From assembly GCA_963766715.1 (NCBI GenBank), contig CAVYBH010000015.1, positions 96,001 through 160,000 on the forward strand: a DNA stretch of 64,000 nt, given 5' to 3'. The notes beneath the pieces were generated by a model. That model ran no database searches. It was not told the origin of the DNA and saw only the letters and a list, made by a program, of their open reading frames with translations. A program made the translations under genes and the position numbers. This stretch comes from an uncultured delta proteobacterium (GTDB lineage: Bacteria > Myxococcota > Myxococcia > Myxococcales > Anaeromyxobacteraceae). This document shows, in pieces, positions 1 to 64,000 of the stretch. Each line of letters begins with the position of its first letter. Position 1 is the stretch's first letter.

Positions 1-880
1 GCCCACCAGCACCGAGAAGGTGCCCAACACCTCGCCCACCGCCGCCTCGGCCGGGAGCGACATGAACGGCAAGGCCGCCGAGGCGGCCGCCCGGACCATC
101 AAGGAGCGCATGGCCCGCGTGGCGGCGGCGCACCTGGGCGGCCGGGCCCGGAGCGCGGTCTTCGCAGGCGGCCGCGTGCGCGTCGGCGAGCGCTCGCTCT
201 CCTTCCGCGAGGTCGCGGCGCTCGCCCACCGCGAGCGCGTGTCGCTCTCGTCGACCGGCCACTACCGGACGCCGCTCGTGCACTGGGATCGCGAGACGTT
301 CCGGGGGCGGCCGTTCTACTACTTCTCCTGGGGCGCCGCGGTCTCCGAGGTCGAGATCGACACGCTCACCGGCGAGTACCGGGTGCGCCGGGTCGACATC
401 CTCCACGACTGCGGCGGCTCCATCAATCCGGCCGTCGACCGGGGGCAGGTCGAGGGCGGATTCGTCCAGGGGATGGGCTGGCTCACCACCGAGGAGCTCT
501 GGTGGGACGGCGCCGGCCGCCTCGCCACCCACGCCCCCTCGACCTACAAGATCCCGGCCTGCAGCGACGTCCCCGAGGACTTCCGGGTCACGCTCCGGCT
601 CGAGACCGAGAACGAGCTGCCCACGGTGCGGCGCTCCAAGGCCGTGGGGGAGCCGCCGCTCATGCTCGCCATCTCGGTCTTCCACGCGCTGAAGGACGCG
701 GTGGCGGCGGCCGGCGGCCACCGGCTGAGCCCGCGCCTCGACGCCCCGGCCACGCCGGAGCGGGTGCTGCTCGCCGTCGACGACCTGCGCGAGCGGCTGG
801 CGGGGCGGGAACCGAGGCCCGGGTGCCTGCGCGATGACGCACTGGCTGGATGCGCTCGCCGAGCTCTCGGCCCGGGGTGA
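1..880 (+). CDS. xdhB: Xanthine dehydrogenase molybdopterin-binding subunit, 3' part (runs off window start)
   Basis: PNTSPTAASAGSDMNG, DRGQVEGGFVQGMGWLTTEEL and SKAVGEPPLML motifs. True stop may be the ATGA overlap at 834-837 if there is an indel. Confidence 0.95.
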   Translation, partial: PTSTEKVPNTSPTAASAGSDMNGKAAEAAARTIKERMARVAAAHLGGRARSAVFAGGRVRVGERSLSFREVAALAHRERVSLSSTGHYRTPLVHWDRETFRGRPFYYFSWGAAVSEVEIDTLTGEYRVRRVDILHDCGGSINPAVDRGQVEGGFVQGMGWLTTEELWWDGAGRLATHAPSTYKIPACSDVPEDFRVTLRLETENELPTVRRSKAVGEPPLMLAISVFHALKDAVAAAGGHRLSPRLDAPATPERVLLAVDDLRERLAGREPRPGCLRDDALAGCARRALGPG

Positions 881-1636
881 GCCCGCGGTCCTCGTCACGG
901 TGCTGCGCGCCGACGGCTCCACGCCCCGCGAGGCGGGCGCCAAGATGGTGGTCTCGATCGACGGCCGTCCACGGCACGGTCGGCGGGGGACATCTCGAGC
1001 TCCAGGCCATCGGCACGGCCCGGGAGCTCCTCGCGGCCTCCGAGGCCGGCGAGCGCCCCGCCCCGCTCTCCCGCGACTTCGGGCTCGGCCCCAGCCTCGG
1101 CCAGTGCTGCGGGGGCGCGGTCACCCTCCTCTTCGAGGCCGTCCTCCCCGCGCGCTGGCGCGTGGCCCTCTTCGGCGCCGGCCACGTCGGGCGCGCGCTC
1201 GTGAGGGTGCTCGGCGAGCTCCCCTGCCGGGTCGACTGGATCGACTCCCGCGAGGCGGAGTTCCCGGGAGAGGTCCCCGGCAACGTCCGGCCGATCGTCG
1301 CCGAGGCGCCGGCGGACGAGGTCCAGGATCTCGCCGCCGGTTGCGACGTGCTCGTGATGACCCACAGTCACCAGCTGGACCTCCAGGTGGTCGAGGCCGC
1401 GCTGCGCCGCAAGCGACATCCCGTTCCTGGGGCTCATCGGCTCCCGCACCAAGCGGGCGCGGTTCGAGGCCCGGCTCGCCGAGCGCGGCTTCTCCGCCGA
1501 GGACCTGGCCCGGGTGGTGTGCCCGGTCGGGATCCCGGGCGTGGGGGGCAAGCACCCGGCCGAGATCGCGGTCGCGGTCGCCGCCCAGCTGCTCGCGCTG
1601 CGGCGACCGGGAACGCGCCGGCCGCCGGCTCAGTAG
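834..1636 (+). CDS. xdhC: Xanthine dehydrogenase accessory protein XdhC (two apparent +1 frameshifts, ~963 and ~1413)
   Basis: GSTPREAGAKMVV, GTVGGGHLE, LGQCCGG, FGAGHVGRAL, VMTHSHQLD and GLIGSRTKR found across frames. Confidence 0.92.
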
Positions 1637-2100
1637 CGGATCTTGTCGGCCTTCCGCTCCCACTCGTCGAAGGCGGTGCGCGCCTCGTCCGGCAGCAGCG
1701 GGACCAGCGGAAGGGTCCGCTGCCCGAGGGGACGGGCGACCTCGGCGTAGATCTCGGCGTCGTCGAAGCCGATGCGGGCGGCGTCGGCCCGTCCGTTCCC
1801 GTAGTAGATGCGCCCGATGCGCGCCCAGTAGATGGCGGCCAGGCACATGGGACAGGGCTCGCAGCTCGCGTAGATCTCGCAGCCGGAGAGGTCGTGGGTC
1901 CCGAGCGCGGCGCAGGCGGCGCGGATGGCGACCACCTCGGCGTGGGCCGTGGGGTCGTTCGTCGACGTCACCTGGTTCGCGCCCTCTCCGACGATGCGCC
2001 CCCCGGAGACGACCACCGACCCGAAGGGACCGCCGCGCCCTTCGGCCATGCCCTGCCGGGAGAGCGCGATGGCCCGTCTCATGAAATCCTTCTGGTCCAT
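1630..2100 (-). CDS. guaD: Zn-dependent CDA-fold nucleobase deaminase, guanine deaminase-like
   Basis: GGPFG, DPTAHAEV, SCEPCPMC motifs and C-terminal Tyr. Confidence 0.85.
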   Translation of the reverse strand: MDQKDFMRRAIALSRQGMAEGRGGPFGSVVVSGGRIVGEGANQVTSTNDPTAHAEVVAIRAACAALGTHDLSGCEIYASCEPCPMCLAAIYWARIGRIYYGNGRADAARIGFDDAEIYAEVARPLGQRTLPLVPLLPDEARTAFDEWERKADKIRY

Positions 2101-2118
2101 CGAGCCGTCCCTCCCCTG

Positions 2119-3157
2119 TCAGCCGCGATCGAAGGCGGCCACGAAGCCGTCCAGCCCGTCCACGAGCCGGCGGCGCTCGGCCGGCTCCACGAAGGCCGAC
2201 TCGAGGCTGTTCCTTGCCAGGCGCCAGGCCGCGGCGCCATCCAGACCGAGCGCCTCGACCGACTCGACCAGGTTCTGCTGGACGTAGCCGCCGAAGTAGG
2301 CCGGGTCGTCCGAGTGGACGCTCGCGAGCAGCCCGGCCTCCAGCATGCGCCCGAGCGGGTGGTCCGCCATCCGTCCGAACACGCCCAGGCGGACGTTGGA
2401 GAGCGGGCAGACCGTCAGCGGGATGCGGTCGCGCGCCAGCCGGGCCACGAGCGCCGGGTCCTCGAAGCAGCGCACGCCGTGGTCGATGCGCTCCACGCCG
2501 AGCGCGTCGAGGGCGCCGGCCACGTTGGCGGCAGGCCCCTCCTCGCCGGCGTGGGCCACGGCCCGGAGGCCGAGCTTCCGGGCCCGCGCGAAGACGCGGG
2601 CGAACTTCTCCGGCGGGTGGCCGCGCTCGCTCGAGTCGAGCCCCACGCCGATGAACTGGTCTCTCAGCGGGAGCGCGTCCTCCAGCGTCTCGAGGGCCTC
2701 CCGCTCGCTCAGGTGGCGGAGGAAGCAGAGGAGGAGCACCGCGCTCACGCCGCGCGCCTCGGCCTCCCGGCAGGCCCGGGAGAGGCCGCGGATCACCGTG
2801 GCGATGGGCACGCCGCGGGCGGTGTGGGTCTGGGGGTCGAAGAAGATCTCGGCCCGGACCACGCCCTCCTCCGCCGCGCGGGAGAGGTAGGCCGCGGCCA
2901 GGTCGTGGAAGTCCTGCTCGGTCACGAGCACGCGGGCGGCGGCGTAGTAGCGATCGAGGAAGCGACTGGAGGCCGGTGAACGGGCGGGTGTCCCGCAGGG
3001 CGGCCAGGCCGGCGTCCCCGAGGTCGAGGCCGTTCCGGGCGGCGAGCGCGATCGCGTGCTCGGGCTCGAGCGTTCCCTCCACGTGGACGTGCAGCTCCGC
3101 CTTCGGCATGCCGCGGAGGAAGTCGCCCATCCGCTCCGCGGGAACGTGGGGATGCAT
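2119..3157 (-). CDS. add: Adenine/adenosine deaminase (frameshift ~2960)
   Basis: PKAELHVHVEGTLEPE, AHAGEEG, ERIDHGV, VCPLSN, HSDDPAYFGGY. Confidence 0.92.
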
Positions 3158-3185
3158 GGTGCTAGTATGCACGGCGGCCCCGTTC

Positions 3186-4599
3186 ATGGAGAAGAAGCCA
3201 CCGCACAGCGACCCGGGCGGACCCTCGCTCCTCATCCGCGACGCCACGCTGGTGGCCACCGTGGACGACCGGCGCCGGGAGATCCCGGGCGGCTCGGTGC
3301 TGGTGCGCGGCAACCGGATCGAGGCCGTGGGCCCGGCCGCCGGCCTGCCCCGGACCGCGGACGAGGTCATCGACGCCCGCGGCCACCTGGTCGTCCCGGG
3401 GCTCGTGAACACCCATCACCACATGTACCAGTCGCTCACCCGGGCGGTCCGCGCCGTGCAGGACGCGGAGCTCTTCTCCTGGCTGCGCGGGCTCTACCCG
3501 ATCTGGGCCCGGCTCACGCCGGAGATGGTCGACGTCTCCACGCGGGTGGCGATGGCCGAGCTCCTCCTCTCCGGCTGCACCACCACGAGCGATCACCTCT
3601 ACGTCTTCCCGAACGGCGTCCGGCTCGACGACAGCATCGAGGCCGCCCGGGCGGCGGGGATGCGCTTCACCGCCACGCGCGGGTCGATGAGCGTCGGCGA
3701 GAGCGACGGCGGGCTGCCGCCGGACTCGCTCGTCGAGCGGCCCGACGACATCCTGGCCGACACGCGCCGGCTCATCGAGCGCTACCACGACCCCTCGCAC
3801 GGCTCGCTGCTCCAGATCGCGGTGGCTCCCTGCTCGCCCTTCTCGGTGAGCCGGGACCTCATGATCGAGTCGGCGCAGCCTGGCCCGCGCCTACGGCGTG
3901 CGGATGCACACCCACCTCGCCGAGAACGACCACGACGTGGCCTACTCCCGCGAGCGGTTCGGGCGGACGCCGGCCGAGTACGCCGAGGACCTGGGCTGGC
4001 TCGGCGACGACGTCTGGCACGCCCACTGCGTGAAGCTCGACGCGACGGGGATCGCCCGCTTCGCGTCCACCGGCACCGGCGTCGCCCATTGCCCGACGAG
4101 CAACATGCGGCTCGCGAGCGGCATCGCACCGATCCCGGCGATGCGGGCGGCGGGCGTCCGGGTCGGGCTCGGCGTGGACGGAAGCGCCAGCAACGACGGG
4201 GCGCAGATGGTGGCCGAGGCCCGCATGGCCATGCTCCTGCAGCGGGTCGGGGCCTCGCTCGCGCCCTTCGGCTGCGACGTCGGCCCGTCGGCCATGAGCG
4301 CCCGCGACGCCCTCGAGCTCGCCACCCGGGGTGGCGCGACGGTGCTCGGGCGCGACGACGTCGGGCACCTGGCTCCCGGGATGTGCGCCGACCTGGCGCT
4401 CTTCGACCTGGGGACGCTCGGCTTCGCCGGCGGGGCCCCGCACGACCCGGTGGGCGCGCTCCTGCTCTGCGCGTCGCCCCAGGCCGCCTACACCATCGTC
4501 GGCGGCCGGGTGCTCGTCCGCCAGGGGCAGCTCACCTCGTTCGAGCTGGCTCCCGTCGTCGAGCGCCACAACCGGCTCGCGGTCGAGCTGGTCCGGTAG
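3186..4599 (+). CDS. Amidohydrolase, 8-oxoguanine deaminase/AtzB-like (frameshift ~3878)
   Basis: PGLVNTHHHMYQ, APCSPFSVS, HTHLAEN, AHCPTSNMRLASG, GVDGSASND. Confidence 0.9.
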
Positions 4600-4611
4600 G
4601 CCGGAAACGAG

Positions 4612-4641
4612 GACGGGGGACCGCTCTCGCGGCCCCCCGTC
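4612..4641. terminator. GC-rich hairpin between convergent genes
   Basis: GACGGGGGACCGC-TCTC-GCGGCCCCCCGTC, 13-bp stem with one mismatch, no U-tract. Confidence 0.5.
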
Positions 4642-4665
4642 GCATTCAGCGTTCGATGCGGCGGG

Positions 4666-5811
4666 CTACTTCCCCGACGGCACCTTTCCCTCGACGCCCT
4701 TCACGTAGAAGTTGACGGCGCCGTTCCACTTGTCGTCGGCGACCACGCCCTTGGCGAGCACTTCCTTGCCGGTGTTGTCGTAGAGCGGTCCCTGGAAAGG
4801 GGCCACCGTGCCGGCCTTCATGCCCTCCCGGGCGGCCTCGACCTTCTTCTTCGTGGAGTCGGGGACGAAGGTCGCGATGCTCACGAACTCCGGCAGCCCC
4901 TCCTTCACGCCCCACTTGGTCGACTCGACCTTCCAGGTCTTGTTGAGGACGTCCCCGATGGCCTTGTCGTAGTAGATGCCCCAGTTCAGCCGGGCGGAGC
5001 CGAGGTGGGCCTTGGGCGCGAAGGCGCTCATGTCCGAGTCCCAGCCGAAGGCGTACTTGCCGTTCTTCTCGGCGGTCTGCAGGACGGCCGTCGAGTCGGT
5101 GTTCTGGAGCAGCACGTCGGCGCCCTGGTTGATGAGCGACTGGGCGGCCTCGGTCTCCTTCGGGGGATCGAACCAGCTGCTCACCCAGACCACCCGGGTC
5201 TTGATCTTGGGGTTCACGCTCTGTGCACCCAGGGTGAAGGCGTTGATGTTGCGGAGCACCTCGGGGATGGGGAACGAGCCCACGAAGCCGATGACGTTGG
5301 TCTTCGTCATCTCGCCGGCCACGATGCCGGCCAGGTAGGCGTCCTCGTAGAAGCGCCCCTCGTAGACGCGGAGGTTGGGCGCCGTCTTGTAGCCGGTGGC
5401 GTGCTCGAAGTAGACGTCCGGGAAGTCCTTGGCCACCTTCTCCATGGAATCGCCGAAGCCGAACGAGGTCGCGAAGATGACCTTGTTCCCCTGGGCGACG
5501 AGGTCGCGGATCACGCGCTCGGCGTCCGGGCCCTCGGGAACCTTCTCGACGTAGGTCGTCTTGATCCGGTCGCCGTACTTCGACTCGGCGTACTTGCGGC
5601 CGAGGTCATGGGCGAAGGTCCAGCCCGCGTCCCCGACCGGGCCGACGTAGACGAACGCCACCTTGAGCGGCTCGGGCTTGGGGGCCGGGGCGGGCGCGGC
5701 GGCGGCGGGCGCCTCCGGCTTCTTGGGCTCTTCCTTGGCGCAGCCGGTCATGCCGGCTGCACCGATCAGGGCGACGAGCCCCAGGTGCTTCAGGAGGGAA
5801 CGACGGTTCAT
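4666..5811 (-). CDS. BMP-family purine/nucleoside ABC substrate-binding lipoprotein
   Basis: FVYVGPVGDAGWTFAHD, IFATSFGF, PIPEVLRNINAF; N-terminal RRSLL and lipobox-like MTGC. Confidence 0.93.
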   Translation of the reverse strand: MNRRSLLKHLGLVALIGAAGMTGCAKEEPKKPEAPAAAAPAPAPKPEPLKVAFVYVGPVGDAGWTFAHDLGRKYAESKYGDRIKTTYVEKVPEGPDAERVIRDLVAQGNKVIFATSFGFGDSMEKVAKDFPDVYFEHATGYKTAPNLRVYEGRFYEDAYLAGIVAGEMTKTNVIGFVGSFPIPEVLRNINAFTLGAQSVNPKIKTRVVWVSSWFDPPKETEAAQSLINQGADVLLQNTDSTAVLQTAEKNGKYAFGWDSDMSAFAPKAHLGSARLNWGIYYDKAIGDVLNKTWKVESTKWGVKEGLPEFVSIATFVPDSTKKKVEAAREGMKAGTVAPFQGPLYDNTGKEVLAKGVVADDKWNGAVNFYVKGVEGKVPSGK

Positions 5812-5878
5812 GGATGCGATTCTCCTCGGTGGTTGGGTGGGACGGCGGACGACGCGAAGGTGCTCGACGGAGACCGTT

Positions 5879-6799
5879 TCACAGGCTGGGGAAGAAGGGC
5901 TTGCCGAGGGAGGCCGGCATGTTGAGGCGGATCCAGGCGGGGTTCCGGGAGATGAGCACCAGCACCAGGATGGTGGCCAGGTAGGGGAGCATGCTCATGA
6001 GCTGGGCCGCGACGTCGACGCCCATGCCCTGGAGGTGGAGCTGCAGCATGGTCACGCCGCCGAAGAGATAGGCGCCGAGCAGGAGGCGCGTGGGCCTCCA
6101 GGTGGCGAACACGGTCAGTGCGAGCGCGATCCAGCCGCGCCCCGCCACCATGCCCTCGACCCACAGCGGGGCGTACACCACCGAGAAGTAGGCCCCGGCC
6201 ACCCCGCACAGGGCCCCGCCCGCGACCACGGCGAGGAGCCGGATCCGGCGCACCGGGTAGCCGAGGGCGTGGGCCGACTCCGGCGCCTCCCCGATGGCGC
6301 GCAGCACGAGGCCGGCGCGCGTCCGGTAGAGGAACCAGGCGATGAGGATCGCCCCCAGGGCGGCCAGGTACACCAGCGGGTGCTGCCGGAAGATGGCGGG
6401 GCCCAGGAACGGGAGGTCGCGGAGCCCGGGCACCGAGTAGTCGGCGCGCTCGGTGAGCTTCTTGCCCACGTACTCGATTCCCAGGTAGGCGGACAGGCCG
6501 CCCCCGAAGAGGCTCACGGCCAGCCCGGTCGCGTACTGGTTCGTGTTGAGCCAGATGACGAGCCAGCCGAAGCAGGCCGCGACGAGCGCCCCCGCCCCCG
6601 CCCCGGCCGCGAACCCAATCCAGTCGCTGCCGGTGTGGAAGGAGACGGCGAACCCGGCCAGCGCGGCGACGAGCATCATCCCCTCGGCGCCGAGGTTGAG
6701 GATTCCGGCGCGCTCGTTGATGAGCAGCCCGAGGCCGGCGATGGCGAGCGGGGTCCCGGCGCTGAGCGTGGCCGCGACGAGCAGGGCGAGCTCGTTCAT
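5879..6799 (-). CDS. Nucleoside-type ABC permease
   Basis: ERAGILNLGAEG, AGRGWIALAL, MLPYLATI. Confidence 0.92.
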   Translation of the reverse strand: MNELALLVAATLSAGTPLAIAGLGLLINERAGILNLGAEGMMLVAALAGFAVSFHTGSDWIGFAAGAGAGALVAACFGWLVIWLNTNQYATGLAVSLFGGGLSAYLGIEYVGKKLTERADYSVPGLRDLPFLGPAIFRQHPLVYLAALGAILIAWFLYRTRAGLVLRAIGEAPESAHALGYPVRRIRLLAVVAGGALCGVAGAYFSVVYAPLWVEGMVAGRGWIALALTVFATWRPTRLLLGAYLFGGVTMLQLHLQGMGVDVAAQLMSMLPYLATILVLVLISRNPAWIRLNMPASLGKPFFPSL

Positions 6800-7870
6800 G
6801 CGGTCCTCCGCCAGCGGAGCCGGTAGAGGATCAGCGTGTCGCAGGCGAGCAGCGAGAAGAGCAGCACGCCCTGGAACACGCCCGACAGCGCGGAGGGCAG
6901 CCCGATGCGCGACTGGGCGAGCTCGCCCCCGATGAGGAACATGGAGAGCAGGAAGCTCGCCAGCACGCACCCGACCGGGTGGAGCCGCCCGACGAAGGCC
7001 ACGATGATGGCGGTGAACCCGTACCCGGACGCCACGTAGGGCGTCGAGCTGGCCCATGGGGCCGCACACCTCGAAGGCGCCGGCCACCCCGGCGAGCGCC
7101 CCGGAGACGAGCAGCGTGGTCCAGAGCGCCGAGCGCCCGGAGAAGCCCGCGTAGCGGGCGGCGGCCGGGGCCGGCCCCCCGACCTGGAGCTTGAAGCCCT
7201 GGAGCATCCGGAACAGGAAGGCCCACATCGCGACCGCCGCGAGGAGCGCCGCCACGAACCCCACGTGGAGCCGCATGCCCTGGAGGATCCGCGGCAGCTC
7301 GGTGGCCCGGGAGAAGTTGACGGTCTGCGGGAAGTTGAAGCCGTCCGGGTTCTTCCAGGGACCGAACACCAGGTAGCTGAGCAGGAGGTTCGCGACGTAC
7401 ACGAGCATCAGGCTGACGAGGATCTCGCTCGCGTGGAACCGGTCGCGCAGGAAGGCGACGAGGGACGCCCAGAACGCGCCGCCGATGGCCCCGGCCAGGA
7501 TCGCGAGCGGGAAGAAGACCCAGGGCGACATGGCGATCCCGGCGTTCGTGACCGTGAGCGCCAGCCAGCCGCTGGTGATGGCGCCGAGCAGGTACTGCCC
7601 CTCCGCGCCGATGTTCCAGACGTTGGACCGGTAGCAGAGCGCGAGCCCCAGCGAGATGAGGATGAGCGGCGTGGCCTTCAGGCCGAGCTCGGTCAGGGCC
7701 CGCGTCCCGTTGAACGGCTCCACCAGGAAGACCGACAGGCTGCGGACCGGGTCCTTGCCGAGGGCCGCGAAGAGCAGCCCGGCGACCAGCACCGTGAAGA
7801 GGAGCGCCACGACCGGCGAGAGCACGCTCATCCAGGGCGAGGGGGCGGTGCGGGCCTCGAGCTCGATCAC
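6796..7870 (-). CDS. Nucleoside-type ABC permease (frameshift ~7045)
   Basis: [33 protein letters not shown]. Confidence 0.9.
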
Positions 7871-9396
7871 GCCGCGCCCCCGCTGGCCACGGCCGGCTCG
7901 GCGGGCCACAGCCCGCTCATCCACTCGCCGATGAGCTCCCGGGTGGCGACGTGGGTGGAGATGGACGGGGAGATGCGTCCCTTGGAGATGACGTGGAGCC
8001 GGTCGGTGACCTCGAAGAGCTCCTCGAGCTCCTCCGACACCACGAGCACGGCGCAGCCGGCGTCGCGGAGCGCCACGAGCTCGGCCCGGATCTGGGCGCT
8101 GGCGCCGACGTCCACGCCCCAGGTCGGCTGGGCGACGACGAGCACCCGGGGCACGGCGTCGATCTCGCGGCCCACGATGTACTTCTGGAGGTTCCCGCCG
8201 GAGAGGCTGCGCGCCACCGCACCGGGACCCGACGTCTTCACGCCGAACCGCTCGATGATGCCCGCCGCCTGCCTCCGCAGCGCGCCGCGGTCGATCCATC
8301 CCAGGGCCCGCAGCGATTCACGCCGCGTGAGCAGCAGGTTGATGGAGAGCGTGAGGGTGGGCACCGCCCCGCGCCCGAGCCGCTCCTCCGGGACGAAGTG
8401 GAGCCCCTTCCGCCGCCGCTCCCCGGCCGACATCCGCCCGATGCTCGCGCCGAAGAGCTGGACCGCGGCTGCGGGGGCGCGCGGGTCCTCGCCCGAGACG
8501 GCGGCCAGGAGCTCCTGCTGGCCGTTCCCGGACACGCCGGCGATCCCCACGATCTCGCCCTCGTGCAGGTCGAGGGAGATCCCGTCCAGCGTGACGCCGA
8601 AGCGATCGATCCGCGGCAGGTGCAGGTCGCTTATCCGGAGCGCCAGCTTGCCCGGGTTCGGCGCGCGCAGCTCCAGCCGCGGCGGCGCGCTTCCGATCAT
8701 GAGCCGGGAGAGGCTGGCGGTGGTCTCGACCATGGGGTCGCAGGTGCCGGTGACCTTGCCGGCCCGGAGCGCCGTGCACTGGTGGCAGAGGCTGCGGATC
8801 TCGTCGAGCTTGTGGCTGATGTAGAGGATCGAGCAGCCGGTGGACGCGAGCTTCCGGAGCATCACGAAGAGCCGGTCGACCGCCTGGGGCGTGAGCACCG
8901 AGGTGGGCTCGTCGAGGATGAGCAGCTTCGGATCGGTGAGCAGGGCGCGGACGATCTCGACCCGCTGCCGCTCGCCGACCGAGAGGGTGTGGACGGGGCG
9001 TCCGGGGTCGAGCTCGAGGCCGTACTCGGCGGCCTTCCGCTGCATCCGGACGGTCATCTGCGGAAGCGATTCCTCCCGGCCCAGCCCGAGCCAGACGTTC
9101 TCGGCCACGGTGAGCGTGTCGAAGAGGGAGAAGTGCTGGAACACCATGGCGATGCCGAGGGCGCGCGCCTCGTGCGGCGAGCGGACGTGGACCTCCTCGC
9201 CGTTCCACCGGATGACGCCCGCGTCCGGCCGGACCGCGCCGTAGATCACCTTCATCAGGGTGGACTTGCCCGCGCCGTTCTCCCCCAGGACCGAGTGGAT
9301 CTCGCCGGGCTGGACCGTGAGCGACACGTCGTCGTTCGCGACGAGCGACCCGTAGCGCTTCGTGATGTGTTCCAGCTGCAGCCTGGGAGGTGTCAC
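7867..9396 (-). CDS. ABC ATPase with two nucleotide-binding domains (CUT2 type)
   Basis: [24 protein letters not shown]. Confidence 0.95.
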
Positions 9397-9491
9397 CGGT
9401 TCGAGTCCCTCGCCGCCGACGCGGAAGGTCGGCATACTAACCGGGCGAAGCACGCGCCGGATCTGGTCGATTCCGGAAATCGGAGACCCCC

Positions 9492-9977
9492 ATGACGCAC
9501 CCGGACGACGAGGCCATGCTGCGGAAGTCGTTCGACGTCGCGCGCCGCGCCCTCGATCACGGAAACCACCCGTTCGGCGCGATCCTGGTCGATCGTGGCG
9601 GCAACGTGCTCATCGAGTCGGAGAACGGCTACCTTCCCTCGCGCGACATGACCGCCCATGCGGAACGCCTGCTCGCGACGCGCGCGTCCACGGCCTACCG
9701 CCCCGGATTCCTGGCGTCCTGCACCCTCTACTCCTCGGCCGAGCCTTGCGCGATGTGTGCCGGCGCGGCGTACTGGGCCGGGATCGGGCGCGTGGTGTAC
9801 GGGCTCTCCGAGCGCCGGCTGAAGGAGATCACCGGGAATCACCCGGAGAATCCGACCCTCGACGTGCCCTGCCGGGTGGTGCTCGAAGGGGGCCAGCGGC
9901 GCGTGGAAGTGGTGGGGCCGCTCCTCGAGGAGGAGGGCGCGGCGCTCCACCTCTCGGCCTGGGCGCCTCGCTCCTGA
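9492..9977 (+). CDS. Second CDA-fold nucleoside/nucleobase deaminase
   Basis: GNHPFGA, TAHAE, AEPCAMC. Confidence 0.88.
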
Positions 9978-10109
9978 TCGCCAGCGGGGACGTCGGGCGG
10001 CGGCATGACTCCCCGCGTCAACCCGCATGCCGGAGAGGTCCCTCCGGGTCCGTCCTGCTCGCCCTTCGCGCAACCGGATGCACGGTTCACGGGCAGTCGA
10101 TGATCGCGC

Positions 10110-10121
10110 TTGTCGTCACAA
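10110..10121. promoter_or_regulatory. Possible regulator palindrome TTGT-N4-ACAA upstream of the Tsx-like gene
   Basis: TTGTCGTCACAA, AT-rich inverted repeat about 55 bp before the ATG at 10176. Confidence 0.3.
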
Positions 10122-10175
10122 TTCGGGCCCTGTACAGAGTGTGCCTTCTCGACCACCCGGAGGGCTCACACCGCC

Positions 10176-11030
10176 ATGAACCAGTCGTTCCTTCGCAGGA
10201 CGTTCCCGCTCCTCGCCGCGCTCCTCGTCCTCTTCGTCGCCGCACCGGCCGTCGCCGAGGAGGCGCCGCCTCCGCCGTCGAAGGAGGACTCGTTCTTCAC
10301 CACCACGAACGTCCAGCTGCTCTGGGGCGGCGGCTTCTCCGACGCCCAGCTCGGGTACTACACCAAGACCCAGAGCATGTTCACGCTCACGCTCAACAAC
10401 TACACGCAGTTCAAGTTCGGCGACAGCTTCGCCTTCGTCGACATGTACCAGGGCGACTTCATCAGCCCCGTCACCGGGAACCTCTCCGACGGCAACGCCA
10501 AGATCTACGGCGAGTGGCACCCCCGCCTCCTCGTCAACCAGATGCTCGGCATGAAGGACCCCGTCCTCGGCGTCATCGGCAACTGGGGCGTCGGCGCCGA
10601 GATGAACGTCGGCAGCAACTTCTCCGCCTACCTCGTCGGCCCCAGCGTCGACCTCTTCCTCCCCCTCAACATCTACGTCGGCATGGCCTTCTACTACCGC
10701 TACAGCGCCCTCTGGCTCGCCCCGGGCGTCGGCGGCACCATCTACACCAACACCTGGCAGTTCAGCCCCTACTGGACCGTCCCCTTCTCCATCGGCCCCG
10801 TCCCCTTCCTCTTCACCGGCTTCCTCGACATGTACCAGTACTCCACCGGCGGCGTGGACGTGATGTTCCAGCCCGAGCTCCTCGTCGACGTCCTCGCTCC
10901 CTTCGGCAGCAAGAAGAACACCCTCTTCGTCGGCTGCGAGTGGTACCTCCACTCCTACGTCCTCTTCGACGGCGCTACCCGCCACACCGTCTCCGCTCCC
11001 CAGATCATGGTCCAGTGGAACATCCACTGA
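10176..11030 (+). CDS. Outer-membrane nucleoside channel, Tsx/OmpK/DUF5020-like
   Basis: Signal peptide, aromatic beta-strand pattern, FGDSFAFVD, YGEWHPRL, FTGFLD, FQPELLVD; purine uptake context. Confidence 0.75.
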   Translation: MNQSFLRRTFPLLAALLVLFVAAPAVAEEAPPPPSKEDSFFTTTNVQLLWGGGFSDAQLGYYTKTQSMFTLTLNNYTQFKFGDSFAFVDMYQGDFISPVTGNLSDGNAKIYGEWHPRLLVNQMLGMKDPVLGVIGNWGVGAEMNVGSNFSAYLVGPSVDLFLPLNIYVGMAFYYRYSALWLAPGVGGTIYTNTWQFSPYWTVPFSIGPVPFLFTGFLDMYQYSTGGVDVMFQPELLVDVLAPFGSKKNTLFVGCEWYLHSYVLFDGATRHTVSAPQIMVQWNIH

Positions 11031-11046
11031 GACTTCGCCCGTGAGA

Positions 11047-11085
11047 CGACGCGCCGGCGGACCCGAGCGGCTCGCCGGCGCGTCG
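11047..11085 (+). terminator. Perfect 13-bp hairpin after the Tsx-like gene
   Basis: CGACGCGCCGGCG-13 nt-CGCCGGCGCGTCG. Confidence 0.55.
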
Positions 11086-11145
11086 CATGCAGGTCCCTTT
11101 TCCGCTAGATTCCCTGGCTCGAATCCCCCGACGAGGAGATCCCAC

Positions 11146-12144
11146 ATGCGGAAGATGCTGCTCGGCCTCCTGGCCTCCCTCCTGGTGCTCAACGTCGCCG
11201 CCGCGGCGCCGAAGTCGAAGGTGCGCATCGCGCTGATCGTGGAGTCGACGGTCGACGACAAGGGCTGGTGCCAGGCCATGCACGACGCCATCACGTCCGT
11301 GCAGAAGAAGTACGGGCCGGGGCTCGTCGAGTACGGGTACAGCGAGAAGATGAAGCCGGTGGACGCCGGGTCGGCCGCGCGCCAGTACGCGTCCAAGGGC
11401 TTCGACGTCATCATCGCGCACGGCGCCCAGTACAAGAACCTGATCCTCGAGATGGCCGAGGAGTTCCCCAAGACCACCTTCGTCTTCGGGACCAGCGCCG
11501 AGGTCGGGCCGAAGAACGTCTTCACGTACATGCCGCAGAGCGAGGAGACCGGATACCTGAACGGGCTCATCGCCGGCGCGGTCACGAAGACCAACGTGGT
11601 GGGGCTGGTGGGCCCGGTCGACGGCGGCGACGCCGCCCGGTACGACCGGGGCTTCGTCCTGGGCGTGAAGGCCGCGAACCCGAAGGCCGACGTCAAGGTG
11701 GCCCACACCGGGAGCTTCGGCGACTTCGTGAAGGCCGGAGAGCTGGCGCAGACCCAGATCAAGGCGGGCGCCGACGTCCTCACCGGCTCGTCCCAGCAGG
11801 CGCTCGGCGCGCTGCGCGCGGTGGCCGCCTACAAGGAGAAGAAGCTCTGGTGGGTCGGACAGGACCTCGCCCAGCTCAAGATGCCCGAGTCGGCGTGGGT
11901 CATCGCCGCCTCGAGCTACAACTACGCGCCGGTCATCGAGAGCATCGTCGACCGCCGGCAGGCCGGCATCCTCGGGGGCGAGAACATCCCCCTCAACTTC
12001 GCCAACGGCGGCTTCGTCTTCGAGTTCAACCCCGCGGTGGGTCCGCCGGTCGTGACGAAGGAGCTCCGGGACCGGGTCGAGGCCGCCAGGGCCGCCCTCG
12101 CCTCGGGCAAGCTCACGCTCGACTGGAAGAGCATCAAGTTCTGA
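11146..12144 (+). CDS. Second BMP-family ABC substrate-binding protein
   Basis: TVDDKGWCQAMHD, IIAHGAQY, signal peptide, RBS GAGGAG. Confidence 0.9.
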   Translation: MRKMLLGLLASLLVLNVAAAAPKSKVRIALIVESTVDDKGWCQAMHDAITSVQKKYGPGLVEYGYSEKMKPVDAGSAARQYASKGFDVIIAHGAQYKNLILEMAEEFPKTTFVFGTSAEVGPKNVFTYMPQSEETGYLNGLIAGAVTKTNVVGLVGPVDGGDAARYDRGFVLGVKAANPKADVKVAHTGSFGDFVKAGELAQTQIKAGADVLTGSSQQALGALRAVAAYKEKKLWWVGQDLAQLKMPESAWVIAASSYNYAPVIESIVDRRQAGILGGENIPLNFANGGFVFEFNPAVGPPVVTKELRDRVEAARAALASGKLTLDWKSIKF

Positions 12145-12166
12145 GGGCCTGGCCCCTGGAACACGC

Positions 12167-13688
12167 ATGAATCGAGCCGATCCGCGAGCTCGCGCTCGAG
12201 GGGATCACCAAGCGCTTCCCGGGCGTGCTGGCCTGCAACCGGGTCTCGCTCGAGGTTCGCCGCGGAGAGGCGCTGGCGCTCGTCGGGGAGAACGGCGCCG
12301 GCAAGTCCACGCTGATGAACATCCTCGCCGGGCTCTACCAGCCCGACGAGGGGCGCATCCTGGTGAACGGCGAGCCGGTCCACTTCACCTCCCCCGCCGA
12401 CGCCTTCGATCGCGGCATCGGGATGGTGCACCAGAACTTCATGCTGGTCCCCAGCATGACGGTGGCCGAGAACGTGGCCCTCGGCATGAAGACCCTCCAC
12501 CGGGGCTTCCGGCTCGACGTGAAGGAGGCGCGGCGGCGGGTCCTCGAGGTCTCGGCCCACCACGAGCTGCCGGTGAACCCGGACGCCCCGGTCTGGCAGC
12601 TCTCGGTCGGGGAGCAGCAGCGGGTCGAGCTGGTGAAGACGCTGTGCCTGGGCGCTCGCCTGCTCATCCTGGACGAGCCCACCTCCGCGCTGACGCCGCA
12701 GGAGACCGACGATCTCCTCGAGCGGCTCGCGCGGATGATGGCCGAGCTGTCGATCATCTTCATCAGCCACAAGCTGAACGAGGTGAAGGCCCTCTCCGAC
12801 CGGGTGACCATCCTCCGTCACGGCGAGGTGGTCTTCCACGGCAGCACGGTGGACCACTCCACCTCCGAGCTGGCCGCCCTGATGACGGGGCGCGACGTGA
12901 TCCAGCCGCGCAACGAGCATTCCGGCGCGCCGGGCAAGGAGATCCTCTCCGTGCGGGACCTCCGGGTCCGCGGCGATCGCGGCCACCTGGCGCTCGACGG
13001 CCTCGACCTGGACGTGCGGGCCGGCGAGATCCTGGGCCTGGCCGGGGTCTCCGGCAACGGGCAGCGCGAGCTGGCCGACGCGCTCGCCGGGCTCCGCCCC
13101 GTCGAGTCCGGCTCGATCCGCCTCGACGGCGCCGAGATCTCCGGATCCTCCCCGCGCGCCATCATCGACAAGGGCATGGGCTACGTCCCCGAGGATCGGC
13201 ACCACGAGGGGATCGTCCCGTCCTTCTCGGTGGAGGAGAACCTGGTCCTGAAGGACTTCGCCTCCCCGCGCTTCAGCCGCGGCGGCTTCCTGCGGCTCGG
13301 GGACATCCACCGGAACGCCGACGAGCTGCGCACGCGCTTCGACATCCGCTGCTCCTCCACCTCGGCGGCGGCGGGCACCCTCTCGGGCGGGAACATCCAG
13401 AAGGTCATCCTGGCGCGCGAGCTGGTCCGCGGGCCCAAGGCGCTGGTGGCGGTCTACCCGACGCGCGGCGTGGACATGGGCGCCGCCGAGTTCATCCACG
13501 GGCAGCTCCTCGCCCTGCGCCGGAGCTCGGTCGGCATCCTCCTCGTCTCGGAGGAGCTCGAGGAGATCATGAACCTCTCCGACCGGATCGCCGTCATCTA
13601 CAAGGGGCGCATCCTGGAGGTGCTCGCCTCCCGCGACGCCACCCGGCAGAAGCTCGGGCTCCTCATGGCCGGGGTGCCCCTTGGGTAG
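12167..13688 (+). CDS. ABC ATPase, two NBDs (frameshift near 5' end)
   Basis: [24 protein letters not shown]. Confidence 0.93.
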
Positions 13689-14804
13689 GCGCTTCCGGAT
13701 GCTCTACGCGGGCGGGGTGATCGCGGTGGCCGCCCTCGCGGCCGCCTCGCTCGTGGCGCTCGTGCTCGCGGCCATCGGCGCGAGCCCCTGGGCCACCTTC
13801 GGCGTCATCCTCACCGGACCGCTCCAGGATCTCTTCGGCGTGACCGAGATCCTGGTCCGCGCCGTGCCGCTCACCCTGGTGGCGCTGGGCGTCGCCATCT
13901 CCTTCCGGAGCGGCATCCTCAACATCGGCGCGGAGGGGCAGATCCTGGTGGGGATCCTCTGCGCCACCGGCGTGGCGCTGTGGCTTCCGCAGTGGCCCCG
14001 CGTCGGCGCTCCTGCCGCTCTGCCTCGCCGCCGGCGCCGTGGGCGGCGCGCTCTGGGGCGGGATCGCCGGCGTGCTGCGCGCGAAGCTCGACGTGAACGA
14101 GATCCTGAGCACGGTGATGCTCAACTACATCGCCGCGCAGCTCTACACCTTCATGCTCCGCGGGCCGCTCATCGATCCGGCCGAGATGATGACCGGGTCG
14201 GGCACCCCGCAATCGATGCGGCTCGCGCGTGCGGCCTGGCTCGATCGCCTGGTTCCGGGGACGAGGCTCCACACCGGGCTCGTGATCGCGCTCGTCCTGG
14301 CCGCCCTCGTCTGGGTGCTCCTCTGGCGGACCACGGCGGGCTTCCGGATGCGGGCCTCCGGCGCGGGGAGCAAGGCCGCCCGCTACGCCGGCATCCCCGT
14401 CGAGCGATCGCTCGTCGTCGCCATGCTCCTCGCCGGCGGCTTCGCCGGGCTGGCCGGCGCCATCGAGGTGCTCGGCGTGCACCACCGGGCCATCGAGAAC
14501 ATCTCCTCCGGGTACGGGTTCGCCGCGATCGTGGTGGCCCTCTTCGGCGGGCTCCACCCTGCCGGCATCGTGCCCGCCGCGGTCTTCTTCGGGCTGCTCC
14601 TCGTGGGCGCGGACATGACGCAGCGCTCGGCCGGCGTCCCGGCCAACATGGTGCTCGTGCTCCAGGGCGCCATCATCCTGGCCATCGTCTCGGCCCGGAT
14701 GTACGTCGACAATCCCGTACACCCGGCAGCGGGCCGCGCGCTTCCTCGAGCGCTTCCTGCCCGGGAGGTCCGCCGGCGGCGCGGCCGGGGAGCCCGGGCC
14801 ATGA
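13681..14804 (+). CDS. ABC permease (frameshifts ~14005 and ~14715)
   Basis: LNIGAEGQ, NEILSTVMLNY, GYGFAAIVVALFGGLHP; repaired frame ends at ATGA overlap 14801-14804. Confidence 0.88.
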
Positions 14805-15748
14805 CGCTCCAGCAGATGGCCTACGACATCCTCTCGCTCGGCGTCCCCTTCTCGGTGGCCCTGCTGCTCGCCGCGCTGGGCGAGATGTTCAACCAGCGCG
14901 CGGGGGTCTTCAACCTGGGGTGCGAGGGCATCATGAGCATGGGGGCCTTCGTCGGCTTCCTGCCCGCGTACCTGGCCCGCTCCGGCTCGCTGGGGCCCTG
15001 GGCCGACCTGCTCGGATTCGCGCTCGCGGCGCTGGCCGGCGTGCTCCTCGGGCTGCTCTTCGGGCTCGTGACCGTCACCTTCCGCGCCCCGCAGGGCATC
15101 GCCGGCATCGGCCTCGCCATGCTCGGCACCGGCGTCGCCGGCACGCTGTTCCGCCACTACGTCGGCGGCGTGACGGGCGTGGAGGGCGTGGCCGCGATGC
15201 CGATCCCGTGGCTCTCGCGCATCCCCTTCCTGGGCGGCGTCCTCTTCCACCACAACCCGGTGGTCTACGTCGCCTTCCTCCTGGTCCCGGCGAGCTGGTA
15301 CCTGCTCTACCGCACCTCCTGGGGGCTCCGGGTCCGGGCGGTGGGCACGCATCCCCGCGCGGCGGACACCATGGGGATCGACGTGAACCGGGTGCGCTAC
15401 CAGGCGCTCATGCTGGGCGGGGCCATGGGCGCCATGGGCGGCGCCTACCTGGCCCTGTGCCAGGCCAAGATGTTCGCCGACGACCTGGTGGCGGGGCGAG
15501 GGTTCATCGCGGTGGCGCTCGTCTACTTCGGCCGGTGGAGCCCCTGGGGCGTCGCCGGCGGCGCGCTGCTCTTCAGCCTCGCCCAGTCCCTGCAGCTCTC
15601 CCTCCAGGTCTGGGGGATCAAGTTCCCGTACGAGTTCGCCGTGATGCTCCCGTACGTCCTCGTGATCGTCGTGCTGGCGCTGGCCCGGTCCCGGACGCTC
15701 GGCCCCACGGCGCTCGGGAAGGCGTTCAACCGGGAGATGCGGATCTGA
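14801..15748 (+). CDS. ABC permease
   Basis: QRAGVFNLGCEG, AGRGFIAVALV, MLPYVL. Confidence 0.92.
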   Translation: MTLQQMAYDILSLGVPFSVALLLAALGEMFNQRAGVFNLGCEGIMSMGAFVGFLPAYLARSGSLGPWADLLGFALAALAGVLLGLLFGLVTVTFRAPQGIAGIGLAMLGTGVAGTLFRHYVGGVTGVEGVAAMPIPWLSRIPFLGGVLFHHNPVVYVAFLLVPASWYLLYRTSWGLRVRAVGTHPRAADTMGIDVNRVRYQALMLGGAMGAMGGAYLALCQAKMFADDLVAGRGFIAVALVYFGRWSPWGVAGGALLFSLAQSLQLSLQVWGIKFPYEFAVMLPYVLVIVVLALARSRTLGPTALGKAFNREMRI

Positions 15749-17408
15749 AGCCCGCCTGGAACATCGGCGCGAGCCCGACCACCAGCGCGCAGCCGATGAC
15801 GTTGTACCAGAGGTAGCCCACGTTCCCGAAGGCGGCGAGCGCCAGCACCGCGGCCTCGCCGGCGAGCGTGGCGGCGAGCGCGGCGCGCCCCTGGACGCGC
15901 GCGAGGAAGAAGCCCACCAGGAAGACGCCGAGCATGGGCCCGTAGAAGAGCGAGCCCACCACGTTCACCGCCTGGATGAGGTTGTCGAGGAGCGACGCGA
16001 ACCCCGCGAAGCCCACCGCGACCGCGCCCCACGCGGCGGTCGCGATCCGGGCCACGCGGAGCGTCTGGGCGTCGGTCGCGCCGGGGTGGCGCGGCTTGTA
16101 GAAGTCGACCACGGTGGTGGCGCCGAGCGACGAGAGCGCCGCCGAGTTCGCCGACATGGCCGCCGAGAGGATCACCGCCACGAGGAGCCCGACGAGGCCC
16201 CGGGGAAAGTGATCGAGCACGAACCGGAGGAAGATGAAGTCGGAGTCCTTCCGGTCGGCTCCGGGCAGGGTTCGCGTGGCGAGCGACCCGAACTCCTTGC
16301 GGATCGATTCCATCCGCGATTCCTGCACCCGCACCTCGGCCCTCGCCGCGGCGCTCTCGGCCGGCGCCGCCGACGGCGCGAGCATCCGATCGATGGCCAC
16401 GCGCTTCTCCGCGAAGGCAGCCCCGTAGGCGGTCTCGAGGCGCGCCACGTCGGCGCCGCTCCGCTCCCGGACCCCCTCGAGCGTGGCCCGGTCGAAGAAG
16501 AGCGGCGGCGGGCTCAGCTGGTAGAAGACGAAGACCATGACCCCGATGAAGAGGATGAAGAACTGCATCGGGACCTTCAGGAAGCCGTTCATGAGCAGGC
16601 CGAGCCGGCTCTGCGAGAGCGGCCCGCCCGCCAGGTAGCGTTGCACCTGCGACTGGTCGGTGCCGAAGTAGGCGAGCTGGACGAAGAGCCCGCCGAGCAG
16701 CCCGGACCAGAGCGTGTAGCGCGTGTCGACGCGCGCCGAGAGGTCGACGGCGTGGAGCTTGCCGAGCGCGCCGGCGAGCTCGATGCCCTGGCCCAGCGAG
16801 ACGCCGCTCGGGAAGCTCGCCACCGCGGTGACGAGCGCCGCGAGCAGCCCCACGAAGATGACCACCATCTGCGCGGACTGCGTCCGGCTCACCGCCCGGC
16901 TGCCGCCCGCCACGGTGTAGGCGATGGTGATGCCGCCGAGCAGGAGGTTCGTCCAGCCCGCCGGCCAGCCCAGCACCGCAGAGAGCACCAGCGCCGGCGC
17001 GTAGATGGCGAGCCCGGAGGCGAGGCCGCGCGAGACCAGGAAGAGCAGCGCCACGAACTGGCGCGTCCGGCGATCGAAGCGCCTCTCGAGGTACTCGTAG
17101 GCCGTGTAGACGTTCAGGCGGTGGTAGATGGGCAGGAAGACCACCGACAGGATCACCATCGCGACGGGCAGCCCGAAGTAGAACTGCACGAAGCCCACGC
17201 CGTCCACGTAGGCCTGGCCGGGAACCGACAGGAAGGTGATGGCGCTCGCCTGGGTGGCGATCACCGAGAGCCCGATGGTCCACCAGCGCAGGTCGGCCCC
17301 GGCGCGCAGGTAGGCGTCGGTGGTGTGGACGCGGCGGCTCCTCCAGGAGCCGTAGGCCACGATCCCGGCGAGGGTGAGGGCGAGCACCGCCCAGTCGAGG
17401 CCGCTCAC
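15726..17408 (-). CDS. Sodium:solute symporter (SSS) family transporter
   Basis: ATQASAITFLSVPGQAY, TAYEYLERRFD, GTDQSQVQRYL, SAAMSANSAAL. Confidence 0.95.
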   Translation of the reverse strand: MSGLDWAVLALTLAGIVAYGSWRSRRVHTTDAYLRAGADLRWWTIGLSVIATQASAITFLSVPGQAYVDGVGFVQFYFGLPVAMVILSVVFLPIYHRLNVYTAYEYLERRFDRRTRQFVALLFLVSRGLASGLAIYAPALVLSAVLGWPAGWTNLLLGGITIAYTVAGGSRAVSRTQSAQMVVIFVGLLAALVTAVASFPSGVSLGQGIELAGALGKLHAVDLSARVDTRYTLWSGLLGGLFVQLAYFGTDQSQVQRYLAGGPLSQSRLGLLMNGFLKVPMQFFILFIGVMVFVFYQLSPPPLFFDRATLEGVRERSGADVARLETAYGAAFAEKRVAIDRMLAPSAAPAESAAARAEVRVQESRMESIRKEFGSLATRTLPGADRKDSDFIFLRFVLDHFPRGLVGLLVAVILSAAMSANSAALSSLGATTVVDFYKPRHPGATDAQTLRVARIATAAWGAVAVGFAGFASLLDNLIQAVNVVGSLFYGPMLGVFLVGFFLARVQGRAALAATLAGEAAVLALAAFGNVGYLWYNVIGCALVVGLAPMFQAGFRSASPG

Positions 17409-17503
17409 GGGAACGCCCTCGAGAGCAGCCACAGGAGCGCGATCTCCACGGCGAGCGCCGCGAGCACCAGCGCGTACAGGCGCCCCCAGGACCTAGCGGG
17501 CAT
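17405..17503 (-). CDS. 32-aa single-TM micro-protein between PIG-L and SSS (not in ORF track)
   Basis: MPARSWGRLYALVLAALAVEIALLWLLSRAFP*; overlaps the PIG-L stop, and its TGA overlaps the SSS GTG. Confidence 0.7.
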   Translation of the reverse strand: MPARSWGRLYALVLAALAVEIALLWLLSRAFP

Positions 17504-19964
17504 GGTCGAGGAGGTTCGCGAAGAGCCGGAAGGCGCCCGGGACGCCGGCGGGGAGCTGCCGGAAGAAGGAGAGCCCCGTGTAGACGAAGACCCCCTTCCC
17601 GTAGGCGCCGACGAGGAGCGCGCCCTTCTGGGGCTTCTCGCCCGGGTCGTGCATCGACAGCGGCGCCGCGTAGCGATCGTCCCAGGTCTCGGCGAAGTAG
17701 AGCCCGCGCTCCTGGACCCAGCCCGCCCAGTCGGCGGCCTCGATCCGGTTGGGCGTCGAGAGCACCGGGCTCGGCGTGGCCGTCACGGCGGCGTCCTCGT
17801 CGGTGACCCGGCCGCGACCGATGGTGAACGGGTAGGGCCCGATGTCGGGCGGCGCGTTCGAGATCCAGTTGTGGGTCAGGTACTGGACGACCACCGTCCC
17901 GCCGCGCTTCACGTAGGCCATGAGCGGGTCGTGCAGGCCCGCCAGCTGCGGCGTCACGTTGAAGGCCCGGATCCCGAAGACGATGGCGTCGAAGCGGTCG
18001 AGGGGCCGGTCGCGAAGCTCCTGGGGCGTGAGCAGCGTGACCGCGTAGCCCGCCTGGCGGAGCGCGTCCGGCACCTCGTCGCCCGGGCCGGGCACGTAGC
18101 CGATCTCGTGGCGCGCGTGGAGCACGTCGACGCGGGTGAGCCTCACCTCGGCGAGCGGCAGCCAGGTCTGGATGGGGATGTGCGCGTGGTCCACGCGTCG
18201 GACGCCGCGGTCGAAGCGCTCCCCGTCCACGGTGGCGACCGCGAGCAGCCGCCCGGTCGCGGCCGTCCTCGGCGGGGTGACCCGGAAGGTCACCTCCGTC
18301 TCGCCCCCCGCGGCGAGCTGGAACGGGAGGCTGGCCGGGGTGAAGGTGAAGCCCTCGGGAACCTCGAGGGTCACGGTCCCGGTCGCGCCGGAGACGCTCC
18401 GGAGCGTCACCGAGAACGGGCGCGGAGCGGCCTCGGGGAAGAGCAGGAGCTCGCCCCGCGGATCGAGCGTGACGCGCGGAAGGACCTCCACCCGCCGGTA
18501 GCGTTCCCCCTGGACCGGGTCCACCCACTTGAAGACGACCGGGCGGCGGACCCGGAGGGTCTCTCCGCCGATGGAGAGGACGAACTCCGCCTCGAGCGGG
18601 GCCGGCTCCTCCGGGATGCCGGCGAGCGCCGGGTCGGCCACCGGGTAGAGCCCCGGCGTGGCCGCCACCTCGAGCCAGGCCGGGTTCGAATAGCGGGCGT
18701 CCCGGGGAACCTGGATGGCCTCCTTCTGCTCGAACGGCACGTTCGACTGGAGCTTGCGCCCCGGCGAGAGGTCCTTCCCCGGAAGCCTGACCTCGACGAG
18801 GTCGATCGCCACCGGCCGCCGCGCCAGCGCGGTGACGGTGACGGGCAAGGACGCGCCTCGGGAGGTGGCCGGCGCCCCGGCCGCGACCTCGGTGAAGATC
18901 CCGGCGCAGGCCAGGATGGCCGCCTCGATCTCCGCCAGCTTCTGCGCCTTCCACGGATTCCCGGGAAGCCGCGCCAGCTCGGCCCGCGCCGCGAGCAGCC
19001 CCGGGATCGCCGCCTCGGGCGTGGCGGCACGGAAGGCGGCGCGCGCCCGGGTGAGCTCGGCGACCAGCCGGGCCGTGCCCGGGACCCGCGTCCAGTCGAG
19101 GGTCAGTCCATCGAACGGCGACGCCTGCATGGGCTCGCCGGCGATCGGCTTGAAGAACTCGAGCACGGGTCCGCGGCGACGAGCGGCCCCGAAGCCCTGG
19201 CTCTTGTGGTTGCTGCGGCTGTCGGCGGCGAGCTCGCCGTAGGAGAGCCCGAGCCACGGGTCGTATCCGCCCACGTCGACGCGGGGGAAGGCGGAGAGCT
19301 CGCTCTCCGTGGCGCCCCAGCCCGCGGTCTGGTTCCAGACCACCCGCCTCGCCTTCCAGGCTCCGAGTCGCCGGTGCTCGGCATCGGGCATGTAGGCGGG
19401 GTCGGCGGCGAGCGCGAAGGCGTCGGCCGCGAGCTTCGCCGATGCGATGTGGTGACCGTGGGTGTCGAGCCCGTCGAGCGGGAAGCGGGTGATGACCACG
19501 TCGGGGCGCAGGCGCCGGATGGCGAGGACCACGTCGGCCAGCACCGCGTCCCGGCCCCAGATGGCGAGCGACTCCTCGGCGCTCTTCGAGTAGCCGAAGT
19601 CGCGAGCGCGGGTGAAGAGCTGCTCGGCGCCGTCCTGGGCGCGGGCCGCCAGCAGCTCCTGGGTGCGGATGAGCCCGAGGCCTGGACCGAGGTCGGGGCC
19701 GATGAGGTTCTGTCCGCCGTCCCCGCGGGTGATCGACAGGTAGCCCGCTCCGAGCAGCTTCCCGTTCGCCAGGTAGGCGAGGAGCCGCGTGTTCTCGTCG
19801 TCGGGGTGGGCCGCCACGAAGAGCACGTTGCCCACCACGAGGAGCCGATCGAGCTGCCGCTCGAGCCGCGCGGCGTCCGGCTGGGGGGGGCGCAAGGGCG
19901 GCGCCGCGACGGCTGTGGAGGCGAGCAGGAGGGCGGCCATGGCGGCAGGAGGGGTTCGGGGCAT
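17493..19964 (-). CDS. Secreted multidomain PIG-L/LmbE-family deacetylase (Ig-like middle, class I GATase-like C-terminus)
   Basis: AAHPDDE, TRGDGGQN, RTQELLAAR, DFGYSKS, HGHH; hydrophobic N-terminus ending AVAA. Confidence 0.9.
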   Translation of the reverse strand: MPRTPPAAMAALLLASTAVAAPPLRPPQPDAARLERQLDRLLVVGNVLFVAAHPDDENTRLLAYLANGKLLGAGYLSITRGDGGQNLIGPDLGPGLGLIRTQELLAARAQDGAEQLFTRARDFGYSKSAEESLAIWGRDAVLADVVLAIRRLRPDVVITRFPLDGLDTHGHHIASAKLAADAFALAADPAYMPDAEHRRLGAWKARRVVWNQTAGWGATESELSAFPRVDVGGYDPWLGLSYGELAADSRSNHKSQGFGAARRRGPVLEFFKPIAGEPMQASPFDGLTLDWTRVPGTARLVAELTRARAAFRAATPEAAIPGLLAARAELARLPGNPWKAQKLAEIEAAILACAGIFTEVAAGAPATSRGASLPVTVTALARRPVAIDLVEVRLPGKDLSPGRKLQSNVPFEQKEAIQVPRDARYSNPAWLEVAATPGLYPVADPALAGIPEEPAPLEAEFVLSIGGETLRVRRPVVFKWVDPVQGERYRRVEVLPRVTLDPRGELLLFPEAAPRPFSVTLRSVSGATGTVTLEVPEGFTFTPASLPFQLAAGGETEVTFRVTPPRTAATGRLLAVATVDGERFDRGVRRVDHAHIPIQTWLPLAEVRLTRVDVLHARHEIGYVPGPGDEVPDALRQAGYAVTLLTPQELRDRPLDRFDAIVFGIRAFNVTPQLAGLHDPLMAYVKRGGTVVVQYLTHNWISNAPPDIGPYPFTIGRGRVTDEDAAVTATPSPVLSTPNRIEAADWAGWVQERGLYFAETWDDRYAAPLSMHDPGEKPQKGALLVGAYGKGVFVYTGLSFFRQLPAGVPGAFRLFANLLDHAR

Positions 19965-20007
19965 TTGGTGGGAAGCACGCGGCCTTGCGGTTAGCTTCCT
20001 TGTCTAA

Positions 20008-21611
20008 ATGAACATGGACTTCTTTGCCTCGTTCATCGACGGGGCAAGCGCCGCCACGGACTTGCTGCCCGCGAGGCCTCTCGACGAGGCGGCCTGGGCG
20101 GCGGCCGCCCGGCGAGCCAGCGGCCGGGGCCTGGCCCCCGGGCTGCTCGCCGAGATCCGGCGGCAATCCGCCGCGCTTCCCCCCTCGCCCGCCCGGGAAC
20201 GCAGCCTGGAATCGCTCTCCCGGCCGGACGCCACGGTCGTCGTGACCGGCCAGCAGGTGGGGCTCTTCCTCGGGCCGCTCTACACCCTGCACAAGGCGGC
20301 GACGGTGGTGGCCCGCGCCCGGATGGTCGAGCGGCTCACCGGCCTGCCCTGCGTCCCGGTGTTCTGGCTCCAGACCGAGGACCACGACTGGGCCGAGATC
20401 GCGACCGCCGAGGTCCTCGTCCCGGCAGGTCGCCAGGTGCTGGCGCTCCCGCCGGAGTCCCCGCAGGCGGCGCGCCTCTCCCTCTCCCACCGCACCCTGC
20501 CCGCGGAGGTGGAAGGACTCGTCTCGAGGCTGACGGAGCTCCTCGAGCCCCTGCCCTTCGCGGCCGAGGTGACGGGGCTCCTCGGGCGCCACTACCGCGC
20601 CGGCGCCGCGCCTGGCGCCGCCTTCGCCGGGGTCCTGGCCGAGCTCTTCTCCCGCGAGGGGCTCGTCGTCCTCGATCCCCGGACGCCCGCGATCTCCCGC
20701 CTGGCGGCGCCCGTGCTGCGGCGAGCCGTCGTCGAGCACGCCGAGATCGGGGCGCTCCTCGGCGCCCGGGCGGCCGAGCTCGCCGCGCGGCACTTCGCCG
20801 AGCAGGTGCATACCCGCGGCGAGACCTCGCTCGCCTTCTTCCATCCGCGCGGGCCGGGCGGTCCGCGCTACCGGCTGGTGGGCGACGGGGCGGGGTATTC
20901 CACCCCGGAGGGGCCGGTCTCGCGCGCCGCCCTGCTCGGGCAACTCGAGCAGGACCCGCTCTGGTTCAGCACCTCCGCGCTCCTGCGGCCGCTCGTGCAG
21001 GACACGCTCCTCCCCACGGCCGCCTACGTCGGCGGCCCGGCCGAGTGCACCTACTTCGCCCAGCTCCCGCCCCTCTACGCGCGCTTCGGTCTCGAGCTGC
21101 CCATGATCGCGCCGCGCGCCCGGCTGCGGCTGGTCGTTCCGAAGGCGCGCCGCGAGCTCGAGCGGCTCGGGCTGCGGACCGCCGACACCGACCGGCCGCG
21201 CGACGTGCTGCTCCAGGAGCTCGTCGCCCGCCCGCCCGACCTGCCTCCCGGGGACGCGCTGCGCGAGCGTCTGCTCGGCTCGCTCGAGCGCGAGCTCTCG
21301 GCCCTCTCTCCGGCGCTCGCCGCCCTCGACCCCCTGCTCGAGCGGAACGTCGCGGCGGACCGCGGGACCACGCCACCTTCGCGGTGGGCCGGCTCGTCGC
21401 CGGGGTGGAGCGGGCGCTCGCCAGGAAGGACGAGGTGACCGTGAAGCGGCTCGATCGGCTGCTCGAGGCGCTCCGCCCGTCCGGCAAGCCGCAGGAGCGG
21501 GTCTACGCCTTCCCGGCGCTCGCGGCGCGCGCCGGCTGCCGCGTGCTCGTCGACGCCATCGTCGCCGCGGCCGAGCCCCTCTCCCCCGCGGTGAGGGACG
21601 TGAACCTGTGA
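20008..21611 (+). CDS. bshC: Bacillithiol cysteine-adding enzyme BshC (frameshift ~21360)
   Basis: VVTGQQVGLFLGPLYTLHKA, PVFWLQTEDHDWAEI, LLRPLVQD, YVGGPAECTYFAQ, PQERV. Confidence 0.93.
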
Positions 21612-22781
21612 AGGCGCTGCGCATCGGCATCGCCTGCTTCCCGACGGTGGGCGGCAGCGGCGTGGTCGCCTCCGAGCTCGCCACCCACCTCGGTCGGCGC
21701 GGCCACCAGGTCCACGTCTTCTCCTCGAAGGTCCCGTTCCGCCTGGCCCGGGGGGAGCCGCGCGTCGAGGTGCACGTCGTCGATCCGCAGCGGCGCCCGC
21801 CCCTGGAGAACGACGCGTACTCGCACGCGCTCGCGGGCGCCATGGCGGAGGTGGCGGTCACGGGCGGGCTCGACGTCCTGCACGTGCACTACGCCCTGCC
21901 CCACGCGCCCAGCGCGCTGGCCGCGCGCCAGATCGTCCAGGCCGGCGGGCGGAGGGCCCCGCGGCTCGTCACCACCCTCCACGGCACCGACGTGACGAAC
22001 GTCGGGGAGGACCCGGCGCTGCGGATGGTCACCCGCCACGCCGTGCTGTCGAGCGACGTCGTGACCACGCCCTCCGCCTGGCTGCGGGAGGCGGCCCTCG
22101 GGAACCTCGAGCTTCCTGCCGGCACGCGGATCGAGGTGGTCCCGAACTTCGTCGACCTGGAGGCCTTCCACCCCTCGCCGGACCGCCCGGACCTGCGCGC
22201 GCTGTTCCCGCGGGAGCGATGGGACGGCGCGGAGCGTCCCGGCGTCCTGCTGCACGCCTCGAACTTCCGGAAGCTGAAGCGGGTCGGCGACGCGGTGACC
22301 GCCCTCGCGGAGTTGGTCCGGACCCGTCCCGCGGTGCTCGTGCTGGTCGGGCGACGGCCCCGAGCGGGCGAGCGTCGAGGAGCTGGCCGCGTCCCTCGGG
22401 CTCTCCGGCCGCGTCGCCTTCCTGGGGGAGCGCCCCGATCTCGGGCCGCTCTTCTCCCAGGCCGACCTCTTCCTGCTCCCCAGCGATCAGGAGAGCTTCG
22501 GGCTCGCTGCGCTCGAGGCGCTCGCGTCGGGCGTTCCCGTGGTGGCGAGCCGCGTGGGTGGGCTCCCCGAGGTCGTGGTCGACGGCACGACCGGCCTGCT
22601 GGTCCCGCCCCACGCGCCCCACGCCCTCGCGGCCGCCGTCCTGGAGCTCCTGGGCGACGAGCCGCGCCGGACGGCCATGGGGCGGGCGGCGCGCGAGGAC
22701 GCGGCCACCCGCTTCCGGCCGGAGCCGGTGGTGGATCGCTACGAGGCGATCTACCGCGAGGCCGCCGAGCGCTGGGACTGA
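21608..22781 (+). CDS. bshA: N-acetyl-alpha-D-glucosaminyl L-malate synthase BshA (frameshift ~22351)
   Basis: IGIACFPTVGGSGVVASEL, LHVHYALPHA, TTLHGTDVT, HASNFRKLKR, ESFGLAALEA. Confidence 0.94.
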
Positions 22782-22782
22782 G

Positions 22783-23634
22783 CTACTTCTTCCAGTCGGC
22801 GATGGCCTTCGCGATGTCGTCGGCGAGCGGGAAGCTCTGCGACTTCTTCCCGAGCTCCTGGCTGCGCTCGGCCACCTTCACGGCCTCCGCCTTCTTGCCC
22901 GAGGCGGCGAGCAGCTGCGCCTTCACCCACAGGTTGTACCACTCCTCCTTCAGGCCGATGGACCGGTCGACGAGCTGCATCGCGAGCGCCGGCTCGGTCT
23001 TCGACTCGAGCAGGTAGCGGGCCGCGTTCGCGTAGGGGCGCCAGTCGTCGGACTTCAGGGACTGGATGGCGGAGAGCACGGCCGCGCGGGTGGCGACCTC
23101 GAACTTCACTCCCACGCGGAGCGTGTCCCACTCGAGCGCGAGCGTGCCGCCGTCGTCGTTGAAGTCGAGGATCTCGAACGCCAGGTGCTCGCGCGCCGGG
23201 ATGGCCGTCGCCGTGGCCGGGACGCGCAGGAGGTCGTTCTCCGGCTTGTAGTCGTAGGCGCCCCAGAGCTTCGTGTCCTTGTTGAGGATGAAGGTCCAGC
23301 CGGCCTTGGTGGGCAGCAGGAAGAGGCAGTAGGTGCCCGCCGGGACGGCCTTCCCGCCGATGGTGGCCGCGGTCGAGAGCGTGAGCTTCGAGCACTCGTT
23401 GGCGCCGGCCCGCCACACCTCGTCGAAGGGAACGACGTCGCCCCAGATCTTCCGCCCCTTCACGGCCGGGCTCGAGTAGGTGACGGTGACGTCGGTGAGC
23501 CCGACCGTCTGCTTCACCGTCGCGTTCGGGCTGGGCTTCGGGAGCACGAGCTTGGGCGGCTCCTGGGCCGCCGTGCTTCCGCAGACGAGGGCTCCGGCGA
23601 GGGCGACGAGGGCGAGGCGGGAAGGAGCGTTCAT
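22783..23634 (-). CDS. Secreted DUF2911-like protein with TPR-like C-terminus
   Basis: PSPNATVKQTVGLTDVTVTYSSPAVKGRKIWG, WRAGANE, GTYCLF. Confidence 0.82.
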   Translation of the reverse strand: MNAPSRLALVALAGALVCGSTAAQEPPKLVLPKPSPNATVKQTVGLTDVTVTYSSPAVKGRKIWGDVVPFDEVWRAGANECSKLTLSTAATIGGKAVPAGTYCLFLLPTKAGWTFILNKDTKLWGAYDYKPENDLLRVPATATAIPAREHLAFEILDFNDDGGTLALEWDTLRVGVKFEVATRAAVLSAIQSLKSDDWRPYANAARYLLESKTEPALAMQLVDRSIGLKEEWYNLWVKAQLLAASGKKAEAVKVAERSQELGKKSQSFPLADDIAKAIADWKK

Positions 23635-23724
23635 TCGTTCTCCGGGGTTGGGGTCGGCTGGCGCGGCGCAGACATAAGCGGCTCGCGGACCGACTTCAGT
23701 CCTTCCCGCCTCGAGGCCTGGCGG

Positions 23725-26373
23725 TCAGCGGGGCGGCGCCGCGGGCGCCACGGCCACCATCGGGATGTCGCCGAGGTCGACGGGCGCATCCGGCCGGGCC
23801 CGTGCGGTGACGGTGACGGGCGAGTAGCCCAGGGCCGCGGCGCTGACCTGGTGGTCGCCCTCGGACGTGATCCGCGTGAAACGGCCGGTCGCGCCGACCC
23901 CGTAGCGGCGGGAGGCGGTCCCGTCGACGAGGACGCGCGCCCGCGTCAGCGCCTTCCCGGTGGCGGCGTCGACGAGGCGGCCGGTCACCGTGCACGCCGG
24001 CGAGAGCAGGACCTCGACCGCCTTCGACTCCCCTGCCCCGGCCGAGACCTGCGCGTCCCCCACCCGGCCGTCGGCGGTCTTCACGTGAAGCGCGATCTGA
24101 CCCGGGGCGACGTCGTCGAGGTCGAAGGTGGCGTTCGCGAACTGCTGCTCCGAGGAGCCTCCGGGCAGGAAGGTGCGCTGGCTCACCGTGACGCCGAAGG
24201 ACTCCGGCGCGGGCTCGCCCAGGAGCCGCCCGTGGAGGCTCGCCGCGGGCTGGAGCTGGATCAACGCGTCGGCGACGGGCGGGGTGACCGTGGCGCTGCC
24301 CGTCCGCCCGCCGATTCGCGCGTTCACCTGGACCGGTGCGGACGCGGCGGACGACAGCGAGAAGGCGCCCTCCGGGTCGGTCTGGGTGGCCTGGAAACCC
24401 GAACCGGGCGAGCCGATCCAGACGGCGGCGCCGATGGCCGGGGCCGCGCCCGGCTCGAGCACGTGACCCGACACCGTCGGCGGGGGGTCGGCGGGAAGGA
24501 CCAGGTTCGCCAGGACGCGCTGACCCGCCGCGAGCTGGACCGTGGCGAGCGCGGCGGGGCGACCCGCGAAGCGGAACGTGCCGCCGGGCCGGATGGCGTG
24601 GACCCCGTAGGAACCGGGCGCCAGGGCGAGGAGATAGGCCCCGTTCGCGTCGGACGTGATCTGGCGCGCCTCGCCCGGTCGGGGCGGTCCGCTCCCGGTG
24701 GTGGTCCACACCATCGCGCCGGGCACCGGGTCTCCCACGGCGTCGAGGACCGCGCCCGAGACCACTCCGCCCTCCGAGAGGACCAGGTCGACGCTGGTGG
24801 TCTCTCCTTCCTCGACCGCGACCACGTTCACCGCGGCGGGCGACCCGAGGTCGCGGCGACCGCTCACGCGGAGCTGGCCTGGCGTGACCCCCTCGATCCG
24901 GAACCGGCCGCTCGAGTCGGTCCGGGCGGCGACCGCGGCGGCCTGGCCTGCGGCTCCTCCGCCTCCTGCGCCCCCGCCCCAGGCCCCGGGCCCGGCGCCC
25001 CGGCCCCACGGACCGTCGGCCGCGACCAGCGCCCCGCTCACCGGGAGCCCCTCCGTGTCGGTCACCGTTCCCTCCAGGACCGACGGCGGGACGAGCGTGA
25101 CGTCGAGGCGGAAGCGATCGCCTTGGCGGAGGTTCACTGCCGGGACCTGGGCGTTCCCGTGGCCGGTCGCGGAGATTGAGACCGCGTGGAGGCCCGGCAG
25201 GAGCCCCGTGAGCTCGTAGCTCCCGTCGGCCCGGGACGTCGTCCGGGCCGGATTCGCCGCGTCGCCCTGGAAGGCGACGGAGACCGACGCTCCTCGAACG
25301 GGACCCTTCGCCGAGCCGACGACTCCGGAGATCGAGGCCGCGGGCCCGAGCGCGATCTCGACGCCGCGCACGGTGGCTCCAGCGGCCACGGGGAGGACCC
25401 TGCCGGCCGAGCCGGTCTCGGCCCCGTGCCGGGCGAAGGCGCGGTGAAGCCCCGGCTCGACGTCGGCCGCAAACCCGCCGCCCGGCCCCGCCTCGACGAC
25501 CACCGGCTCTCCCGCCCCCATCACGGTGACCGTCGCCCCCGGCGCCGGCCGGCCGTCCCGCGTGACCGTTCCCTCGACGGTTCCGGCCGCCCCGAGGTCG
25601 ATGCGAAGCTCGGAGCCGTGCGGCACCGCCACGTCGTGCCGGTGACCGGCCGCGTGCCCCTCTGCGCGCGCCTCCACCTCGAAGCGCCCCGGCTGCAGGC
25701 CGGCGATGCGGAACTCCCCGCGCTCGTTCGAACTCGCGGTGGCGCGCTCCTCCGGAGGGAGCTCGAGCCTTCGCAGCCCGGCGCCGCGCCGGACGGGCGT
25801 GGCCACCACGGTCGCGAAGGGCACGGGTTCGCCGCCCTTCCTCTCGACCGTGCGGCCAGCCAGGGTGGCCGCCGCGGCGAGCTTCAGCTCGACGGGGGTC
25901 CTGGGCTCCCCGGCGGGCCGGACCGCCTCCACGAAGCCTCGCGCGAGACCCGGCGCCGACGCGACGACCAGGTACGATCCCGCGGCAGCCGCGAGGAAGA
26001 CGGTCCCGTCGGGCCCGCTCTGTCCCGCGCCCGCCGGCCTCCATCCCGCCGCACCGGGCGCATCCGCCCGATTGTAGAGCCGGATCTCGGCGCCCGGGAC
26101 GGGGCCGCCGGTGGCGCTCACCAGGACCTGGAATCCCCCGTCCTCGGTCGGGTTCCCGGGGGCGGCGATGGCCGGATCCGGAATCTTCCCTGCCGCAGGG
26201 TCCGCCGTCCTGGCCACGGCGGCGGCGGGCGAACCCGGCTCGGATGCCGGCGTCCTGGCCCCCGGACCGTGGTGGCCCGTCGCCAGGAAGTACCCGGCGA
26301 GCACGAGCGCCACGACGACGACCGCGACCGCGAGGATCGGCAACGCTTTCCGGGTGCGCATCCGGCGTAGCAA
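23725..26373 (-). CDS. Membrane-anchored protein with tandem carboxypeptidase-regulatory-like (prealbumin-fold) repeats
   Basis: N-terminal TM, repeated GxV..G.PV.GA.V and TD..G.F...GL.PG.Y units. Confidence 0.8.
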   Translation of the reverse strand: MLRRMRTRKALPILAVAVVVVALVLAGYFLATGHHGPGARTPASEPGSPAAAVARTADPAAGKIPDPAIAAPGNPTEDGGFQVLVSATGGPVPGAEIRLYNRADAPGAAGWRPAGAGQSGPDGTVFLAAAAGSYLVVASAPGLARGFVEAVRPAGEPRTPVELKLAAAATLAGRTVERKGGEPVPFATVVATPVRRGAGLRRLELPPEERATASSNERGEFRIAGLQPGRFEVEARAEGHAAGHRHDVAVPHGSELRIDLGAAGTVEGTVTRDGRPAPGATVTVMGAGEPVVVEAGPGGGFAADVEPGLHRAFARHGAETGSAGRVLPVAAGATVRGVEIALGPAASISGVVGSAKGPVRGASVSVAFQGDAANPARTTSRADGSYELTGLLPGLHAVSISATGHGNAQVPAVNLRQGDRFRLDVTLVPPSVLEGTVTDTEGLPVSGALVAADGPWGRGAGPGAWGGGAGGGGAAGQAAAVAARTDSSGRFRIEGVTPGQLRVSGRRDLGSPAAVNVVAVEEGETTSVDLVLSEGGVVSGAVLDAVGDPVPGAMVWTTTGSGPPRPGEARQITSDANGAYLLALAPGSYGVHAIRPGGTFRFAGRPAALATVQLAAGQRVLANLVLPADPPPTVSGHVLEPGAAPAIGAAVWIGSPGSGFQATQTDPEGAFSLSSAASAPVQVNARIGGRTGSATVTPPVADALIQLQPAASLHGRLLGEPAPESFGVTVSQRTFLPGGSSEQQFANATFDLDDVAPGQIALHVKTADGRVGDAQVSAGAGESKAVEVLLSPACTVTGRLVDAATGKALTRARVLVDGTASRRYGVGATGRFTRITSEGDHQVSAAALGYSPVTVTARARPDAPVDLGDIPMVAVAPAAPPR

Positions 26374-26498
26374 ACACCAAGGCGCCGGAGAAGGACCCCG
26401 GGTTCATGCTTCTTCACACGCGAGGAAACGAAGAGAGGCGACGCCGTTGGGCGCCGCCTCCCTACTTCGGGCCCCCGCCCGCTCTGCAATCCCTTGGG

Positions 26499-26914
26499 CT
26501 ACTCCTTGCGCTTCGCCTCGATCTCCTTCTTCAGCGACTCCAGCGCCGCTTCCCCGGCCTTCGACTCCTCCACCTTCTCGTCGGTGGCCTTCCCGGTGAA
26601 GTGCGCGGCGCCGGGCGCCCAGCCCGGGGTGACCGTCGCGGCCAGGTCCTTCGCCGACCGGTTGAAAGCGCCGGTGACGCCGCCGACCATGGTCTTCGCC
26701 GTCAGGTACAGGCCGATGAAGGGGAGGAACACCACCATGAGGCCGCCGAGCACCGGCATCAGCGCCAGCGCCGCCGCCGTGTTCACCTTCACGTAGTGCT
26801 CCGAAGACTTGCCGGGCAGCCGCTCGCCGTCGCGCGCGATGGGAAGATCTCCCAGTTGCTCTTGGAGAGGTAGTAGCCACCGGGAACCGCGCTGCCGCCG
26901 TTGATCGTCTTCAT
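26499..26914 (-). CDS. Hypothetical membrane protein (frameshift ~26840)
   Basis: MKTINGGSAVPGGYYL...PVLGGLMVVFLPFIG...KKEIEAKRKE; RBS AAAGGGAG; high-GC3 codons. Confidence 0.7.
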
Positions 26915-27175
26915 TTGGTATCTCCCTTTCTGAAGACGACTCTGCTCCTTCCCGCGCTCCTTCGATATTGGGAGCAATACCCAGCCCGCCGAGTACGAAT
27001 CCCGATCTCCCCTCCGGAAAACTCCCCAACCCGGATGGGTGCAATCGCCTGCCCGCTTCCCGGGCGCGCGCTGCATTCGCGTCGGGCGTTCCGCGTCCAG
27101 GGAAGCGGAAACGACCGGGATCCTCGTTGCCGCGCACTGGAAGGCCCGGCCCGCTCGTTGCAGTCGGGTCACGGT

Positions 27176-27514
27176 GTGAAACTCATCCAGGCGATCGTGA
27201 GACCGTTCAAGCTGGACCAGGTGACCCAGGAACTCCACGAGGTGGGCGTCGCGGGCCTCACCGTCTCGGAGGTGAAGGGTTACGGCCGGCAACTCGGGCA
27301 CAAGGAGCTCTATCGCGGCGCGGAATACGCGATCGAGTTCAATCCGAAGGTGATGCTCGAGGTGGCCGTTCCCGACGAGCTCGCCACCCGGGTCGTCGAC
27401 GCGCTGGTTCGCGCCTCGCAGACCGGCAGCATCGGCGACGGGAAGATCTTCGTCGTGCCGCTCGAGGAGGCGGTCCGGGTGCGGAGCGCCGAGCGAGGAG
27501 ACACGGCGCTCTAG
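27176..27514 (+). CDS. glnB: P-II nitrogen regulatory protein (112 aa)
   Basis: KLIQAIVRPFKLD, GYGRQ, LYRGAEY, TGSIGDGKIFV; glnB versus glnK cannot be decided from sequence. Confidence 0.93.
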   Translation: MKLIQAIVRPFKLDQVTQELHEVGVAGLTVSEVKGYGRQLGHKELYRGAEYAIEFNPKVMLEVAVPDELATRVVDALVRASQTGSIGDGKIFVVPLEEAVRVRSAERGDTAL

Positions 27515-27571
27515 AGGGCGCGTCGCGAGCAGCCGGCGTACCTCCGGAGCGTCGGGGTGCACCGATCGCGG

Positions 27572-27823
27572 TCAGGTCGTCGCGCTCACGTGGCGCAGGA
27601 GCGCACGCTCGTAGGCGAGCCGCAGGGCCTCGCGGAAGAGCTGGTAGCGCTCGCGCTCGTGGAGCCGCTTGCAGAGTCGGAGGATCTCGCCGACCTCGGC
27701 GGCGAAGCGCTCCGAGATCTCCTCCCGCCGCGATTCGACGACGTCCTCCTGCATCTGCAGGCCGAAGAACGAGAACAGGGTGGGCAGGTCTCTCGTCTGG
27801 ATCGCTCGAATGGCTCGTCCCAT
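27572..27823 (-). CDS. Hypothetical protein (83 aa)
   Basis: MGRAIRAIQTRDL...; RBS AGGAGG before the ATG. Confidence 0.6.
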   Translation of the reverse strand: MGRAIRAIQTRDLPTLFSFFGLQMQEDVVESRREEISERFAAEVGEILRLCKRLHERERYQLFREALRLAYERALLRHVSATT

Positions 27824-28075
27824 GGCTGCCTCCTGGGAGGACCGTTGCGCATTTCGTGCCAGGCGGCCGGCGGCGCGGAACTCCTTGAAGTGACGCGGTT
27901 CGTGGCCTCCTTCACCCCGGCGCGCCCCGCGGCCGCCCCTCCGCCGGCGCCCGGGTTCCAGCCCGGCTGCTCGGATCGGGGGCACCCGTTGGTGGATTGC
28001 AGGGGGCGTCGGCGGAGGCGGATCATGGACCCCGCTCCGGAGACCTGCGCCGGCCGGGGCCGGGGGAGGCGCACG

Positions 28076-29678
28076 ATGAACGTCCTTCTGGTCTGTCCGG
28101 AATACCCGGACACGTTCTGGTCCTTCAAGCACGCCCTTCGATTCTCTCCAAGGGGGCCGGGCAGCCTCCGCTGGGTCTCCTGACGGTCGCCGCCCTCCTC
28201 CCCGCCGGCTGGAAGAAGCGGCTCGTCGACCTCAACGTCCGGCCCCTCACCTCCGAGGATCTGGCCTGGGCGGACCAGGTCTTCCTGGGCGGCATGGCGA
28301 TCCAGGCCGACTCGGCCCGGAAGGTGATCGCGCGCTGCAACGAGGCGGGGGTCCCGGTGGTCGCCGGAGGCCCGCTCTTCACCGCCCGTCACCACGAGTT
28401 CACGGGGGTGGACCACTTCGTCCTGAACGAGGCGGAGCTGACCCTTCCGCCCTTCCTCGAGGACCTCCGCCACGGACGGGCGAAGCCGCTCTACACGGCC
28501 ACCGGATGGGCGGACCTGACCACCACGCCCATGCCGATGTGGGAGCTCGTCGATCCGCGGGACTACGCCACCCTGAACATCCAGTACTCGCGCGGCTGCC
28601 CCTACGACTGCGAGTTCTGCGACATCACCGTCCTCTTCGGCCACGCGCCGCGCACCAAGTCGGCCGACCAGGTGATCGCCGAGATGGAGGCCGTCCTCCG
28701 GACCGGGTGGCGGGGCCACCTGTTCTTCGTCGACGACAACTTCATCGGGAACCGGGCCAAGCTGAAGAAGGAGGTCCTTCCCCGGATCATCGGCTGGATG
28801 GAGGAGCACGGGCACCCGTTCTCCCTGGGCACGGAGGCGTCCCTCAACCTCTCCGACGACCCGGAACTGCTGGAGATGATGGCGCGGGCGGGCTTCGAGG
28901 AGGTCTTCGTCGGGATCGAGACCCCGAACGTGGAGAGCCTGGAGGAGTGCAAGAAGACCCCGAACCGGAACCGCGACCTCCTCGCGAGCGTCCGCACCCT
29001 CCAGCGGTCGGGGCTCCAGGTCCAGGCCGGGTTCATCGTCGGGTTCGACAGCGACCCTCCGCTCGTCTTCGACGACCTGATCCGGTTCATCGAGGAGAGC
29101 GGGATCGTGGTCGCCATGGTCGGGCTCCTGAACGCCCCCATCAACTCGCGGCTGCACCAGCGCCTGGGAAAGGAGAACCGGCTGCTCCACTCCTTCTCGG
29201 GGAACAACACCGACTTCTCGATGAACTTCGTTCCCCGGATGGACCTGGACGCGCTCCTGGGCGGGTACAAGCGGGTCGTGGCGACCCTCTATTCACCCAG
29301 GGCGTACTACCGGAGGGTGAAGGGCTTCCTCCAGGGCCACCGAGCCGCCCGGGCGCCACCACGCGCCCGTCGGGATCGCCCAGGTCCGGGCGCTCCTGCG
29401 TCGATGCTGCTCCTGGGCGTGGTGGAGAGGGGCGTCTCGACTACTGGAAGCTCTTCTTCTGGTCCCTCCTTCGCCGCCCGCGGCAGTTCTCGACGGCGAT
29501 CACGCTCTCCGTCTATGGATTTCACTTCCGCCGGGTGTTCGAGCTCCACGGGCAGGGGGCCGGACCCGGGACGACTGATTCCGCTGACGGTTCGCCGGAG
29601 CCCGGTTATGCCGCCCCGGTCGAACTCCTTCGAGGCCCCGGGGGCACATGCCGACGATCGTCTACGAAGCCGTGCTGA
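28076..29678 (+). CDS. B12-binding radical SAM protein (DUF4070-type C-terminus), frameshifted; end approximate
   Basis: YPDTFWSFKHAL, PPLGLLTVAA, RGCPYDCEFC (CxxxCxxC), FVDDNFIG, GFIVGFD. Confidence 0.9.
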
Positions 29679-30121
29679 TGCGCGACTACCTGGTGGACCA
29701 GGCCCCGGCGCTCACCGGCGAGGAGGTCTGGACCTACCTCGCCGTCCTCACGCGGCTGGCGTCGTTCGACGGCGTGACCCGGGACGAGGTGCGGTTCATC
29801 GGGCGCGCGGCGGCGTCCCTGGGGCTCCCGCCCGACGCCGCCCGCAACGCCCACCGGATCGTCGTCGATCGGGCGATCCCCACGGAGAAGCTGGTCGAGC
29901 GCATCGCGGACCCGGGGCTGCGGCTCTGCCTCCTGCGCGACGCCTATCGCCTGGCCGCCGCCGACGAGCGATTCACCGAGTCCGAGCTCGGCGAGCTCGA
30001 GCGGATCGCGCGCGCGCTGGCGATCTCCTCCGACACCGCGGCCGGGGTCCGGAACGTGGCCCAGGAGGAGGCGCGGCTGCAGCGCGAGTTCGCCAGGCTG
30101 GTGCGGGAAGCCCGCGCCTGA
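29648..30121 (+). CDS. TerB-like protein
   Basis: Two A..DG/DE...E helical repeats (LASFDGVTRDE, LAAADERFTESE). Confidence 0.65.
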   Translation: MPTIVYEAVLMRDYLVDQAPALTGEEVWTYLAVLTRLASFDGVTRDEVRFIGRAAASLGLPPDAARNAHRIVVDRAIPTEKLVERIADPGLRLCLLRDAYRLAAADERFTESELGELERIARALAISSDTAAGVRNVAQEEARLQREFARLVREARA

Positions 30122-30124
30122 GGG

Positions 30125-30661
30125 CTACTTCGCCCGGGACGGCAGCCTGAGGGTCTCGCCCGCCACCATGAACCGGCCCCGGCCCTGGTGGTGGAGCGTC
30201 CTCGGCTCCTTCCGCGAGTGGTCCACCCAGGCCTTCACGACCTCCAGGACGAACAGGCAGTACCTTGCGACCATCCGGGTGTCGACGACCTTGCACTCGA
30301 GGCTGGCGTAGCACTCGTCGAGGAGGGGAGCGCGGACCTGGGAGGCTGGCGCGGCCGTGAGCCCGATCGTCCGGAGCTTGTCGCCCTTCCGCCCGGACGT
30401 GTTCCCGCACCGCACGACCTTCGAGGCCAGCTCCACGGTGGGGATGTTGATGACGCACTCCCTGGACGATCGGAGCAGCCCGAAGGAGAAGTTCCGGTTG
30501 CTCACCACGCAGGCCAGGAGCGGGGGCTCGAACTCGAGCATCGTCTGCCAGGACATGGCCATGACGTTCGTCCGGCCGCGGAAGGCGGTGGTGACCAGCG
30601 TGACGGGCCCGGGCTCGAGAAGGCCGTAGACCTTCGACAGCGGAAACGATCGCTTGGCCAC
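30125..30661 (-). CDS. Flavin reductase family protein
   Basis: LLEPGPVTLVTT, ECVINIP, CGNTSGR, ECYASLECKV. Confidence 0.9.
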   Translation of the reverse strand: MAKRSFPLSKVYGLLEPGPVTLVTTAFRGRTNVMAMSWQTMLEFEPPLLACVVSNRNFSFGLLRSSRECVINIPTVELASKVVRCGNTSGRKGDKLRTIGLTAAPASQVRAPLLDECYASLECKVVDTRMVARYCLFVLEVVKAWVDHSRKEPRTLHHQGRGRFMVAGETLRLPSRAK

Positions 30662-30766
30662 GGCGCACCCCCCTGGAGGAGTCGGCGCAGTCACCGATCG
30701 CTTACGCCCCGCCTCGGCCGTGCCGCGCGGAGCCCCGGCCGGCATCTTCGGCGGCGGAGGTGGCCG

Positions 30767-31037
30767 ATGCCACGATGGGTGATCGAGCGGGACATCGCAG
30801 GACTCGGAAAGCTGTCCCCGGGGAGTTGAAGGCCGCCTCGCAGAAGTCGTGCGCGGTCCTGAACGAGCTGGGGCCGAGATCCAGTGGATCCAGAGCTACG
30901 TCACCGACGACAAGATGTACTGCGTGTACGTCGCGCCCGACGAGGCGACGGTCCGGAAGCACGCCGAGATGGGCGGCTTCCCCGCCAACAGGGTGTCGCG
31001 CGTGCGGACGACGATCGACCCGACCACGGCGGAGTAG
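30767..31037 (+). CDS. DUF4242-family small protein (frameshifted)
   Basis: MPRWVIERDI, QWIQSYVTDDKMYCVYVAPDE, HAEMGGFPANRVS. Confidence 0.82.
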
Positions 31038-31043
31038 GGTCGC

Positions 31044-32063
31044 CTACGTCAGCTCGAAGGTGAGCTCGCCGAGCCTGGCCAGGCTGCAGGCGAGCTTGTC
31101 GCCGGCCTTCAGCCAGACCCGCTTGTCGGGCGGCTTCCCCTGGATGACGCCCTCGGGCGTGCCGGTGAAGATGATGTCCCCGGGCTCGAGGGTGAGGATG
31201 CGGGAGATGTAGCTCACCATCTGCCGGCTATTGAAGATGAAGTCGCTCGTGTGGGACGACTGCCGTGTCTCGCCGTTCACCCGGCACTCGATGGCGAGAT
31301 CGTCCGGGTCGACCTGGTCGGCGGTCACGAGATACGGACCGAGCGGCGCGAACTGGTCCGGCGTCTTGCCCGGCAGCCACTGGCCGCCGGTCTCGAACTG
31401 GAGATCGCGCGCGGTGAAGTCGTTGCCGGTGCAGTAGCCGGCCACGTGGGTCAGGGCGTCCGCCTCCGTCACCCGCTTCGCCTGGCGCCCCATGACGATG
31501 ACGAGCTCGACCTCGTAGTCGAAGTTCTTCGCGACGTCGACGGGCAGCTGGATGGTCCCGCGGTGGGCGTTCAGCGTGTTGTTGAACTTGGCGAAGAGCA
31601 CCGGCTGCTTCGGGATGGGCTGCTTCACCTCCTCGGCGTGCTTCTTGTAGTTCAGGCCGACGCAGACGATCTTGCCCGGCCGGCTCACGAGCGGCCCGTA
31701 GCGGATGGCGCTCTCCGCGATCAGGGCCTTCTTCGCCGCCGGCGACCTCGCTGCCGCCGCCACCAGCGCCTCGAGCCTGGGGCCGTCCTCGTTCTGGAGC
31801 AGCTCGTCCATCGTGGTGGGCGCGGCCATCCGGAGGAGCGCCGCGGCCTGCTTCACGTCCAGGACCCCGGCTTCTGTCTTCACCCCGAGGCGAAGCTCGT
31901 CTCCCTGCCGGAAGGTGAGGAGCGTGAGGCCGCGCGCCATGCCTTTCGGTCCACGCGGAGGGGGCGCCTTCTCGGCTGCCCGGGCCTCGCCCGCGCCCGT
32001 CGTCGCCACGGCGACGCCCGCAACGCCGGCCACCTGGAGGAAGCGTCTCCGGTCCATGACCAT
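31044..32063 (-). CDS. Fumarylacetoacetate hydrolase family protein with Tat signal
   Basis: [36 protein letters not shown]-terminal DRRRFLQ...ARA. Confidence 0.9.
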
Positions 32064-32265
32064 CCTTGCTGGCTCCCCGAGGGAGCCGTTGGATACCCGG
32101 ACGGAGACTCTATCGTCGGGCATGCCGGATTTCCCGACGCGGCGCGCCACTTCCGGGTCGCGCGACCACGCGCTTCATCGAACTTCACGCCGTTCGAGGA
32201 AGCCGGGGCGTTTCGAGAGGTTAGAGTGGGGGAACGGCATCGGGGAACTCGTTGGAGGAGCAAGC

Positions 32266-33448
32266 ATGAAGTCGAGACGGTGGATTCTCGGGGGCCTCGC
32301 CCTGGTCGCGGTCGTCGCCGCGACGGCCTGGCTGGTTCGGTCCCGTTCCGCGGGTGCGGGCGCCGGTGCAGCCTCGGCGGGTGACGCCGCCGCCCAGCGG
32401 GCCGTCCCGGTGGCCTCGGCCACCGTGGCCCGGCGCGACGTCCCGACCTGGCTCGAGGGGCTTGGAACGGCCTCGGCCTTCAAGACCATCACGGTCAAGT
32501 CGCAGGTCGACGGCCGGCTCGATCACGTGCACTTCAAGGAAGGGGACGCCGTCAAGAAGGGCCAGCTCCTCGCCCAGATCGACCCCCGGCCGTTCGAGGT
32601 CCAGCTCCACCAGGCGGAGGGGGCGCTGGCCCGCGACACGGCGCAGCTCGAGAACGCGCGCCTGAACCAGGCCCGGAACCAGGTCCTCTGGGACCGGCAG
32701 CTCAACGCCCGATCGTCCCTCGACGACGCGACGGCGGCGGTCGGCCAGCTGGAGGGAACCGTCGCCGTGGATCGCGCGGCCATCGAGAGCGCGCGCCTCA
32801 ACCTCGACTACGCCCGGATCATCTCGCCGGTCGACGGCGTCACCGGCGTGCGCCTCGTCGACCCCGGCAACCTGATCCGCGCCAGCGACGCCGGCGGGAT
32901 CGTGGTGGTCACCCAGCTCGATCCCATCGCCGTCCTCTTCACGCTTCCGCAGGACGACCTGCCGCGGATCTCGGCCCAGATGAAGCGAGGCCGGCTCGAG
33001 GTCCAGGCCTTCAGCCGCGACGGCTCGACCCTGCTCGGGACGGGCTGGCTCGAGCTCGTCGACAACCAGATCAACCAGCACGACGGCCACGATCCGGCTG
33101 AAGGCCATCCTCCCGAACCCGGGCCGCGCGCTGTGGCCGAACCAGTTCGTGAAGGCCCGCCTCCTGCTCGGGACCCGCGCCGACGCGCTCGTCATCCCGG
33201 CCACGGCGCTCCAGCGCGGACCCACCGGGACCTTCGTCTACGTCATCGGGAAGGACGACACCGTGGCCGTCCGTCCCGTCCGCGCCGACCCGCCGCTGGG
33301 CCAGGTCGCCATCGTCGAGGAAGGCCTCGCCGAGGGCGAGCGGGTGGTCGCCGACGGGCAAGGCCAGCTCCGGCCGGGCGCCAAGGTCGCCCCGCGAGAC
33401 CGCCCGGCGGAGCCCGCAGCCTCGCCGGGAGAGACCAGGCCTCGATGA
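32266..33448 (+). CDS. mdtA: RND efflux membrane fusion protein (frameshift ~33079)
   Basis: [36 protein letters not shown]. Confidence 0.9.
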
Positions 33449-36400
33449 GCGTCTCCGAGCTCTTCATCCGCCGCCCGGTCGCCACGTCCCTGCTCATGGT
33501 CGGCCTCCTCCTCGCGGGCGTGCTCGGGTACCACCAGCTGCCGGTCGCGGCGCTCCCGCAGGTCGACTACCCGACCATCGTCGTCTCGACCAGCCTGCCC
33601 GGCGCGAGCGCGGAGACGATGGCCTCGGCGGTGACCACGCCGCTCGAGCGCCAGTTCGGGCAGATGCCGTCGCTCACCCAGATGACGTCGGTCTCGAGCT
33701 TCGGGACCTCGCAGATCACGCTCCAGTTCGACCTCGATCGGTCCATCGACGCCGCCGAGCAGGACGTGCAGGCCGCCATCAACGCCGCGTCGAACCTGCT
33801 GCCCCGCGACCCTCCCCGCCCCGCCCACCTACAGCAAGAGCAACCCGGCCGACACGCCCATCCTCACCCTCAGCGTCAGCTCGGAGACCATGCCGCTCGA
33901 CCAGGTCGACGACGTCGCCGACTCGATCCTCGCCCAGAAGATCTCGCAGGTCCGGGCGTCGGGCTCGTCACCATCAACGGCGGGCAGAAGCCGGCCGTGC
34001 GCGTCCAGGTCGACCCGGCCGCGCTGGCGCGGGCACGGCCTGAGCCTCGAGGACGTCCGGCAGGTCGCTGGTCCAGGCCAACGTGAACCAGCCGAAGGGC
34101 AACCTCGACGGCCCGCGGCAGGACTTCACGCTCGCCACGAACGACCAGCTCGCCCAGGCGGCGAGCTTCCGCCCGCTCATCCTCGCCTACCGGGACGGCG
34201 CGCCCATCCGGCTGCAGGAGGTCGCCGACGTCATCGACGGGGTCGAGAACGCCCAGCTCGCCGGCTGGGCGAACGCCAGCCCGCGCGGTGATCCTCAACG
34301 TCCAGCGGCAGCCGGGCGCGAACGTCATCGAGGTCGCCGATCGCGTGAAGGCGCTCCTCCTCGCAGCTGGAGACGGCCATCCCCCGCGCCATCGACGTGC
34401 GGATCCTCAGCGATCGCACCGAGACGGTCCGCGCCTCGGTCGACGACGTCCAGTTCACGCTGCTCCTCAGCGTGATCCTGGTGGTGGCGGTGATCTACGT
34501 CTTCCTCGCAGCCTCCGCGCCACCGTCATCCCGGGCGTCGCCGTGCCGCTCTCGCTCGTCGGCACCTTCGGGGTCATGTACCTGTGCGGCTACAGCCTCG
34601 AACAACCTGTCGCTGATGGCGCTCACCATCTCGACCGGCTTCGTGGTCGACGACGCCATCGTCATGATCGAGAACATCTCGCGCTACGTCGAGGCGGGCG
34701 ATCCGCCCTTCGAGGCGGCGCTCAAGGGCGCGAAGCAGATCGGCTTCACGATCGTGTCCCTGACGGTGTCGCTCGTGGCGGTGCTCATCCCGCTGCTCTT
34801 CATGGGCGGCATCGTCGGACGGCTCTTCCGCGAGTTCGCGGTCACGCTCAGCATCGCCATCGGCGTGTCGGCCGTGCTCTCGCTCACCCTCACCGCCGAT
34901 GATGTGCGCCTACCTGCTGCGGCCGCACGAGGAGCCGGGGCGGCTCGCCGCCGTCTTCGAGCGCGGTTTCGACCGCACCCTCGCGGTCTACGACCGATCG
35001 CTCCAGTGGGTGCTGCGGCACCAGCCGCTCACGCTGGCCGTGACGGTGGCCACCCTCGCTCCTCACGCTCGCGCTCTGGCGTGGTCATCCCCAAGGGCTT
35101 CTTCCCGCAGCAGGACACCGGCCTCCTCATCGGGGTGTCCGAGGCCCCCGCCGATGTCTCCTTCGAAAGCATGACGCACGCGCCAGATGGCGCTGGCCGA
35201 CGTCGTCCGCTCCGACCCCGACGTGGTCTCGGTCGCCTCGTTCATCGGCGCCGACGGCACCAACGCCACCCCGAACAGCGGGCGGCTGTCCATCTCGCTC
35301 AGGCCCCGCGAGGACCGGAAGGCCAGCGCCGAGGAGATCATCGCCCGGCTCCGGCCGCGTCTCGCGGGCGTGGAGGGGATCGCCCTCTACCTCCAGCCGG
35401 TGCAGGACCTCCAGATCGACACGCGGGTGAGCCGGACCCAGTTCCAGTACACGCTCGAGGACGCCGACTCGTGGAGCTCGAGGAATGGGGGCCCCGGGTG
35501 CTCGGGAAGCTGCAGACCCTGCCCCAGCTCCGGGACGTGGCCAGCGACCTCCAGGCGGCCGGGCTCCAGGCCAGGCTCACCATCGACCGCGACACGGCCT
35601 CGCGCCTCGGGATCCTGCCGCAGGCCATCGACGACGTGCTCTACGACGCGTTCGGCCAGCGCCAGGTCTCCACCATCTTCACCCAGCTGAACCAGTATCG
35701 CGTCATCCTCGAGGTGAAGCCCGAGTTCCAGCAGGACCCGCAGGCCCTGGCCCACATCTACGTCCCCTCGCTGGGCGGGCGACCAGGTCCCGCTCTCGGC
35801 CTTCACCCATTTCGAGCCGGCGCGGAGCCCGCTCGCGGTGAGCCACCAGGGCCAGTTCCCGGCCGCCACCATCTCCTTCAACCTGTCGCCCGGCGTGGCG
35901 CTGGGCGAGGCCGTCGACGCCATCCACCGGGCCGAGCGGGAGATCGGGATGCCGCCGAGCATCCGCGCCCAGTTCGTCGGGACCGCCCAGGCCTTCCGCG
36001 AGTCGCTCGCCACCGCGCCCATCCTGATCCTGGCGGCGCTCATCACCGTCTACATCGTGCTGGGGGTGCTCTACGAGAGCTACATCCACCCCATCACGAT
36101 CCTCTCCACCCTACCCTCCGCCGGCGTGGGCGCCCTGCTCGCGCTCCTGCTCCTGCGCATCGACTTCAGCATCATCGCCCTCATCGGCGTCGTGCTGCTC
36201 ATCGGCATCGTGAAGAAGAACGCCATCATGATGATCGACTTCGCGCTCGAGGCCGAGCGGGAGCGGGGCGCCTCGCCGGAGGAGTCGATCTACCAGGCGT
36301 GCCTGCTCCGGTTCCGCCCCATCATGATGACCACCATGGCCGCCCTCCTGGGCGGCCTCCCGCTCGCGCTGGGCACCGGCTCCGGCTCCGAGCTGCGGCG

Positions 36401-36557
36401 GCCGCTCGGCATCTCCATCGTCGGCGGCCTCCTCATCTCGCAGCTGCTGACCCTCTACACGACCCCCGTCGTCTACCTCTACATGGACCGCCTGGCGCGG
36501 CTGCTGAAGCGCCGGCGCTCCCCCAGGCCGGCGGAGTCGACCCCCGGGACGCCGTGA
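33445..36557 (+). CDS. mdtB: RND efflux permease MdtB-like (several frameshifts)
   Basis: [47 protein letters not shown]. Confidence 0.9.
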
Positions 36558-39500
36558 ACATCTCGGAACCCTTCATCCGGCGGCCGATCGCCACCTCGCT
36601 CCTCGCGGCGGCCATCCTGATGGCCGGCGGCACGGCCTTCACCCAGCTCCCGGTGGCGCCGCTCCCGCGGGTCGACTTCCCCACCATCTCCGTGGGCGCG
36701 AGCCTCCCCGGGGCGAGCCCGGAGACCATGGCCTCGTCGGTGGCCACGCCGCTCGAGCGCCGCTTCGGACGCATCGCCGGGCTGGCCGAGATGACCTCGG
36801 TGAGCTCGCTCGGCGCGGTGGGGATCACGCTCCAGTTCGACCTGGACCGGGACGTCGACGCCGCGGGGCGGGACGTGCAGGCGGCGATCAACGCCGCCAT
36901 GGGCGACCTGCCCCCGAACCTCCCGAGCCGGCCCAGCTACCGGAAGGTGAACCCCTCCGACGCCCCCATCCTGATCATCTCCCTCACCTCGAAGACCCTC
37001 CCCCTCTCCAAGGTCTACGACGTCACCAACAACATCCTGGCGCAGAAAATCTCCCAGGTCCCCGGGGTGGGGCAGGTTTTCGTGGGAGGCGGCCAGCAAC
37101 CTGCGGTGCGGGTCCAGGTCGATCCGGCCGCGCTGGCCGGGCTGGGGCTCGGGATGGAGGACGTGCGCGCGCTGCTCGCCCAGGCGACGGTCGACTCGCC
37201 CAAGGGCTCGCTCGCCGGGCCGGTGCAGGCGCAGAGCATCGCCGCCAACGACCAGCTCCCGCGGGCGGCCCTCTACGCGCCCCTCATCCTCGCCTACCGC
37301 AACGGCGCCGCCGTGCGGCTGGGCGACGTGGCCAACGTCATCGACGGCGTCGAGAACAACCGGGTGGCCGCCTGGACCAACGGCGTGCGCTCGGTGTCGA
37401 TCTTCGTCCGGCGGCAGCCGGGGGCGAACATCATCGAGGTCGTCGACCGGGTGAAGGCGCTCCTGCCCGAGCTGACGCACTCGGTCTCCCCGGCCATCGA
37501 CTGGCAGGTCGCCCTCGACCGCAGCCAGACCATCCGCGCCTCGGTGCGGGACGTGGAGCTCACGCTGCTCCTCAGCGTGATCCTGGTCGTGCTCGTGGTC
37601 TTCGCCTTCCTGAGGAGCGGCTGGGCCACGCTCATCCCCAGCGTGGTCGTCCCGCTCTCCCTCGTCGGCACCTTCGGCGCGATGTACCTGCTCGGCTACA
37701 GCCTGAACAACCTGTCGCTGATGGCGCTCACCATCGCCACGGGCTTCGTGGTCGACGACGCCATCGTGGTCACCGAGAACGTGACCCGCTTCATCGAGCG
37801 GGGAGATCCGCCCTTCACCGCCGCCATCCAGGGCGCGAGGCAGATCGGGTTCACCATCGTCTCGATCACCGCCTCGCTGCTCGCGGTCTTCATTCCCATC
37901 CTCCTCATGGGCGGAATCGTCGGGCGGCTCTTCCGCGAGTTCGCCGTGACCCTGAGCGTCGCCATCGCCATCTCGGCGGTCATCTCGCTCACGCTCACGC
38001 CGATGATGGCGGCACGCCTGCTCCGGGGGCGCGCGGAGGAGCGCCACGGACGCCTCTACCAGGCATCCGAGCGCTTCTTCGAGGGCCTGCTCGGCTGGTA
38101 CGCCCGGAACCTCCGGTGGGTCCTCGACCACCAGCCGCTCATGCTCGCCGTGACCGGCGCGGCCGCGGTCCTGACCGTGGGGCTCTACGTGGCCGTTCCC
38201 AAGGGGCTCTTTCCCCAGCAGGACACGGGCGTCCTCTCCGGCGTCACCGACGCGCCCCAGGACGTCTCCTTTCCGGCCATGCGGGATCGGCAGGAGGCGA
38301 TCAACAAGGTGGTGCTCGCCAACCCGAACGTCGAGCCACCTGGTCTCGTTCATCGGAGGCGGCGGGGCGGTCATGAACAACGGCTTCGTCTTCATCGAGC
38401 TGAAGCCCATGTCGGAGCGGAGCGCGACCGCCGACCAGGTCATCGGCGAGCTGCGGCCCAAGCTCGCCCAGGTGCCCGGCGTCGCCCTGTACCTCCAGTC
38501 GGTCCAGGACGTCCGGGTCGGCGGCCGGCTCTCCCGGACCCAGTACCAGTACACCCTCCAGGACGCGAACCTCGACGAGCTGAACGAGTGGGCCCCGCGC
38601 GTCTACGAGCGGCTGCGCGCGCTCCCGGAGCTCCGCGACGTCACCTCCGACCAGCAGACGAACGCCCTCCAGCTCTCCGTCGACATCGACCGCGACACGG
38701 CCTCCCGCCTCGGCATCCTCCCCCAGGGCGTGGACAACGCGCTCTACGACGCCTTCGGCCAGCGCCAGGTCGCGACCATCTTCACCCAGCTGAACCAGTA
38801 CCGCGTGGTCCTCGAGGTGAAGCCGGAATCTGCAGACCGAGCCGCAGGCGCTCGACCGCGTGTACGTGAAGTCCCAGTCGGGCGCCCAGGTCCCCCTCGC
38901 CGCCATCGCGCGCTACCGCCAGGACCGGACGCTGCTCTCGGTGAGCCACCAGGGGCAGTTCCCGGCCGTCACCCTCTCGTTCAACCTCGCACCCGGCGTG
39001 GCGCTCGGGCCAGGCCATCGACGCCATCCGCAAGGCCGAGTCGGAGATCGGGGTGCCGGCGTCCATCCGCGCCTCGTTCCAGGGGACGGCCCAGGCCTTC
39101 CAGCAATCGCTGGCGATCCATGCCGCATCCTCATCCTGGCGGCGCTCTTCGCCGTCTACATCGTCCTCGGGGTCCTCTACGAGAGCTTGATCCACCCCAT
39201 CACCATCCTCTCGACCCTGCCGTCCGCCGGCGTCGGCGCGCTGCTGGCGCTCCTGCGTCTTCGAGACCGAGTTCAGCGTCATCGCGCTCATCGGGATCAT
39301 CCTGCTCATCGGCATCGTGAAGAAGAACGCGATCATGATGATCGACTTCGCCATCGAGGCCGAGCGCGAGCGAGGGCTCTCCAGCCGCGAGGCGATCTAC
39401 GAGGCGTGCCTCCTCCGGCTTCCGCCCGATCATGATGACCACGATGGCGGCCCTCCTGGGCGGCGCTCCCGCTCGCCCTCGGCGGCGGCACGGGCGCGGA

Positions 39501-39669
39501 GATGCGCCGCCCCCTCGGCATCGCGATCGTGGGCGGCCTCGTCTTCTCCCAGGCGTTGACCCTCTTCACCACGCCCGTCGTCTACCTCACGCTCGACCGC
39601 TTCTCGCGGCGGCGCAGGGGGACGGCGGCTGACCCCGTCCCGGAGGCGGGAACCGGACCGACGGGCTAG
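36554..39669 (+). CDS. mdtC: RND efflux permease MdtC-like (several frameshifts)
   Basis: [31 protein letters not shown]; second RND in tandem after mdtB. Confidence 0.9.
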
Positions 39670-39757
39670 GCGGAAGAACGAACGCTTACCGTATTTCCGC
39701 GTGCACTTCACCCAGGGCGAAGTAAGGAGAGCCGCTCGAACCCTGGAGGGGGCCCAC

Positions 39758-40204
39758 ATGCGCGGATCTTCCGCCGTCGTCGCCGCTGCACTCTTGCTGA
39801 TCGGTGGTCTCGCGCGCGCGGAGGGCATGCCGGTCAGCACCGACGGCACGAACCCGAGAACCTGGGACCCCGCCCTCGACGCGGTGAAGTCGGGTGCGAG
39901 GAACCACAAGGTCATCTACGAGGACCAGGACATCCGCGTCCTCTCGGTGACCGTCGCGCCGGGCGAGGTCGAGCTGGCGCATCACCACCAGTGGCCGAGC
40001 GTGCTCGTCTTCGTCTCCCTCACCGGCTACGAGAACCGCGACGCGAACGGGATCGAGATCCCCCGGACGGTCGTGCCCGGGGAGAAGGTGGAGCAGCCGA
40101 TCGTGGCCCGGCTCCCGCCGGAGGCCGCGCACGCCGTGACCAACAAGGGCACGGTCCCGCTGCGGCTGATCCGCATCGAGTACAAGAACGGCTTCCCCAG
40201 GTAG
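39758..40204 (+). CDS. Secreted cupin-fold protein
   Basis: Signal peptide, HHHQWP and AHAVTN cupin His motifs. Confidence 0.7.
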   Translation: MRGSSAVVAAALLLIGGLARAEGMPVSTDGTNPRTWDPALDAVKSGARNHKVIYEDQDIRVLSVTVAPGEVELAHHHQWPSVLVFVSLTGYENRDANGIEIPRTVVPGEKVEQPIVARLPPEAAHAVTNKGTVPLRLIRIEYKNGFPR

Positions 40205-40260
40205 TCCCGAGATTCCCGCAGCACAGCGGTCCCACGCCGTCCGTTCCCCTGGAGTGAAAG

Positions 40261-40728
40261 ATGACGCCGATGCACGTCCGGATCTGGAAGCCTCTCCTCG
40301 CCGCAGCCGCCATGGCCTTCGCCACCGTCGCCCAGGCCGACCTCACCCCGTGGAAGGACTACGAGCTGAGCGACGCCGTCTGGCAGGTCTCCACCATCAA
40401 GGTCGAGCCCGGCATGGGGGACGTCTACCTGGAGGGGCTGAAGAAGACCTGGGTGGCGGGGATGGAGCTGCGGAAGAAGCTCGGCTACATCGAGGACTAC
40501 CAGATCCTCTGGAGCGACCTCCCGCAGAGCGGCGAGTTCAACGTCCTGCTCATCGTGAAGTTCAAGAACTCGGCCGACCTCGCGCCGAACAAGGCCAAGT
40601 ACGAGGCCTTCATGAAGGAGTGGGGCGAGACGCGCCAGAAGGAGGCGAAGGACCTCCAGCAGAAGGTCTATCCCGGCGCTCGCAAGATCGTGGGGCAGTA
40701 CGACTTCCGCCAGGTGACGCTGAAGTAG
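40261..40728 (+). CDS. Secreted hypothetical protein
   Basis: Signal peptide ending AQA; strong GC3 codon bias. Confidence 0.75.
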   Translation: MTPMHVRIWKPLLAAAAMAFATVAQADLTPWKDYELSDAVWQVSTIKVEPGMGDVYLEGLKKTWVAGMELRKKLGYIEDYQILWSDLPQSGEFNVLLIVKFKNSADLAPNKAKYEAFMKEWGETRQKEAKDLQQKVYPGARKIVGQYDFRQVTLK

Positions 40729-40754
40729 CCGCGGATCACCCGGAGACCGATGCC

Positions 40755-41489
40755 GTGACGACCCAGGCCATGGCGCGAAGCCGCGCCTCTGCGGAGCACC
40801 TGTTCTTCACGGGCATGTCGTTCGCCATCCTGGGCGCGGTCTTCCTGGGCTTCTCCCGGAGCTTCTTCCTCCGGCCCCTCTTCGCGCCGCGCGGCGCGCC
40901 GGAGGGGTTCTTCTTCCTGCACGGCGCGATCTTCGCGGCCTGGTTCGTGCTGCTCGCCGTCCAGTCCTCGCTCGTCGGGCTGCGGCGAACCGGCTTGCAC
41001 CGCCAGCTCGGCTGGGTGGGAGCGGCGCTCCTGGTCGCGATGGTGGCGACGGGCGTCGAGGGCGCGCTCATCGCGGCTCGCAGGCCGGGCGGGTTCGTGG
41101 ACATCCCCGTCCCACCGCTCCGGTTCCTCGCAATCCCCATGACCGAGATGGTGCTCTTCCCGGCGCTGATCGGGACGGCCATCGCGCTCCGGCGCGATCC
41201 GCAGAGCCACAAGCGGCTCATGCTCATCGGTTCCATCTCCATCATCACGGCCGCGGTCGCCCGCTGGCCGTTCGCCATCATGCAGGCGGGGCCACCGGCG
41301 TTCCTCGGGATCACCGACCTGTTCCTCTTGCCGATCGTCGCCTGGGACCTGTACACGCGGCGGCGGCTTCATCCGGCCACGCTGTGGGCGGGCCTGGCCC
41401 TGCTCGTCTCGCAACCCCTGCGGCTCTGGGTGTCGGGCACCGACGCCTGGATGGCCTTCGCGAGGTGGGCCACCGGCGCAGGGAGCTGA
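40755..41489 (+). CDS. Multi-pass membrane protein with intramembrane His residues
   Basis: About 6-7 TM; LHGAIFAAW, LHRQLGW, SHKRLML. Confidence 0.75.
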   Translation: MTTQAMARSRASAEHLFFTGMSFAILGAVFLGFSRSFFLRPLFAPRGAPEGFFFLHGAIFAAWFVLLAVQSSLVGLRRTGLHRQLGWVGAALLVAMVATGVEGALIAARRPGGFVDIPVPPLRFLAIPMTEMVLFPALIGTAIALRRDPQSHKRLMLIGSISIITAAVARWPFAIMQAGPPAFLGITDLFLLPIVAWDLYTRRRLHPATLWAGLALLVSQPLRLWVSGTDAWMAFARWATGAGS

Positions 41490-41581
41490 GAGCGCGGCGC
41501 TGGAAACGAAGCGCTCCGGGCGGGGGCCGATTCGACCCTTCACCCGGAGCGCGAGCTCCGCGAATCGAGACGTCGTCCTGC

Positions 41582-41912
41582 CTACTTCACGGCCTTGACT
41601 GCGTCGTCGGCGGCCTTCTTCGTGGTCTTCGAGGTGTCGTCCGCGGCCTTCTTGGTGCTCTTGGCGGCGTCGTCGCTGACCTTCTTGGTCTTGTCGCCGG
41701 CGTCCTTCGTGGCCTTCTTCGTGCTCTTGGCGGCGTCGTCGCTGGCCTTCTTGGTCTCGTTGACCGGCGTCGTCGCCGGCCTTGGTGGTGGCCTTGGCGG
41801 CGTCGTCGCCGGCCTTCTTGGTGGCGTCGACGGCCTTGGTCACGTCGTCGGCGAACGCGGGGGCGGCGGCGGCGAAGGCGACGGCGACGATGGCGCTCAG
41901 GATCTTCTTCAT
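41582..41912 (-). CDS. Secreted K/A/D/T-rich protein with 11-aa repeats, LEA-like (frameshift ~41764)
   Basis: Signal MKKILSAIVAVAFAAAAPAFA followed by KKAxDDAAKxT-type repeats. Confidence 0.75.
41590..41822 (-). repeat. About seven imperfect 33-bp coding tandem repeats
   Basis: Recurring GGCGTCGTCG...GCCTTCTT units on the plus strand at 33-nt period. Confidence 0.8.
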
Positions 41913-41969
41913 GGCGGATGCTCCTTGGAACGGGGGAGGCAGCGCAACCTGCGCTGGGTCCTCTCCGGT

Positions 41970-41986
41970 AGCACCCAGGATGCCAA
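41970..41986 (-). promoter_or_regulatory. Sigma-54 -24/-12 promoter candidate for the LEA-like gene
   Basis: TTGGCAT-CCTGG-GTGCT (GG-N10-GC). Confidence 0.6.
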
Positions 41987-42153
41987 GGGCCAGATCCGGG
42001 CAAGTCTCTGGAATTCCGGGCCTCGAGCCCGAGGCCCGCCAGCCGGAACCGATGTTTTCGGGGAGATCGTGGACGATCCCCCGGGCCTGCTGGGGGATCA
42101 CGCCACGCCCGGATGGGGGCACGTCGGCCTGCGGCCGACGGCCTCGACCGCGG

Positions 42154-42273
42154 CTACGTCGAGTAGAGGAACGCCACCACGGCGATGGCTGCGATGGCCC
42201 CGATCGCCACGGAGATGCGCGTGTTGGTGGACCAGGTCTTCCAGCCGGTACCGCTCGTCGTCGTCGTGGTCAT
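42154..42273 (-). CDS. 39-aa single-TM small protein (not in ORF track)
   Basis: MTTTTTSGTGWKTWSTNTRISVAIGAIAAIAVVAFLYST*; AAGGAAG upstream; GC3-rich codons. Confidence 0.6.
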   Translation of the reverse strand: MTTTTTSGTGWKTWSTNTRISVAIGAIAAIAVVAFLYST

Positions 42274-42498
42274 GGACTTCCTTCTGCACGCAGTGACCTG
42301 CGGGCGATCTGCATCGTGGGGGTGCGGGGGTGAACCTGCACCATGCGCCCTTATTTACCATTCGTACATGGCCCCAACGCCCGTGCGGGGAGCGGAGACC
42401 GGGCCGCGACGGAATTCGCGCCTGAGTTGATGCGCTTGAGGCGATGGGACCCACCCGGACGCGGCGGTCGCCCCCGGGCGTTGTAGTAGCCTGGACCC

Positions 42499-43959
42499 AT
42501 GACGAACGAGGAGATGCCCATCGTGACGCAGCGATTCCCAGCGCTCGCCTGGACCTGCATCGCCGCCGCCTTGCTGCTCTGCGCCGGCGTCGCCCGGGCG
42601 GAGGAGTCGCGCGCGGCCGCGACGTCGCCGGTCCTGCACGAGCTCAACACGGCGGTGGCGAAGCTCGTCTCCCGGGTCTCCCCGGCGGTCGTGCAGGTCC
42701 GGGTCACCGGCTATGGGCCCGCGGCCGAGGGCGGCGTCGAGGGGCCGCTGGTGGCGCGACAGCGAACCATCGGGTCCGGGGTGATCGTGGACCCGAACGG
42801 CTACGTGCTCACGAACGCGCACGTCATCCACGGGGCGCAGCGGATCCAGGTCGTGCTCCCCGGAAGGGCGGACGGCGAGCGCGGCGCCCCGGGGACCCGC
42901 CAGCGCATCTACGAGGCCCGGGTGGTGGGAACGCAGCCGGGCATCGACCTGGCGCTCCTGCGCATCCAGGCGACCGGGCTCCCCACCATCCCGCTCGACC
43001 CGGCGGCCAAGGTGCGGCAGGGCGAGCTGGTCTTCGCCATCGGCAGCCCACAGGGGCTCGCCAGCACCGTCACCATGGGCGTGGTCTCCTCCGCTGCCCG
43101 GCAGATCGACATGCCGACGCCGCTGGCGATTCCCATGCTCCTCATCCAGACCGACGCGCCCATCAATCCGGGAAACAGCGGCGGCCCGCTGGTGAACGCG
43201 GACGGCATGCTGGTCGGCATCAACACCTTCATCTTCAGCCAGTCGGGGGGCAACCAGGGACTCGGCTTCGCCATCCCCGCGCCGATGGTCCGGTTCGCCT
43301 ACGACAGCCTCCGGAGGTACGGCCACGTCCGCCGGATCGAGGCGGGCATCTCGGCCCAGGCGGTGACGCCGACCCTCGCCGCAGGACTGGGCCTGGCCCG
43401 GGACTGGGGCGTGGTGGTCGCCGACGTCGGACCCGGGACCGCGGCCTTCGCCGCCGGCGTGAAGCCCGGTGACGTCATCGAGACCTTCGACGGCCACGTG
43501 ATCGACAGCCTCCCGGCGCTGACCGGGGCGCTCTTCCTCCACCCGGTGGAGGAACCGGTGTCGCTGGGAATCCTGCGCGGCGACGAGCGCCTCACCATCC
43601 TGGTGGATGCGCCGGAGGCGAAGCAGCCCACCGATCAGCTGGCCGACCTGGCCAACCCCGACAAGGGGCTCGTCCCGAGGCTGGGGATCCTCGGGGTGGA
43701 CGTGACCGAGAAGCTCGGCGGCATCCTGCCGCCGCTGCGGATCCCGGGCGGCGTGGTCGTCGCGGCCAGGACGCTCGAGGGCACGAGCCAGAACGTCGGC
43801 CTCCAGCCCGGCGACGTCATCCACGCCGTGAACCAGGCGCCCATCCCGTCGCTCGAGTCGCTGCGTCAGGTGATCCAGGCCTTCAAGCCGGGCGACTCGG
43901 TCGTCCTCTACGTCGAGCGGCAAGGACGGCTGACCTACCTGCCGTTCGAGATCGACTGA
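42499..43959 (+). CDS. HtrA/DegP-family serine protease with two PDZ domains
   Basis: GSGVI, LTNAHV, DLALL, QTDAPINPGNSGGPL. Confidence 0.95.
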   Translation: MTNEEMPIVTQRFPALAWTCIAAALLLCAGVARAEESRAAATSPVLHELNTAVAKLVSRVSPAVVQVRVTGYGPAAEGGVEGPLVARQRTIGSGVIVDPNGYVLTNAHVIHGAQRIQVVLPGRADGERGAPGTRQRIYEARVVGTQPGIDLALLRIQATGLPTIPLDPAAKVRQGELVFAIGSPQGLASTVTMGVVSSAARQIDMPTPLAIPMLLIQTDAPINPGNSGGPLVNADGMLVGINTFIFSQSGGNQGLGFAIPAPMVRFAYDSLRRYGHVRRIEAGISAQAVTPTLAAGLGLARDWGVVVADVGPGTAAFAAGVKPGDVIETFDGHVIDSLPALTGALFLHPVEEPVSLGILRGDERLTILVDAPEAKQPTDQLADLANPDKGLVPRLGILGVDVTEKLGGILPPLRIPGGVVVAARTLEGTSQNVGLQPGDVIHAVNQAPIPSLESLRQVIQAFKPGDSVVLYVERQGRLTYLPFEID

Positions 43960-43965
43960 TCCGCC

Positions 43966-45857
<1,892 letters not shown>

Positions 45858-46027
45858 CTTGCCCGATCCGGGAAATCCGCCCGAGCATCATGAAGGGTTC
45901 CCTCGAAAGGGGCCCGCAGTGCGGACCGAGAGCCAGGCCAGCGCGCCGGAGGGGGCGAAAGCGCTCGTTGGCGCGGGCGAGCGGCAGGAGACGTGGCGGC
46001 TGTCTCCTGCAGCGCTAAGGAGCCTTC

Positions 46028-46924
46028 GTGGCCCGCGCCATCGACCAGGCGTCGTCGTACCGCGGCGGCGTCAACCGGCGCTCGTACCCTTTCGCCGATC
46101 GCTGGTTCGGCCTCCCCGACGGTCGGATGCACTACGTCGACGAGGGGCGCGGGGACCCGATCCTCTTCGTCCACGGAACGCCCACCTGGTCGTTCGAATG
46201 GCGCCACCTGATCCGCGTGTTCCACCGGACCCACCGCTGCATCGCCCCCGATCACCTGGGCTTCGGCCTCTCCGACCGCCCTGCCGGCGCCCCGTACACG
46301 CCCGAGGCCCACGCGGCGAACTTCGCGGCCTTCGTGGAGCACCTCGGGCTCGACCGCTTCACGCTGGTGGTCCACGACTTCGGCGGTCCCATCGCCCTGC
46401 CGATCTGCCTCTCGAGCCCGGGCCGGGTGCGCCGCCTCGTGCTCGTCAACACCTGGATGTGGAGCTTCTCCGGCGACCGGGACATGGAACGCAAGGCCCG
46501 GATCGCCGGCAGCCGGCTGGGCAGGTTCCTCTACCGGCGCCTCAACTTCTCCCTGCGCGTGCTCATGCCCTCGGCCTTCGGCGACCGGAGGAAGCTCAGC
46601 CCCCGCATTCACGATCAGTACCTGGATCGGTTCCCCGATCCCGCCTCGCGCGAGCGGGTGCTCTGGCCGCTGGCCCGGTCCCTCCTCGCGTCGGGCCCCT
46701 GGTTCGACTCCCTCTGGGCGCGCCGCGATCGGCTGGCCGGCCGCCCCGCGCTCGTGCTCTGGGGGCTCGCCGACTCGGCCTTCCGTCCCGCCCAGCTGGC
46801 CCGCTGGAAGGAGGCGCTCCCGGAGGCGCGCGTGGTCGCCTACCCTCGCGCCGGCCACTGGCCTCACGAGGAGCTTCCCGCCCTCGTGGCTCGCGATCTC
46901 CACGACTGGCTCGCGGCCACCTGA
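46028..46924 (+). CDS. Alpha/beta hydrolase, haloalkane dehalogenase-like
   Basis: HGTPTWSFEWR, PDHLGFGLSD, VHDFGGP, AGHWPHEE. Confidence 0.9.
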   Translation: MARAIDQASSYRGGVNRRSYPFADRWFGLPDGRMHYVDEGRGDPILFVHGTPTWSFEWRHLIRVFHRTHRCIAPDHLGFGLSDRPAGAPYTPEAHAANFAAFVEHLGLDRFTLVVHDFGGPIALPICLSSPGRVRRLVLVNTWMWSFSGDRDMERKARIAGSRLGRFLYRRLNFSLRVLMPSAFGDRRKLSPRIHDQYLDRFPDPASRERVLWPLARSLLASGPWFDSLWARRDRLAGRPALVLWGLADSAFRPAQLARWKEALPEARVVAYPRAGHWPHEELPALVARDLHDWLAAT

Positions 46925-46965
46925 CCCCGGGCCCCGGAAATCTCCAGAAGGCGTATGCTCCCGCG

Positions 46966-47154
46966 ATGCGCGACGAGCCGGTCATCGACATGCGTCTCAC
47001 CCATCTGATGGCGCTCGACGCCAGCCTCTCCGACGTTCGCAGCGCCCTGATGCGGGCCGCGCGCATCCGCTCGGGCTTCTCTGCCGAGGTCCGTGCCCTG
47101 CTCGCGCAGGTCGACGACCTCGATCGCCGGGTGATGGCCGAGGTGATCCGGTAG
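46966..47154 (+). CDS. Small hypothetical protein (62 aa)
   Basis: MRDEPVIDMRLTHL...; helical, plausible codon usage. Confidence 0.5.
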   Translation: MRDEPVIDMRLTHLMALDASLSDVRSALMRAARIRSGFSAEVRALLAQVDDLDRRVMAEVIR

Positions 47155-47256
47155 CGCCCATCCACCTCCATGGACGCCTCACCCTGGGCGGGCGCCGACC
47201 TTGCTCCTTGGAGGGGTGAGGGCGGCGGAACTCCCCGTCTTTCCACCACCGCTCCG

Positions 47257-47272
47257 TGGCACGACGATCGCA
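47257..47272 (+). promoter_or_regulatory. Sigma-54 promoter candidate
   Basis: TGGCAC-GACGA-TCGCA, ending 32 bp before ATG 47305. Confidence 0.6.
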
Positions 47273-47304
47273 CCACCTCCCGGAGAATCTCCGAGGAGAA
47301 CGCC

Positions 47305-47472
47305 ATGAAGGACTTCCGCGTGGGTAGGCATCAGGTGCGGGTGTGGGTGCTGAACGATCGCTGGCACGTCGCGGTGGACGACGTGCAGCTTCCCGCCTGG
47401 CACGTGCGCCAGGCCGACGCGTGGGCCGCCGGCGTTCTCGAGGCCGATCGCATCGACCGGGCCGCCGCGTAG
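47305..47472 (+). CDS. Small hypothetical protein (55 aa)
   Basis: MKDFRVGRHQVRVW...; RBS GAGGAG. Confidence 0.65.
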   Translation: MKDFRVGRHQVRVWVLNDRWHVAVDDVQLPAWHVRQADAWAAGVLEADRIDRAAA

Positions 47473-47484
47473 GGAGCTGGCCGC

Positions 47485-48513
47485 TCAGGCGTCGGCGGTC
47501 GACGCCGCCGCGCGGCTGCCCGCCGCCATCACCGCCAGCGCCACCGTTCCCAGCTCGCGGACGCCGTGCAGGAAGGCGCCGGGCCCGTGGAAGGCCGCGT
47601 CGACCCGCCGGCCGACCTCGACCTCGTCGAGGGGCGCGCCTTCGAGCGAGACCTCGAGCGCGCGGATGGTCTCGGCCGGCGAGATGAAGTCCCCGCGCAG
47701 CCTCGGTCCGACGAGGGCGCGCCCGCCGAATCCGGTGAGGACCTCCAGGAATCCGATCGGAACCTCGACGGGGCCGCTTCCGGACAGGCCGACCTCGTCC
47801 TCCTCGGCGGGCGGCAGATCCGCCTCGGGCAGGTCGCCGGGGTACGGCGTGATCTCCCGGCCGCTGAGCTTGCTCCATCCCTCGGCCAGGGCGGCCACGA
47901 GCGGCTCGAACGGCACCGGTCTCCCGCTGAACTCGACGAGGGCCGCGGCGGGAGGTCCACCGGCGCGGGAGTCGGAGTGGGCCGTCCCCCGCGCCAGTTC
48001 CGACGGGAGCGAGAGCGGCCTCTCCACCGCGATGAAGGCCTCGAAAGCCAGCGCGCCCGCCGCCGTCGCCTCCTGCGAGACCACGGCGACCTGCCGCTTG
48101 TCGGCCGACACGAAGTCCCGTCCGAAGTACGCCGCCCGCTCTGCCCCCAGGCTCCGGAGCGCGGACAGGAGGCCGCGCACGTAGCGGTTGGAGATCCGGT
48201 CCGCCGGGAAGGCCGGTGCCACGAGCACCTCGCCCGGCGGCGTGTACAGGAAGGCGGCCACCGTGCCCTCGGCCGCGAGCAGGCTCCGCCCACCGCCGGC
48301 GCGACGCAGGAGCGGCAAGCCCCTCGACCGGACGCCTGCCGCGTCGACGACCGATCGCGCCCGCTGGTGGCGGCCCACCAGCACCGCTGGCCGCGCGAAG
48401 CTCGCCACCAGGAGCACCGGGCCTGGCGCCCCGTGCGCGAGCAGCCCGGCCTCGACGCGAAGGAAGCGGGCGGGATCGCTCCCGGGGAGGAGCGCCAGGT
48501 GGAGAAGGGGCAT
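47485..48513 (-). CDS. Divergent lipoate-protein ligase-like protein
   Basis: PAVLVGRHQ, LLRRAGGGRS, C-terminal LRGDFI. Confidence 0.75.
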   Translation of the reverse strand: MPLLHLALLPGSDPARFLRVEAGLLAHGAPGPVLLVASFARPAVLVGRHQRARSVVDAAGVRSRGLPLLRRAGGGRSLLAAEGTVAAFLYTPPGEVLVAPAFPADRISNRYVRGLLSALRSLGAERAAYFGRDFVSADKRQVAVVSQEATAAGALAFEAFIAVERPLSLPSELARGTAHSDSRAGGPPAAALVEFSGRPVPFEPLVAALAEGWSKLSGREITPYPGDLPEADLPPAEEDEVGLSGSGPVEVPIGFLEVLTGFGGRALVGPRLRGDFISPAETIRALEVSLEGAPLDEVEVGRRVDAAFHGPGAFLHGVRELGTVALAVMAAGSRAAASTADA

Positions 48514-48624
48514 GTCTTCTATCTACCGGACGCAGGCCGCCCGGCGCCGGGTTTCGCCACCCGGACATGCGGACCGATGGTTCGCCGTGCACCCGGCGCC
48601 CCCCGCCAGTAACGATCCGGCGCC

Positions 48625-49857
48625 ATGCGCTGGGGTTCCTCCCTCTCCCGGAAACCGGACGCGGCGGCCGCCCTCTCGGAGGCCGCGACCGCGCTGGAAG
48701 GGCAGCTCGACGGGGAATCACCCGACCTGCTGCTCTGCTTCGCCTCCCCGCACCACGTCCAGGACCTCGACGCGCTCTCCCGCATGGCCGCGCGCCGCTT
48801 CCCGGACGCGCTCGTGGTCGGCTGCACCGGGCGCGGCGTCATCGGCGGCGGGCACGAGGCCGAGGACGGTCCGGCGCTCTCCCTCACCGGCGCCCACCTG
48901 CCCGGCGTCGAGTGCTCCGCCGTTCACGTGGAGATGACCGCGCTCCCCGGCCCCGACGCGCAGGCAGGCGCCTGGCGGTCGCTCACCGGCGCGTCGCCCG
49001 GGACGAAGCCCAGCTTCCTCGTCCTCGCCGATCCCTTCACTCTCGACTCCCACGCGCTCATCCGGGGACTCGACCTCGCCTATCCGCGGGCGCCCAAGTT
49101 CGGCGGCCTGGCCAGCGGGGGCGAGGCGCCCGGCGAGCACCGGCTGCTGCTCGGCACCGAGCTCCACCGCAGCGGCGCGGTCGTGGTGGCCTTCGCCGGC
49201 GACGTCGAGGTGGAGACCGTCATCGCGCAGGGCTGCCGCCCCATCGGCCAGCCCATGCTCGTCACGCGCTGCAAGGGCGGACTGCTCCAGGAGCTCGACC
49301 GCGGCGCCCCCCTCAAGGTGCTGGGCGAGATCTACGAGTCGCTCGGCCCGCGGGATCGCGAGCTGATGCGCGACTCCCTCTTCCTCGGCCTCGACATGCG
49401 GGAGGAGCGGGTCGAGTACGATCCGGGCGAGCTGCTGGTTCGCAACATCGTGGGGGCCGATCAGGAGACCGGCGCGCTGGCCGTGGGCGAGGTGCTCCAC
49501 CCGGTGCAGGCGGTCCAGTTCGTGCTCCGCGACGCCCACGCCGCGGAGGAGGACCTGCGGCGCCTGCTCGACGGGCGGGCCCGCAGCGGCCGCGAGCCTC
49601 CCGCGGGCGCGCTGCTCTTCTCCTGTACCGGGCGCGGCTCCGGGCTCTTCGGGGCGGCGGACCACGACACCGCGCTCTTCGAGGAGAAGCTCGGCCCGGC
49701 CGCGCTGGGCGGCTTCTTCTGCAACGGGGAGATCGGGCCGGTGGGCGGGACCACCTTCCTGCACGGCTACACGAGCGCCTTCGCCCTCTTCCGGCGGCGC
49801 CCGATCAGGCTCCAGCCCGGCCTGGCTGGACTTCCCGACCCCCTGCGCCCTCGATGA
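48625..49857 (+). CDS. Stand-alone FIST (FIST_N + FIST_C) protein
   Basis: VGCTGRGVIG, FGGLASG, AQGCRPIG, LLFSCTGRG, GFFCNGEIG. Confidence 0.92.
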   Translation: MRWGSSLSRKPDAAAALSEAATALEGQLDGESPDLLLCFASPHHVQDLDALSRMAARRFPDALVVGCTGRGVIGGGHEAEDGPALSLTGAHLPGVECSAVHVEMTALPGPDAQAGAWRSLTGASPGTKPSFLVLADPFTLDSHALIRGLDLAYPRAPKFGGLASGGEAPGEHRLLLGTELHRSGAVVVAFAGDVEVETVIAQGCRPIGQPMLVTRCKGGLLQELDRGAPLKVLGEIYESLGPRDRELMRDSLFLGLDMREERVEYDPGELLVRNIVGADQETGALAVGEVLHPVQAVQFVLRDAHAAEEDLRRLLDGRARSGREPPAGALLFSCTGRGSGLFGAADHDTALFEEKLGPAALGGFFCNGEIGPVGGTTFLHGYTSAFALFRRRPIRLQPGLAGLPDPLRPR

Positions 49858-50293
49858 GCGCGCGGTGGCGCGCATCCTGCGCCGCCAGCGCCGAGAAGAG
49901 CTTGGCCACCTCGGGGTCGGCGCTGCGGGCCAGCTGCTCGGCGTGGATGGAGCCGAAACGCCGCTCCAGCTCGACGACGCGCCGGAGGACCTCTCCCGGC
50001 TCGGCGACCTTTCCCGGCCGGGTGAAGTCGGCCTTCATCGACTCGACCTCGACCGCCATGCCCTCCAGGCTCTCCGCAATCCGTCCCATGGCCTCGGCGG
50101 CCCAGGGCGTCCTGCCCTGGTGGCGGGACAGGAGCTGGACGCGGTGGGCGTGCTGCTCCTCCTCCTCGGACAGCTGCGCGAAGAGCTGGCGCAGGTGCGG
50201 CCGCCCGGCGAAGCTCTCCGCCAGGCCGGCGTAGAGCTCCTGGGCGAGCGTCTCGATCCGCGCCGCGCTCTGGAAGCACTCGTAGGTGGTCAT
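49805..50293 (-). CDS. Ferritin-like/rubrerythrin-domain protein
   Basis: IETLAQELY, EEEEQH, ELERRF, QDARH; ATG overlaps the DGC stop. Confidence 0.7.
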   Translation of the reverse strand: MTTYECFQSAARIETLAQELYAGLAESFAGRPHLRQLFAQLSEEEEQHAHRVQLLSRHQGRTPWAAEAMGRIAESLEGMAVEVESMKADFTRPGKVAEPGEVLRRVVELERRFGSIHAEQLARSADPEVAKLFSALAAQDARHRALIEGAGGREVQPGRAGA

Positions 50294-52953
50294 CGCCGCA
50301 CGCCTTCCCGCCGGGAAGCCCCGTCCGATTCCGACGCGCCGGCCTTGCCGAGGAACTGCCCGAGCCCCACGTCGTGGGCGAGGATGTGGTAGCGGAACCA
50401 CTCGGGCAGGCGGCCGGTGGCCCATCGGCGGAAGGCCGGGCCGATGCCCTCCCTCTCCAGCTCGGCCTGGAACCGGCGGGCATCCTCCAGGAAGAGGGCG
50501 TGGGCCTCCTCGTGGCGGGCGCGGAGCGGATAGTCGTGCAGGGCCATCAGCCGGTCCTCGCGTGCGAAGTGGTCCGCCACCCCCGCGACCAGGCCGGCCA
50601 GCGCGGGGCGGACCTCCGCGACGTCTCCGCTCTCGACCCGCGCGACCAGGTCCACCAGGTCCTCGCTCAGGGCGCGATGCTCGGCGTCCATCGGCGCGAA
50701 GCCCGTCTCGTTGAAGAGCTCCTTGCCGCCCACGGTGGGGATTCCCCTGGCGCTCGAGCGTGCGACGCTGGCCGTGGCCTGGGCGAGATCGACCCAGGCC
50801 TCTGCGCACAGCACGCGGTTGCGTCCGGACTCCTTGGCCCGGTAGAGCGCCAGGTCGGCGCGGTCGACCATGGCCTCCACCGTGTCGTCGGGGCGCATCT
50901 CGGTGACGCCGAAGCTGGCGGTGACGGCGCCGGTCGGCCCGAGATGGGTGACCTCCATGAGCCCGCGGATCTTCTCGGCGAGCTGGGCGGCGCCGGCCGC
51001 GTCGGTCATGGGCGCGAGGATGGCGAACTCCTCCCCGCCCCAGCGAGCCGCCGAGTCGGAGTCGCGGATGTTGGACTCCAGGAGGCGCGCGGCGCCCGCG
51101 AGCACCCGGTCACCGGCCGGGTGGCCGTGCTGGTCGTTCACCTGCTTGAAGCGATCGAGGTCCACGAGCACGATCGAGAGCGGCTGCCGGTAGCGCCGGG
51201 CCCGGGAGAACTCCCGGGAGAAGGCCTCGTTGAAGCCGAGCCGGTTCAGGATGCCGGTGAGCGCGTCGGTGTCGGCGCGCCGCGCCATCTCCCGCGCCCG
51301 CCCCTCGGCCTCCCGGTGCTTGTCCACGAGCCGGGACTCGGCGCCGTACTGCCGCTCGAGCACGACGAAGAAGAAGACGATGACCACGCTGAGGAGGAAG
51401 GTGATCACGATCCCGAGCAGCCGGTTCACGGCCTGCTCCGACTGCCGCTTCAGCGTGACCACGGACCATTCCGACCCGGGGACCGACCGCCGCACCGCGA
51501 CGTGGCGCTCCCCCTCGAGCGTGACCCAGTCGGTGCCGGCGACGGCGTGGTCGAGCACCGGCGCCGGGCCGGGGGCGACGGCCGGCTCGCTCCCCGGTGC
51601 CTGGACCGCCCAGAGCGGACGTCCCTCGAAGCGAAGGGAGCCGGCCAGCAGCACGCGGCCGTCGGCGGCCGCGATGAAGGAGAGGTCGGTCCCCTTCGGT
51701 CCGAACGACTCCGCGTCCAGGTTCTTCTTCACCACCGCCACGCCGGTCACCTTCCCGTCGGGGCCCCGGATCGGCTGGCTCGCGTAGAAGCCGGGGACCC
51801 GGGTGGTGAGCCCGGCCCCGACGAGACGGCCAGGGAAACCCGCGGCGGCGTCCTGGAAGTAGCCGCGCATCGAGTAGTTCCTGCCGACGAAGCTGTCGGG
51901 GTCGCTGCGGTTCGACGCCGCCACCGTGACGCCGGCCATGTCGAGGAGATAGGCCGTGCGGTCGGAACGCCCTCCCGCGACCACGTCGACCGCCTCGTCC
52001 CGCTCGGCCTGCAGCGTCCCCGCGGCAGCCAGGGAGGCCGGGAAGCGGGAGGCGATCTCCGCCAGGACGCGAACCGCGTCGTCGGCGGTCTCCATCTCCA
52101 TGAGGAGGTGGTCCTGGATCTGCGCGGAGACCGACTCGGCGTCCGCGGCCAGGTCCGCCTCGTGGAGCCGCCCGAGACGCTCCGTGAATCCCCATCCCAG
52201 CGCGAGGACGGCCAGGATGGCCACGGCCATGAACTGGAACGATCGGGAACGCTTGCGGCGCAGCCGCGCCCGCTCGTCGACCGAGACCGCGTAGCCCCAG
52301 ATCGACAGCGCGGCGGCGCCGACGAGGGCCGCCCGCACGAGGTCGACGGGCACCCCGGCGCCTCCCAGGAAGGACGCCGCCGTCGGCCAGGCAGCGGGGA
52401 GGAAGGGAACGGCCTGCCCGACCACGCAGGCGGCGATGCCGTACGCCCCCAGGCTGCCCGCCGCCCAGGCCAGCGCCCGTGCCGAGGCGGGCGCCTGTCC
52501 GGCGGCCGTCGACGCCGAGGCCAGCAGGAAGGCCGTCCACAGGATGGCGGGGACGGCCACCACCAGCCGGATCGCGGCGCCGGCGCTCCCGGCTCCCCCG
52601 ATGGCCACGAGCGCGGCGACGGCGGCCCCCAGCGCGGCGTGGATCCAGGGGCCGGGGCCGCTGCCCCGCACCGCCCTCCGGGTCCGGCGGGCGAACTCGA
52701 GGAGGAGGACGTAGGCGGCGGCATGGAGCACCGTCCGTGCGAGCCGCAGGGCGGTCGGGTCGCCCGCCTCCAGGCCCAGGAGCGCCAGCCATTCCACGAC
52801 ACCGTGCGTGAAGGCGAAGGCGGCGAGCAGGCCCCACGGCGCCGGGAGCGGCCCCTCCGTCTTGAGGGACAGGCTGACGGCCCCGAGCAGCACGAGCGCG
52901 AGCCCGTAGACGAAGTAGACGTAGTCCAGCTGGGCCGTGAGGAACGCCGCCAT
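50290..52953 (-). CDS. Membrane diguanylate cyclase: multi-TM sensor, Cache-like domain, GGDEF, C-terminal hemerythrin
   Basis: DALTGILNR, DLDRFKQVND, RDSD I-site, RWGGEEF; DAEH, HFARED, HEEAH, HILAHD iron ligands. Confidence 0.92.
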   Translation of the reverse strand: MAAFLTAQLDYVYFVYGLALVLLGAVSLSLKTEGPLPAPWGLLAAFAFTHGVVEWLALLGLEAGDPTALRLARTVLHAAAYVLLLEFARRTRRAVRGSGPGPWIHAALGAAVAALVAIGGAGSAGAAIRLVVAVPAILWTAFLLASASTAAGQAPASARALAWAAGSLGAYGIAACVVGQAVPFLPAAWPTAASFLGGAGVPVDLVRAALVGAAALSIWGYAVSVDERARLRRKRSRSFQFMAVAILAVLALGWGFTERLGRLHEADLAADAESVSAQIQDHLLMEMETADDAVRVLAEIASRFPASLAAAGTLQAERDEAVDVVAGGRSDRTAYLLDMAGVTVAASNRSDPDSFVGRNYSMRGYFQDAAAGFPGRLVGAGLTTRVPGFYASQPIRGPDGKVTGVAVVKKNLDAESFGPKGTDLSFIAAADGRVLLAGSLRFEGRPLWAVQAPGSEPAVAPGPAPVLDHAVAGTDWVTLEGERHVAVRRSVPGSEWSVVTLKRQSEQAVNRLLGIVITFLLSVVIVFFFVVLERQYGAESRLVDKHREAEGRAREMARRADTDALTGILNRLGFNEAFSREFSRARRYRQPLSIVLVDLDRFKQVNDQHGHPAGDRVLAGAARLLESNIRDSDSAARWGGEEFAILAPMTDAAGAAQLAEKIRGLMEVTHLGPTGAVTASFGVTEMRPDDTVEAMVDRADLALYRAKESGRNRVLCAEAWVDLAQATASVARSSARGIPTVGGKELFNETGFAPMDAEHRALSEDLVDLVARVESGDVAEVRPALAGLVAGVADHFAREDRLMALHDYPLRARHEEAHALFLEDARRFQAELEREGIGPAFRRWATGRLPEWFRYHILAHDVGLGQFLGKAGASESDGASRREGVRR

Positions 52954-52970
52954 TGGAGGAGTCTCAGATC

Positions 52971-52986
52971 GCAACCCTCGTGCCAG
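52971..52986 (-). promoter_or_regulatory. Sigma-54 promoter of the DGC operon
   Basis: CTGGCAC-GAGGG-TTGC, consensus match. Confidence 0.75.
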
Positions 52987-53152
52987 CCGGGCCCCGCGGA
53001 TGCCCCGGGATTCACTCTGGGAAATTCACGGGATCGCCCTCCGGGCGCGCCTCGCGGGTCCCCCTGGACCCGGACCGGCGACCCAGGAGCCCTCGCGCCC
53101 CACCCACACCGGTCCATGACATCACCCATCGGTGACATGCGCCGATGCGGCC

Positions 53153-53266
53153 ATGGTCGCCATGTTCATCTTCACGGGTGGTGCAGTGGTGCTCCTGCTG
53201 GGATCGCTGGTGGCCGCGGAGGTGCGCGACCTGGCCCGCGCCCGGCGGAAGCCGCGAAGGACGTAG
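53153..53266 (+). CDS. Possible 37-aa single-TM small protein
   Basis: MVAMFIFTGGAVVLLLGSLVAAEVRDLARARRKPRRT*; no clear RBS. Confidence 0.4.
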   Translation: MVAMFIFTGGAVVLLLGSLVAAEVRDLARARRKPRRT

Positions 53267-53292
53267 GGCGGGCCGGCCGCGGACGGCGCGGT

Positions 53293-54180
53293 ATGTTCGC
53301 GCCGGTGCGCCGCCACCCCAGCCTCCTCCTCTCGGGAGCCGCCCTCCTCTGGGCGGGAAACTTCGTGCTCGGACGCGCGATGCGGGGGCACGTGCCGCCG
53401 GTCGGCCTCGCGTTCTGGCGCTGGACGCTGGCGCTCCTGGTCCTCCTCGTCCTGTACGGCCGCCGCCTGGCCGCCCAGCGAGGGCCGCTCCTCGCCGGCT
53501 GGAAGGTGGTCGTGCTCCTCGGCGTCCTCGGCGTCGGGAACTTCAACCTCTTCCTCTACATGGGGCTCCAGCACACGACCGCGACGAACGCGCTCCTCCT
53601 CAACGCGGCCGGGCCGGCCTTCATCGTCGCCCTCTCCGTCCTGGCCGGGCTGGGGCGGCCGACCGGGCGGCTGCTCCTCGCGGTCGCCCTCTCCCTCGCC
53701 GGCGTCGTGGTGATCCTCTCGCAGGGGCGCCTCTCCACCCTGCTCGAGCTGCGGCTCAACCCGGGCGACCTCTGGGTCCTCGCCGCGGTGCTCTCCTGGT
53801 CGATCTACACCGTGCTGCTGGGCCGCCGGCCGCGCGGCGTGGAGCCGATGGTCTTCCTCACCGCGCTGGTCATCGTCGGCACCGCCTGGATCGCGCCCTT
53901 CTACGCCTGGGAGATCGCCCGGGGACTTCGCGTGGTCCCGGATCTCGCCACCGCCGGCAGCATCCTGTACGTGGGCGTCTTCGCCTCGCTCGTCGCCTAC
54001 GCCTTCTGGAACGCAGGGGTCGGCCAGGCGGGCGCCGCCCGAGCCGGGGTCTTCATGAACCTCATGCCGGCCTTCGGGACGCTGCTGGCGGTGGCCCTGC
54101 TCGGGGAGCCCTTCCGGCTCTTCCAGGCGGCCGGGATCGCGCTCATCGCGGCGGGCGTGTCGCTCGGGCAGATCCGCTGA
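53293..54180 (+). CDS. DMT/EamA-family transporter
   Basis: LLWAGNFVLGR, GLQHTTATNA, NPGDLW, FMNLMPAFG. Confidence 0.92.
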   Translation: MFAPVRRHPSLLLSGAALLWAGNFVLGRAMRGHVPPVGLAFWRWTLALLVLLVLYGRRLAAQRGPLLAGWKVVVLLGVLGVGNFNLFLYMGLQHTTATNALLLNAAGPAFIVALSVLAGLGRPTGRLLLAVALSLAGVVVILSQGRLSTLLELRLNPGDLWVLAAVLSWSIYTVLLGRRPRGVEPMVFLTALVIVGTAWIAPFYAWEIARGLRVVPDLATAGSILYVGVFASLVAYAFWNAGVGQAGAARAGVFMNLMPAFGTLLAVALLGEPFRLFQAAGIALIAAGVSLGQIR

Positions 54181-54899
54181 GGCGCTGCCGCACGCCTGAG
54201 ACCGAGGTAGGCCTCGCGCACCCGTTCGTTCGCGAGCAGCTCCGCGCCCGTCCCGGAGAGCACCACCTTCCCCGACTCGAGCACGTAGCCGCGGTGGGCG
54301 ATGGCCAGCGCGTGCTCGGTGTTCTGCTCGACGAGCAGCACCGTGGTCCCGGCGCGGTTGATCTCCACCACGACGCGGAACATCTCCTCCACCATGATCG
54401 GCGCGAGTCCCAGCGAGGGTTCGTCGAGCATGAGGATGCGCGGACCCGCCATGAGTCCGCGGCCGATGGCGACCATCTGCTGCTCGCCCCCCGAGAGCGT
54501 CCCGGCCACCTGCCACTCCCGCTCTTGCAGCCGCGGGAAGATCCCGTAGACCCGTGCGAGCCGTTCGGCCTGCAGGGGTCGCGATGCCGGGCGAAAGGCC
54601 CCCAGGAGCAGGTTGTCCCGCACCGTCATCTCCGGGAAGAGCTTGCGCCCCTGCGGCACCTGCACCACGCCCCGGTCGACGATCTCCATCGTGCTGCACG
54701 ACTGCAGCTCGTCGTCCCCGAGCACCACCCGGCCGGCGGACGGCCGGAGCAGGCCGGAGATGGTCTTCAGCGTCGTGGTCTTCCCGGCGCCGTTGCCCCC
54801 CACCAGCGCCACGATCTCCCCTTCCCGGACGGCGAAGGAGACGCCCCAGAGGGCGGGAACCTGGCCGTAGGCGACGCGGATGTCCTCCACGCGGAGCAC
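53997..54899 (-). CDS. livF: Branched-chain amino acid-type ABC ATPase (conserved part ends ~54195)
   Basis: GGNGAGKTT, LSGGEQQM, LDEPSLGLAP, VREAYLG. Confidence 0.9.
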   Translation of the reverse strand: MLRVEDIRVAYGQVPALWGVSFAVREGEIVALVGGNGAGKTTTLKTISGLLRPSAGRVVLGDDELQSCSTMEIVDRGVVQVPQGRKLFPEMTVRDNLLLGAFRPASRPLQAERLARVYGIFPRLQEREWQVAGTLSGGEQQMVAIGRGLMAGPRILMLDEPSLGLAPIMVEEMFRVVVEINRAGTTVLLVEQNTEHALAIAHRGYVLESGKVVLSGTGAELLANERVREAYLGLRRAAAPQRICPSDTPAAMSAIPAAWKSRKGSPSRATASSVPKAGMRFMKTPARAAPAWPTPAFQKA

Positions 54900-54901
54900 G
54901 C

Positions 54902-55621
54902 TCAGGCCGCCTTCTTCCCGAAGTAGGCCGCGATCACCGCCGGATCCTGGACGACCGCGGCGGGCTCGCCTTCGGCGATCTTCTCCCCGTGGTGCATCAC
55001 CAGGACGCGATCGGAGATCCGCATGATGGCCTTCATCACGTGCTCCACCAGCACGACCGTGACGCCCCCGAGCCGGATTCCCTCGACGAGGTCGCTCGCC
55101 ACGTCGACCTCGGAGGCGTTGAGCCCACCCATGGGCTCGTCCAGGAGCAGCACGTGCGGCTCGGTGGCCAGCGCCTTCGCCATCTCCAGCCGCTTCTGGT
55201 CCATGAGGGTGAGCTGCCCGGCGAGCGTCGCCGCGCGATGGGAGAGCCCCAGCCGGCCCACCACCGCCATGGCCGCCTCCTCTGCGTCGGACCGGCGGGT
55301 GTGGCGGAGGAAGGCGGCGAGCGTGACGTTCTCCCGCACCGAGAGCCCGGGGAAGGGTTTCACGATCTGGAAGGTCCGGGCGATGCCCAGCCGGGTGACC
55401 CGATGCGGCTTCTTGCCGGCCACGCTCCGGCCGTCGAGCCGGATCTGGCCGCTGGAGGGGCGCACGAAGCCGGTGATGAGGTTGAAGACCGTGGTCTTCC
55501 CGGCACCGTTGGGACCGATGAGCCCGAGGATCTCCCCCTGCTCCACCGAGAAGGAAAGGTTGCCGACCGCCCTCAGGCCGCCGAAGAGCCGCGTCAGGCC
55601 CTCAACCTCCAGGAGCGCCAT
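54902..55621 (-). CDS. livG: Branched-chain amino acid-type ABC ATPase
   Basis: GPNGAGKTT, GIARTFQ, LVEHVM. Confidence 0.92.
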   Translation of the reverse strand: MALLEVEGLTRLFGGLRAVGNLSFSVEQGEILGLIGPNGAGKTTVFNLITGFVRPSSGQIRLDGRSVAGKKPHRVTRLGIARTFQIVKPFPGLSVRENVTLAAFLRHTRRSDAEEAAMAVVGRLGLSHRAATLAGQLTLMDQKRLEMAKALATEPHVLLLDEPMGGLNASEVDVASDLVEGIRLGGVTVVLVEHVMKAIMRISDRVLVMHHGEKIAEGEPAAVVQDPAVIAAYFGKKAA

Positions 55622-56592
55622 GGCGCACCTCCCCGCCGGTGACCCGCGTGCCCAGCCTCCGCAGCCGCCCCCAGATCCCGTCGGGCAGGAAGCGGATCAC
55701 CAGCATCATGAAGAGCCCGTAGAAGATGAGGTGTCCCACCTGGAAGCGCTCGCGCACCGCCTCTCCCACGGTGGTCAGGAACACGGCGCCGATGAACGGG
55801 CCGGCCACCGTGCCCAGGCCGCCCACCATGGCGATGAAGACCATCTCCATGGAGATTCCCGAGGTTGAGCACCGCGTCCGGGTCGACGTACCGGAAGTAG
55901 AAGGCGTAGAAGCCACCGCCCATGCCGGCCAGGAACGCCGAGAGCGCCAGGGTGAGCACCTTGGCCCGCACCGTGTCGATGCCCACGGCCTCCGCCGCCT
56001 CCTCGTTCTCCCGGATGGCGACCAGGAAGGCGCCGAGCCGGGAGCGGGCGAGCAGCGCCACGGCGGCCATCGAGATCGCCATCAGCGCGAACGCCACCCA
56101 GTAGAACGGCGCCTTGCTCTCCCAGTTCACCGTGACGCCAAGGACGTGGAGCGGGGGCAGCGTGGTGATCAGGTAGCCGGTGGAGCCGTTCGTCGCCCAC
56201 TCCCAGTTGAGGGCCACGAGCTTCGCCAGCTCCGCCACGGCGAGCGTGGCCAGGGAGAAGTAAGGACCGCGAAGCCGGAAGGCGACGAGGCCGATGGGCA
56301 CCGACGCGGCGGCAGCCGCCAGGCCACCCATCGGGATGCCCCACCACGGCGCGATCCCGGACCTCAGGAACAGGATGATCGTGACGTAGGAGCCGAGGCC
56401 GAAGAACGCGGCGTGGCCGAAGGATACCTGGCCGGCGTACCCACCGAGCGCGTTCCAGGCCTCTCCGAGAACGGTCCACATGAAGACCAGGATGCAGACG
56501 TGGAGCAGGAAGGAGTTCTGGACCACGAGCGGCAGCCCGGCGAGCACCGCCCAGCCCAGGACCCAGGCGGCCACCACGCCACGCCGCCTCAT
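55602..56592 (-). CDS. livM: Branched-chain amino acid-type ABC permease (frameshift ~55860)
   Basis: GYAGQVSFGHAAFFG, RLRGPYFSLATL, AIRENEEAAEAVG. Confidence 0.9.
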
Positions 56593-57455
56593 GACTTGCC
56601 CACCCCGAAGAGCCCGGAGGGGCGGTAGAGCAGGACGAGCAGGAAGATCACGTAGCCCAGCCCGTCCTTGTAGGTGGCGGAGACGTAGACCGCCCCCAGC
56701 GACTCGACCAGCCCGAGGAGGATGCCTCCGGCGATGGCCCCGGGCACCGAGCCCAGCCCGCCGAGGACCACGATGACGAAGGACTTCACGATCACCAGCT
56801 CGCCCACCGTCGGGTACAGGTAGAGGGAGGGCGCGAGCAGGACGCCGGCCGCGCCTGCCAGCGCCGTTCCCAGGCCGAAGGAGAGCGCCGCCACCCGCTC
56901 GACGTCGATCCCCATGAGGATCGCGGCCTCCTTGTTCTGGCTGGTGGCCCGGATGGCGCGCCCGATGTCGGTGCGCCCCAGGAAGAGCCAGAGCGCGATC
57001 GTGATCGCCACGGCGATGCCGAACCCGAGGGCGAGCGCCACCGGGACAGCGATCCCGAGCGGGCGCATGGGAGTGATGGCGTAGTCCAGGCTGATGGTGC
57101 GGTAGTCGCCCGTCCAGAGCAGGAGCGCCAGGTTGGCGACGAGGAGGGAGAGCCCCGCGGTGTAGAGGAGGGTGTTCAGCTCCCCTCCAGGGATGATCTT
57201 CCGGAGCAGGAAGCGGTAGACGAGCACCCCCAGCAGGAAGAGGAGCGGCGCCCAGACGAGGATCGACAGGAACGGGTCGAAGCCCCAGAGCTTCTGGCTC
57301 CAGAAGGCGCCGAACATCCCCAGCATCACCATCTCGCCGTGGGCGAGGTTGATGATGCGCATCACCCCGAAGACGATGGTGAGCCCGATGCCGATCATGG
57401 CGTAGAGGGCGCCCATCAGGACGCCGCTCACCAGGCTCTGGAAGAAGGTCTCCAG
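56589..57455 (-). CDS. livH: Branched-chain amino acid-type ABC permease (start uncertain)
   Basis: FGVMRIINLAHGE, GRAIRATSQN, VVLGGLGSVPGA. Confidence 0.92.
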   Translation of the reverse strand: METFFQSLVSGVLMGALYAMIGIGLTIVFGVMRIINLAHGEMVMLGMFGAFWSQKLWGFDPFLSILVWAPLLFLLGVLVYRFLLRKIIPGGELNTLLYTAGLSLLVANLALLLWTGDYRTISLDYAITPMRPLGIAVPVALALGFGIAVAITIALWLFLGRTDIGRAIRATSQNKEAAILMGIDVERVAALSFGLGTALAGAAGVLLAPSLYLYPTVGELVIVKSFVIVVLGGLGSVPGAIAGGILLGLVESLGAVYVSATYKDGLGYVIFLLVLLYRPSGLFGVGKS

Positions 57456-57461
57456 GCGCCC

Positions 57462-58686
57462 TTACTTCTTCGTGCCCGGGTCCGGGAAGACGAGCTTCGT
57501 CTCGGCGACGGCCAGCGGCCACACGTTGAGGAGCTGCCCGTTCTGCCACTGCGCCAGGACCGAATGCTCGTTCGAGTAGATGTTCTGGTTGGTGAACGGC
57601 TCGCCGGTGGGGCCGGTCCAGTTCCCGAACTTCACCTTCCCGAAGACGGTGTTCATGTCGGTGGCGGCCAGCGCCATCCGGATGGCGTCGCGATCGGCGT
57701 CGAGGTTCCCGGTGAGCTTCGAGCGCTTGAGCGCGTCGGCGATGATGTAGATGGCCGCGTAGCCCTCCACCTCGTGCTCGTGCGGCCAGATGCCGTACTT
57801 GGCGTGGAACTTCTCGTAGAAGGCCTTGGTGCGCGGGTCGTTCGGGTTGCCGGACCAGGCCGCCGACGAGAAGACGTTCTGCGCCAGGCCGCCCCAGCTG
57901 GGAGGCGAAGTCGGCCACGCCGAAGCCGCCGCCGAAGCCGACGAACGCGCGGGGCGTGACGCCCATCTCCTTGGCGTGACGGGTGAGGAGGATGGCGTCG
58001 GTGGTCGCGACCGCCACGAGCAGGAGGTAGTCGGGGTTGGTGCCCTTCACCTTGGTCATGATGGGCTTGAAGTCGAGCGTGTTCACCGGGTAGGCCTCGT
58101 CGGCCACGATGGGCACGCCCTTCGACCGGAGGAACTTCATCGCCGCGGTGCCGATGGTCTTCCCGAAGAGGGTGTTGTCGTAGACCACCGCCGCCGACTT
58201 CGGCATGGCCCCCGCGTACTCGGTGATGAAGGCGTTGAAGGCGGCCGGGTAGATCGATCCGGTGGGGTTGTTGCGGAAGACCCACTCGAACCCCTTCGTG
58301 GTGATCATGTCGGCCGACGGATGGTCCACGAGGTACGGGGTCTTCAGCCGCTGCGCCACCGAGGCGACCTCCATCGCCTGCCCGGAGGCGCGACCCCCGG
58401 TGAGAACCAGCACCTTCTCCTGTGTGATCAGCTTCTCGGCGATGGTGGCGGCGAGCGCGTTCTTCGCCTGGTGGTCCTCGATGACCACCTCGATCTTCTT
58501 CCCGTTGACGCCGCCGGCGGCGTTGATCTCCTCGACGGCCATCCCGTAGGCCTTCTTGAACTTGTCTCCGAAGGGAGCGTCGGGCCCGGTCATGGGCTGC
58601 GGCGCCCCGATCTTGAGGGTCTGCGCGGCGGCGGGACCGGCGAGCGTGGAGAGGACGGCGAGCAGGGTCAGGACGATCTTCCGCAT
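57462..58686 (-). CDS. LivJ/K-type periplasmic binding protein (frameshift ~57890)
   Basis: Signal peptide, KIGAPQPMTG, EINAAGGVNGKKIE, GFEWVFR. Confidence 0.9.
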
Positions 58687-58702
58687 GTGGGGCACCTTTC
58701 CT

Positions 58703-59355
58703 TCAGCCGTGCTTCGGCATGGCCAGCGTGATACCCTTCAATAGGTAGAGGGACAACGGCTAGTGATAGCCTTAGTGAGAGTGTAGAACATGAAGCTCTC
58801 CATCCCGTGGGCGTGGAGGTCGCCGAAAAGAGACTGCTTCCAAAAAAGAAGGAGAAGAAGGAGATAGGGCAAAGGGATAGGCGACGTTAAAAAAGAACAT
58901 CTACACCTGGATAAGAGATAGAAAAATCTGGGCGTGGAATGAAGGAGAACGGTGAAGATAGAGGTAAAGTTAAAGTAGGGGTTATGGTTAAAGAGAGAGA
59001 TGAGACTAGTCGAGCGTAAAGGAAGAGAAAGAAGACGAGCACCGGCCCGAAGATATACTAGAGGTAAAAGGTAATAGAAGGGAGAGAAGTGATAGAAGCA
59101 GAGTCGGGCTGAGGAAGAAGCGAACGATGAGAAAGAGATAGACGAGCTGGAGGATGAAGAGAAACAACTACGCGAACTGAGGCGACGACGGTGGCGATGA
59201 GGCCGCGGATGCAGGTCCCGATGAGGGCGGCTGTGACCAGTGGCTCCATCTCCGACTCCGGCCTCGGCTGCCCGGACCGATCTTCAGCGCCGCCGCCATC
59301 TCACCGCAGACCGCGCGACCAAGGGGTCAGGCGACGTCGCCGACAGCCGACGCTC
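58703..59355 (-). pseudogene. mmsA: 3' part of CoA-acylating (methyl)malonate-semialdehyde dehydrogenase, corrupted by dense G>T changes and indels; 5' part absent
   Basis: Surviving LKIGPG, PLVT, IFGPVL, WKQSLFGDLHAHG; T>G back-substitution restores YREEIFGPVL, NPYGNGTAIFT and TSRWP. Confidence 0.88.
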
Positions 59356-59447
59356 ATGGACCGACATCCTATGCAGGGCCCCCAAGGGGATTCATTGCGC
59401 GTCGCATCAATCCGGGCGCGAGTCCGCGGAAGCGCTATCTTGCCCCC

Positions 59448-59891
59448 GTGACCGACATCGCCCGACGCATCCCGCACGTCTTCCCTCGCTCCGATCTCGC
59501 CATCCTCCTCGCGCCCACGTACGCCGATTCACTCGCGGTCGACGAGGACATCGCGCAGGAGCGCCTGGGGCGCGCGCTGGCCGACCCGGCGCTGCTCGCC
59601 GGCATCCACCAGGCCATCGCGTCGGCCCTGGAGGACACCCGCGGGCCCCGCACCGACCCGGACGCCCAGCTCGACAGGATCTCCAAGAAGCTTCAGGCCC
59701 GCCGCTGGCGGGTGAAGGCCGCGCCCTCCACGCCGGCGGTCTCGGCGGTGATGGTCTGGCTGAACCTCGCCATCGGGATGGCGCCCGAGTCGATGCGGGA
59801 CACCCTCTCGTCCGGGAAGGGCGCGGCCATGCTCGCGGCCGGCCTCCGCGAGGTCGGCGCGAGCCTGGTGAAGGACCTGTCGCGCGGCTGA
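59448..59891 (+). CDS. Hypothetical protein
   Basis: 147-aa ORF with host-like codon usage, helical. Confidence 0.7.
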   Translation: MTDIARRIPHVFPRSDLAILLAPTYADSLAVDEDIAQERLGRALADPALLAGIHQAIASALEDTRGPRTDPDAQLDRISKKLQARRWRVKAAPSTPAVSAVMVWLNLAIGMAPESMRDTLSSGKGAAMLAAGLREVGASLVKDLSRG

Positions 59892-59898
59892 GCCGCCG

Positions 59899-60399
59899 CT
59901 AGGCGATCTTCTGGTACTTGCTCTTCGGGGCGCCGCAGATCGGGCACTTCTCGGGCGGCAGGCCGAACTCGAGGTCGCCGCAGACCGGACACAGGTAGAC
60001 GTCCATCTGGGAGAGGTCCTTGCCGGCCTTCATGGCCTCGAGGGCCTCGCGGAAGAGCCGGGCGTGGACCTTCTCGGCCTCGTTCGCGAACCCGAGCATC
60101 ACCCGGGCCTTGTGCCCCTCCTGGACCGCCTGCGCGACCATGGGCGGGTACATCTCCGTGTACTCGTAGGTCTCGCCGGCCACGGCGGACTCGAGGTTCT
60201 CGAGCGTGGTCCCGACGCCGCCCATGTTCTGGAAGTGGGCGAGGGCGTGGATCGTCTCCGCGTCGGCGGCGGCGCGGAAGAGCCTGGCGATCTGCGAGTA
60301 GCCCTCCTTCTCGGCTGCCCGGGCGAAGGCGAGGTACTTGCGGTTGGCCTGGCTTTCGCCAGCGAACGCGACGGCGAGGTTTTCCTGGGTCGTGGGCAT
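59899..60399 (-). CDS. rbr: Rubrerythrin
   Basis: AFAGESQANRKY, AETIHA, GETYEY, EKVHA, CPVCG...CPICG. Confidence 0.95.
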   Translation of the reverse strand: MPTTQENLAVAFAGESQANRKYLAFARAAEKEGYSQIARLFRAAADAETIHALAHFQNMGGVGTTLENLESAVAGETYEYTEMYPPMVAQAVQEGHKARVMLGFANEAEKVHARLFREALEAMKAGKDLSQMDVYLCPVCGDLEFGLPPEKCPICGAPKSKYQKIA

Positions 60400-60521
60400 G
60401 CACCGACCTGTAGCACCGGGGGAGGCGCGGCCCATGATCGAGGTCAGGCGGCCCCCAAACGAACCGCGCCGCGGGGCCCGGAGGCCGCGCGGCGCGAAGG
60501 GGATCGCGGTCGAGGGGAGGA

Positions 60522-61220
60522 TCAGGTGCGCAGGAAGCTGTGCTCGAGGGCCTTCCACTGCGAATCGGTGAGGAGCGTGTCCGGGGAGCCGATGAGCTCG
60601 CCGCCGTCGGCGGCCGCCATGCCGAGCTGCGTCTCGTAGAAGATCTCCAGCCGCTCGCCCTCGGCGCGCAGCCAGCTGCGGGCCTGCTCGCCGAACGGCA
60701 GCTTCCTCCAGCCCTGCCCCTCCGGCGCGATGGCGAACAGCCACCCGCCTCCGTAGTTCTCGCTCTTCGCGAGCGTCGGCTCCCGCATCACGTCCGGATT
60801 CACCGCCAGGATCCTCCCGGACACGGGAGCCGCCACCCGCACGTCCCGTCCACCGCAGGAGAGCGTCGCCACCGGCTCCCCTTCCTTCACCACCTGCCCG
60901 GGCGACGGCAGCGCCACCGCGACCGTCCAGGGCAGGATCCGCTGCGCCAGGTCGTCGAGACCGACCTTCAGCGTGTTGCCTTCTTCCTTCAGCCAGGTGT
61001 GCCCCGGCGCGTACTGCAGGCCGCTGCGGAACTTCAGGGAGCCGGCCGAACGGTACCCCTGCATCCACAGCTTGATGGCCGAGAAGGCCTTCATCCCGCC
61101 CACCGCCAGCAGCACCGGCACCAGCAGCGCCGCCATGATGACCAGCACGATGCCGAGTCGCGCTGCGAGGCCTGCCGTGAAGACTCCGATTGCCGTGAGC
61201 GTGTCGAGTAGCGCGGTCAT
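60522..61220 (-). CDS. Membrane-anchored GcvH-like protein 1 (no lipoyl-Lys)
   Basis: N-terminal TM, YAPGHTW, VGLDDLAQ, APVSGRILAVN, NYGGGWLF. Confidence 0.85.
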   Translation of the reverse strand: MTALLDTLTAIGVFTAGLAARLGIVLVIMAALLVPVLLAVGGMKAFSAIKLWMQGYRSAGSLKFRSGLQYAPGHTWLKEEGNTLKVGLDDLAQRILPWTVAVALPSPGQVVKEGEPVATLSCGGRDVRVAAPVSGRILAVNPDVMREPTLAKSENYGGGWLFAIAPEGQGWRKLPFGEQARSWLRAEGERLEIFYETQLGMAAADGGELIGSPDTLLTDSQWKALEHSFLRT

Positions 61221-61251
61221 GACGGTCTCCTGTGTTCCTGGCTCTGCTGCG

Positions 61252-61948
61252 TTACTCCTGCGTGCGGAAGAACTCGCGGGCCACGTCGTCCCAGTGCTCG
61301 GCGTCCAGCTCGCGCGCCATCCCGGGGAGCGGTGCGCCGCCGTCGTGCATCGCCGGCGCCAGCGCCATCTCGGGGGCGAGCCGCATCGTCAGCCGCCGGC
61401 CCTGCTCCTCCACCCAGTCCCGCGCCGCCTGCCCGGAGAGCAGCTGCGCCTTGTTGCGCGCCCACTTGCGTGGGGCGGACCTTGAAGAGCCAGCCCGTCC
61501 CGTAGGCCTCGCCTTCGCGAGCCGCCGGGTTCGACGCCACCACCTCGCCGTCCACCGGCGAGAGCAGCCCGATCTTCTTGCCTGCCGCCTCCAGCGTCAC
61601 GGCCGCGGCGCCCTGCTCCACCTTGATGCCGGCCGCGGGCAGCTGGATGCCGTCGAGCGCGCCGACCATCCGGTGCCCGAGGTCGTCGAGGCCGACCGCC
61701 ACCGTTCCGTCGCTCTCCATCCGCGCCCAGGTGTGCCCCGGGTGCAGCGCGACGTCGGCGGGAACCGTGAACCAGCCGGCGGTGACCGCCTTGGCCAGCT
61801 CCGGGGTCTTCGCGGCGACGGCGGCGACGGCCTTCTTGCCGCCGTGGATGAAGCCCCAGAACCCGACGAAGAGGATCAGGTAGGCGACTGCGACACCGTA
61901 TTCGACCAGCTTGGCGGAGTATCCGGCGAGGAATTCGTTTCCGTGCAT
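61252..61948 (-). CDS. Membrane-anchored GcvH-like protein 2 (frameshift ~61468)
   Basis: N-terminal TM, LHPGHTW, VGLDDLG, SPVDGEVVASN, YGTGWLFKV. Confidence 0.83.
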
Positions 61949-61996
61949 GGCGTCTCTCGGTGTTCTTCGGTGGCGGTGAGTGGACGAGGACCGGGA

Positions 61997-62065
61997 CTAG
62001 GGGATCCGGTTCAGGAAGGCGACGACGACGATTCCGACGATGGCGAATGCGGTGGCGGCGATCAT
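61997..62065 (-). CDS. 22-aa hydrophobic leader/small protein
   Basis: MIAATAFAIVGIVVVAFLNRIP*; RBS GAGGAG; first ORF after the sigma-54 site. Confidence 0.55.
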   Translation of the reverse strand: MIAATAFAIVGIVVVAFLNRIP

Positions 62066-62129
62066 GGTGGCTCCTCGGGGTGCTTCGGTTTGGCTTCCGT
62101 TCGGCCTTGCTTCGTTGATGACTGCTTTC

Positions 62130-62145
62130 GCAACAGTCGCGCCAA
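62130..62145 (-). promoter_or_regulatory. Sigma-54 promoter of the GcvH-like operon
   Basis: TTGGCGC-GACTG-TTGC; tandem imperfect palindromes at ~62227-62257 could be activator sites. Confidence 0.72.
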
Positions 62146-62462
62146 GTCCGGGCTCCGAGAGCGGCGCGGCGAAAACACGCGCAGTCGCGGGCTGTTGCGA
62201 GCCGCTCCTCCGAGGCCTCGACCGACTGTAGGAATTCTCGCCGGTGAGGATCCCGCCGCGAAAACCGGCCTGGATCGACTCCAACCCCTCAGGATCCCAG
62301 GGGGATCATCGACTCACCCGGTCCTGTCACGATTCTCTGCGACTCGATGGAATCCTCTGCACCTCGCAGGGGCGTTCCCACCTCCGGGATATGGACCTCA
62401 CCTCGGGTGTATTGAAATCCTACGTGAAGATTCCGGCCTGGCTGCCAGCCGGGGGAGGCGCG

Positions 62463-63038
62463 ATGGGCAAGTCACGACTGGAAGCGTTCAGCGACGGCGT
62501 CTTCGCCATCCTCATCACCATCATGGTGCTGGAGCTGAAGGTCCCGCACGGGGCGGACTGGGCGGCCCTCGCGCCGCTCGTCCCCGTCTTCACGGCCTAC
62601 GTGCTGTCCTTCGTCTACCTGGGCATCTACTGGAGCAACCACCATCACATGCTCCACGCCACCCAGCGGGTGACGGGGGGCATCCTGTGGGCCAACCTGC
62701 ACCTGCTCTTCTGGCTCTCCCTCATCACCTTCGCGACCGGATGGATGGGGGAGAACCACTTCGCCTCCCTGCCCACCGCCCTGTACGGGGGCGTGCTGCT
62801 CGGCTCGGCCTTCGCCTACTGGGTCCTCCAGAACACCATCCTCGCCCAGGAGGGGCCCGACTCCCCCCTCGCCCGGGCCGTCGGGAAGGACTGGAAGGGG
62901 AAGCTCTCGATCCTCCTCTACGCCGCGGCCATCCCGCTGGCCTTCGTGGAGGAGTGGATCTCCGACGCGATCTACCTGGCGGTGGCGCTGATGTGGCTCG
63001 TTCCGGACCGCCGCATCGAGAGGCGGATCGCCGCCTGA
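62463..63038 (+). CDS. TMEM175/DUF1211-family potassium channel
   Basis: RLEAFSDGVFAILITIMVLE, YWSNHHH, WANLHLLF. Confidence 0.92.
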   Translation: MGKSRLEAFSDGVFAILITIMVLELKVPHGADWAALAPLVPVFTAYVLSFVYLGIYWSNHHHMLHATQRVTGGILWANLHLLFWLSLITFATGWMGENHFASLPTALYGGVLLGSAFAYWVLQNTILAQEGPDSPLARAVGKDWKGKLSILLYAAAIPLAFVEEWISDAIYLAVALMWLVPDRRIERRIAA

Positions 63039-63110
63039 CCCCGCCTGACCCCATCCGGGTCTGAGCTCCCCCTCGCCCCGGACGCGCACAATCGGGGTGG
63101 TGGGGGAAAC

Positions 63111-64000
63111 ATGGTCTTCGCGAGGACCCTCGTCGCGCTCGCCTACCTCCAGGCCGAGACCGCGGCGTATCTCTCGATGAACCGGCTGGGCGCGCTGCGC
63201 CGCTCGGTGCCGCTCCTCACCCCGGCGGACCGCGTGATCCCGCTGCGGCCGCGCTCCCTCTGGCTCTACCTGTCGTTCGTCCCCTTCTGCCTGGCGGCCA
63301 TCCACGACGTCCGGAGCATCCCGCGCATGGTCCGCATGATGGCCTGCCTGGTGCTCGCGACGCTCGTCTCCTACCGATCCTTCCTCCGCTTCCCTTCGTC
63401 CTATCCGCGGCCGGACGTGGAGCTGGACGTCGACGACCCGCGGCTCGCCGGGGCGTGGCGGTCGCTCCGCGCGATCGACCTGCCGGGCAACACCTTCCCC
63501 AGCGTTCACGTCGGCCACGCCTTCCTGCTCGCGCTCATGCTGGCGCCGGAGCTTCCGGAGGAGGAGGGCGAGGCGCGCATCCTCTGGGCGATCCTCATCT
63601 CGCTCTCCACGCTCACCACCAAGCAGCACTACCTCGTCGACATCGCGGGCGGGATTGTCGTGGCCGAGACCGTGGCCGGCCGGATCTTCGAGCCCTGGGA
63701 GGCCGGGCGGCTCGGCTGGCGCGGCGCATGGCGGGAGGTGCGCGCCCTCTGCGGGCGGCTCGACGCCATGGCCCGCGCCCCGCTCGCCTGCCGGCTGCGG
63801 GCCGGCGAGCGCCATCCCCGCCTGCGCTCCGTCCTCCGGGCCTTCTCGCGGCACGGCAGCCTGCTCGAGGCCTGCTCGCACTCGAACGCCGACGGCCATC
63901 TCCTCGAGGGCCGGGGCCCGCTCGTGGACGGCCTGCGCCTCCTGCGCGGCGTCACGGCCGTGCTGGCCGTCGCGTCCCCGGGGTGGATCCAGTTCGTGCG
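63111..64000 (+). CDS. PAP2-family membrane phosphatase (runs off window end)
   Basis: PGNTFPSVHV and STLTTKQHYLVD in an open frame from ATG 63111. Confidence 0.8.
   Translation, partial: MVFARTLVALAYLQAETAAYLSMNRLGALRRSVPLLTPADRVIPLRPRSLWLYLSFVPFCLAAIHDVRSIPRMVRMMACLVLATLVSYRSFLRFPSSYPRPDVELDVDDPRLAGAWRSLRAIDLPGNTFPSVHVGHAFLLALMLAPELPEEEGEARILWAILISLSTLTTKQHYLVDIAGGIVVAETVAGRIFEPWEAGRLGWRGAWREVRALCGRLDAMARAPLACRLRAGERHPRLRSVLRAFSRHGSLLEACSHSNADGHLLEGRGPLVDGLRLLRGVTAVLAVASPGWIQFV

Follow-up and report, generated by a model that had tools for sequence, protein, structure and literature searches.

The genes considered here lie within a stretch of 64,000 nucleotides from a genome of the Anaeromyxobacteraceae (Myxococcota), which we call the window, and their positions are collected in Table 1.

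Table 1. Features of the locus in window coordinates.
Feature	Position	Strand	Description
SSS gene	15726..17408	-	PF00474, TIGR00813; 560 aa counted from the GTG overlapping the peptide stop
32-aa peptide gene	17405..17503	-	hydrophobic single-helix membrane peptide, predicted SSS partner
PIG-L gene	17493..19964	-	823 aa, PIG-L/LmbE zinc-amidohydrolase type, signal-like N-terminus
Divergent spacer	19965..20007		43 bp, PIG-L ATG to bshC ATG
bshC	20008..21611	+	cysteine-adding enzyme; TIGR03998 over cut-off; frameshift near 21351-21362
bshA	21608..22781	+	GlcNAc-malate synthase; TIGR03999 in two frames; frameshift near 22352
DUF2911 gene	22783..23634	-	PF11138; signal-like N-terminus; convergent with bshA

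A preliminary description of this DNA had placed bshC-bshA 43 bp from a divergent operon for the PIG-L protein, the 32-aa peptide and the SSS transporter, with the DUF2911 gene abutting the bshA stop, and this layout was borne out: the DUF2911 gene is on the minus strand and its stop codon is separated by 1 bp from that of bshA. The peptide gene overlaps the start of the SSS gene by 4 nt. No sigma-70 consensus site was found in the 43-bp spacer. The adjacent operon for a Bmp-family ABC transporter was dropped as a part of the module, since it does not recur at other loci.

Orthologs of the bacillithiol (BSH) biosynthesis genes bshA and bshC are both present here. BshC matches TIGR03998 with 324.9 bits against a cut-off of 265.8, and BshA matches TIGR03999 in two frames (242.5 and 146.2 bits). 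Each gene carries a frameshift. The bases inserted at about 21351, 21362 and 22352 do not occur in the contigs of close relatives, which makes assembly errors the probable cause. A short bshB, noted earlier as missing from the window, was not found in the rest of the genome either (84.6% complete); neither bshB1 (TIGR04001) nor bshB2 (TIGR04000) was matched at E<=0.001 and no second PIG-L was found besides the 823-aa protein; a bshB ortholog was also not found in relatives which are 92-99% complete. Among the 92 Myxococcota that retain bshC and the large PIG-L, 36 are missing bshB1, and 10 of the 16 genomes tested, a single-contig one (G592) among them, have no PIG-L other than the exported-type protein. 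These counts run against the earlier view that export makes a PIG-L an improbable biosynthetic deacetylase, and in genomes without bshB1, such as the present one, the large PIG-L could have this role. No other gene recurs in bshB1-less bsh clusters as a candidate replacement; creatininase was considered and dropped, as it occurs in only 2 of 5 bshB1-less genomes.

The PIG-L protein combines a signal-like N-terminus, the PIG-L domain (PF02585 at residues 48-182, 53.5 bits, cut-off 28.2), a beta-strand-rich, NEW3-like middle part (NEW3 at residues 529-572) and a C-terminal GATase1/ThuA-like domain. Its predicted structure (pLDDT 94.7) superimposes on MshB with a Z of 22.6 (rmsd 3.0, 226 residues aligned) and on BshB 6ull with a Z of 19.0 (rmsd 2.7, 196 aligned), while the C-terminal domain matches the GATase1/ThuA-like fold with a Z of 15.9 (rmsd 3.0, 187 aligned). 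A single-sequence search found no solved relative over the whole length, and a profile search matched the catalytic domain only. Residues H53, D55, D56, H169 and H172, which form the HPDD and HxxH metal/catalytic motifs, are invariant in 92 of 92 copies. The protein nevertheless falls far below the cut-offs of the Mca/Bca family TIGR03446 (34.2 against 277.15 bits) and the MshB family (29 against 224 bits), and its 823 residues, several domains and hydrophobic N-terminus set it apart from the small, single-domain and signal-free BshB1 and BshB2. The N-terminus reaches a hydropathy of 2.15 over 10 residues and is conserved across the family, with an n-region that is atypical in this copy. By the crude hydropathy rule which was our sole means of judging signal peptides, such a segment is present in 77/79, 20/24 and 16/19 producer-type copies versus 3/43 catabolic copies (see below). 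A decay of the signal peptide in bshB1-less genomes was considered and dropped, as it was not seen. The protein is likely to be an exported zinc amidohydrolase.

The SSS protein, a sodium:solute symporter, exceeds the cut-offs of TIGR00813 (225.5 bits, cut-off 184) and PF00474. An SSS gene lies near the PIG-L gene in 63 of 80 loci, and in 60 of 73 loci a hydrophobic ORF immediately precedes the SSS gene, in most cases overlapping it by 4 nt; this gene coupling leads us to predict that the 32-aa peptide, which had no match in Pfam or NCBIfam, is a partner of the transporter. The DUF2911 protein matches PF11138 with 167.9 bits (cut-off 27, E 1.6e-49), and its model (pLDDT 96.2) consists of a beta-rich domain and TPR-like helices. 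Foldseek gave no match at E<=0.001 and weak TPR matches only, the Atlas held TPR look-alikes under 0.9 only, and the sequence had no useful match in the PDB. The gene was found in 40 of the 80 PIG-L loci, and its product is a putative co-inherited, exported accessory.

Is the PIG-L module connected with bacillithiol beyond this locus? In Myxococcota bshC is present in 92/92 genomes with the large PIG-L, which in turn is present in 92/93 genomes with bshC and in 0/158 without it; related genomes are not independent, and since the genes are adjacent, the Myxococcota figures reflect one cassette. The one bshC genome without PIG-L is uninformative, its atypical bsh-like matches lying in one long ORF. 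In Planctomycetota, where the genes are unlinked, bshC occurs in 33/33 PIG-L genomes and PIG-L in 0/88 bshC-negative genomes, although 27 of the 33 PIG-L matches belong to distant subfamilies. In the Bacteroidota sample the association is marginal (bshC in 55/55 PIG-L genomes versus PIG-L in 0/8 bshC-negative genomes, p 0.051). An Opitutaceae genome is an exception: it has the PIG-L, but bshC was not matched in it and no SSS gene lies within 8 kb of the PIG-L. The proposed link with BSH thus holds up through co-occurrence in three phyla and through two arrangements of PIG-L with bsh genes in Myxococcota, one of them a co-directional bshC-bshA-PIG-L run seen in 15 of 25 bshB1-less genomes fetched. 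The module is estimated to occur in about 11,000 stored DNA stretches, and cultured carriers include Mucilaginibacter, Pontibacter and Hymenobacter. It is dispensable, since it is absent from 88/143 Bacteroidota and 80/113 Planctomycetota genomes with bshC. The neighbours GGT (21/80) and DUF1572/DinB (10/80) come almost entirely from Chitinophagales-type loci and were treated as synteny.

Distant homologs of the PIG-L are found on plasmids of Thalassospira, Aminobacter, Parasedimentitalea and Bacillus, where their neighbours are genes for an ABC importer, for a lyase resembling ArgH and for a protein of the ROK family, and in 3 of the 4 plasmid clusters also for a sugar kinase. The lyase exceeds the TIGR00838 cut-off, carries the SSIMPQKRNP signature and is predicted to release fumarate from a malate glycoside. 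The PIG-L is present in 35 of the 45 lyase loci with enough flank, while PfkB is present in 36 of 48 lyase loci and NagB-type (glucosamine-6-P) deaminases in 13 of 48. Of the 47 downstream cluster representatives, 32 were scanned, and none of these is a NagA. Clusters without the PIG-L (10 of 45) keep the binding protein, six of them with NagB-II, which indicates a deacylated amino sugar as the transported species. Three loci of the Bacteroidota sample have a binding protein next to the PIG-L that shares 42-44% identity with that of Bacillus. The 41 catabolic PIG-Ls retain HPDDE, RGxGGQN, DFxFSK, HGHH and RxxH. They form a separate clade, with local identities of roughly 25-40% and differences at R666, Q751 and R802, so their substrate may also differ. 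This gene set (importer, lyase, kinase and deaminase) fits the breakdown of GlcN-malate, and it therefore lends independent support to the earlier idea of a GlcN-malate-type cargo. A search of 80 PIG-L genomes, out of 140 selected, gave no member of the lyase subfamily, the best match reaching 277 bits compared with at least 659 for members; this argues for salvage rather than breakdown in BSH producers, for which a catabolic role was dropped.

We propose, with a probability of about 0.62, that the exported PIG-L deacylates bacillithiol-family compounds in the periplasm and that the SSS with its peptide imports GlcN-Mal for BshC. The enzyme would strip the N-acyl group off the glucosamine of BSH, its disulfides or its S-conjugates, giving a Cys derivative and GlcN-Mal, and probably also off that of GlcNAc-Mal, giving acetate and GlcN-Mal. 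The SSS, a predicted GlcN-malate importer, would return this product to the cytoplasm, where BshC would ligate it again with cysteine. PIG-L enzymes that act both as deacetylases and as amidases are described in PMC5790435. With less confidence, we suggest that in bshB1-less genomes the same loop could supply the missing BshB step. Such a cycle is the best explanation we have for the gene order, fold, metal motif, hydrophobic N-terminus and dependence on bshC that we observed, and from these we infer the export, the substrates and the SSS cargo. No exporter of BSH or GlcNAc-Mal was identified. A wider scheme is tentative: perhaps many myxobacteria run an extracytoplasmic BSH cycle with an obligatory periplasmic detour of synthesis (GlcNAc-Mal going out, being deacetylated and returning as GlcN-Mal through the SSS) that makes bshB dispensable, and the same family heads a so far unrecognised BSH catabolism in alphaproteobacteria and some Bacillus, via an ArgH-like glycosyl-malate lyase yielding glucosamine and fumarate.

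It may be that the module serves salvage or detoxification with a different cargo, S-conjugates being cleaved outside, the SSS bringing in the cysteine moiety or else intact BSH or BSSB, and the BshB step falling to a cytoplasmic enzyme that is unlinked and not a PIG-L. The specificity of the SSS is unreadable from sequence and its nearest solved relatives (SMVT, NIS, SMCT1 and 5nv9) carry varied anions; furthermore, bshB1 is kept in 56 of the 92 Myxococcota with the module, and a BshB1-like gene in 33 of the 33 Planctomycetota, so the module must have a job besides that of BshB. We nonetheless consider this rather unlikely in view of the binding protein kept by the PIG-L-less lyase clusters and the lack of a recurrent replacement deacetylase in bshB1-less ones. 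Could the large PIG-L, whether full-length or translated from an internal Met, simply be a cytoplasmic, non-orthologous BshB, and the SSS a separate importer? Its position directly after bshA in the co-directional runs and its status as sole PIG-L would agree with this, as would the existence of signal-less homologs and of several copies in which a short signal region is accompanied by a second Met codon. However, hydrophobic N-termini are about equally frequent with and without bshB1 (20/24 and 16/19 in the above counts), and the link with SSS and peptide persists where bshB1 is present, which makes this reading improbable. Scavenging of an N-acyl amino sugar that has nothing to do with BSH, with the bsh link as inherited synteny, appears equally improbable: bshA and bshC are not found within 8 kb in 74 of 80 PIG-L loci, the Opitutaceae genome lacks a bshC match and a different 2-substituted succinate might be the substrate of the lyase, but the unlinked co-occurrence in Planctomycetota, the two gene orders with bsh genes and the match of lyase, kinase and NagB to GlcN-malate chemistry all speak against this reading.

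Glutathione salvage relies on a periplasmic gamma-glutamyltranspeptidase and importers, and its logic resembles that of the proposed cycle, in that a thiol is cleaved outside the cytoplasm and a building block is re-imported, although the proteins and the thiol are unrelated. PMC5790435 cites the export of GSH into the periplasm of E. coli. Relatives of the large PIG-L itself are BshB1, BshB2/Bca of Bacillus and Staphylococcus, and MshB/Mca, which have the fold and metal motif in common with it and include genes likewise found together with bshA/bshC; in BSH recycling, GlcN-Mal is regenerated by Bca (PMC5790435). The large PIG-L differs from these enzymes of about 230-300 residues in its length, its signal-like N-terminus, its additional beta-rich and GATase1-like domains, the motif HGHH in place of the HPDH of BshB/Mca-type enzymes and its coupling to an importer. 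A gene for a small membrane protein also adjoins the transporter gene in ActP-YjcH and MctC-MctB (PMC5847655); in contrast, the peptide described here, a putative partner, matches no Pfam or NCBIfam family, and the predicted cargo is an amino-sugar acid. The lyase of the catabolic clusters is similar to the argininosuccinate lyase/fumarase superfamily in TIGR00838 and signature, but forms a separate subfamily in sugar-uptake operons and is absent from this window.

It has been argued that no bacterial thiols are more widespread than BSH derivatives (PMC6282198), and a 2018 review described the import and export of BSH or BSSB as unclear (PMC5790435). In the mostly open-access literature searched, we found no description of the PIG-L/peptide/SSS/DUF2911 module, of the ArgH-like lyase cluster or of a glycosyl-malate lyase reaction. 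The module supplies a candidate enzyme together with a candidate importer, so that the question of BSH import and export becomes directly testable. The homolog clusters propose a catabolic route for BSH and a new reaction for a lyase now annotated as argininosuccinate lyase. Lastly, the module could explain BSH synthesis in genomes which have bshA and bshC but no bshB, and surveys that demand all three bsh genes would overlook such genomes.

All features named in the preliminary description (the PIG-L protein, the peptide, the SSS transporter, bshC, bshA and the DUF2911 gene) were found in the window, which has a G+C content of about 70% and belongs to contig C15. The source genome measures 4.2 Mb and is 84.6% complete; its best named relative, an Anaeromyxobacteraceae MAG, is 74% identical. 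bshC and bshA carry one frameshift each, and since the extra bases are absent from the contigs of close relatives (single contigs), we read these, on thin depth, as putative assembly errors. The AlphaFold model of the PIG-L protein is confident (pLDDT 94.7). In structure comparisons its N-terminal domain matched MshB (Z 22.6, rmsd 3.0, 226 aligned) and BshB (Z 19.0, rmsd 2.7, 196 aligned), and residues 597-803 of the mature model matched GATase1/ThuA-like domains (Z 15.9, rmsd 3.0, 187 aligned); structure searches found no solved structure spanning the entire protein. In an alignment of 92 sequences, the HPDDE and HGxH motifs are invariant throughout. Because the protein scores far under the Mca and MshB family cut-offs, we place it by sequence in the PIG-L superfamily, outside both families.

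Features of the module, its surroundings and the catabolic clusters (L, loci in other genomes)
Feature	Position	Strand	Remarks
PIG-L protein	17493-19964	-	823 aa
Hydrophobic peptide	17405-17503	-	32 aa
SSS transporter	15726-17408	-	
bshC and bshA		+	4-nt overlap between them; 43 bp from the minus-strand operon
DUF2911 gene	22783-23634	-	convergent with bshA; 1 bp between stops
Bmp-family ABC transporter operon	10110-15748		23-bp overlap of last gene with SSS 3' end; apparent frameshift or fusion in the permease region
882-aa protein, repeated carboxypeptidase-regulatory-like domains	23725-26373	-	just upstream of DUF2911; gene not conserved with module
Catabolic clusters	L154:965-11364, L155:1-11370, L156:1803-11361, L157:1-9915 (plasmids); L158-L237 (metagenomes)		large PIG-L, ROK regulator, ABC importer, ArgH-like lyase, sugar kinase, sometimes NagB or NagB-II

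The architecture, fold, motifs, co-occurrence and homolog context of the module are established, and the mechanism that we propose from them has, as a whole, a probability of about 0.6. The large PIG-L would be exported and would release glucosamine-malate (GlcN-Mal) from bacillithiol (BSH), BSH disulfides or conjugates, and probably also from N-acetylglucosamine-malate; the SSS transporter and the peptide would import it, driven by sodium, and BshC would re-ligate the imported product. A hydrophobic N-terminal segment, called by a hydropathy rule and not by SignalP, is present in the window's PIG-L and in 77 of 79 genome-scan copies, but among 43 catabolic homologs (the distant PIG-Ls clustered with an ArgH-like lyase) only 3 have it. 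The genome scan returned 80 loci, mostly from Bacteroidota, out of about 11,000 stored stretches estimated to carry the module. SSS lay near PIG-L in 63/80 (48/55 where the downstream flank was 5 kb), DUF2911 in 40/80, and bshC and bshA in 6/80 each, and a hydrophobic micro-ORF preceded SSS in 60 of the 73 loci looked at. Small genes adjoining transporter genes are known for ActP and MctC (PMC5847655, in part). Could the transporter carry another cargo, with a separate deacetylase acting for BSH? Its nearest solved relatives include anion carriers, and bshB1 exceeded the cut-off in 56 of 92 Myxococcota PIG-L genomes; we hold this to be unlikely, if the best of the alternatives. The DUF2911 protein has a predicted beta-rich domain and TPR-like helices. 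Gamma-glutamyltranspeptidase (21/80 loci, e.g. L077:657-2369) and a DinB-family DUF1572 gene (10/80, e.g. L085:3182-3724) were further neighbours of the module, nearly all of these loci being of Chitinophagales type.

The preliminary description held that an exported PIG-L is unlikely to be the biosynthetic deacetylase. A search of the source genome, at its 84.6% completeness, found no bshB1, bshB2 or second PIG-L. bshB1 had no match at E<=1e-28 in 36 of the 92 Myxococcota genomes, and of 16 genomes searched with PF02585, 10, including one single-contig genome, had the large protein as their sole PIG-L. All 25 bshB1-less genomes fetched had bshA, followed directly by PIG-L in 15, and any further gene recurred in at most 4 of these loci. 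PIG-L enzymes with both deacetylation and amide cleavage are known (PMC5790435, in part). For these reasons, the missing bshB1, the sole PIG-Ls and the dual activities, excluding a biosynthetic role is not safe: the step may be performed either by the large PIG-L, on a detour through the periplasm or by a fraction that stays in the cytoplasm, or by an unlinked enzyme of another fold. That the protein is a plain cytoplasmic BshB substitute seems improbable to us; the bshB1-less genomes favour it, and the N-terminal segment speaks against it. In Planctomycetota, a BshB1-like gene occurred in 79/80 bshC genomes without the module, and in 33/33 with it as well. In the Planctomycetota sample, 54 genomes had a BshB1-like match (E<=1e-22) and no bshC match.

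The co-occurrence of the module with bsh genes, which bears on its proposed role in BSH recycling, was borne out in three phyla. bshC was found in 93 of 251 Myxococcota genomes and PIG-L in 92, all within those 93; among 61 relatives both were in the same 12. (The tallies 92, 93 and 36 each include one unpublished genome, G552, on which no claim rests.) As the genes are adjacent, this counts as one cassette, in two orders: divergent, as in the window, or co-directional DUF2911-bshC-(bshB1)-bshA-PIG-L-SSS. In Planctomycetota, where the genes are unlinked, bshC was present in 33/33 PIG-L genomes, 27 of them with distant PIG-L subfamilies, and PIG-L in 0/88 bshC-negative genomes (nominal p 5e-10, overstated because kin are not independent). 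The Bacteroidota sample gave 55/55 versus 0/8 (p 0.051). The module thus depends on bshC even where the genes are unlinked. Against this, most bshC genomes of Planctomycetota and Bacteroidota lack the module, and one Opitutaceae genome has PIG-L without a bshC match; its locus (L042) holds DUF2911 and PIG-L, with SSS absent nearby. In the only bshC-positive Myxococcota genome without the module (G505), the BshC- and BshA-like matches lie in or beside one 1,696-codon ORF (L271:2291-7378).

Separate evidence on the probable substrate comes from the catabolic clusters. Distant PIG-L homologs occurred in 22 plasmid records, of which we opened four (Thalassospira, Bacillus sp. F19, Aminobacter, Parasedimentitalea); in all four, PIG-L was accompanied by an ABC importer together with an ArgH-like lyase and a ROK-family protein, and in three also by a sugar kinase. 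The kinases resemble PfkB or NagK, and the two ROK proteins that were scanned resemble NagC/Mlc, all of them under equivalog cut-offs. A metagenome scan with the lyase as query gave 80 loci, with PIG-L in 35 of the 45 having at least 7 kb upstream; bshA, bshC, SSS and DUF2911 were in none of the 80. Where the downstream flank sufficed, PfkB was present in 36/48 and NagB or NagB-II-like deaminases in 13/48. Enzymes of the ArgH superfamily release fumarate by elimination from 2-substituted succinates, L-malate among them, and glucosamine-6-phosphate is consumed by NagB. Deacylase, lyase, kinase and deaminase would together convert N-acyl-glucosamine-malate, which is the bacillithiol core, to fumarate and fructose-6-phosphate, making these clusters a candidate BSH/GlcN-malate degradation pathway and their 'argH' probably misannotated. 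The binding protein of the Bacillus cluster shares 42-44% identity with one that replaces SSS beside PIG-L in three Bacteroidota-sample loci, which links the catabolic and producer contexts. At L134, L138 and L139 a distant PIG-L subfamily precedes an ABC importer, related to that of the Bacillus cluster, in place of SSS. The catalytic-domain motifs are retained in the 41 catabolic PIG-Ls; since these group in a clade of their own, with differences at three conserved residues of the C-domain, a substrate shared with producer PIG-Ls is only likely. The lyase subfamily was not found in 80 PIG-L genomes, 79 with bshC (best 277 bits, members at least 659), and therefore in producers the PIG-L product would go to BshC, not to catabolism. 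A substrate unrelated to BSH, for which the Opitutaceae genome with no bshC match might speak, is improbable given the bshC dependence. The Bacillus cluster has a creatininase-family amidase (L155:4029-4775) beside a PIG-L with a signal-like N-terminus, which suggests two deacylation steps, one outside and one inside. One catabolic-type PIG-L downstream of nagB (L188:11978-14539) has a twin-arginine-like N-terminus; its relatives are signal-less.

BSH import or export was called unclear as of 2018 (PMC5790435, in part), and the module is unmentioned in the parts consulted of PMC6282198, PMC12719100, PMC5790435 and PMC5847655. A literature search found no description of it. Glutathione salvage offers a system for comparison. 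The module is real and conserved; it appears to be an uncharacterised branch of BSH metabolism, predicted to be extracytoplasmic and built from known protein families.
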